In this document: positions 1 to 35,544 of the stretch, piece by piece
Layout of the letters: each line of letters begins with the position of its first letter
Numbering within the stretch: the stretch's first letter is position 1
IMG/VR virus record: IMGVR_UViG_3300049215_000193
Location: 1 to 35,544 of that record
Source: a virus
Length of the DNA: 35,544 nucleotides
Direction: 5' to 3' (one strand)
Translations under genes and position numbers: made by a program
Notes under the pieces: generated by a model
What the model saw: only the letters and a program-made list of their open reading frames with translations
What the model was told of the DNA's origin: nothing
Databases searched by the model: none

Positions 1-127
1 GGAAAGGAAGTGTATGAAAAGTATATTATGTATATTGGGGTTGATGATGACTCTCAGGGGAATGAATGACAAGAGAGACATATCCCCACTAAAACCTAAG
101 CTATATTCGGGCAGTGTAAAGAAAATA
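1..127. repeat. Left copy of an exact 127-bp direct terminal repeat (identical to 35418..35544). It marks a closed or circularly permuted genome of 35,417-bp unit length.
   Basis: Read directly: ggaaaggaagtgtatgaaaag...gcagtgtaaagaaaata occurs at both ends in the same orientation with no mismatch seen. Confidence 0.95.
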
Positions 128-298
128 CCTGCCCCTTCTTTTTTGCAGATATTCGCTTGTTACAAGTGCAGCAATGATATAGCCTATGTTTTCTACAATA
201 AAGAAGAAGGCGTATCCCTCTGTGAAATCCATGCCTACCTTGGGGAATATATCCTAGAGATGGGCAAAGAAAAGTATGAATTATCTCAATACAAATAA
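14..298 (+). CDS. Small Cys/His zinc-ribbon protein with hydrophobic N-terminus (paralogue of 35136..35486)
   Basis: 94-aa ORF with the purine-rich SD-like ggaaaggaag just upstream of the ATG. Motif C-X2-C-X17-C-X2-H (CYKC...LCEIH). The start lies in the terminal repeat (= 35431) and overlaps the upstream ORF in another frame; in-frame ATGs at 44 or 62 are alternative starts. Confidence 0.6.
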   Translation: MKSILCILGLMMTLRGMNDKRDISPLKPKLYSGSVKKIPAPSFLQIFACYKCSNDIAYVFYNKEEGVSLCEIHAYLGEYILEMGKEKYELSQYK

Positions 299-326
299 CT
301 CCTTGTGGGTTAAACGTTACTGCTTA

Positions 327-370
327 ATACCCTCTTTTGGAAAAGTTGGCGCTTTTTTAAAAGAGGGTAT
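327..370 (+). other. 12-bp perfect inverted repeat (ataccctctttt / aaaagagggtat) with a 20-nt loop holding a nested AAAAG/CTTTT stem; hairpin or terminator after ORF 14..298
   Basis: The two arms were read directly at 327..338 and 359..370. Confidence 0.35.
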
Positions 371-380
371 GTTATTTACT

Positions 381-427
381 AACAAAATCAAAACCCCTCC
401 ATATGGGTTGAGACCATAGGAAGGGGT
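381..427 (-). terminator. Imperfect 14-bp hairpin followed by a T-rich tail on the minus strand only (possible insulator against antisense read-through)
   Basis: acccctccatatgg / ccataggaaggggt (393..427); the minus-strand continuation is TTTGATTTTGTT. Confidence 0.3.
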
Positions 428-519
428 ACTTAAAAAAAGGAGTGTAATGACGTATGAAACAAACGTCCTACGGGGAGAATAATTATAAATTTTAGGCTTT
501 TTGTCTATAAGGAGAATAT

Positions 520-801
520 ATGTTTGAGAAAATGCAACCAATAGGAACACGTGTACTTGTGCGTCTTATTAAAGAAGAGCAAAAGACATCGTCAGGATTG
601 TTTTTAGCCCCTGAATACGAAGAAGATTCGCGTATAGGAGAAGTTCTTGCGGTAGGCAATGGAAAGCAATTGCATGATCGAGTTATTACTCCTGAGTTGA
701 AATTAGGCGCTAAAGTATATTTACCAGAACGAGGAGGATTAGCACTCACGGAGGATCTGGTGATATTTAAAGAAGAAGAAATACTCGGATTCTGGAATTA
801 A
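520..801 (+). CDS. groES: Co-chaperonin GroES (Cpn10) homologue
   Basis: 93 aa with AAGGAG 5 nt upstream of the ATG. It aligns by eye along its whole length with bacterial GroES (IGTRVLVR...EEQKTSSGL...GEVLAVGNG...LKLGAKV). Confidence 0.9.
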   Translation: MFEKMQPIGTRVLVRLIKEEQKTSSGLFLAPEYEEDSRIGEVLAVGNGKQLHDRVITPELKLGAKVYLPERGGLALTEDLVIFKEEEILGFWN

Positions 802-803
802 AT

Positions 804-823
804 AAGCCGCCCGAAAGCGGCTT
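804..823. terminator. GC-rich hairpin between convergent genes (aagccgc-ccgaaa-gcggctt)
   Basis: 7-bp perfect stem starting 3 nt after the groES stop. There is no strong T tract, so terminator function is inferred from position. Confidence 0.45.
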
Positions 824-1007
824 ACTAACTTAATGCATCTCTCCAGAAAAAAAAGGATGTTCGGATGAGTTAATAACTAACTACAAACTGGATAGATACA
901 CGTAGTCTAGTCTAATTAGGTTCAAATTCCAATATAGTTATCGTATACAAGATATACTAGAGCGGCTAATGCCACTCCGCCTATTATAATAATCGATACA
1001 TCGACAT

Positions 1008-1193
1008 TCATTTATCTTCCTTCGAATTAGGGGTCAGATCAATATCGATACCTACGTTCTTTTTAATCAGCTCTTCGGACAATTCCTCAATAGGATTATC
1101 ATCCGGTATTGATGGGTAAAAGTATTTTAAAGCAACTGCGCCACCAGCGGTTGCGGCTGCCAATAAAAGACCAAGTATATAAGCTGTGTCCAT
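1008..1193 (-). CDS. Small membrane protein (one N-terminal TM helix, acidic tail); last gene of the fibre operon, holin-like by position only
   Basis: Start moved to the internal ATG (MDTAYILGLLLAAATAGGAVAL...), which has AAGGAG 7 nt upstream. The longer ORF-track start would overlap the upstream gene. Confidence 0.6.
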   Translation of the reverse strand: MDTAYILGLLLAAATAGGAVALKYFYPSIPDDNPIEELSEELIKKNVGIDIDLTPNSKEDK

Positions 1194-1203
1194 AAACGAC
1201 TCC

Positions 1204-1845
1204 TTAAAAATAAACACCAGTAAATCCAAATCGAGTAGTATTACCTATCTGAGTATTGTTAACAAAACTTGTAGTCGATCCTGTCTGATTCTGAGGATAC
1301 ATAAATCTCACCGCTGTTCCACCACCTATAGGGTTGGTAGTAATAGTACCTTGTATCACGGTGCTTGGTGATGAAGAAAGAAGATACAAGAATCCATTCA
1401 TAAACTGTGTATCATCAGGAACTGTATTGGTAGAAGCGGGAAGGTTGCCGATAAAGAAATCTCCCGTTGAGCTACCTTTGGCAGTAAGTTCTACAAATGC
1501 ATATACCTGAATAAGTGCACCAATCTGTATGTAGTATCCACGTAAGTTAGCAGGGTTGGCGGTTAAACCAACTGATCCTGTTGTGAAGTTAATAGTTGGG
1601 GTAAACGCGGTGAGCCCGGTGTAGTTAGGCACTCCGCCTCCGGAAGCTCCCCATACAGGAAGAGCTCCTGCGCCCTGGCTTGTGAGTACTTGCCCTGAAG
1701 TTCCCAATGATGATACTTGTTGTAACGGGTTAGTAGAAGTAGTTCCGCCACAAAAAACAGAATAAGTTGAAGTAGAAGCAATTCCGGTTCCACCAAAAGG
1801 AACTTCTATAGGTTTATTGCTTCCTATCGAGTTTTTAGTTGCCAT
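1204..1845 (-). CDS. Tail fibre-like protein, class B N-terminus (paralogue of 1855..2523)
   Basis: 213 aa; TAAGGAGG is fused to the upstream stop. The N-terminus MATKNSIGSxKPIEVPFGGTG...SGQVLTSxGAxxLPxW is shared with 1855..2523; the C-terminus is divergent and beta-rich. Confidence 0.7.
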   Translation of the reverse strand: MATKNSIGSNKPIEVPFGGTGIASTSTYSVFCGGTTSTNPLQQVSSLGTSGQVLTSQGAGALPVWGASGGGVPNYTGLTAFTPTINFTTGSVGLTANPANLRGYYIQIGALIQVYAFVELTAKGSSTGDFFIGNLPASTNTVPDDTQFMNGFLYLLSSSPSTVIQGTITTNPIGGGTAVRFMYPQNQTGSTTSFVNNTQIGNTTRFGFTGVYF

Positions 1846-1854
1846 AAGTCCTCC

Positions 1855-2523
1855 TTAAGTATAGATACCACTCAGCCAGAGCTCGGTAGTATTAGAAATA
1901 TTAGCGAATCGGTATGATGCAAGGGAAGTTCCTGCCACGTTATTGTATGGTATGAATGTAATAGCACGCTGACTGCTGTTAGTTGGATTGACGGTCAGCT
2001 GAGGATTGAAGTATGCCCCGGGTGATGAAGCAAGGTTCATAATTCTTCCGGTTATTCCAAATGGTCCTCTTTGCGTAGAAGGTATAGCCGAAACAGCTGG
2101 TATATTCTTCACAAAAACTTGCAACCCGCTCTGTTGTGGAACCGTAGGAGTTCCTTTATTAGTCAGTGCAATATGAATCCACACATACATCATATCTCCT
2201 ATGCGTAGATAATAACCTTCCTGAGCACTATACGTTACTCCGGTTGCGCCATATGCATAAGAGAATTCAGGAGTGAAAGCAGTTATACCGCTATAGGTTG
2301 GCTGTTCGGGAGAAGATCCTGAATCTTGCCATGTTGGCAGTGAAGCAGCCCCATTACTCGTAAGGACTTGCCCCGATGCTCCCAATCCTGCTACTTGCTG
2401 CAATGGTCCTGTTGAAGTAGTACCACCGCATAGTACTGCATAAGGGGAGAAGGAGGCATTTTGAGTGCCTCCGAAAGGAACTTCTATGGGCTTTCCAGAA
2501 CCGATTGAATTTTTAGTAGCCAT
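1855..2523 (-). CDS. Tail fibre-like protein, class B N-terminus
   Basis: 222 aa with a TAAGGAG-N5-ATG junction. Its N-terminal ~65 aa are nearly identical to those of 1204..1845. Confidence 0.7.
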   Translation of the reverse strand: MATKNSIGSGKPIEVPFGGTQNASFSPYAVLCGGTTSTGPLQQVAGLGASGQVLTSNGAASLPTWQDSGSSPEQPTYSGITAFTPEFSYAYGATGVTYSAQEGYYLRIGDMMYVWIHIALTNKGTPTVPQQSGLQVFVKNIPAVSAIPSTQRGPFGITGRIMNLASSPGAYFNPQLTVNPTNSSQRAITFIPYNNVAGTSLASYRFANISNTTELWLSGIYT

Positions 2524-2531
2524 GAGACTCC

Positions 2532-3818
2532 TTAAACGATCGTAATGTTACCCATTGATGATTGCACGATCCAAGATAAATTCGCCACATTACACACAAG
2601 ATATATTGAATCTCCGATATCCGTTGACGCAAGAGATCCACCTGCGCCTGTTGTGGTGGCTTGATTTGTCATTTGGACAGACTGACCTGCTAATTGAGCT
2701 AACACCCATCCATTAGCATTCATTGCTGAAAGGGCTAACTGATCCCCCACCGCAGATGTAGCCGGTAGAGTCACGGTCACTGGGCTTCCACCATTAGTGA
2801 AATAACCATTTCCTGGATTAGTTATCGGGCTCGCGACTATCACAGACCACGCAAGACCACCACCTCCTGGAGATGCGGCTGAGCTTCCAAGCTGGCCATT
2901 AGGATCAACAGTTACAAACTGAGGGGAAGCTACTGTGGTACCGCGTATCCCGGCAATAAAACACGTGTCTTGCTCGCTATCTCCAGTTCCCTGGGTACCT
3001 ATACGAATAGTGTTCAGGTCAGACACAGTACCCATGTTACCTATAACAATATTAGAACCCTCAGCGGTATAATTCACACCGGCTTGATATCCAATACCTA
3101 TGTTATAACTACCACTATCGACACTTGCCAGCGCCTGATAACCTATCGCGGTACTACCAATGGTGGTATCTATAGACTGCAAAGAAGCATAACCAAGAGC
3201 CGTGTTAAATCCTACCGAGGTAGCGTTGATGTTTCCTGAGAATTGACCAACGCAGGTATTGAAATCTAAATCAGAAGTGTTGAGAGATACTTCGTTTGAC
3301 GCTCCATCAAAAAAAACGGTACTTCCACAATCGTTGTTAACGAGGTAAGAAGATATCTGAAGCACGCCTCCCGCCTGTACTGCCGTTCCGGCATCGGTCG
3401 GGAAGTTAGATGCTCCGGATCCTGAACCAATAACCGAAATGGTAAGTGTGTTGGTTCCGGGAGTTCCTACTACAGAGGTAGTAATACCATCCCCTATTAC
3501 ATTGATATTACCGTCACCATCAGCAGGCACAGGCCCACCTGTATTCCCAGTAAGCGTGTCGACTGTTCCGCCGCCCTGACCAGTCACACGAACCCAGTGA
3601 GCTAAGGCCCCTTTGGATTGTGTAGTTCCTGCAAGAGAAACTAATGACCATATCTCCGGCAATGGCTCGGCTGATTGATCAAGCCACAGATCACCTATAG
3701 AAACGTTATTCGTGTCATATTGATTGGGTTCACGCATTTCAAAATGCCAGTTAGGCGGCTGATTTGCATTGGTACCGATATAAGCGGTACCACGCGTTAC
3801 TCCTACTTTGTTACTCAT
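2532..3818 (-). CDS. Tail fibre protein, class A N-terminal anchor plus one beta-repeat/neck module
   Basis: 428 aa. The N-terminus (GTAYIGTNANQPPN...GDLWLD...WxLVSL...LAHWV) is shared with 3828..5897. It contains NxxIG/AxGxxA repeats and the unit NTIRIGTQGTG..QDTCFIAGI...VTVD..GQLGS. Confidence 0.8.
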   Translation of the reverse strand: MSNKVGVTRGTAYIGTNANQPPNWHFEMREPNQYDTNNVSIGDLWLDQSAEPLPEIWSLVSLAGTTQSKGALAHWVRVTGQGGGTVDTLTGNTGGPVPADGDGNINVIGDGITTSVVGTPGTNTLTISVIGSGSGASNFPTDAGTAVQAGGVLQISSYLVNNDCGSTVFFDGASNEVSLNTSDLDFNTCVGQFSGNINATSVGFNTALGYASLQSIDTTIGSTAIGYQALASVDSGSYNIGIGYQAGVNYTAEGSNIVIGNMGTVSDLNTIRIGTQGTGDSEQDTCFIAGIRGTTVASPQFVTVDPNGQLGSSAASPGGGGLAWSVIVASPITNPGNGYFTNGGSPVTVTLPATSAVGDQLALSAMNANGWVLAQLAGQSVQMTNQATTTGAGGSLASTDIGDSIYLVCNVANLSWIVQSSMGNITIV

Positions 3819-3827
3819 TATATCTCC

Positions 3828-5897
3828 TTAGTTAACTTGTAAGGTTATTCCCATAGTCATTATACCCGTAGCACTTTGCGATACTTCGAAAGAAACTAAA
3901 CCTCCTGCGCTCACAGAAACTGAATTCGATGTATCACTTATGACTCCTGTTGTTAATGCAGTAGCTGTCACTGTTATTGCGGTGGCAACACCATTGACCA
4001 AGAGGGTGATAGTATCATTGGTTGTAGAGGCATTTGACCTAATATTCACATAAAGATTCGATAGCGTCGCATCAAATGGCATAGGAATTTCAACTGCCGC
4101 AGCTGTGCCACCACTTATTCCTCCAAAAAGAGAGAAATATGTAATAGCAGATATACTTGAGCTTGCGGCACCTTGACCAACAAATGATGCTGAATCGGAC
4201 ATAGGCACAGAACCAAGCTGTCCTGTTGAGGTATTGATCGTCACCAATTGGCTGTTAGTGGTAGCAACATTGGCAATACCTGCCATATAGCATGAGGTCT
4301 GAGTAGAGCCAATTCTTGTTGTTAAGCTGTCTCCAATTACTCCCGAGTTACCAATAATAATATTATTGGATTCATTTGTGGTGAAAGATCCACCCGCCGT
4401 AGCACCAATTAAAATATTGCTCGATCCACTGACAAGTCCCGTCGTCCCGTTGTTACCACCAAGGTAACCAACAATAGTGTTTGCGTTACCTGATGTCATA
4501 AAGTGAGCACAAGATCTTCCCACAAAGGTGTTATTCGTTCCCGTCTGCATTAAGTCGGCACATCGGCTTCCCAAAGCAACGTTGTTTGCCCCGGTGGTTA
4601 AAGAAGTAAATGCCATGTTACCGACAGCTATATTTTCTGAACCGGTTACTTGTATAGAGGATCCAGAAGATGATCCCAGAAAGGTGTTGTTCCCTGTAGA
4701 AGTAAGCCTTAATCTTATATTCGGGCTGGAAGTAGCATCAAACGTAACTGATTGACCCGAAAGAAGAGATGTCCCTTGAAAATTGAATACAGTCCCTACC
4801 ACTGATCCGGTATTACCATTTATGGTTATATTACCAGATGCGGTCGATGAAGATCCTAACTGGCCAGTTACTGTATCGATAGTTACTACTTCTGTGTTAG
4901 CTGTAGTAACTCCCGCAATTCCTGCGATGAAACAGGTATCTTGCTGACCACTTCCTGTACCTTGAGTACCAATTCGTATGGTATTTGCGTCCGCAGCAGT
5001 TCCTTCATTACCGATGCATATATTACTGTCTTCGGTAGTGTAAAAACTTCCTGCTTGGTATCCAACTGCAATATTGTCTTCACCTGTTGTTAGGTTGTTG
5101 AGAGCCTCAAATCCGAGGGCATTATTTCTACTGCCTGTAGATAAAGCGGTAAAGTTGAAAGCGCCTAGCCCAGAATTTTCTACTCCTGTGCTGATAGCTC
5201 CTCCAGCAAACGCCCCAACCGTAGTATTGGCACTTCCATCGGTAAGTCCATTACCTCCAAACGCACCAATATTTATGTTATTAAATGCGCTTGCATCGTT
5301 GAGAGTGAGATTCCCCGCTTCGATTCCCATAAATATGTTACCGTTGTACATACTTATGTTCGATTCGTTACCCCCACCCATGTTCCATCGAATACGCTGA
5401 GCGCTGGTATCTGCCTGCTGACCAAACGGATCATTAAATAAGATATCTCCCGATTCAATATCGATAGCGGGAGTAAGAGCTGCGGAGGTTAAATCACCAA
5501 GCGTTATGGTATTAGTAAGAGAAATATCAACTACATTTGCCATTCCTGCAGTCGTTATATTATGGCTACCGTGTAAATCCACGTTGCCCGATACATCGGG
5601 TAGCACTACCGCTCCATCATCGGTCGTGAATGACTTAACTTCACCTGAACCGCCAGCACCCGTTATTTGAACCCAATGTGCGAGCTGACCTGCTGAGTTT
5701 ACGTTGCCTTCTAATGATACTAAGGTCCATAGGTTTGGAAGTGGAGTCGCTGATAGATCAAGCCAAAAATCCCCAAGAACCACATTCTTGTCATCAAACT
5801 GAGTAGGAGCTTTATGTGCAAATGTCATGTTCGGTGGTTGATTTGCATTAGTTCCTAAATACGCGGTTCCCTGTTTTCCACCAAGTCTGTTACTCAT
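3828..5897 (-). CDS. Tail fibre protein, class A N-terminal anchor plus two repeat/neck modules
   Basis: 689 aa; its start overlaps the upstream stop as ATGA. It has the same N-terminus as 2532..3818 and two copies of the IRIG...C(F/Y)(I/M)AGI...V(T)I(D/N)..TGQLGS unit. Confidence 0.8.
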   Translation of the reverse strand: MSNRLGGKQGTAYLGTNANQPPNMTFAHKAPTQFDDKNVVLGDFWLDLSATPLPNLWTLVSLEGNVNSAGQLAHWVQITGAGGSGEVKSFTTDDGAVVLPDVSGNVDLHGSHNITTAGMANVVDISLTNTITLGDLTSAALTPAIDIESGDILFNDPFGQQADTSAQRIRWNMGGGNESNISMYNGNIFMGIEAGNLTLNDASAFNNINIGAFGGNGLTDGSANTTVGAFAGGAISTGVENSGLGAFNFTALSTGSRNNALGFEALNNLTTGEDNIAVGYQAGSFYTTEDSNICIGNEGTAADANTIRIGTQGTGSGQQDTCFIAGIAGVTTANTEVVTIDTVTGQLGSSSTASGNITINGNTGSVVGTVFNFQGTSLLSGQSVTFDATSSPNIRLRLTSTGNNTFLGSSSGSSIQVTGSENIAVGNMAFTSLTTGANNVALGSRCADLMQTGTNNTFVGRSCAHFMTSGNANTIVGYLGGNNGTTGLVSGSSNILIGATAGGSFTTNESNNIIIGNSGVIGDSLTTRIGSTQTSCYMAGIANVATTNSQLVTINTSTGQLGSVPMSDSASFVGQGAASSSISAITYFSLFGGISGGTAAAVEIPMPFDATLSNLYVNIRSNASTTNDTITLLVNGVATAITVTATALTTGVISDTSNSVSVSAGGLVSFEVSQSATGIMTMGITLQVN

Positions 5898-7684
5898 GCT
5901 AATTTCCCTTTGAGTTCATCTAGTTCTTTTCTGAGTTTCTGGATTTCATGCAGCAAAATAGCCGGCATATCATGATACCTTACGTTATCCGGACGCCCCT
6001 CTTCATCAAGATTCACTATTTCAGGCATTATCGCGTATACTTCTTCAGCTATTAGACCATATTGCTTACGCTTAGAAGTATCTGTCTTATAGGAAAAATT
6101 AACCGGACGAAGCTTCATCACGAATGTATCATCCATATCCTGAATGTTATCTTTGTACCTGGCAGAAGAAGATATAGTTCCTAGCTGTCCTTCATCAGAT
6201 ATGAGCAATGGAGAAGTGGTAAGAGAATCTGTAGTTACTCCATATGAACCAGCAATGAACGCTCTACTTTGCTCTCCTTGTCCAGTTCCGGTCGTTCCTA
6301 ATCTAATAGTATTACTTTCAGATACAACGCCTGAATTACTAATACATATGTTACTTATTTCAGTCCCTGCATATGCATTACCTGATTGCCTTCCAATCGC
6401 AATATTATATCTTCCATCAATAAGGCTATTTAATGCACCAAATCCAACGGCCACATTTGAACCATTAGCTCCACCAGACAATGATGCCATAGCTCCATTA
6501 CCAAATGCAGAGTTAAAGGCAGAAGTGGTACTGACAGTAAGGGCACCGTATCCTACTGCAGTATTTTGATTACCCGTTGTAATGGAGGATCCAGCAACTC
6601 CACCTATTAAAGTATTTTGAAGTGCTGATGTCATCATTTGACCGGCATTATATCCAATTGCTGTATTGTAATCACCAGTATCAACCATTTGCAATACGTT
6701 TGCTCCTACAGCAACATTTTGGCCTCCTGTTGTGACAGAATTTAAAGTGAAAGCTCCAACAGAGGTATTATTTTGAGCGGTAAAAGTTCCATTACCTGCA
6801 GACAAACCTATTAAAGTATTTCTATCACCCACACTATCAGTGGTATTAAGACTTACTGTTGATCCGGTTGCAGAGAATGAAACCGTTGCCCCTGCATTCG
6901 TCAAACCATCAAATGTTATAGGGTTTCCAGTCGCAGATCCCGTATCTCCATTGATAGTTACTCCTCCTGATGGGATAGTCGCAGATCCAAGTTGACCGGT
7001 AGTTGTATCAACAGTTACCATTTCACTGTTCGCAGTTACAACTCCGGCTATTCCAGCAACATAACAGGTATTCTGCTGGCCTAATCCGCCACCTTGCGAA
7101 CCAATACGAATAGCATTGGATTCACCCGTAGTTCCTCCTGCCGCAATACATATATTGCTTGATTCAGAAGAAGTGTAGTTAAACCCAGAGAATCGACCAT
7201 AGCAGGTATTATAAGATCCATCAAGAAGCTGATTCAAGGACTGTCGTCCTGCAGCTGTATTATCACCAGAACCACCTGCCAGTGTGTTAAGCGCTCCCCC
7301 ACCAACAGCGGTATTGAAATCGGTTGCTGTATTATTTGAAAGGGTGTTAGTTCCGAATGCGGTATTTGCTAATCCAGTCGTATTCTGAACACATGCATTA
7401 AGACCAAAGGCACAGTTTTGTACTCCAGAAGAGACATTTGCGAGCGCATTTTGCCCAACCCCAACGTTCTGATTAGCATCAGTCATATCAAGAGTTATGG
7501 TACCCGCAGCAGAATCAAAACGAACAGTTCCCCCACTTTCCATGTCAGTACCAACAAAATCAAATACGGTACCAACTGAAGATCCCGTATTACCATTAAT
7601 AGTAATATTCGATCCTCCACCCCCACCACCTCCTCCTGCAGATCCCGCTTGACTCATACAGAGCATTAATTTTTTGAATATCAT
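5894..7684 (-). CDS. Tail fibre/spike with Gly8 linker, two repeat/neck modules and a C-terminal peptidase S74-type intramolecular chaperone domain
   Basis: 596 aa with a TAAGGAG SD. The C-terminus reads GQLGTISSSARYKDNI...YGLIAEEV...DNVRYHDM...coiled coil, which matches the self-cleaving chaperone of endosialidase-type fibres. Confidence 0.85.
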   Translation of the reverse strand: MIFKKLMLCMSQAGSAGGGGGGGGSNITINGNTGSSVGTVFDFVGTDMESGGTVRFDSAAGTITLDMTDANQNVGVGQNALANVSSGVQNCAFGLNACVQNTTGLANTAFGTNTLSNNTATDFNTAVGGGALNTLAGGSGDNTAAGRQSLNQLLDGSYNTCYGRFSGFNYTSSESSNICIAAGGTTGESNAIRIGSQGGGLGQQNTCYVAGIAGVVTANSEMVTVDTTTGQLGSATIPSGGVTINGDTGSATGNPITFDGLTNAGATVSFSATGSTVSLNTTDSVGDRNTLIGLSAGNGTFTAQNNTSVGAFTLNSVTTGGQNVAVGANVLQMVDTGDYNTAIGYNAGQMMTSALQNTLIGGVAGSSITTGNQNTAVGYGALTVSTTSAFNSAFGNGAMASLSGGANGSNVAVGFGALNSLIDGRYNIAIGRQSGNAYAGTEISNICISNSGVVSESNTIRLGTTGTGQGEQSRAFIAGSYGVTTDSLTTSPLLISDEGQLGTISSSARYKDNIQDMDDTFVMKLRPVNFSYKTDTSKRKQYGLIAEEVYAIMPEIVNLDEEGRPDNVRYHDMPAILLHEIQKLRKELDELKGKLA

Positions 7685-7693
7685 ACTCTCTCC

Positions 7694-8038
7694 TTAAAAT
7701 GTAGATCCAAAAATAGTAGTAAGATACACTGTTCCGGATGTTAACGCCGCATCAGACTTCACGTAAAAACGGTCACCTTCTGCAAAAAGAAATACTCCAC
7801 CCATATCGCTTCTATTAGCCGTAGCATCATAGAGCACAAATCCTCCAGCCGGTATGACATCATGATCATCAATACCATTGACCGATATGAGAACTTCACC
7901 ATCAGTAGTATTAACGAGCTTTATAATTCGGCATGGGAAGTTTAATGGAGAATCTATAAGCGCATATGTTCCAGAAATACTTCCAAAAGGAATCGATCTT
8001 AGCCCATCAAAACGAGCTCTTACTGCATTTGAGTACAT
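7694..8038 (-). CDS. Small beta-rich protein (paralogue of 8048..8377), probably virion or fibre-associated
   Basis: 114 aa with a TAAGGAG junction. CRIIKLVNTTDGEVLISVNGIDDHDVIPAGG parallels CSILRINSSSSTLVTISYDGRTDHEVVLPNQ in the neighbouring gene. Confidence 0.6.
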   Translation of the reverse strand: MYSNAVRARFDGLRSIPFGSISGTYALIDSPLNFPCRIIKLVNTTDGEVLISVNGIDDHDVIPAGGFVLYDATANRSDMGGVFLFAEGDRFYVKSDAALTSGTVYLTTIFGSTF

Positions 8039-8047
8039 ACTATCTCC

Positions 8048-8377
8048 TTAAACGTAATAACCAGAAAGATAAATATTACCGGTTCCAGCAGTTCCTTTTG
8101 CATATACTTTGGTTCCCTTAGGCATTAATGCTAGATCAGAATTAGGTCTGGCATTATCTTGAAATCCAAAAGTTACTGATTGATTGGGAAGTACCACTTC
8201 ATGATCAGTTCTTCCATCATAACTTATAGTGACAAGTGTCGAACTGGAACTATTAATTCTGAGAATTGAACAGGCACCTGGTAGACCACTCGTATTTATA
8301 ACTTGATACGTGGCAGTTAATGCCGATGATGCAATGCTCGTTAAGGGAATTGGCTTTATTTTAGATTGTGCCATCAT
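8048..8377 (-). CDS. Small beta-rich protein (paralogue of 7694..8038)
   Basis: 109 aa. AAGGAGAAA lies inside the end of the upstream ORF and the two genes overlap by 17 nt. Confidence 0.6.
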   Translation of the reverse strand: MMAQSKIKPIPLTSIASSALTATYQVINTSGLPGACSILRINSSSSTLVTISYDGRTDHEVVLPNQSVTFGFQDNARPNSDLALMPKGTKVYAKGTAGTGNIYLSGYYV

Positions 8378-8558
8378 TTTCTCCTTGTGATTTTTGATCT
8401 ACGTCTTGAATAGATTTGGCAATATTGTCTTTAACAGCGTTCATAAAAGCAAAAGAGGCATCTAATGCCTCGCCCCAAGTTGCCGCTGATGGAACACAAA
8501 AACTGAATGTGTGATTTCCATGCTTAGTTTCGAATACAATTTTTTGATGAATATCCAT
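8361..8558 (-). CDS. Hypothetical small protein
   Basis: 65 aa with AGGAG 7 nt upstream. It is the first gene after the 8559..8669 intergenic region. Confidence 0.55.
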   Translation of the reverse strand: MDIHQKIVFETKHGNHTFSFCVPSAATWGEALDASFAFMNAVKDNIAKSIQDVDQKSQGENDGTI

Positions 8559-8576
8559 ATAGTATCTCCTAGAAGT

Positions 8577-8593
8577 CGTGACAAAATGTCACG
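8577..8593 (-). promoter_or_regulatory. Perfect 7-bp stem / 3-nt loop hairpin (cgtgaca-aaa-tgtcacg) in the 5' leader, 6 nt upstream of the SD of 8361..8558
   Basis: Read directly. Its function (leader stabiliser, attenuator or protein site) is unknown. Confidence 0.35.
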
Positions 8594-8615
8594 GGTTGTT
8601 TTTGATGTTATATTA

Positions 8616-8644
8616 ACCCCCCAAAGCTCAAAACTCTAGGGGGT
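8616..8644 (-). terminator. Strand-specific hairpin after fibre gene 8670..9338 (11-bp stem including two G-U pairs on the minus-strand RNA)
   Basis: Minus strand: ACCCCCTAGAG-TTTTGAG-CTTTGGGGGGT. The wobble pairs become mismatches on the plus strand. The U tail is weak. Confidence 0.4.
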
Positions 8645-8669
8645 CACGGAGAATAGTAATGAATATATT

Positions 8670-9338
8670 TTAAGGAGCTATATCCGTCACATATGGAATG
8701 TAGCGAATATCCGCATCAACATATATTTTCATCCAACCAGTGTTAGAAGAGTTATTTGCAGTTGTCGTATTGAACGTAACTACTCCAGCTGCTAATGATT
8801 CATTGGTTACGTTGGTGAATGTTATACCACTTAATATAGATCCTTCATCCCCTAAAGTGACTAAACTGCCACCTTGTACATAACCTGCTGTTGCCAACAC
8901 ATTACCAGTATTAGAGGTAATATCATTTTGAGCTTGTATAGTTGTAGAACTTTGAATAGTATTCGCAGTTATTCCCGTAGAAGCATTAAGAGAAGTAGTT
9001 ACTATTCCACCAGTTGATTGTATTACCCCAGTAAAAGTTGCGACTGTAGGAACAGCGCTGGTAACTGTTGCCCCTCCTGGAAGAGTCAGTGATTGACTTA
9101 CAGTAAGATTGTCGAAATCACCAGTCCCACCTCCGCCACCTGTCCAAGTAGGTGCACCAGCTGAAAATGAAGTAAGAGTATAGGTCGCATTCCCTACTGT
9201 ATCAACCCATACTTGGCCAATTTCATATTTATCATTGGCGTTAGGAGCTCTTCTCGCCACGATTGGTTCAAGAGCAGCATTCATTTGAGGATTAGGATAA
9301 CCGTACAATGAGTTACGGCGTGTGACTTTAGTAGCCAT
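8670..9338 (-). CDS. Tail fibre-like protein with a class A-related N-terminal anchor motif
   Basis: 222 aa with a TAAGGAG SD. RAPNANDKYEIGQVWVDTVGNATYTLTS...APTW followed by a Gly run resembles the N-termini of 2532..3818 and 3828..5897. The rest is Thr/Ser/Gly-rich. Confidence 0.65.
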   Translation of the reverse strand: MATKVTRRNSLYGYPNPQMNAALEPIVARRAPNANDKYEIGQVWVDTVGNATYTLTSFSAGAPTWTGGGGGTGDFDNLTVSQSLTLPGGATVTSAVPTVATFTGVIQSTGGIVTTSLNASTGITANTIQSSTTIQAQNDITSNTGNVLATAGYVQGGSLVTLGDEGSILSGITFTNVTNESLAAGVVTFNTTTANNSSNTGWMKIYVDADIRYIPYVTDIAP

Positions 9339-9404
9339 AGTATCTCCTTAAGAGTGAAACTTATATCTCTATCATAGAATCTCAGACTTTTAGTTAACAA
9401 GTAG

Positions 9405-9432
9405 TTGACAAACATTCCACTATGTTTATAGT
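9405..9432 (+). promoter_or_regulatory. Sigma70-like promoter TTGACA-N16-TATAGT for the plus-strand island
   Basis: -35 at 9405..9410 and -10 at 9427..9432, read directly. It lies just upstream of ORF 9448/9481. Confidence 0.6.
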
Positions 9433-9434
9433 GG
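9417..9434. promoter_or_regulatory. Perfect palindrome CCACTAT-GTTT-ATAGTGG overlapping the -10 element; candidate operator
   Basis: Read directly; the two 7-bp arms are exact reverse complements. Confidence 0.5.
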
Positions 9435-9480
9435 TTATATATACAAGTTGATAACGAGTGAATATGAAGAATTGAAATCT

Positions 9481-9678
9481 ATGACAGTTGAAAAAAAGAG
9501 AAAGCAAATCGTATGGGATGTGCAGCCTGACTTGCATCTAGACATAAAAATTAGAGCTGCTAAAAAAGGCATGAGCATGAATCTCTGGATCATGCGTGCT
9601 ATATACGATCAAATAAAACGAGAGAATAATGAACGTCTTCAAATAAAGGATGAAGAATGGAAAGAAGATACTGTATGA
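9481..9678 (+). CDS. Ribbon-helix-helix (Arc/CopG-like) DNA-binding protein
   Basis: MTVEKKRKQIVWDVQPDLHLDIKIRAAKKGMSMNLWIMRAIYDQI fits the RHH strand-helix-helix pattern. The ORF track starts at TTG 9448, so the start is uncertain. Confidence 0.6.
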   Translation: MTVEKKRKQIVWDVQPDLHLDIKIRAAKKGMSMNLWIMRAIYDQIKRENNERLQIKDEEWKEDTV

Positions 9679-9950
9679 ACTGTGGTGATCTCTACACCAA
9701 CAAGAATACAAAATTCTGTAGACATGAATGTTACGCGCGACATAAAGCAAGAACAGAATTGAATGCAGAATATATGGCAGGACTTATAGGAGATAAGTTA
9801 GTCATACGAAAGATTTTATTGGCTGCGAGTATGGTTGGTGCAGCAGCTGGAACAATTTTTTTGATATTTGTTTCGCTAATAATGACGGGGTCGGTCTTAG
9901 TCGGGCTGGCTCTAGTAATGATAATAGCACTAGCGAGCTACAGTATCTAA
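9657..9950 (+). CDS. Membrane-anchored zinc-ribbon protein (N-terminal C-X2-C-X11-C-X3-C, C-terminal TM segments)
   Basis: 97 aa with AAGGA upstream. Contains CMNC...FCRHEC, then hydrophobic AASMVGAAAGTIFLIFVSLIMTGSVLVGLALVMIIALA. Confidence 0.65.
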   Translation: MERRYCMNCGDLYTNKNTKFCRHECYARHKARTELNAEYMAGLIGDKLVIRKILLAASMVGAAAGTIFLIFVSLIMTGSVLVGLALVMIIALASYSI

Positions 9951-9953
9951 AAA

Positions 9954-9999
9954 AAGCCTGTGAGATAACGTCACAGGCTTAGTTATTTTACTTATTTTA
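9954..9999 (+). terminator. Rho-independent terminator (10-bp stem aagcctgtga / tcacaggctt, 7-nt loop, T-rich tail)
   Basis: Read directly 4 nt after the stop of 9657..9950. Confidence 0.65.
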
Positions 10000-10010
10000 A
10001 TGGAGAAATT

Positions 10011-10127
10011 ATGTCAGATATCATGGACTTATTAATTGGATGCATCTACTTAACTGCAATGCTCCTTTGTGCCACAATCCCTTTCGCATTATGCGTTCGA
10101 GTGTTTAGATTTATTGTAAATCGTTAA
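10011..10127 (+). CDS. 38-aa hydrophobic peptide (below the ORF-track cutoff)
   Basis: Translated by hand: MSDIMDLLIGCIYLTAMLLCATIPFALCVRVFRFIVNR. GGAG lies 6 nt upstream. Confidence 0.4.
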   Translation: MSDIMDLLIGCIYLTAMLLCATIPFALCVRVFRFIVNR

Positions 10128-10151
10128 TTCCAACTAAATGAAGAGGTTATC

Positions 10152-10319
10152 ATGGAACAAAAAAATATTTGTATAGATATGAACTGTGGATGGAGATGCG
10201 AAAGAAAAATGCATGGATTTGGAACAGTGATTTTTGCATTCATGTTTCCTTATGTTGCAATATTTTTTGCATTAATAAAATATTTCTATATTCAACAACC
10301 TACTATCAAATCAAATTAG
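10152..10319 (+). CDS. 55-aa Cys-rich N-terminus plus TM peptide (below the ORF-track cutoff)
   Basis: Translated by hand: MEQKNICIDMNCGWRCERKMHGFGTVIFAFMFPYVAIFFALIKYFYIQQPTIKSN. GAAGAGG lies upstream. Its 3' end overlaps the convergent gene by 4 nt. Confidence 0.4.
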   Translation: MEQKNICIDMNCGWRCERKMHGFGTVIFAFMFPYVAIFFALIKYFYIQQPTIKSN

Positions 10320-11611
10320 GACAAAAATAGCTTGGCGATACCATCAAGATCGGTCTTAATAGCATCTTGAACTTGCTGTTCAAGATCTAAAGGCCTTTTG
10401 CCGCCATTTTCCTTAATGATTTTTCTTGCTGCATTCGCCTCTATTTGTGATGCGTCATTCAAAGCCTTTAAGTTATGTATAACGCGCTTCTTTCCCGAAT
10501 CCGTTTGCATCAAAGTTGGGACTGTTTGCATGAAAGCCCTCAAGTCAGCGTCAGTAAGCCGAGATCCAAAGTATTGCTTAGCATTTTTCACAAAGTCAGC
10601 GGATAATTTCTCAAACTCTTCAACATCTGGGTTTCTTCCCCTTATTACAGATTTAACAGCACCTGCAAGTGGGGAAACAAGACTGCCCAATATACCACCA
10701 CCTATTCCTCCAATCACAGTTCCGATTGCTGGAACTACTGATCCAATAGCTGCGCCTGCTGCTGCTCCGCCTCCTGGGCCTGCAAGACCTGAATCTTCTA
10801 TTTTATTTAAAAAAGTCCACAGCCCTGAATTAGGAAGATTTCCTTTTTCGATAAGCTTGGTCATGCGGTCTAAACGCAGGTTGTTTTCCTTAGAAGCTTT
10901 TTGAGATTTCAATACAGTGTCTGCATATTCTTTTGTTTCACGCATAGCTTCTTTTTGTTCTTCTCGAGCGATTTTTCTATCTTCGGCTGCTTGCTTCAGT
11001 TCTAGAGATTTTTCTCTCAATTCTATTTGTCTCTCTTGAGCTTTTTGCATCGGGGATTTGAATAAATCTTGAAGAGCTTGAGTATTTTGAGCTGTGCGAG
11101 GTTGTTCTGTTACGACATTTCCTGTAGGAGTTTGTTTTATCTGCGGAATTTCCTGGAAAGGTGCTACTTGAGGCTGCTGTTGCAACCCTGCAAAGTTAGA
11201 AAAAGGCAAAGCTTGTCTGAGATTCGCCATCTGCTCTAAAGTAAGAGCTGGTTGTACCGCTCTTTGACCTGCTTGTTCAGCTCCTTGCATTTGAGATGCC
11301 GCTCCGAGACCCTCAATAAGCCTTTGACTTGCCGAAGGCATAGCAAGTGATTCTTGTGGCGCTTGAAGTTGAGACAATGCACCCAGATTCTGGAATGCTG
11401 CTTTTTGAAGATCTGCAGGAAGGGCTGAAATAAACTGACTTGCTTGAGGATTTATTCCTACTTGTTGCAATCCACGTTGGAGGTTCGATTGCTGTAGTTG
11501 TTGCATCTTTTGTTGTGCCAATAGATCTAAGGCATTCCCTAATGATTGACTTACACCAGACCCAAGTGCTGATCCTAGGCTTGGTAATACTGAATTTAAA
11601 TTTATTGCCAT
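10316..11611 (-). CDS. Gln-rich, coiled-coil protein with a Gly/Ala-rich hydrophobic segment; putative internal virion/ejection protein
   Basis: 431 aa with a TAAGGAG junction. It has Q-rich low complexity, an EEQKE coiled-coil stretch and GLAGPGGGAAAGAAIGSVVPAIGTVIGGIGGGILGSLV. The function is inferred from composition and position. Confidence 0.5.
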   Translation of the reverse strand: MAINLNSVLPSLGSALGSGVSQSLGNALDLLAQQKMQQLQQSNLQRGLQQVGINPQASQFISALPADLQKAAFQNLGALSQLQAPQESLAMPSASQRLIEGLGAASQMQGAEQAGQRAVQPALTLEQMANLRQALPFSNFAGLQQQPQVAPFQEIPQIKQTPTGNVVTEQPRTAQNTQALQDLFKSPMQKAQERQIELREKSLELKQAAEDRKIAREEQKEAMRETKEYADTVLKSQKASKENNLRLDRMTKLIEKGNLPNSGLWTFLNKIEDSGLAGPGGGAAAGAAIGSVVPAIGTVIGGIGGGILGSLVSPLAGAVKSVIRGRNPDVEEFEKLSADFVKNAKQYFGSRLTDADLRAFMQTVPTLMQTDSGKKRVIHNLKALNDASQIEANAARKIIKENGGKRPLDLEQQVQDAIKTDLDGIAKLFLS

Positions 11612-11620
11612 GATTACTCC

Positions 11621-12166
11621 TTATGAACCTTGAGCTAACATGCTTAAAAGTGAACTAATAGCGTTTCCTGCTTCACTTGTACCACCTGTTGCGTAGGCTG
11701 CACCTGCACGCAATCCCGCCTGAGCAAGTTGAGGTAGAATTTGTTGTAAGAATCCACCTTGCTGTGGTGTTTGTATATTAAGATATGGGTCTGTTAGTCC
11801 TAAACCGAGTGCCTGGAGCCCTTGTCCACGAGACTGAAGACCATATTGCGCCTGTTGGGCTGCTAAATTACCTTCAAGACCAACTCCGGCGGATCCTAAA
11901 AGTTGTGCGAATGCTGGCGAGCTTTGCGCTCCTGCCCCCATGGAAGTAAATCGTTCTGCAAGAGATGGGACTGTTATCTCATTAAATTGCCTACGTGCTT
12001 GATCCGCAATAGGAGCAAATCCTTGAGTTGGATTTTGAAATTGTTGCATTCCACCCTGCAAAATCTGTAATATAGCTTGCATTTGCTGAGGGTTGAAGCG
12101 ATTTGGTTGTTGCAATTGTGCTGGGGTTCCTGCGAAGAATGAACCTATAGATTCACCGATAGCCAT
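11621..12166 (-). CDS. Gln/Gly/Ala-rich protein; putative internal virion protein
   Basis: 181 aa with AAGGAG upstream. Low-complexity Q/G/A composition, adjacent to 10316..11611. Confidence 0.5.
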   Translation of the reverse strand: MAIGESIGSFFAGTPAQLQQPNRFNPQQMQAILQILQGGMQQFQNPTQGFAPIADQARRQFNEITVPSLAERFTSMGAGAQSSPAFAQLLGSAGVGLEGNLAAQQAQYGLQSRGQGLQALGLGLTDPYLNIQTPQQGGFLQQILPQLAQAGLRAGAAYATGGTSEAGNAISSLLSMLAQGS

Positions 12167-12247
12167 GCTATCTCCTTTCTATTGTTTTTAAATTGTTTCC
12201 TCCCGTATACTTATACTATATGTATCCTGTTACAAAAAGGAGAATCT

Positions 12248-12595
12248 ATGAAAATAATCCTGCTAATAAGTATGGTGGGTTCTTTCGCACATGCGATGGA
12301 TACTGGCAACAACCAAGTTATTAAACGCAACTCGAGCGCAGAGAGCATTGAGATAGACCTGGAAAAAGGGCATTTATCTATTCCTGTATCGATGGTGGAT
12401 CATCTCTCGTCCCCACCTCCTTCCCAATCGGCTTCTACCCTACAAAATAATGATACGACGACATCGCCCTACAAGACTATAATCATGACAGGGTTAGCCA
12501 GTCTTGTTACTGGTGGCGTAAGCGCTATCATTACTTATTTCTCATCTAAATCAGGAATGTCGAACTCGACATCCTGTCCACCGCCTCTGCAATAG
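12248..12595 (+). CDS. Secreted/membrane-anchored Ser/Thr/Pro-rich protein (moron)
   Basis: Start set at MKIILLISMVGSFAHA (signal-peptide-like) with AAAGGAG 5 nt upstream. A C-terminal TM segment is present (IIMTGLASLVTGGVSAIITYF). It lies on the opposite strand to its neighbours. Confidence 0.6.
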   Translation: MKIILLISMVGSFAHAMDTGNNQVIKRNSSAESIEIDLEKGHLSIPVSMVDHLSSPPPSQSASTLQNNDTTTSPYKTIIMTGLASLVTGGVSAIITYFSSKSGMSNSTSCPPPLQ

Positions 12596-12615
12596 AGGCA
12601 TTATTATCAGCTTCA

Positions 12616-12646
12616 ACGGGCCCTTAACGGGGTCCGTTTTTATTTA
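12616..12646. terminator. Hairpin plus T tract between convergent genes
   Basis: acgggccc-ttaac-ggggtccgt followed by tttttattt. The stem has one mismatch. Confidence 0.45.
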
Positions 12647-13380
12647 GGGCGATTACCTAAGTACTCTTCATATCGAGCTCTTATCTTACGAATCTCATTA
12701 ATGACTCGATGGTATTCAGTTTTGGGAAGATCAGCCAAAGTCTCAAGGCCAAAAAGAGATAGAATATCGGACGTTATATTTTCATATCCATCAAGCTCCA
12801 TCATGAGCTGATTGTATTCATTTCGAGTAATGGTTTCAATGACGATGCGAGCGTCCTTCTTGGTGGGCTTTCGAGCCTCTTTGGCCATATTATCCAACAC
12901 CTGCTCTTCACCATTGTCATCAAAGAAAAGGGGATCATTACTTGAAGGAGCTATGCCAAGCAACATAAGTGCATGCATACGCTTGTGATATTCATAGGTA
13001 TTACCAGTTTGTCGATCAGTCTTTCCAGAAAATACCCGAGCTGTTGACGAAATCCACTGCCCAGATTCATGACCGAGCATTGATTTAAGCAGTGCAGCAC
13101 CTGAGCCTTCATCAAGAAGATCGATGTACTGATAAAAAGAAAGGCCATTGGCAGAAAGCGCCTCTTTTGTAGCGTCTCGAATAGCAGAAAGATTAGCGAA
13201 TTTGCCGCCAGCGGATTCTTCATTGGGAATTAAGTTTTTGTAAGAGCCTTGCGCTTTTGCTAATGCACCCATGAGTTGATCGATCTTTTCTGATCGCTGT
13301 TCCTTTGTGGATGCTTTGGCTTTAGAAAGATCGGACACCATCTCAATGAGGTCGCGAAGCATCTGTTTTATCTCTTGCAT
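12640..13380 (-). CDS. ERF-family single-strand annealing protein, second copy
   Basis: Start set at MQEIKQ (GGAG 5 nt upstream). KFANLSAIRDATKEALSANGLS...LGHESGQWIS...GNTYEYHKRMHALMLLGIAP...FFDDNGEE follows the ERF core pattern. The C-terminal domain also parallels 33073..33669. Confidence 0.65.
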   Translation of the reverse strand: MQEIKQMLRDLIEMVSDLSKAKASTKEQRSEKIDQLMGALAKAQGSYKNLIPNEESAGGKFANLSAIRDATKEALSANGLSFYQYIDLLDEGSGAALLKSMLGHESGQWISSTARVFSGKTDRQTGNTYEYHKRMHALMLLGIAPSSNDPLFFDDNGEEQVLDNMAKEARKPTKKDARIVIETITRNEYNQLMMELDGYENITSDILSLFGLETLADLPKTEYHRVINEIRKIRARYEEYLGNRPK

Positions 13381-13456
13381 ACATTCTCCGTACAAAAAAG
13401 GCAGACGAACCAATCAGTTTTAGGGACTAGAAGGGGGAGGCTCGCCTGCCAATGTC

Positions 13457-14002
13457 TTAATTCTTAAGATATTCAAGGACAACATAGCAACGAGTGAAGG
13501 CACTTCGGTTGCTCGTAGTGGTTATATTAACATTTGTTGCGTCAACATCAAGTTCGATATCGTCACCGGTAGTACTTGCATATGGTATTGGAATATACGC
13601 CAAAGCTATCGGATCAGAAGCTGTGGCGTATATGTTAGTAAAGGTAAAGGTCGAGTTAACATCCGGGATATTGTGAGCCACTGACTTTGTTCCTGCATTG
13701 GGTAATGCTCCAAAATCAACCACCATGCGATACGATTGTCTGAGTTGAGGATTTGCATTGCTCGTGATGGTAGCAGTCGGTTGAAAGAAAACATCTCCTA
13801 TAACGAATTCTTGCTGCACAAAATAGCCACTCGTCTTAGTATTCAAGACGAGGGCTATATTGTTTACGTTTTGGTACAGACGTACCAGGAGCTCTTTAAA
13901 TTCATCGCTATTTACATCAACACGGAATAACTGCTGCACATCCCAAATATTCGTAGTTGGGACAAATGATCCAGGATTTACTTGTTGAGGATAAAAAGCC
14001 AT
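13457..14002 (-). CDS. Virion/tail structural protein (hypothetical)
   Basis: 181 aa with a TAGGAG junction; lies in the structural operon directly after the 720-aa tail protein. Confidence 0.5.
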   Translation of the reverse strand: MAFYPQQVNPGSFVPTTNIWDVQQLFRVDVNSDEFKELLVRLYQNVNNIALVLNTKTSGYFVQQEFVIGDVFFQPTATITSNANPQLRQSYRMVVDFGALPNAGTKSVAHNIPDVNSTFTFTNIYATASDPIALAYIPIPYASTTGDDIELDVDATNVNITTTSNRSAFTRCYVVLEYLKN

Positions 14003-14010
14003 TGTTACTC

Positions 14011-16173
14011 CTATTGTAAGCGTGCTGATCCGCGAGATGCGTAGAATACCATACCATGCAATTCAAAATCACTAAAGGCAATATCCGGATTAGTTATCTG
14101 TGCAGGGCTCATAAAGAGCCGAAGCTGGATATACGTTCCATCTGCCTGCAAATAGACCTGATGCCACAGTCGATCTTGCGTAGCCTCATAGGGATATAAT
14201 GGATATGGATGCGTTTCAAGAACCGAGGTGCCCAACGCACTTCCACTGACTTCTGCCTCGTTTGCTAATGGCAGAGAAGAAGAAGATGTGAAGTATTCTA
14301 CCGTTAATTCTCCGTCATCTGTCCTATCAACCTGGAAAGAAACACGTGGAACAAACATATTACGATCTTCTTTTGCGTAGAAGTTGTACTGCTTAGTCAC
14401 GATATTTATGTTACTTACTCGTGCGATGGTACCACCACCCGTGTAAGTTCCGGTTGAGTTAGTCAAAATAGTGAAGGTATTACGATCAATCACATTCACC
14501 AGGTATATATTATCGTTATAAGAGGTTATACCTTGGGCATTTTCTATAATGACATAATCACCTGCAGAAAGATTATGATCTATCACGGTTATAATTCCCG
14601 CATTAGTCATATTAGTTATCTGAAGCGCAGGTGCGTTACGAGAATAGTCTGGATCGATGATAAAGACGAATCCTTCTTGATTTCCGGCAATGATTTGGCG
14701 GAATCTTGCTTGAAGGATAGCTCCTCCCCAATTTTCAAGACTTTCTCCCCAGAGCTCATCGCTATTTGCCCATGTTTGAGAGAATGATTGCTGGTAGTGC
14801 CCGAAGCAGGTGATAGAATCCTCATTAATCGCCCATACACCCGTCTTATAGTTGTAAACAAGTACTCGATCAGGGTAGGGAAAGTCATCAGTACGATCAA
14901 TACTTGGCAAAGTCCAATAGACCATCTCAACATAGTAATCACGAATTCCATACACCCTCTCTACACCATCGCTATCATTATGTATTTCAAACACCAAATC
15001 AGGAATCTTGCTATCGATTCGCTCTACGTTGGAGCCATTACATGCGTGAATACCAACGTTTCCAACCCCAAGCGCAACCTGATCAAAGGGAACTACTGAG
15101 AAGGTGCTTTCCGCACCCAATTCCGTATTGATTTGTTGCCACACAAAAGGAAGAACTTGGTTACCCGTATATGCAAGCTCCCACGTAGAACGCTCAAAAA
15201 AGACAATTAGGCGGTCTTTTACAAATTCAACGGTTACAATGGCTTCTGATGTAGGACAATCGATGAATGAACCTCGGCCAACAATGTCCTGACGCCATGC
15301 ATCAGCATCAAGAGGAGAACCATTTTGAGAGAACCGCGCTCTATTAATAAAGGTGGTCGGAACACCGCTTACTTCTTCAATAGTATTGAGCGCAACTAAA
15401 CGATCCTTGAAAGGAACGATAATGCGCGAAGATATAAGCTCATCACCACCAGCATTAATAGTAAAAGTGGGAGTAGTCCATGTAGAACCATCCCAGTATC
15501 TTATTGGATCATTATAGTTAGTTACGAATAACAGCCGAACGTTGGGAGTAATACCTTGCCACGTTGTTCCCCAAAAGAACTGAGCATTTGTTCCCGTCCA
15601 TACCTCAGTCCCCGCCTGCTCCCATCCTGTAGCCGTATATTCATAGGAAAACTGAGTATCGAAAGCAATAACCGGTTCATCATTATTTGCCTGCACATCA
15701 TAAGTCACGAGACCCATAACAGGGAGTGCTGGATAATAATAAACTATAGTGGCAGGAGTTGCTCCTGTTATTACGACAGCTCCAGTCGTAGTATTAAATG
15801 TGCCCGTTGCTGCCGTAGTTGAAAGCATATTCGCTGGAGTTCCTACAAGGGATACCGTGAACAACGCATTACCTACAGAGAACATCATTCCCGTTCTACC
15901 TGCGGTCGTAACGCCGGGGACCGATACGGCTAAATTACCTGATCCATCAGTTGTACCAATATTGATACGCAATCGCGAGGCGAGAGTTTCAAACCCTGCA
16001 ACTGGGCCGGCTGAACCTTGCATAGGACGAGAGCCGAATCGCTTGCGTACGCGACCACGAAATACATAGGTATTGGTCATGGTTGCAAAGGCATTATCAG
16101 GAATCATAAACGGTCTAAGATCCGTCTGCAAACCGCCGTCATTGGGAGCAATCATAAAACGATCAAATGCCAT
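14011..16173 (-). CDS. Large tail protein, possibly a nozzle/tail tubular B-like protein
   Basis: 720 aa with a TAAGGAG junction. The N-terminus (GGLQTDLRPFMIPDNAFATMTNTYVFRGRVRKRFG) resembles N-termini of podovirus tail tubular B proteins as I recall them. It carries an inserted HNLSAGDYVII...NIYLVNVIDRNTFTIL barrel motif. Confidence 0.5.
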   Translation of the reverse strand: MAFDRFMIAPNDGGLQTDLRPFMIPDNAFATMTNTYVFRGRVRKRFGSRPMQGSAGPVAGFETLASRLRINIGTTDGSGNLAVSVPGVTTAGRTGMMFSVGNALFTVSLVGTPANMLSTTAATGTFNTTTGAVVITGATPATIVYYYPALPVMGLVTYDVQANNDEPVIAFDTQFSYEYTATGWEQAGTEVWTGTNAQFFWGTTWQGITPNVRLLFVTNYNDPIRYWDGSTWTTPTFTINAGGDELISSRIIVPFKDRLVALNTIEEVSGVPTTFINRARFSQNGSPLDADAWRQDIVGRGSFIDCPTSEAIVTVEFVKDRLIVFFERSTWELAYTGNQVLPFVWQQINTELGAESTFSVVPFDQVALGVGNVGIHACNGSNVERIDSKIPDLVFEIHNDSDGVERVYGIRDYYVEMVYWTLPSIDRTDDFPYPDRVLVYNYKTGVWAINEDSITCFGHYQQSFSQTWANSDELWGESLENWGGAILQARFRQIIAGNQEGFVFIIDPDYSRNAPALQITNMTNAGIITVIDHNLSAGDYVIIENAQGITSYNDNIYLVNVIDRNTFTILTNSTGTYTGGGTIARVSNINIVTKQYNFYAKEDRNMFVPRVSFQVDRTDDGELTVEYFTSSSSLPLANEAEVSGSALGTSVLETHPYPLYPYEATQDRLWHQVYLQADGTYIQLRLFMSPAQITNPDIAFSDFELHGMVFYASRGSARLQ

Positions 16174-16182
16174 GTTAACTCC

Positions 16183-16758
16183 TTAAGATGCTAAGCTTCC
16201 GTAAGCTACCCACATAAATGTTGAATTATTGGCTGCCGCATTTACCGTGAAGGTTCCACCTGGAAGAGTTATAGTTTGTACCCATACTCTGAAATCGCCA
16301 GTTGGTGTTAATTGCACTGAAGCAATATTATTCATGGTCGGAAAAGCAACATTAGAATTAACATCAATAACTACGGGAGCGTTTGTTCTTGTTCCGGTTC
16401 CCCATCTGATTAATACTCCAGAAGGAAGTATAGTAAATCCAGATCCTCCGCTGGCTGACAATGTGCCACCGCGTCGAGTGAATGGAACTTCTATTGAAGC
16501 ATCACCTTTTTTTATACAAAGCTGATTAGATCCATCCACTAATCGGTTGTACATATTAAATTGTGATACATCAGCAGGAACAACTGCCGCAGGTTGTTGG
16601 GTAAATGTCACGAACTTATGCTTACCCTGATCAGCGCTATTAAATGGTTCATGATTGACTGCAAAAACCGTATCGATAGCAGCAAAGTTATCTAATATAG
16701 GCTGCTGGGTATTCTTTATTTTCTGATTAGCTTGAGGAACATTATTATTATATGCCAT
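16183..16758 (-). CDS. Virion/tail structural protein (hypothetical)
   Basis: 191 aa. The N-terminus PQANQKIKNTQQPILDNFAAIDTVFAVNHEPF...GKHKFVTF is typical of short tail-fibre/adaptor proteins (recollection only). Confidence 0.45.
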   Translation of the reverse strand: MAYNNNVPQANQKIKNTQQPILDNFAAIDTVFAVNHEPFNSADQGKHKFVTFTQQPAAVVPADVSQFNMYNRLVDGSNQLCIKKGDASIEVPFTRRGGTLSASGGSGFTILPSGVLIRWGTGTRTNAPVVIDVNSNVAFPTMNNIASVQLTPTGDFRVWVQTITLPGGTFTVNAAANNSTFMWVAYGSLAS

Positions 16759-16773
16759 TTTCTCTCCTAGTAA

Positions 16774-17802
16774 TTAATACGGCCATCCGCCATTGCCAAA
16801 GAATCCACCCCATCCATACCCATAGTTCTTACCCATAGTGTAAATAGTTGGAGTACGCTCGTTAGCTGCTTGCATGAGCGTTGCTCTGAGAGTGAGTGAT
16901 TCTTGCTCTCTGAGCATCGGCATTATGAGCGCTACTGAGTCCATATCCATTTGATCTTCGAATCGTTTTTTTGCTGCAAGAATAGCAATATATTGCCACC
17001 ATTGCTCAAGCTGTGGGCTCTCATCAGAATCAAGAAGCTCAGATGGACGAATATATACTTCAAGAGATACCTCATACACTTTGTCTGGAATAGGTCGAAG
17101 TAAGAACTTCTGATCAAAGTAGAGAATACACAATGGTTTAGACGCTTGATACGGGATGGTTTCAGACTTGATAGGTTGACCAGCCGTGATCGCATTGGCG
17201 AAGGTGAGTACATATTCACCAGTAATGTAGTTAATAAAGTTATTAGGATCCACTACCGTCGTAGAAGTAGGCGGAGTATTAGGCTCTGACAAATTACCGA
17301 ATTCATTGTTAATAGGAGTATCGATAAGCGTCTGTCCGGTGTTTAATGATCCGCGTCCTGTGAATATGACGTTCCCTGGTATAACTGGCTTTGCAAAAAG
17401 CGTTCCTGAGTATGGGCCTTGTGTCCCATCTCCGGTTAATCCGGTATCACCTATCGTATTCACTTGCGGATAATATGCGTAGAATTCTTCACGTCGCTGT
17501 GTATAAAATGCAGGTACACCGGCAATAAATGCAGGTGGATGCACCGAAATATACCTATTCTTAAAGTTATAGAGTGGATCGTTTACATCCGTGGTATTCG
17601 TTTCGTATTCACCCACATTTGGTTGTGTATAGAATTTAAGTACTGTTCTGGTAGGGAATAAACGTAACCGCTCAGGAAGATCATACAGTATCACCGTATT
17701 TATATAATCATCCAGCTCTATGGTAGTAAGCTGTCCTTCGGACGGTGAGCGTGTTATCCGACGAACTTTATTTCGTATCGCTTGCAATGTCGTTTGTGAC
17801 AT
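16774..17802 (-). CDS. Virion structural protein (possible head-tail adaptor)
   Basis: 342 aa, coding-dense, lying between capsid and tail genes. No diagnostic motif was recognised. Confidence 0.4.
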   Translation of the reverse strand: MSQTTLQAIRNKVRRITRSPSEGQLTTIELDDYINTVILYDLPERLRLFPTRTVLKFYTQPNVGEYETNTTDVNDPLYNFKNRYISVHPPAFIAGVPAFYTQRREEFYAYYPQVNTIGDTGLTGDGTQGPYSGTLFAKPVIPGNVIFTGRGSLNTGQTLIDTPINNEFGNLSEPNTPPTSTTVVDPNNFINYITGEYVLTFANAITAGQPIKSETIPYQASKPLCILYFDQKFLLRPIPDKVYEVSLEVYIRPSELLDSDESPQLEQWWQYIAILAAKKRFEDQMDMDSVALIMPMLREQESLTLRATLMQAANERTPTIYTMGKNYGYGWGGFFGNGGWPY

Positions 17803-17812
17803 GAAATCTCCT

Positions 17813-18178
17813 TTATGGATATGGTAACACGTTCTGAGTTGCTGATCGTAATGAGCTATTTATTTCCCCTACAGGAACTATTTGCGCGGGCGTTGTAAAA
17901 GCGCCAGGAAAGGGAGGCGGTATAACAAATGGTTCGACATGCAGAGTGTTAATTGAAAGCAAAAACTGCGTGTCATTTACCACCGTTACTTCGCCGAGCG
18001 CTTGCCTAGGAGCAAGAACCATCCCAAATCCTTCTGGTATAACCAACCGCGCAATAAGCCCATCGATATACTGATGGGCAAAAGAGGTTGTCACTAACGC
18101 GGGAAAGCCATTAGTGACAGCTATGACAACGCGCATAGCAGGTTGATACATAGGATATTGTTCTGCTAGGATTGCCAT
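17813..18178 (-). CDS. Small structural protein sharing a barrel motif and the C-terminal PAQ(I/V)VPVGE motif with 18732..19721
   Basis: 121 aa. Contains FAHQYIDGLIARLVIPEGFGM...GEVTVVNDTQFLLSI and TPAQIVPVGE. Confidence 0.5.
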   Translation of the reverse strand: MAILAEQYPMYQPAMRVVIAVTNGFPALVTTSFAHQYIDGLIARLVIPEGFGMVLAPRQALGEVTVVNDTQFLLSINTLHVEPFVIPPPFPGAFTTPAQIVPVGEINSSLRSATQNVLPYP

Positions 18179-18189
18179 AGTTCCTCCTT

Positions 18190-18657
18190 TTAAGCTGTTT
18201 TTACTTCAATAATGGATGAAGTAACCGGTGACATATCAAGATCAGAGTCCATAAAGTCTAAGCTTTGGAACCCAAATCGATAAACTTTACGAGCCATGCT
18301 TGGTGCTTGCACTGGCTTTAGTCTACCATCTGCAAGACCGGTTTGAACAACCGCGTCACTCTCAGCGCCCTTCAGTTGTTTGTATTCGTAGTAGAAACAA
18401 TCTTGATTTAAGTGACGGGCTACACCGCGTGGTATGCGATAGCGCTCGCCATCTTCTAGAATGTAATGATCTATTTCATCGCCCTTATAGAGCTTAAATC
18501 CAAAAGCAACTGTCATGCCTGGATTTTCATAGTTTTTAAAGATACCGGTAACCATCTCTGAATCACGGTCACGTAAGCGTTCCATATCTGCCGCTGTAAG
18601 TGTTTTACCCGATCTTCGAGTTGTTTTACCGATTACGCCTAATTTTCCGTCTTTCAT
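18190..18657 (-). CDS. Hypothetical structural-module protein
   Basis: Start set at MKDGKLGV with AAGGAG 5 nt upstream. It is the first gene after the terminator at 18671..18700. Confidence 0.5.
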   Translation of the reverse strand: MKDGKLGVIGKTTRRSGKTLTAADMERLRDRDSEMVTGIFKNYENPGMTVAFGFKLYKGDEIDHYILEDGERYRIPRGVARHLNQDCFYYEYKQLKGAESDAVVQTGLADGRLKPVQAPSMARKVYRFGFQSLDFMDSDLDMSPVTSSIIEVKTA

Positions 18658-18670
18658 TCTTACTCCTTGA

Positions 18671-18700
18671 GAAAAACCCAAGGGCTCGAAAGCCCCTGGG
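18671..18700 (-). terminator. Rho-independent terminator with UUCG loop (CCCAGGGGCU-UUCG-AGCCCUUGGG-UUUUUCUC on the minus strand)
   Basis: 10-bp GC-rich stem with one mismatch and a T5 tail, read directly between 18732..19721 and 18190..18657. Confidence 0.7.
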
Positions 18701-18731
18701 AAGTAATGCGCACTAAGAGATAAACTCAGTA

Positions 18732-19721
18732 CTATTGATTGTCAACGCTGAATGATTTACCAGCCACCCAGAAGATAACATCAGAAGCAACACCCGCAGG
18801 GCTTAATGTCCCAGCAGCCATTTGGATTCCGATGATACCTTGGTTTTCAGTAGCATCACCAAGTATGTCAACATTGAAGTTCAGTGCAGTTGCAGTGTCT
18901 TCACCAACTGGTACCACTTGAGCAGGAGTGAAACCAGGAGATGATGTAAGAGGGAATGCAAATGCGGTGAACCCTGAAGAATCAATATCAATCGTGATTG
19001 TATTGTTCACCAAGTCTACTGCGATAATGCTTGCTTGAACGCCGTTCAATTCAGTCATACCGTAGTGAGTCGCATCAACAGTAGGGATAATGAAGCGAAC
19101 TTCTTGTCCTACTGTGAATTGGTGAGTAACTGTCATAGTAATAACAGTTGTTGTTCCAACAGACGCAATCTTAGAAATGAATCTACGACGCGGGTAGAAC
19201 AATGGATTGAAATTAACTTTTCTGTATGAACCAGTAGTTGCAGCGGCAATCTGTGCCATGAAAGCAAGAGTGAAGCTCGTGTTTGCAACGATTGATCCAA
19301 TAGTAAAGTCGATCCCACCCAACTGTTGTCCACCTGTTACGTTGTACAAGCGAACTACATCACCATTGCTAAGACCAGCAGTGCTCGCAGTAGAAACTAC
19401 TGGAGTTGCGGCGTTAGAAATAGCACTTAAAGCTACAACAGGCCCAAGGGTTTGGATTGACTGATCAATAAGAGTAAATCCACCTTGAACGGCGATTTGC
19501 CCTACTTGAAGAGCATTAGTAGTTGTAGTTTTAGTGTAGATAGTTCCACGACCTTGGGTCATGCCACGTTGCCAATAGAATTCAGCACCGGTGTCAGCAC
19601 CCGCAGCATAAGAAACTGTAGAGTTATAGACGCGTATCCAGTCAACATCTGAGCGAATATTAAGAATAGTAGTTGCACCAGTTGCGGTGAATCTACCTTG
19701 TTGAATAATAGTTCCGTTCAT
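18732..19721 (-). CDS. Abundant capsid-associated protein (decoration or second capsid protein, inferred)
   Basis: 329 aa; a TGAGGAG junction follows the capsid gene directly, and the terminator comes right after it. It has two copies of a GDxVxL...G...FTL barrel-like motif. Confidence 0.5.
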   Translation of the reverse strand: MNGTIIQQGRFTATGATTILNIRSDVDWIRVYNSTVSYAAGADTGAEFYWQRGMTQGRGTIYTKTTTTNALQVGQIAVQGGFTLIDQSIQTLGPVVALSAISNAATPVVSTASTAGLSNGDVVRLYNVTGGQQLGGIDFTIGSIVANTSFTLAFMAQIAAATTGSYRKVNFNPLFYPRRRFISKIASVGTTTVITMTVTHQFTVGQEVRFIIPTVDATHYGMTELNGVQASIIAVDLVNNTITIDIDSSGFTAFAFPLTSSPGFTPAQVVPVGEDTATALNFNVDILGDATENQGIIGIQMAAGTLSPAGVASDVIFWVAGKSFSVDNQ

Positions 19722-19730
19722 TGTTACTCC

Positions 19731-20675
19731 TCAAGGTAAGGTTGCGCGAAGGTTGTAGATCCAAAGATCGTTCAAGATTCTTGGAACCTCAGCAAACACA
19801 TAACCTAATGTTACGTTTTGGAAAAGAGGATCACTGTAAACAGGAGGTCTGTAGAGGAAGCGTGCTGAGTAGTTATCTTGCTCAACACATGCTAACGCTT
19901 CCATACCTTGGATGAAGATGTTGTACACATCGTTACCGAGGTTAGATGCATTAGGAGATACAGAACCTACAGAGCTGAGCATGAAGCGAACGTTGTTGTA
20001 GCTTCCCCACTCAGAACGTACTGTTTGGTTTTGATTTGGATAGTTCCATTTCGCAATGAAACCATTCAAGTTGTTCAAGCTTGAAGACAAGTTGGTGTGT
20101 CCAAGACCGATATAACAGTCACGAACTGGACCTGTACCAAAACGATCTTCACCTTCTTGAGAATCGAGGATCATCCAAGCATCGTTTGAAAGCAACGCTT
20201 GAGTAACATCGTCGATGTCAGAAGCTGAAAGGTTGGTAGGGTTGTCACCATTTGTTCCACCAGTACAGTTCACGAATGATGCAGTTGATGCAAGCATATC
20301 GCGCGTTAATTGGTCTTCAGTCATACGAAGAGAAAGACCGAGTAACTGAGCTGTTTCTGAAAGAACCGGATCTTGGTTTTGGAGTGTTACTTGTTGGTTG
20401 ATAGCAACATATTGTCCATAGAAAGACATTGTCGCATCAATATCAACAGCAGTTAACGGAGTCGCAGGAGGCGTTGCACCAGATGGCCCGAGAGGGATTG
20501 GAGCAGTCGGTAGACGATCATAACGTCTCATACGGAGGGTTCTACCACCTTTAGCAGGTAAGCGTTTCGGTTCAGCTGCAAGCTTATGGATAAGATTTGG
20601 AGTTCTTACCGATAAGAGAACGTCATCAAAATGCTGCTGCACTGGTGCAGGTAGAAGTGTAGTAGTAGTAATCAT
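19731..20675 (-). CDS. Major capsid protein (HK97 fold)
   Basis: Start set at ATG 20675 (AAGGTG upstream; the ORF track uses GTG 20684). LPAKGGRTLRMRRYDRL...PLGPSGATPP...ATMSFYGQYVAINQQV...DPVLSETAQLLG matches the conserved N-terminal pattern of HK97-like capsid proteins. The resemblance to the N4 gp56-type family is from recollection. Confidence 0.8.
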   Translation of the reverse strand: MITTTTLLPAPVQQHFDDVLLSVRTPNLIHKLAAEPKRLPAKGGRTLRMRRYDRLPTAPIPLGPSGATPPATPLTAVDIDATMSFYGQYVAINQQVTLQNQDPVLSETAQLLGLSLRMTEDQLTRDMLASTASFVNCTGGTNGDNPTNLSASDIDDVTQALLSNDAWMILDSQEGEDRFGTGPVRDCYIGLGHTNLSSSLNNLNGFIAKWNYPNQNQTVRSEWGSYNNVRFMLSSVGSVSPNASNLGNDVYNIFIQGMEALACVEQDNYSARFLYRPPVYSDPLFQNVTLGYVFAEVPRILNDLWIYNLRATLP

Positions 20676-20779
20676 AACTAACACCTTTTGAAAAACGAAC
20701 GGATATGACTTGAGCGTGACGAAGGCTCCATACGTCGAAGGGAGGCAGGCTGTCGAAACCTAGATACGACAAATGCGGG

Positions 20780-20797
20780 GACGAATCGCGATACGTC
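20780..20797. promoter_or_regulatory. Near-perfect 18-bp palindrome GACGtATCGCGATtCGTC just downstream of the TATAAT box in the capsid-gene leader
   Basis: Read directly: 16 of 18 positions are self-complementary, and it starts 4 nt downstream of the -10 element. Confidence 0.4.
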
Positions 20798-20801
20798 TGC
20801 G

Positions 20802-20834
20802 ATTATACTACAATAGTAGGATTACTTTTGGCAA
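20802..20834 (-). promoter_or_regulatory. Candidate late promoter for the capsid operon (consensus TATAAT; TTGCCA -35-like hexamer)
   Basis: Minus strand: TTGCCA-N18-TAGTAT overlapping a perfect TATAAT (plus-strand 20802..20807). The spacing to TATAAT itself is 21 nt, so -35 usage is uncertain. Confidence 0.4.
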
Positions 20835-20894
20835 GACAAAATCATTTGATATCTTACTAACAAAATAAAATTCTAACATTGCAACGGAGAATAT

Positions 20895-21200
20895 ATGGAA
20901 AATGATTTCCCAGAAGAAGTATTACAATTTATGAATGACACTTATAATCCTATGGGATTCTTAGAATATTTAACCGAAGAAGAAAAGCGTAAATATCGCA
21001 GAGAAGAGAAAAATCTTAATAAACAACTACAAGAGCTCAAGGAAGACTACAATGAAATAGCAGGAGAAAGATTAAGCTGCCAGATTCTCCTGGGTCATAT
21101 CAAAGAAAAAATTGGTGAAAATAAATTCACAGAAATGACAGTGTATTTAAAATCATTGAACAGTATTCATCTTCAAAAGATATACACATTATTAAAGTAA
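20895..21200 (+). CDS. Hypothetical acidic coiled-coil protein (opposite-strand moron)
   Basis: 101 aa with GGAG 6 nt upstream, followed by the hairpin at 21218..21245. Confidence 0.55.
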   Translation: MENDFPEEVLQFMNDTYNPMGFLEYLTEEEKRKYRREEKNLNKQLQELKEDYNEIAGERLSCQILLGHIKEKIGENKFTEMTVYLKSLNSIHLQKIYTLLK

Positions 21201-21217
21201 TAAATTTCAATCGAAGA

Positions 21218-21245
21218 AGGCCCTAGAATATTACTCTTCTAGAGC
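21218..21245. terminator. Hairpin (ggccctagaa-tattactc-ttctagagcc, 9/10 bp) between the convergent plus-strand ORF and the tRNA
   Basis: Read directly. It has a T-rich tail on the minus strand (ttcttcgattg). Confidence 0.4.
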
Positions 21246-21269
21246 CAATCAAAGAAGATGAGATCGAGT

Positions 21270-21346
21270 TGGATGCGGAGGCTGGATTTGAACCAACGAC
21301 CTCAGGGTTATGAGCCCTACGAGCTACCAGACTGCTCTACTCCGCG
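21270..21346 (-). tRNA. tRNA-Met (anticodon CAU) with bacterial initiator (fMet) signatures and an encoded CCA
   Basis: Reverse complement: CGCGGAG-UA-GAGC-AGUCUGGUA-GCUC-G-UAGGG-CUCAUAA-CCCUG-AGGUC-GUUGG-UUCAAAU-CCAGC-CUCCGCA-U-CCA. It forms a full cloverleaf with a C1xA72 mismatch, A11:U24 and three G:C pairs closing the anticodon stem. Confidence 0.9.
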
Positions 21347-21362
21347 ATGTAAGAGCACTATT

Positions 21363-21722
21363 CTATAATGAATTGTTAATATTTTCTACTATTACTCCCA
21401 TAGTCATGAAAGCGTGTTGAAATACACCAAATGACGGGGTTGATTTAATCTTCCTCCAAAAATGAAGGGCGATCGGTAAGAATTCACGGAGTGCATCATT
21501 CATCTGATTCTTGCATTCTTCTTTATGCTCTGGAGGCAATTGATAATCAAGCAACCTTATAGTGGTATATGTTAACATTGCCAGCTTCTCATAAATAGAT
21601 TTGTCAAAATCATCGAGAAGATGATTATTATCCATGATGATCTTCTGAATACACTCGGAAGACTTATACCATGGCTGTAATTTTTCTTGATTCCACGGAT
21701 CAATACTTGTCTCTTTATTCAT
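21363..21722 (-). CDS. Hypothetical protein
   Basis: 119 aa, tightly packed after 21725..21913. Confidence 0.5.
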   Translation of the reverse strand: MNKETSIDPWNQEKLQPWYKSSECIQKIIMDNNHLLDDFDKSIYEKLAMLTYTTIRLLDYQLPPEHKEECKNQMNDALREFLPIALHFWRKIKSTPSFGVFQHAFMTMGVIVENINNSL

Positions 21723-21724
21723 AA

Positions 21725-21913
21725 TTATTCAAAATATTTCTTTTCTATAAAATGATCAATAATTAAAGATGCATCAGTATTCAGAATTTGGGATATAAAA
21801 TTTAATATGGGATCCTGAATAGAATTTGTGATTGCCCAGTTAAGCTGCAATCCTTTACCATTTACATGAATATATAATAATTTGTTTTGTTTATCTAAAG
21901 TAGATCGAATCAT
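21725..21913 (-). CDS. Hypothetical small protein (paralogue of 22071..22331)
   Basis: 62 aa. PILNFISQILNTDASLIIDHF parallels ELINRVSQVLKLDSEVIINHF. Confidence 0.55.
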   Translation of the reverse strand: MIRSTLDKQNKLLYIHVNGKGLQLNWAITNSIQDPILNFISQILNTDASLIIDHFIEKKYFE

Positions 21914-22081
21914 TTATTCCTCTACTTTATCAATTTTCTTATTTTCTCTTTCACAAAGGCACCGCATATCTGAGATATTATTCTCCTTTTGATGATATTG
22001 AGATACCACTAGCCACGGACACAAAAGTTGATGGGCTAACTTTTCTTGTAATTCTTTAGACAAAGGTGAATTATTGATCAT
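21914..22081 (-). CDS. 55-aa Cys-containing small protein (below the ORF-track cutoff)
   Basis: Translated by hand: MINNSPLSKELQEKLAHQLLCPWLVVSQYHQKENNISDMRCLCERENKKIDKVEE. The ATG overlaps the end of the upstream gene and the stop abuts the next ATG, so the ORF exactly fills the apparent gap. Confidence 0.5.
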   Translation of the reverse strand: MINNSPLSKELQEKLAHQLLCPWLVVSQYHQKENNISDMRCLCERENKKIDKVEE

Positions 22082-22331
22082 GCCTTTTAGTCCTTTTACT
22101 GTTTCTAAAATGATTTATAATTACCTCGGAATCTAACTTTAATACCTGCGATACTCTATTTATTAATTCTTTTTCTAAAGGGTCTGCCAATTTTTCTATA
22201 AGCAATACTGACCCCTCCAACACGAATTGTGGGGAATATATAGCCAGATATTTTACAGAATTTTTAGTGTACAAATATGATTCAATAACATGGCCATATC
22301 TCAATTTTCTATTGCTAAATTTAACTATCAT
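22071..22331 (-). CDS. Hypothetical small protein (paralogue of 21725..21913)
   Basis: 86 aa with the shared C-terminal motif described for 21725..21913. Confidence 0.55.
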   Translation of the reverse strand: MIVKFSNRKLRYGHVIESYLYTKNSVKYLAIYSPQFVLEGSVLLIEKLADPLEKELINRVSQVLKLDSEVIINHFRNSKRTKRHDQ

Positions 22332-22340
22332 TTTTGAAAT

Positions 22341-22631
22341 CTATTCTCTGGTAGCCTTATGCTTATCAATAAACTGTTGCCATTCTTGCTCTTTAAAACA
22401 GCAAACATCACATTGCCGCATCGGAGATGGGAAGTTTATCCAACCAATGATCTCTGATACTTTAATGCGTGTTCCGTCTTCATAGGTAATGTATTCCTTG
22501 GGGTCTTGGCCTTCTGAAAAGAATATATGCAGATCAGAAGTGAAAAATGGCTTCACTTTCTTACCATCAGTTACGAGGACATACGTGTCGCGCAAGGGAT
22601 GCTTCTCTTTAATAGATATCCATGTTGACAT
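22341..22631 (-). CDS. DUF551-like protein
   Basis: 96 aa. The N-terminal WISIKEKHPL...YVLV and the later GWINFPSP fit the DUF551 pattern as I recall it (WISVKDRLP...VLV...WMPLPEPP). Confidence 0.55.
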   Translation of the reverse strand: MSTWISIKEKHPLRDTYVLVTDGKKVKPFFTSDLHIFFSEGQDPKEYITYEDGTRIKVSEIIGWINFPSPMRQCDVCCFKEQEWQQFIDKHKATRE

Positions 22632-22650
22632 AATTGTCTCCTGAAAGTTG

Positions 22651-22671
22651 AACCCCGGGGCTACCGGGGTT
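22651..22671. terminator. Perfect 8-bp GC-rich hairpin (aaccccgg-ggcta-ccggggtt) after the scaffold-like gene
   Basis: Read directly. The T-rich tail is present on the plus strand only, so its role on the minus-strand transcript may be RNA stability or partial termination. Confidence 0.4.
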
Positions 22672-22676
22672 TGTTA

Positions 22677-23468
22677 TTATCTATATCGTTTGGCGTCAGA
22701 TACCATTTTCCTGAGCTGTGCCTTTCTATCCTCTGAAAGAGTTCGGCGGTCGTAATCACCAAGAGAACTCAAAGGGGAAGTAGATTGCTGTGATTGTGGT
22801 GCTGCACTTGCTGTTCTTGGCTTTGATCTATTTTCTTCTATGCGAGCCGTTTGTTCTGGCGCATGAACTTCCGATAGGCCATAGTTTTTTATGAGCGTGT
22901 AGGCCAATTTTGCGCGACTATAATCATCAGGAACGTGTCCGATAGCCTGATATTCGTCAGGATAAATAGCTGCCAGGTTCTTAACCGAGTCTTCAGTCAC
23001 GATGTTTTGGAAATCAGGCATAGCAGTTTGGATCTTACTCATGGCCTGCTGTTGTTGTTGATACTGCTGCTGACGCTTGAGCTCTTCGCGCAATGCTTTG
23101 ATTTCTCGAGTTACTGTTTGAGAGTATTTCTTAATGTGACGACCCTCTATTATATCATCGTCATTCACACTGAAGTCTTCTTCAACAACAGGAACAGACT
23201 GAGGAGTACTCTGATGCTGAGGTTGCTGTACTCTTTGAGCTTCTAACCTCTCGCGTTCTGCTAATGCGCGCTCAGCTTTTTCAGCACGCTCACGCAATAC
23301 TCGCATGTTATATTCACGGGTATCATTTTTCTTTTCAACTACTTTTGGCTCTTCTTGAGGCTCTCCAACCACTTGTTCTGCAACAACCTGAGGTTCTTCT
23401 TGAACTTGCTCTATGGGCTTTTGCGTATTAGGATCCAATTGCGTGTATACCAAAGGCTCTCTATCCAT
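22677..23468 (-). CDS. Scaffolding-like protein (acidic/Gln-rich coiled coil)
   Basis: 263 aa with a TAAGGAG junction. It contains E/Q/P-rich repeats and long heptad-like stretches and lies between portal and capsid. The function is inferred from composition and position. Confidence 0.5.
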   Translation of the reverse strand: MDREPLVYTQLDPNTQKPIEQVQEEPQVVAEQVVGEPQEEPKVVEKKNDTREYNMRVLRERAEKAERALAERERLEAQRVQQPQHQSTPQSVPVVEEDFSVNDDDIIEGRHIKKYSQTVTREIKALREELKRQQQYQQQQQAMSKIQTAMPDFQNIVTEDSVKNLAAIYPDEYQAIGHVPDDYSRAKLAYTLIKNYGLSEVHAPEQTARIEENRSKPRTASAAPQSQQSTSPLSSLGDYDRRTLSEDRKAQLRKMVSDAKRYR

Positions 23469-23479
23469 GACTCTCCTTA

Positions 23480-24013
23480 CTAGGCAATAATTTGTTTTTT
23501 GTTGCTATCTACCGATGCTGCCACTTCAGCATTGTTGTATATAATTCCGTCTTTCTTTTCTCCATTTTCCTTTTTTACAAAATTCAACAACGAACCGTCC
23601 TCCAACGCCAAGCAGAATTGGAGAAGCTGTCTGTTATCCACCGAAGCCTCTACTCGATTGGCGAGAATGTAATGATACAACTGTTCGTTGGGAATATTCC
23701 ACAAATACTGTAGCTGTCCGCTATTTGTGTGGTACTTAAATACAATTTGATTGTAAACGGGAGTTGGGCATGATCGCCGCGCAAAGAAATATGGAGTTAC
23801 CGAATTATGAAGTAAGCGATCCACCTTGAAAAGCACCACAACATAGAAATCTTTGTTCTTATAAAGATCCTGATCTTTGGCATTGATCGCACATTCATGG
23901 ATTTTCTCCTCAAAGTCACGAAACATAACCTTACGGTATTCCTGATGCGCATCATCAAGCGTGTTTGAAGAAGAAACTTCTTGTATTATCTGTCCAGCAG
24001 TTTTTTTGTTCAT
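23480..24013 (-). CDS. Hypothetical protein
   Basis: 177 aa; the first gene after the terminator at 24056..24093. Confidence 0.5.
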   Translation of the reverse strand: MNKKTAGQIIQEVSSSNTLDDAHQEYRKVMFRDFEEKIHECAINAKDQDLYKNKDFYVVVLFKVDRLLHNSVTPYFFARRSCPTPVYNQIVFKYHTNSGQLQYLWNIPNEQLYHYILANRVEASVDNRQLLQFCLALEDGSLLNFVKKENGEKKDGIIYNNAEVAASVDSNKKQIIA

Positions 24014-24055
24014 ATATCTTTCCCGTTTATATACGCAGATAAACTACTATATTAC

Positions 24056-24093
24056 TCACAAAAATCAAAAACCTCCCGTATTTCAGGGAGGTT
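24056..24093 (-). terminator. Rho-independent terminator (AACCUCCC-UGAAAUAC-GGGAGGUU-UUUGAUUUUUGUG on the minus strand)
   Basis: Perfect 8-bp stem plus a T-rich tail, read directly after the basic-protein cluster. Confidence 0.7.
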
Positions 24094-24131
24094 GAGAAGT
24101 AGTCAGAAATCCAAAGTGGCATGGAAATCAT

Positions 24132-24497
24132 TTATTTATTAGCACGTTTCATATGATCACGCAATGTACGCTCCATACGATCGCCCTTCTCACGGTCTTC
24201 ATGCCGTTTGCGTAACTCGGGATACATTGCATACACCTTACGCTTAATGCCTGCCGGGTCGGGGGCAAAATGCGCACGGGCTAATGCATTGCGGGCACGA
24301 GCCATGGTATTAATAGGGAATGAGAACTTAGAAGCCCCACCTGCAGCGCCTGCAAACTCAGACGGCTTTACCGTCTTATATTTACCTGCGTTTGATGAAC
24401 CTTTTTTGGTACGCATTACTTCTTCTTTACCACGAGTCACCTTAACTCCACGAGCAACGGTTACTTTTTTAGAAGAGGATGGTTTATTATGAGCCAT
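24132..24497 (-). CDS. Small basic protein with FPI...ARNALARA motif
   Basis: Start set at MAHNKPSS (TAAGGAG-N6-ATG). Lys/Arg-rich; contains FSFPINTMARARNALARAHF. Confidence 0.6.
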   Translation of the reverse strand: MAHNKPSSSKKVTVARGVKVTRGKEEVMRTKKGSSNAGKYKTVKPSEFAGAAGGASKFSFPINTMARARNALARAHFAPDPAGIKRKVYAMYPELRKRHEDREKGDRMERTLRDHMKRANK

Positions 24498-24507
24498 GGA
24501 TAACTCC

Positions 24508-24795
24508 TTAGCGAGACATATCACGCAAGTGGTGTTCCATATCCATCATGCCATCACGCTTTTTGCGTCGATCTGCACGTTTTTTGCCAACTTTACGAGC
24601 TTCGCTTAATGCTATAGCGACTGCTTGCTTACGAGAAGAAACACGAGGCCCTTTTTTAGAACCAGAGTGTAACTTATCTGCATCAAACTCACGCATCACT
24701 TTTGATATTTTCTTCTCTTTTGCTTCGTTAGATTTTTCAATCTTCTTAGCTTTTTTAAATAGAGCCTTATCTTTTTTAAATACACGTTTTTTCAT
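24508..24795 (-). CDS. Small very basic protein, DUF6496-like
   Basis: Start set at MKKRVFKK (AAGGA upstream). VMREFDADKLHSGSKKGPRVSSRKQAVAIALSEARK matches my recollection of the DUF6496 core (MHEFKxGxLKSG...SRKQAIAIALSEA). Confidence 0.6.
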   Translation of the reverse strand: MKKRVFKKDKALFKKAKKIEKSNEAKEKKISKVMREFDADKLHSGSKKGPRVSSRKQAVAIALSEARKVGKKRADRRKKRDGMMDMEHHLRDMSR

Positions 24796-24866
24796 GAAAG
24801 TATCCTTTTTTGATACTACCCCAAGGCTCCATGGGCAGAGCACAAGGGGTAGTGGTATGAACTAAA

Positions 24867-25013
24867 TCACTGTGACATGAATGAGTCTTTAAACCAAGCT
24901 AAAAGCAGGCGCCGATCTGGTGGTCGGTTGGACTGTTGACGCTTTTTGGGAGTCTTGAGTACCTTATACGCAATCTTTGCAGCTTTTTTACTTTGGCGTA
25001 TTTGTCCTGGCAT
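24867..25013 (-). CDS. 48-aa basic peptide (below the ORF-track cutoff)
   Basis: Translated by hand: MPGQIRQSKKAAKIAYKVLKTPKKRQQSNRPPDRRLLLAWFKDSFMSQ. GAAAGG lies 5 nt upstream. It fills most of an apparent 190-nt gap. Confidence 0.45.
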   Translation of the reverse strand: MPGQIRQSKKAAKIAYKVLKTPKKRQQSNRPPDRRLLLAWFKDSFMSQ

Positions 25014-25055
25014 ATGAGCCTTTCGGAATTAGTAGCTATCTAATCCTAATACGGC

Positions 25056-25319
25056 TTAATATTTCTTAGGACCGAATACGCGCTTAAGATCTTCACCGTC
25101 TTCACGAAGCTGATCATGAACACCCATGAAGAGATCCTGAATGCCGCCATTCATATAAAGCTGAGATTTCGGCCAGTACACATCTTTAACATCTCTTGGA
25201 AGTAAAGAAGGAGCTGAGAAATCCTCGCGGATCATATCTCCATCACGGTTCATCGTTTTTTTAGCATAAGTACGAGCACCTGAAGCGTTGCTGTCCTTGT
25301 AGAAACGTTTTTTAGCCAT
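25056..25319 (-). CDS. Hypothetical small protein with basic N-terminus
   Basis: 87 aa, immediately downstream of the portal gene. Confidence 0.55.
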   Translation of the reverse strand: MAKKRFYKDSNASGARTYAKKTMNRDGDMIREDFSAPSLLPRDVKDVYWPKSQLYMNGGIQDLFMGVHDQLREDGEDLKRVFGPKKY

Positions 25320-25346
25320 GGTTAGGCCTTTCGTAGTAAATGCTCA

Positions 25347-27425
25347 TTACTGAGCAAGGTTAGTTCCTCTAACTACGTCCTCAGAAACACCCTGAGGATA
25401 TGGAGGCTCATTACGCGTTTGATTGTTCTCTCTCTCTTGTGCAGCAATTACTTCCTTTAAGGCTAGTATCTTTTGCAATTGTGACAAGTCTATTTCTTCA
25501 ATTTCTTTTAATGCTTTCACATAGTTGAGTAATGCCTGCTCGTCATCTTTTCTTGCTTCAGCACGACGCTCTGTAGCCAATGCCTGATTCTCTTGAACAC
25601 GAGAAAGACGTTCAATTCCGAGCCCTTGATCAGCCATAGAGCGAGATTTAGCCAATTCAGCCTGCGCTGCTTGCAACTGCATCTGCGATTGCTGAACTGC
25701 TTGAGCTTGTTGCGCTTGAGCTTGCTGAGCCGCTTGCATCTTCTGGATGATTTCAGTCTTATTCTGGATAGTAGCTGACTCAATGAGTTGATCTTCTGGA
25801 ATCTGAATACCCATCTCACGCAACTGAACCAACTGAGCAAACTGCATCTGCTTTTGTGTGTCTGTGTTGAACCCAGCCTCAACTTGACAGTGGTATTTAC
25901 CAAACGCCTTATTATAGAATAACGGAGCTGGTTCTTTGCCTTCAAGCATATTCTTAATCTTACCTGGCGTGTAGTTGGCACGCACCACATCCATAACCAA
26001 TTCACCCAAGAGTTTTTGTGATTGATCCAAGTTGTCGAACAATGGTTGCAAGGTTGTTAGCCCGGCACCTTGACGAAGTGCAGATAAGATACCGGCCTTA
26101 TCATCTTGAGCAGATCCAAGGAGCTCTTCATTCACACCTGAAACTAAATTCATTTCTTTGCTGAATGTTTCTTGCAATTGGAAGAATGATGGTGGTATTT
26201 GAGGAGGAATAATTGGCTGTATGTCAGCGAGTTGCGCTTCATCCTTAATTGGAATCACACGACCTTGGCCAGTCTGGAACAAGTGCTTCACATCAACAGG
26301 AGCATTCTCCTTAAAGATCCATCCAGAGTTCACTTGTGACTCAAGAAGATCAGCAGAAAGAATTATGCGTCGATTGAGGAGCATTTGTGGATCACGCAAC
26401 GAACGGCATACACCCTGAATACGGCTGTAGAAATATGGCATCATTGGGTTGTAGTAACCGATGACGGGAACGAATGGGTAACGGTCAATTCCTAATGGGT
26501 TAGGCCCATCGTAGAACACACGGTCTTGGAGCAAGAGCGCTAGTCGAACGGTAGGAATAGTTTGCTTGATGACCTCAACGTTCGGGTTCAGCGACAAGAA
26601 ATAATCAAGATCAACATCAGCATTGTCCGGGAGCTCGAATGTTTCCCCGGTAAGTTTATCAACCAATAAACGTTGCTCTCTATAGTCACGGTAATAGTAC
26701 TCGTCATACGCCAAACGATTCGCTTGAGTCATACCATATGATTCCGGCATGTACTGGAAACGTCCATCTCTTCCTGTACCCGTAGGATTACCAGGCAACG
26801 CCATAATGGCATCATACTGCTCTTCAGGGAATAACGATGCTGCTGCTGAGTGTGACATAAAGCTACGACGCCAGACAAAGTTACAGTCAGAGAGATCTTT
26901 TTTTCGGAAGTATGGATCTACGACAAAGCTATTGTACGAGCAGTTGTCTACCTTAACTTCACCAGAAACGGGATCATTACGCCAATCTACGTACACATGC
27001 AGCAAGTTCATACCAGCGATAGTCGCACCTTGGTGGAACGCTTCAGATATCGTCTCATCCACACCTTCACGGTTGTAGATATGCATTAATATCTTGGTCC
27101 ATTGGTCAGCGGTATGCTGGTCTGCGTTTTCAAGTGGCACTACAATGGTAGACTTACGCGTTCGACGCTGGTGTCCTGATATCATTGAGCAGATAGGACG
27201 AACTCGGTTGAAGTACCATGTTTGTGTATTGCTCGAGTTGTTTGAAGTCCAGCTTCCTATTTCAGAACCCAAAGAAGTATCACCCGCTTCAAGACGGGTA
27301 TCTATGGTCGCTTCTTTCCAGTAGGTCTGCCACAGTGATTCATTGGCATTGTAATCTGAATCAATCTTACGTTTTATAGCCCCGAAACTATTAAAGTCCA
27401 GAGTCTCTGGCGGTCGTATGAGCAT
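25347..27425 (-). CDS. Portal protein with a long helical Gln/Ala-rich C-terminal extension
   Basis: 692 aa, directly downstream of the large terminase, with AAGGA SD. Its size and position are typical of a portal. The C-terminal ~130 aa are coiled-coil-like. Confidence 0.8.
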   Translation of the reverse strand: MLIRPPETLDFNSFGAIKRKIDSDYNANESLWQTYWKEATIDTRLEAGDTSLGSEIGSWTSNNSSNTQTWYFNRVRPICSMISGHQRRTRKSTIVVPLENADQHTADQWTKILMHIYNREGVDETISEAFHQGATIAGMNLLHVYVDWRNDPVSGEVKVDNCSYNSFVVDPYFRKKDLSDCNFVWRRSFMSHSAAASLFPEEQYDAIMALPGNPTGTGRDGRFQYMPESYGMTQANRLAYDEYYYRDYREQRLLVDKLTGETFELPDNADVDLDYFLSLNPNVEVIKQTIPTVRLALLLQDRVFYDGPNPLGIDRYPFVPVIGYYNPMMPYFYSRIQGVCRSLRDPQMLLNRRIILSADLLESQVNSGWIFKENAPVDVKHLFQTGQGRVIPIKDEAQLADIQPIIPPQIPPSFFQLQETFSKEMNLVSGVNEELLGSAQDDKAGILSALRQGAGLTTLQPLFDNLDQSQKLLGELVMDVVRANYTPGKIKNMLEGKEPAPLFYNKAFGKYHCQVEAGFNTDTQKQMQFAQLVQLREMGIQIPEDQLIESATIQNKTEIIQKMQAAQQAQAQQAQAVQQSQMQLQAAQAELAKSRSMADQGLGIERLSRVQENQALATERRAEARKDDEQALLNYVKALKEIEEIDLSQLQKILALKEVIAAQERENNQTRNEPPYPQGVSEDVVRGTNLAQ

Positions 27426-27452
27426 ACTCGATCCTTTTGTTAGAATTTTTTA

Positions 27453-28829
27453 CTATTTGGCTCCTCTATCATACAACGGATTATATCTGAATACAGGAGG
27501 TAAATCTCCTTTATCGCCATACATAGCCTGTGCTCTTTTGCGCTCAAAGTCTTCAGCGCTCATACCTCTCTTGGCTTTATGTATAGAAATACAGAGATAG
27601 CGAAGCGCATCGCATGCGTGAGAAGCCCAGTTATGAACCGGCTTATTCTTGTATGCGTTTGCTCGCTCGTCCCACTCTTTTCGATAGTTTTCCATTGCAT
27701 CGATAAGAGACTTGCAACGATCTTGGTCTATCCAGAATTTGTTGATATGTGTCCACACGTTCTCAATTCCTTCTATGATCCCAATTTGATCAACAAGAGT
27801 AAAATCTATGCCAAGCTGACGCGCCTTTTCAAATCGAGTAATAGCGCCGCCACCCCACTCACGAACTTTAATATCATGAGGAGCAAAATGCTTACCATAG
27901 CGATACGGCTTGTCTTGTATTTTCTTAGCATAATGATCGAGTCCAAGACCAGTATTTGAGTAGTAATCTATGATACGGATAGACACTCCCCCTTCACCAA
28001 CAAGCTGGAAGAAGATAATCGTTGTCGCATCGTTAACTCCGATATCCCATGCAGTATGCACTTGAAGACCCGGCTCCCATGGCACCGATGTTATCTGACC
28101 ACGAGCCCTCAGATTATCCAAGTGAGTTCCATAGTAAGAACCAGAAATACCACGTTCGAACGAACACTCATATTCTTGGAGATAGAGGCCTTCATCCATC
28201 TGCAACTTCTCTTGCGCAAGAACGTCATCCGGTATGTGCTGTATCTCAGAAGCTCTATGTACTATGACACGCCATTCAGGAAGCTCCTGAGCTAATTTGT
28301 AGAGATGCCACGCATGATTCTTTCCACGAGGGGTGGTTACCATCAGGCACCAGCCACCGTTCGCTGCGAGAATCGGACGTATAAACGCAAAGATATCCTG
28401 AGGCATAAGGGCATACTCAGACAAGATGATAGCGTATGGGTTAGTACCAACAAGGGAAGTATCATAGCTATCACCACCAATGCATTGCAGCACTGAGTTA
28501 TTATGGAATATGATCTTCATTTCCTGCTGATTGATAGACTTAACAACCGGCTTAGGTATGAAGTCTAAGAACTTGGTGCCATCGATAGCGATAGCATCCC
28601 AGATCGCTTTACGTGCTTGTGAGTAGGTAGGTAGCACATAAAATACAAGGCATGGCTTCTTCAAGCATTGGCGAATGGCAAGGTTCCACCCCAAGATGTC
28701 CTTGCCAGCACGACGACTCGCCACGTAAAACACACGTTTTGATAATCCCTGATCGATGATATCGAACACCTCTTGTTGATACCATCTTAGCTTGAATTTG
28801 CTCAGGGCAACATTTACTTCAACGTTCAC
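27453..28829 (-). CDS. Terminase large subunit
   Basis: 458 aa. Walker A-like VASRRAGKD, Walker B-like AIILSEY, and nuclease motifs AWDIGVNDAT, APHD and HACDALRY. Confidence 0.9.
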   Translation of the reverse strand: MNVEVNVALSKFKLRWYQQEVFDIIDQGLSKRVFYVASRRAGKDILGWNLAIRQCLKKPCLVFYVLPTYSQARKAIWDAIAIDGTKFLDFIPKPVVKSINQQEMKIIFHNNSVLQCIGGDSYDTSLVGTNPYAIILSEYALMPQDIFAFIRPILAANGGWCLMVTTPRGKNHAWHLYKLAQELPEWRVIVHRASEIQHIPDDVLAQEKLQMDEGLYLQEYECSFERGISGSYYGTHLDNLRARGQITSVPWEPGLQVHTAWDIGVNDATTIIFFQLVGEGGVSIRIIDYYSNTGLGLDHYAKKIQDKPYRYGKHFAPHDIKVREWGGGAITRFEKARQLGIDFTLVDQIGIIEGIENVWTHINKFWIDQDRCKSLIDAMENYRKEWDERANAYKNKPVHNWASHACDALRYLCISIHKAKRGMSAEDFERKRAQAMYGDKGDLPPVFRYNPLYDRGAK

Positions 28830-29383
28830 TCTTTACCTATACGAGAGGTGATCATATCCAACTCTTCTTTGGTAGTAACTTCTGGTCGATCCATAATGAG
28901 ATTGAACGTATGTGGCTGTTTGTCTTCATCTTTTTTAAGCATCGCATGATACTGGTTGATCTCTACGTAATCGGAATCCAATACATGCATATCTTTATAC
29001 GCCACATCTTTATCATAAGTTCTCTTTAAAGCACCCATTCTTCTCTTGGTTGCTATATTGAGCTTAGCGTCTTGATATGCTTGGTTAATCTCCGGATACT
29101 TCAAACACCAATCTCGAAAGGTTTGTCTTGGTATCTTATAGATCATAAAGAACTGTCCAAGGTCCAGAGCATCTTCAGACTCAGACCAGGTGAGTATAGT
29201 GTATGCCACTCGCTGTCTAAAGCTATCTCTACTGGGAAAAAGCTCATTAGATTCATAGCTATAAAACTCATGCCAACCTCGAGAAGTTGATAGCTCTTCA
29301 GGTCGATCTTGGACGACACGCTTTTTTGACTGGGATTTCGGTTTCTTTATAGTATTGGTTATTTTGCCACTTGTTTTTTTCAT
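28826..29383 (-). CDS. Terminase small subunit (HTH DNA-binding)
   Basis: 185 aa; ATGA overlap with the large subunit. Contains IPRQTFRDWCLKYPEINQAYQDAKLNIATKRRMGAL, typical of small terminase N-domains. Confidence 0.7.
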   Translation of the reverse strand: MKKTSGKITNTIKKPKSQSKKRVVQDRPEELSTSRGWHEFYSYESNELFPSRDSFRQRVAYTILTWSESEDALDLGQFFMIYKIPRQTFRDWCLKYPEINQAYQDAKLNIATKRRMGALKRTYDKDVAYKDMHVLDSDYVEINQYHAMLKKDEDKQPHTFNLIMDRPEVTTKEELDMITSRIGKE

Positions 29384-29769
29384 TCTACCTCTCTGATAGT
29401 AAATTCTGTGCGCGGATCATTGCTAAAGAGCTTACGCGCTATAAGAGATACTATAATTGCATCGTCATGGAAAATGCCAGCATCTTGCGCGGCGTCTAGG
29501 ACAAATTTTATAAGATTATCAAGATCAGGTCGAGATATCTTAGGTAGATTCTTCGCATTCTGGGCTTCGTTCTTACCCTTAAAGTAAAAAGTGATAGTCA
29601 TTTCCACTGCTGTCGCAAAGGCTGATCTATCACCGTGTTCTCTTTGAAGATTAAGACCCCAACAGACCTTATCCTCGGCTTGGGCATCAAAGAATCTTTT
29701 GCCATTGAGTCGAGGTCGAGTCCATGATATGGGACGCCCTTTTACTACATAGGTTATACATTTGCTCAT
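29380..29769 (-). CDS. rusA: RusA-family Holliday junction resolvase
   Basis: 129 aa. RPDLDNLIKFVLDAAQDAGIFHDDAIIV matches the RusA catalytic Asp motifs. Confidence 0.8.
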   Translation of the reverse strand: MSKCITYVVKGRPISWTRPRLNGKRFFDAQAEDKVCWGLNLQREHGDRSAFATAVEMTITFYFKGKNEAQNAKNLPKISRPDLDNLIKFVLDAAQDAGIFHDDAIIVSLIARKLFSNDPRTEFTIREVE

Positions 29770-31091
29770 GACGTTCTCCGTTGATTTGCTTTATACTCGC
29801 CAACTTCTTTCCATCGGGCTGAGAGCAAGTCTCTATTACAAGTGCAGTGCTCATGAACCGCCTTGAAAATACCACTAATTTCAACGTTGGACAAATCTAA
29901 CAGTATGGGGTTAGCCATGACATTCCCGCAGACCGAAAGTATCGTCTTGCCAGAATCTGTGTGCAATAACTCTTCCCGATCGAGAGCTTTGTCATAAGCA
30001 GAACGATTATCAACTTCCCGTTTGCTGGAAGTAACTCGCGGCGCCGGAGGCGTTGTGCGAGTTTGGTTCGAAAGTTGTCCCATTAGGGTAGGGCTAGGGG
30101 ATACTCTCGAACTTCCGACCATCTTAGAAATACTGCCAACCATGGTCATAACTCTTCCAGCTCCATCAAAGGAAGGTTCCAGCTTTGTAATCTCAGCCGT
30201 TACATTCCCTAAGCTTGAAAGATAGCTATTCAAGTTGGACAACTCAGATTCAGCCTTCGTGTTCTGGTAGGCAATAGCTGCCCGTTCCAGACCCTGCTTC
30301 AAGAACGAAAATTTACGCTTGAGCTCTACTACTGCTTCCACTTTCTTCTCCTTAGTCGGTTGTGCGATAGCAAATTGCTGTTTGAGCAACGCCCCGATGG
30401 CCGCAAATTCATTCCGAGCTGGTGAACTTTGGCTAGCTCGTGCGCGCGCATCGAAGTTATACTTCGTAGAATTAATATTTTTTATATAAACATTCTTAGT
30501 TACGTGTCGCCTCTTCTGGAAAAGAGAGTCAACAGCTTGTAAAGATAGGTGTCCCAAAAGCAAAATAAATGACAATTTAATGGGGGCTGAAAGAGCCATC
30601 GTCAACAAGAATGGGAATAGAGATTTGAGCTTGTTAAGAACTTCAGGCATTCTAAATTCATCACGTAACCGATAGGAAGATGACCGCTGAAGCATTCTAC
30701 CATTGTTCGCCTTATAGAACCTATGCTTCTGATCAAAAAGAACACCTTCGACTGATTTGAGCACTTCATTCACAAACTGACGAGATACACCCACTTCTTT
30801 TGCAATATGACCCTGGCTCTGAAAGAATAATGGCATCTTGAGATTGGCCTTGAGAACATGCCCGATCACCTTTGTACGAGCGGGAGTCCAACATGCCTTT
30901 TGTAATCTAAATATTAATTCTTGAATTGATTCTTGACGAATGGCATTTATTAGCATATGATAAAGAAGCTTTCGATAAGAAGTTTTGACCGCAAGGAAGT
31001 GGCTTTCTCGATCGCTATATTTACCAAAAACAGGTGGGTATAAAATTTGTTTATCATTATTGGTTTTTCTGATACAAATTACCGCAAGCAC
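29766..31091 (-). CDS. HTH-containing protein, possible replication initiator or early regulator; start uncertain
   Basis: 441-aa ORF opening at GTG with no clear SD; the first in-frame ATG is at 30956. HTH-like GHIAKEVGVSRQFVNEVLKS; Ser/Thr/Pro-rich C-terminal third. Confidence 0.45.
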   Translation of the reverse strand: MLAVICIRKTNNDKQILYPPVFGKYSDRESHFLAVKTSYRKLLYHMLINAIRQESIQELIFRLQKACWTPARTKVIGHVLKANLKMPLFFQSQGHIAKEVGVSRQFVNEVLKSVEGVLFDQKHRFYKANNGRMLQRSSSYRLRDEFRMPEVLNKLKSLFPFLLTMALSAPIKLSFILLLGHLSLQAVDSLFQKRRHVTKNVYIKNINSTKYNFDARARASQSSPARNEFAAIGALLKQQFAIAQPTKEKKVEAVVELKRKFSFLKQGLERAAIAYQNTKAESELSNLNSYLSSLGNVTAEITKLEPSFDGAGRVMTMVGSISKMVGSSRVSPSPTLMGQLSNQTRTTPPAPRVTSSKREVDNRSAYDKALDREELLHTDSGKTILSVCGNVMANPILLDLSNVEISGIFKAVHEHCTCNRDLLSARWKEVGEYKANQRRTS

Positions 31092-31136
31092 TTATTGACG
31101 GGAATCAATATTAAGTGGCTTGCAACAAAAAATTAT

Positions 31137-31171
31137 GGCTTAGGTACTCACCTAAGCCGTTTTGTTTTCTT
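31137..31171. terminator. Bidirectional rho-independent terminator (ggcttaggt-actc-acctaagcc, T-rich on both sides)
   Basis: Perfect 9-bp stem. The plus-strand tail is gttttgttttctt and the minus-strand tail is ataattttttgttg. Confidence 0.65.
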
Positions 31172-31273
31172 AGCGTATTAGAACAATATGATAATAATAA
31201 TATTAATAATATATTGCCTAAAACTTATATGAGTATGTATAAGTTGAACGGAAGTATAGCCCACTAGATCGAA

Positions 31274-31504
31274 TTAATCAAGATCTTCACTTTTATCTTC
31301 TATTGAACCCTGAAGATCATCAACTCTCTTGTGAAGCTCCTGCAAAGAAAGGAATATTTTCTTTTCTACTCCCGACCCCCCTTTTTCTAGATTGGTATCT
31401 ATCATAGAAGCAGCCATTTCACAGGCTAAATATGCTCCTAACATTATAGAAGAAACTATCACAAACATTGCGATAATGGACAGCATTAACACGTAAATAA
31501 CCAT
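31274..31504 (-). CDS. Small membrane protein (N-terminal TM, charged coiled-coil tail)
   Basis: 76 aa: MVIYVLMLSIIAMFVIVSSIMLGAYLA... followed by an acidic tail. Confidence 0.6.
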   Translation of the reverse strand: MVIYVLMLSIIAMFVIVSSIMLGAYLACEMAASMIDTNLEKGGSGVEKKIFLSLQELHKRVDDLQGSIEDKSEDLD

Positions 31505-31507
31505 AGT

Positions 31508-31714
31508 CTATAATCCTTCCTTCATTTTCTTAACAATCTCTTCTCTCAAATTGTCTATTTTCCCATCTATATTCTTAAGAACCAAAAGCAAATCACACAA
31601 CTTATGTGTGTGCCATACATCATAGTCCTGTATCTTGTTAAGGAGATATAAGAAAATAGATAGACCACCAAAAATGATCGTCCAAAGAAGAATGGTAATA
31701 ACTGTTAAATTCAT
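31508..31714 (-). CDS. Small membrane protein (N-terminal TM, charged tail)
   Basis: 68 aa: MNLTVITILLWTIIFGGLSIFLYLL... It has the same architecture as 31274..31504. Confidence 0.6.
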   Translation of the reverse strand: MNLTVITILLWTIIFGGLSIFLYLLNKIQDYDVWHTHKLCDLLLVLKNIDGKIDNLREEIVKKMKEGL

Positions 31715-31813
31715 TTCTTCATATCCCTATCATTAATCCCTTGATATGTGAGTACCAGTTTTGTTTACCGCGGTCTTATGCGCATCACTGCATACCAAGG
31801 GATATTTGTAGAT

Positions 31814-32248
31814 TTATTCTTCTAGTTTAAAACTGCTATCAATATATCCCCATGAAAATATATCTTTTGGACCGAATTCAAATGGCTCAGAAATATAATC
31901 AGTGATGGAATCATAGTCAAAGCCACATTGAAAATCATAACTCCAATAATCTGACTTCAGCTCGTGCCATATTGTTTCTGTTTTTAATATGAAAGCTTTT
32001 TTCAAAGAATTCGAACCATTAAGGCACGATCGAGGAGACGAAATTACCAAAAAAGAAACTGATAAAAACAAAGGGAAATACTCACACCCCTGTTGCTTCA
32101 GGTCATCAAAGTACTTCTTCACTAATTCCGAATCTGTATTGAAAGAAAAAGTCTTTCTTCCTTTAAATACAACACATGGATATTCAGAGTTCGGAGAAGG
32201 CATAATTTCTTTAGCAATAGTTAATTTCAAACTATTTTCATGCGTCAT
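31814..32248 (-). CDS. Hypothetical protein
   Basis: 144 aa; ATGA-type abutment with the upstream gene. Confidence 0.5.
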   Translation of the reverse strand: MTHENSLKLTIAKEIMPSPNSEYPCVVFKGRKTFSFNTDSELVKKYFDDLKQQGCEYFPLFLSVSFLVISSPRSCLNGSNSLKKAFILKTETIWHELKSDYWSYDFQCGFDYDSITDYISEPFEFGPKDIFSWGYIDSSFKLEE

Positions 32249-32514
32249 TATTCTTTATTCTCTTCTTTAATATCTTTTTTTGCATAGTCTTCATAATACT
32301 TCTTCAAATCATCAGCAGGGATCACGAGATTCACTGTTTCCACAGTATGAGTCAACATCACTACCTTCTTAAACAAGAACTCGATGAAGTCCTTCGAACG
32401 ACCTTTCATGAAATCCAGTTCGTTATCTATGTCCTTTTGCTGATCGGGACTCATTTGAGAGTAGAGATGTTCCCAACGCTTGATATCTTCTGCAGCTAAT
32501 TGCATTTTTGCCAT
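32248..32514 (-). CDS. Hypothetical protein
   Basis: 88 aa, tightly packed in the early operon. Confidence 0.5.
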   Translation of the reverse strand: MAKMQLAAEDIKRWEHLYSQMSPDQQKDIDNELDFMKGRSKDFIEFLFKKVVMLTHTVETVNLVIPADDLKKYYEDYAKKDIKEENKE

Positions 32515-32515
32515 G

Positions 32516-33058
32516 CTAATCCTTCTTTCTGTATGGTTTTAAAATAATTGGCTCACAACCCGCCTTTAAAATTAATTTGATAGGTAGTTTGTTTTGTAAA
32601 GTGAAAGCTTCTGAATGAAATGTATCTTCCTTGAAAAGGACATTAAACCTCATGTCAGATAAATTTTTTTTCATAAGGGGAATCTCCAACTTCGCATCTG
32701 GCTTAAACTTTACTTCCCCTCCGTAATATCCATTGCTTTCATTTCTAAATTCTATATCTATATATCCCTTTATGGTTTTTAAGGTATATCCAAATGCTAC
32801 TTCGCGAGATTCATCTTCGTCTTGAGATTTTTCTTCATTTTTTGAACGAATCGCTTCTCCTTTTCTTTCAATTCCAATTATTTCTTCATCAATTAGATTT
32901 TCTACGTTATTTATAGACTCTATCCAAGAAGATGAACAGCATTCCCCAACTGCTTCATACACAAAAAACTCATTCCCATGGAAGTTAATAAACGCAATAC
33001 ATTGATTATCTTCATCCATATATATGTACTGGATTGTTTCTTCTAATAGTTGCCTCAT
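32516..33058 (-). CDS. Hypothetical phage protein with ECCSS...SNGYYGG motifs
   Basis: 180 aa. The GECCSSSWIE and ESNGYYGGEV motifs recall an uncharacterised family common in phages (recollection only). Confidence 0.5.
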   Translation of the reverse strand: MRQLLEETIQYIYMDEDNQCIAFINFHGNEFFVYEAVGECCSSSWIESINNVENLIDEEIIGIERKGEAIRSKNEEKSQDEDESREVAFGYTLKTIKGYIDIEFRNESNGYYGGEVKFKPDAKLEIPLMKKNLSDMRFNVLFKEDTFHSEAFTLQNKLPIKLILKAGCEPIILKPYRKKD

Positions 33059-33072
33059 TGTAATTCTTCCAG

Positions 33073-33669
33073 TTAGGTTCTTTTGTTTTTATTAATGTAA
33101 CCCATTACAATTCCATACTTCGCTTCACTCAGCTCATCTATGGACTTAATATTGTTAAATTTCAGAATGTTTTGGTAAAGCTCGGAACCATTAGAACAAT
33201 CTTTGAGTGCGCGTTTTATTTCATCAAGGTATATCTGGCGAGTAGATATGTGCTTTTCTTCTTCCTCACCGTCATCGTCATCCGGGCATAGTCCACAAAG
33301 CGCCAATATCGCATACTTACGCATATAAGTTTGAGCAGCACCTTTGGCTTGGTTTCCATCTTTTTCACTTTCCATATAGCGCTGATCCTCGATCCATTGA
33401 CCAGAGGGGCAGTGGGTAAGGCGGCTTATGAGAATCTGTATGCTGTCCTTAGCCATAGCTCCTTGGGAGATGGCTATTTTTTGATCATAGAGCGCATCTT
33501 CTACTGCACCATAGATATCTAGTAAAGTTGCGTATTTATAACGCTGGTGGGCATTTGTTCCACTAAAACCGGTTGATTTAAATGACCGACGAGCTGTCGC
33601 AAGAGCCCATAACACTTCTCTAACATCTTCAGACATTAAAGAGCAGTTTGATTTGGCATATTCCATCAT
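33073..33669 (-). CDS. ERF-family single-strand annealing protein, first copy
   Basis: 198 aa; ATGA overlap with the upstream gene and a GGGAGG SD. YKYATLLDIYGAVEDAL...LTHCPSGQWIE...GAAQTYMRKYAILALCGLCPDDDDGEEEE is a classic ERF core. Confidence 0.8.
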   Translation of the reverse strand: MMEYAKSNCSLMSEDVREVLWALATARRSFKSTGFSGTNAHQRYKYATLLDIYGAVEDALYDQKIAISQGAMAKDSIQILISRLTHCPSGQWIEDQRYMESEKDGNQAKGAAQTYMRKYAILALCGLCPDDDDGEEEEKHISTRQIYLDEIKRALKDCSNGSELYQNILKFNNIKSIDELSEAKYGIVMGYINKNKRT

Positions 33670-33911
33670 GCAGCCTCCCGAGGAATTTTAGACCATTGTC
33701 TATCAACATATCGTTTAACTTTACGCATTACACTCGGGCACATAGCCATCAAGTCGGGAGTAGATATAAGCTTCTTTAGTGTGTTATATCCTACTCCGAG
33801 TTCTTCGGCTAACTTCTTATTCCCAAGGAAAAAAGCATCCTGGATCTTCAGGAGCTTTTGGATGTAATGTTCTCTCATATCCACATCCATCTTTTTTTCG
33901 GTATTTTCCAT
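33666..33911 (-). CDS. Small HTH DNA-binding protein (early regulator, Cro/repressor-like by position)
   Basis: 81 aa with AAGGAG 5 nt upstream. HTH LAEELGVGYNTLKKLIS. It is the first gene of the leftward operon, next to the operator-like repeats. Confidence 0.65.
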   Translation of the reverse strand: MENTEKKMDVDMREHYIQKLLKIQDAFFLGNKKLAEELGVGYNTLKKLISTPDLMAMCPSVMRKVKRYVDRQWSKIPREAA

Positions 33912-33935
33912 AAAAACTCCTTTATATATAGGATA

Positions 33936-33963
33936 ATTATAGCATATATCAAATTGGTGTCAA
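33936..33963 (-). promoter_or_regulatory. Consensus sigma70 promoter TTGACA-N16-TATAAT (leftward early promoter)
   Basis: Minus strand read directly: TTGACAccaatttgatatatgcTATAAT; the start codon of 33666..33911 is about 25 nt downstream. Confidence 0.75.
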
Positions 33964-33977
33964 ATTAGTATCAAATT
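33949..33977. promoter_or_regulatory. Three direct TCAAATT repeats at exact 11-bp spacing (33949, 33960, 33971) between and overlapping the divergent promoters; candidate operators
   Basis: Read directly: atatcaaattggtgtcaaattagtatcaaattaagg. Confidence 0.55.
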
Positions 33978-33981
33978 AAGG

Positions 33982-34009
33982 TTGACTTTTGAATTCATGG
34001 GTATAGAAT
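33982..34009 (+). promoter_or_regulatory. Sigma70-like promoter TTGACT-N16-TAGAAT (rightward early promoter)
   Basis: Read directly. For this reason the TTG start of ORF-track entry 33982..34218 is rejected in favour of ATG 34042. Confidence 0.6.
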
Positions 34010-34041
34010 ATAAGCATACTAACTTGATGAAAGGATTAAAC

Positions 34042-34218
34042 ATGATGGAACTCATTTATAAAGCAAACACAAACAAAGAACAAAATGTCTGCTGGTGGTG
34101 TGATAAAACTATCAACAAAGCATACGTAACTTACGAAGGTGCAGCAAAAGATGAATCATTCTGCAATCCTGAATGTGCACGATCACATTACGATGCATAC
34201 CATATTCCTATCAACTAA
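34042..34218 (+). CDS. Small zinc-ribbon protein (C-X2-C-X20-C-X3-C, TRASH/FCS-like spacing)
   Basis: 58 aa from MMELIYK with AAAGGA upstream. Contains CWWC...FCNPEC. Confidence 0.65.
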   Translation: MMELIYKANTNKEQNVCWWCDKTINKAYVTYEGAAKDESFCNPECARSHYDAYHIPIN

Positions 34219-34230
34219 GAGAGCGAGAGA

Positions 34231-34413
34231 GTGAAGAAAGAAAAAAGAATATGCAGCTGGTGCCGAGAAAGAATTGGAGAGCATTACTATAAGTCAGTGC
34301 TTGGAAGAAGAGATTACTACTGCTCCCCTCTTTGCTGCTTAAGACATTCAAGCCAACTTATGCCTATCCAGATGGTTGCGCTTGAAAAACCAATATTATG
34401 CTCCCATAAATAA
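34231..34413 (+). CDS. Small zinc-ribbon protein (C-X2-C-X19-C-X3-C)
   Basis: 60 aa with a GTG start after a purine-rich stretch. Contains CSWC...YCSPLC. Confidence 0.6.
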   Translation: MKKEKRICSWCRERIGEHYYKSVLGRRDYYCSPLCCLRHSSQLMPIQMVALEKPILCSHK

Positions 34414-34429
34414 CCCGAAGGAAAATAAA

Positions 34430-34960
34430 ATGGATTGCTTCTATGAATCTTTACTTTTTTTTCTCGTAAAATCAGTAGGATCAGCATTTATTATATTTGT
34501 CGCTATAGAATTTTTTAAAAAACTATTTATAAATCAATGCCATAAAGATGCAACTATATGCTTAGGATTGAAAAAAGCATTTATAGAAAACTTTTATCAA
34601 TTTCATAGATTCAAAAAGTTTATAGATGAAATAAATACCATCCATAAAGAGGGCCAAGGTTTTCTAGAAAATATTCATGGGCATCCTGGATTTAAAAAAG
34701 TAAAAACGGGAACTGATAAAAAACATTTGAAGAAATGGATGGATACATCAGATCATATGATAAGATTGAATTCCCCATTGCTCGATCTCATGAAAAGTGA
34801 AGCTATTTCATATAGTATTTACACCAATCCTCGAACATTGATAGAAGATGATATATGTAACATAGAAAATAAAATAGTATTTATGCGAGTTATGAGATCA
34901 ACAATGCTCGATTATATAGTATCTGATATAGATAAATCACAAGACATACACCAACACTAA
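34430..34960 (+). CDS. Hypothetical protein with an N-terminal TM helix
   Basis: Start set at MDCFYESLLFFLVKSVGSAFIIFVAIEFF with GAAGGAAA upstream; 176 aa. Confidence 0.55.
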   Translation: MDCFYESLLFFLVKSVGSAFIIFVAIEFFKKLFINQCHKDATICLGLKKAFIENFYQFHRFKKFIDEINTIHKEGQGFLENIHGHPGFKKVKTGTDKKHLKKWMDTSDHMIRLNSPLLDLMKSEAISYSIYTNPRTLIEDDICNIENKIVFMRVMRSTMLDYIVSDIDKSQDIHQH

Positions 34961-34970
34961 AAGAAAAAAT

Positions 34971-35126
34971 ATGATTATTTCATTGTGTATCACCGGCTTA
35001 ATATTTGGATTCTGCTTAGGACGATTTGCCGGTTTAATGTGGAAAAAATATGAAGAAAGAAGACTGCGAAGTTATTTAAGAAAAAGAATGAAAGAATTCT
35101 TAAAATCAAAAGAAAATAAACAATAA
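34971..35126 (+). CDS. 51-aa membrane peptide with a basic tail (below the ORF-track cutoff)
   Basis: Translated by hand: MIISLCITGLIFGFCLGRFAGLMWKKYEERRLRSYLRKRMKEFLKSKENKQ. Confidence 0.45.
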   Translation: MIISLCITGLIFGFCLGRFAGLMWKKYEERRLRSYLRKRMKEFLKSKENKQ

Positions 35127-35135
35127 AGGATATTC

Positions 35136-35486
35136 ATGGATTACATATTTGCTGCTATTTTTGCTACAGCCAGTGCAGCTTTTTTGCATCACGATACTGT
35201 CAAATCCCAAGAAATTAACTTTCATGTTTCTGTTAAGAAAGACGGGCAACCACAAAGGCCAATGATTACGTTTAGAGGAATCCCATTCGATCAGATATGC
35301 AACCTATGCTTAAATTATGCATGTCACTATCACATTCAAAATCATCAAACGCTATCATTGTGCGATTCACACGAGAAGGCATATACTAAATTCAAATCGT
35401 TAAACCAAAATTACGATGGAAAGGAAGTGTATGAAAAGTATATTATGTATATTGGGGTTGATGATGACTCTCAGGGGAATGAATGA
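35136..35486 (+). CDS. Small Cys/His zinc-ribbon protein (C-X2-C-X17-C-X2-H), paralogue of 14..298
   Basis: 116 aa with AAAGGA upstream. Hydrophobic N-terminus, then CNLC...LCDSH. It runs into the terminal repeat. Confidence 0.6.
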   Translation: MDYIFAAIFATASAAFLHHDTVKSQEINFHVSVKKDGQPQRPMITFRGIPFDQICNLCLNYACHYHIQNHQTLSLCDSHEKAYTKFKSLNQNYDGKEVYEKYIMYIGVDDDSQGNE

Positions 35487-35544
35487 CAAGAGAGACATAT
35501 CCCCACTAAAACCTAAGCTATATTCGGGCAGTGTAAAGAAAATA
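35418..35544. repeat. Right copy of the 127-bp direct terminal repeat
   Basis: Identical to 1..127. ORF 35136..35486 runs into it and ORF 14..298 starts inside it. Confidence 0.95.

Follow-up and report, generated by a model that had tools for sequence, protein, structure and literature searches.

Formylation of a bacterial initiator tRNA is described in one account as being directed chiefly by the mismatch between bases 1 and 72, with A73, G2:C71, C3:G70 and G4:C69 as minor determinants of the formyltransferase (PMC9976931). Further initiator features are a purine 11:pyrimidine 24 pair and three G:C pairs (PMC13433404), and a role of A11:U24 is also given in PMC9976931. The discriminator base A73 is moreover listed as a determinant of bacterial methionyl-tRNA synthetase (MetRS; PMC9976931, Table 1), for which the anticodon CAU dominates. 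When base 73 is U, the 3' end folds back, and this fold-back is recognised by the formylase (PMC4477674); U73 derivatives of the E. coli initiator are still able to start translation in vivo, their rates reaching up to 63% of wild type (PMC11822699). Initiator tRNA is also the substrate of an enteric VapC, which is reported to cut it between A38 and C39 (PMC4105405). The locus compared here with these systems is a U73 initiator-type tRNA gene in a phage genome. It lies within the window, by which the whole analysed stretch of 35,544 nucleotides is meant (IMG/VR virus record IMGVR_UViG_3300049215_000193).

Identity and determinants of the tRNA gene

A single tRNA was called in the 35,544-nt window by ARAGORN, which the first-pass annotation had suggested as a check: a tRNA-Met of 77 nt at 21270-21346, with the anticodon cat at position 35 of the tRNA. 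The gene lies on the minus strand, which had not been stated before. Rfam family RF00005 (tRNA) was matched at 21273-21346 on the same strand (a full-length match to model positions 1-71 of 71; 59.1 bits, gathering score 29, E=1.8e-10) and was the sole Rfam family matched in the window. The sequence, CGCGGAGUAGAGCAGUCUGGUAGCUCGUAGGGCUCAUAACCCUGAGGUCGUUGGUUCAAAUCCAGCCUCCGCAUCCA, contains all of the universal tRNA bases (U8, A14, G18G19, U33, G53, U54U55C56, A58 and C61), and the acceptor, D and T arms were recovered by RNAfold. Taken together, ARAGORN, Rfam, direct reading of the sequence and the closest relative identify a tRNA-Met(CAU) of the bacterial initiator type in which U73 precedes a gene-encoded CCA.

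In the Rfam alignment C1 faces A72, which is a non-standard pair, and the tRNA has no Watson-Crick pair at 1:72. The acceptor stem continues with G2:C71, C3:G70 and G4:C69; all three of these minor determinants of the formylase are kept, and the fourth is changed from A73 to U73. The purine 11:pyrimidine 24 pair is present as A11:U24 within the D stem G10 A11 G12 C13 / G22 C23 U24 C25. Three G:C pairs (G29-G30-G31:C39-C40-C41) close the anticodon stem, the loop of which is CUCAUAA, and the 3' end consists of the discriminator U73 followed by CCA. The clean 77-nt initiator-type cloverleaf with C1×A72, A11:U24, G29-31:C39-41, CAU and CCA that had been recognised in the first-pass annotation is therefore borne out by ARAGORN and Rfam alike, and its U73 is read both in the sequence and in the Rfam alignment.

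The likeness to E. coli tRNA-fMet that had been noted in the first-pass annotation was measured as 88.3% identity to E. coli initiator genes over all 77 nt. The matches listed were all annotated as tRNA-Met, and the median number of matching places per E. coli genome was four; these presumably correspond to metZWV and metY, the four initiator genes. A reading as tRNA-Ile2 or as elongator tRNA-Met was dropped on account of these four places, and a pseudogene reading was dropped because the gene is complete and conserved. The window tRNA and E. coli tRNA-fMet have in common C1×A72, G2:C71, C3:G70, G4:C69, A11:U24, G29-31:C39-41, the anticodon loop, the length and CCA. The window tRNA differs in having U73 (A73 in E. 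coli), A6:U67 (G6:C67 in E. coli) and A9, U27-A28/U42-G43 where E. coli has U27-C28/G42-A43, and a T stem with U50.G64 and U51:A63. Relative to the E. coli-type initiator sequence, differences were found only at positions 6, 9, 16, 28, 42, 43, 51, 63, 67 and 73.

Genome, neighbourhood and nearest kin

An exact direct repeat of 127 nt is present at the ends of the window (1-127 and 35418-35544), which leaves a unique length of 35,417 nt. The identical ends indicate a circularly closed or terminally redundant assembly, and thus a complete phage genome. A P22-type portal, a large terminase, a major head protein, tail-spike-like proteins, Erf and RusA are encoded, and the Pfam, PHROG and PADLOC matches of the window include no integrase. 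The statement that the tRNA is the only one of its genome and no codon-usage supplement holds, with a single ARAGORN call in a complete phage genome: since the sole tRNA is of the initiator type, codon usage does not explain the gene. As side observations, a Cpn10/GroES-like co-chaperonin is encoded at 520-801 on the plus strand (Pfam PF00166, E=1.9e-15), and two Erf-family ORFs (12640-13413 and 33073-33669, both on the minus strand) occur in this one 35-kb genome, one of them in the early region (Pfam ERF) and the other in the structural/tail block (PHROG Erf-like).

No nucleotide match to cultured phages was obtained, and the portal, terminase and capsid proteins are at most 24-40% identical to those of cultured phages of various Proteobacteria and of Bacillus. 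The portal belongs to an uncultured family (5348 proteins at E<=1e-50), in which no taxonomic names pointing to a host were found except for one 4.6-kb contig. Saccharimonadales was rejected as host, because the binning of this one portal contig is its sole basis and is not trusted. Host genes were likewise sought on a 165-kb contig that carries a relative (L386), and only phage genes were found in the stretch examined; our guess is that this contig is a concatemer. The same phage occurs in run ERR9963788, a Sphagnum peat-moss metagenome (PMC9584203), which is the only environmental clue.

The tRNA gene is situated in a lineage-specific accessory island of about 2 kb that extends from the scaffold-like gene to the major capsid gene (20685-22676, minus strand) and was delimited by GC content (34.9%, against 41.2% for the genome), by the size of the corresponding gap in relatives and by ORF searches. 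Its upstream border is a conserved gene for a 263-aa protein (22677-23468, minus strand), which is termed scaffold-like by position only; homologs at the same position are 26-40% identical in IMG/VR relatives and 65% identical in L388. The downstream border is the gene for the major capsid protein (19731-20684, minus strand; PHROG 1357 major head protein, 4.7e-21), which is 98.7% identical to its L388 homolog. Besides the tRNA, the island contains small ORFs on the minus strand at 22341-22631, 22071-22331, 21725-21913 and 21363-21722, and an ORF convergent to the tRNA at 20895-21200 on the plus strand. The gap between the scaffold-like and capsid genes is far shorter in most relatives (some 220-360 nt in L002, L010 and L013, for instance), and different inserts of 1.2-3.5 kb occupy the same junction in several others, so the tRNA sits at an insertion hot spot. 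No homologs of the island ORFs turned up in 80 relatives or in the surroundings of about 290 other initiator tRNAs, viral and bacterial, and searches of these ORFs against Pfam, PHROG and PADLOC gave nothing above threshold. A gene cassette travelling with the tRNA was dropped for these reasons.

Other tRNAs occur elsewhere in the family. A tRNA-Glu(UUC) is located 0.7-1.4 kb downstream of the portal gene in some relatives (L019 5692-5767, L026 5949-6023, L028 12851-12927, L029 5479-5553, L033 3883-3959 and L073 2620-2696), and four tRNAs (Pro, Ile-UAU and two Ser) are present in L045 at 7461-8007. The region downstream of the portal looks like a second tRNA insertion hot spot with different tRNA cargo.

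The tRNA begins 16 nt past the preceding ORF, on the late-gene strand. At 24 nt beyond its 3' end, and immediately beyond the stop codon of the convergent ORF 20895-21200(+), a 10-bp hairpin was predicted by RNAfold on the minus strand (21219-21246; GGCUCUAGAA-loop-UUCUAGGGCC with a U-rich tail; -20.2 kcal/mol, z=-2.9, 0/200 shuffles as stable). This hairpin probably terminates the transcript in which the tRNA comes last; it was missed by a simple terminator scan, owing to an imperfect T run. At the equivalent place of the closest relative (L383) another hairpin is present and is followed by UUUUCUCUU. We infer that a portal-to-scaffold transcription unit ends with the tRNA. A weak sigma-70-like promoter match (TAGAAA-17-TAGAAT, 9/12 in a consensus scan) was noted on the minus strand at 21360-21388 and ends 14 nt before the 5' end of the tRNA. 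Promoter-like sites are not enriched in the region (11 found, against 7.2 +/- 2.7 in shuffles), and this match is optional, since the tRNA could equally be co-transcribed with the upstream ORFs.

Two further observations concern the stretch towards the capsid gene. Between the tRNA terminator and the capsid leader, L383 contains a tandem duplication of a unit of about 40 nt (GTCGTATCGCGCCTCGGCAGCGCAGTCGTA...) at about 11545-11625, of which the window has a single related copy. A small hairpin is located in the window at 20711-20729 on the minus strand, about 25-45 nt ahead of the position at which the capsid gene begins (20684), and recurs at equivalent positions in L383, L010, L013, L021, L055, L060, L067 and L001. 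Its stem covaries among the relatives (GAGC/GCUC, GAGU/ACUC, GAAG/CUUC, CAGA/UCUG and UAGC/GCUA) around a loop core of approximately UCGUC, and it may be a late-gene regulatory element.

The same 77 nt, U73 included, were recovered in two further assemblies (Logan ERR9963788 and ENA ERZ27247776), which possibly derive from the same reads. The closest relative is contig JACCDR012314840.1, with 89% identity in the portal, 92% in the terminase and 98.7% in the capsid protein. It carries a tRNA-Met at the same site between the scaffold-like and capsid genes (L383 11370-11446), which differs from that of the window at two positions only (A6 to G and U67 to C) and has the same U73-CCA. The identical 77 nt in other assemblies, together with U73 in a separate related phage contig, show that U73 is no assembly error. 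The two differences convert A6:U67 into G6:C67 and thus compensate each other within a single pair of the acceptor stem. The accessory ORFs nearby have been exchanged between the two phages, and the scaffold-like proteins are only 65% identical. From the compensatory 6:67 change and the unchanged U73-CCA amid this turnover of neighbouring ORFs, the tRNA gene appears to be under structural (purifying) selection on its fold, as judged from one pair in two lineages; because only two phage lineages with the tRNA are available, the conservation argument amounts to one compensatory change. No tRNA was found at the scaffold-like/capsid junction in 41 more distant IMG/VR relatives that span the site (portal 50-72% identical), and its absence from 41/41 means that it is dispensable for the phage family.

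Base 73 in viral and bacterial initiator genes

A phage-borne initiator-type tRNA is not unusual. The window tRNA was matched by 315 GenBank phage records, and at least 120 IMG/VR contigs matched a generic initiator pattern with A73 (in 17 of the 120 A73 pattern matches listed, no full tRNA was called by ARAGORN). A complete scan of IMG/VR for initiator-type tRNAs with another base at this position gave 47 contigs, 37 with U73 and 10 with C73. Among these, 21 distinct U73 sequences were counted, six of them with C1×A72. A73 was present in 10/10 contigs that have the T arm and acceptor stem of the window tRNA, and in all 23 contigs, besides that of the closest relative, that have its distinctive anticodon arm. 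U73 is thus a minority state that is recurrent and not unique to the window phage. The gene is solitary in 40/47 of the non-A73 viral cases, compared with 47/120 among the A73 matches listed.

A modest association of U73 with a U1:A72 pair in place of the C1×A72 mismatch was observed as well: the pair was found in 10/21 unique viral U73 sequences, compared with 15/75 A73 sequences among the matches listed (Fisher p=0.02). Within the discriminator-variant class, U73 accompanies C1×A72 here and often U1:A72 elsewhere. In three IMG/VR contigs only the 3' part of a tRNA-fMet, from the anticodon loop to CCA, is present (L082 about 10290-10343, L083 about 315-368 and L086 about 11070-11123); these fragments abut unrelated AT-rich sequence, as expected of attP/attachment-site copies.

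The first-pass annotation had set U73 against an A73 of bacterial initiators. This is a majority rule only. Initiator-type genes without A73 were found in bacterial (GTDB) genomes in at least 120 matches. Among the matches listed, C73 recurs in genomes labelled Fimbriimonadaceae/Armatimonadota, in many Clostridia MAGs and in Myxococcales, and U73 occurs in Paraferrimonas, Psychrosphaera (three tandem copies), Bdellovibrionales, several Acinetobacter species, Magnetococcales, Ruminococcus and others. Native U73 genes lie at housekeeping loci in Paraferrimonas sp. SM1919 (ftsH-folP-tpiA-secG-tRNALeu-tRNAMet) and in two Bdellovibrionales MAGs (after scpB and the pseudouridine synthase gene rluB), so U73 is compatible with native initiator function. 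The discriminator of bacterial-type initiator tRNAs is accordingly not invariant, with U73 and C73 native in several lineages, and the U73 of the window may simply mirror that of a donor or host.

In Acinetobacter, the native copies at the secG-rimP-nusA locus have a U1.U72 mismatch and A73, and a third copy with U1:A72 and U73 adjoins xseA and Cro/CI-type and lysozyme genes. Two records named 'Acinetobacter phage MD-2021a' (CAKLQF020000006.1 and CAKLQF020000005.1) look like bacterial chromosome contigs; their gene content comprises secG-tRNALeu-tRNAMet x2-rimP-nusA-infB and xseA (L381 3000-3076, L382 3000-3242).

Possible roles and comparison with known systems

We favour, with a probability of roughly 0.55, the reading of the gene as a functional, horizontally acquired initiator tRNA, an accessory gene of one small lineage that would supplement the initiator pool, with a U73 that is tolerated and possibly inherited from the donor. 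The tRNA would be transcribed on the head-assembly strand, where it would come last in a unit closed by the hairpin ahead of the capsid gene, and the precursor would be matured by host RNase P and 3' exonucleases, CCA being encoded. Charging by host MetRS could then proceed via the CAU anticodon, and formylation by the host formyltransferase via C1×A72, G2:C71, C3:G70, G4:C69 and A11:U24. IF2 would set the tRNA in the 30S P site, with the help of the three G:C pairs that close the anticodon stem. The presumed effect is that the pool of initiator tRNA is raised or kept up during the synthesis of structural proteins. On this view U73 is a tolerated natural discriminator variant and no phage-specific device, and a donor lineage, cellular or viral, is its probable source.

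The existence of native bacterial U73 initiators and the published activity of U73 derivatives make this supplementation of the pool the most economical reading. An effect of U73 on recognition by MetRS or the formylase, as proposed in the first-pass annotation, is plausible from the determinant lists (PMC9976931), and with A73 as a MetRS determinant the charging of the window tRNA could be less efficient; any such effect is tempered by the U73 derivatives of the E. coli initiator, which still initiate (PMC11822699).

A role in counter-defence is unlikely, although it comes next in order. The phage copy would replace a host initiator tRNA that is inactivated in infection, and U73 would evade a factor acting at the acceptor end, for instance a nuclease that cuts there, a nucleotidyltransferase toxin or an acetyltransferase toxin like AtaT. 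That phage tRNAs evade tRNA-targeting defences is an established idea (PMC10264068), and AtaT, a toxin with Met-tRNAfMet as its target, presumably reads features of the acceptor helix (PMC7367177). The mostly solitary occurrence of the non-A73 viral copies, at the frequencies given above for the matches listed, and the contrast in Acinetobacter between the U73 copy beside Cro/CI-type and lysozyme genes and the A73 copies at secG-rimP-nusA also fit. No toxin is known, however, to discriminate tRNAfMet on base 73, and for ItaT A73 was judged to be no determinant (PMC7367177). Native U73 at bacterial housekeeping loci makes an arms race needless as an explanation. In a PADLOC scan of ten window ORFs, including all five island ORFs, no significant match was obtained; the sole match was a weak one to JAB (E=0.0028, ORF 34376-34960).

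The form of this idea raised first, escape from VapC, is unsupported, because the region of the cut site is unchanged: positions 29-41, A38/C39 included, are those of the E. coli-type initiator sequence, a reference that may not match the tRNA of the actual host. Escape substitutions in the anticodon loop or at the cleavage site, such as those in the phage tRNAs of van den Berg et al. 2023 (PMC10264068), were not found in comparison with this sequence, and the only documented nuclease of initiator tRNA would therefore not be evaded. A broader version, slightly less likely still, would make the discriminator-variant initiator tRNAs a mostly solitary class of phages and mobile elements that is insulated at the acceptor end from a host factor by which A73 initiators are inactivated or monitored in infection, with the window tRNA as a device for counter-defence or host takeover. 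If U73 did provide such insulation, counter-defence by phage tRNAs would take in the acceptor end in addition to the anticodon loop. If it did not, which is more likely, the value of the result lies in annotation and in showing that A73 holds for most initiators and not for all.

Equally doubtful as that broader version is a tRNA without use in translation, either as a neutral recent insert or as an RNase P site that, together with the hairpin, defines the 3' end of the upstream transcript. Such a role would suit an island that is low in GC, specific to the lineage and placed at a recombination hot spot, the lack of the tRNA in the 41 relatives spanning the site and its position right at the transcript boundary that precedes the capsid gene. 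A neutral insert, on the other hand, would not be expected to keep all of the initiator identity elements and to undergo a two-sided change of a stem pair amid gene turnover, and a processing signal needs neither an intact CAU anticodon arm nor an encoded CCA.

An altered identity is very improbable. U73 with G2:C71 and C3:G70 would shift the tRNA toward the set of CysRS and off MetRS, with poor methionylation or partial mischarging and non-canonical initiation as the outcome; the bacterial Cys set does comprise U73, G2-C71 and C3-G70 together with the GCA anticodon, and the Met set lists A73 (PMC9976931, Table 1). Priming with cysteine in engineered E. coli nevertheless needed the GCA anticodon besides U73 (PMC11822699), whereas the window tRNA has CAU, the main MetRS determinant, and the native U73 initiators of bacteria must be methionylated. 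The least credible origin is a remnant of integration (an attP-type sequence, or host DNA from imprecise excision beside a tRNA-fMet gene), for which the 3' halves in L082, L083 and L086 provide a precedent, but the window gene is of full length, is surrounded by structural genes of one operon in a circularly closed genome (127-nt terminal overlap) that has no integrase among its Pfam, PHROG and PADLOC matches, and is kept at the same internal site in the closest relative.

On the favoured reading as a supplementary initiator tRNA, the gene has counterparts of several kinds. The engineered U73 initiators of E. coli (the constructs of Pallanck and Schulman, and tRNAj, PMC11822699) share an initiator body with an A73-to-U73 change and are active in vivo; they carry the GCA anticodon and are charged with cysteine, whereas the window tRNA keeps CAU. 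The native U73 initiators of Paraferrimonas and Bdellovibrionales have C1×A72, the three G:C pairs, U73 and CCA in common with it. The tRNA of one Bdellovibrionales genome (L195) is identical to that of the window at 71/77 positions and to that of the L383 phage at 73/77, all differences from the latter being two compensatory pairs. These bacterial genes are chromosomal, and their lineages are at most candidates for the host or donor of the phage.

Among phages, the tRNA-Met genes of mycobacteriophages and of a Caulobacter phage are genes of the same kind. The tRNA-Met of Pseudomonas phage Y6 is identical to that of the window at 70/77 positions and differs from it in having A73. That of the Pectobacterium jumbo phage vB_PcaM_CBB shares U73 and CCA but, unlike the window tRNA, has a U1:A72 pair and only two G:C pairs next to the loop; it is part of a large tRNA array in a 378-kb genome, whereas the window tRNA is solitary in 35 kb and has the full initiator signature. 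The window thus offers a clean natural case of a solitary and, by its compensatory change, apparently structurally selected initiator tRNA in a small phage genome. A phage-encoded initiator tRNA is already known, and here it occurs with a minority, recurrent variant of the discriminator base.
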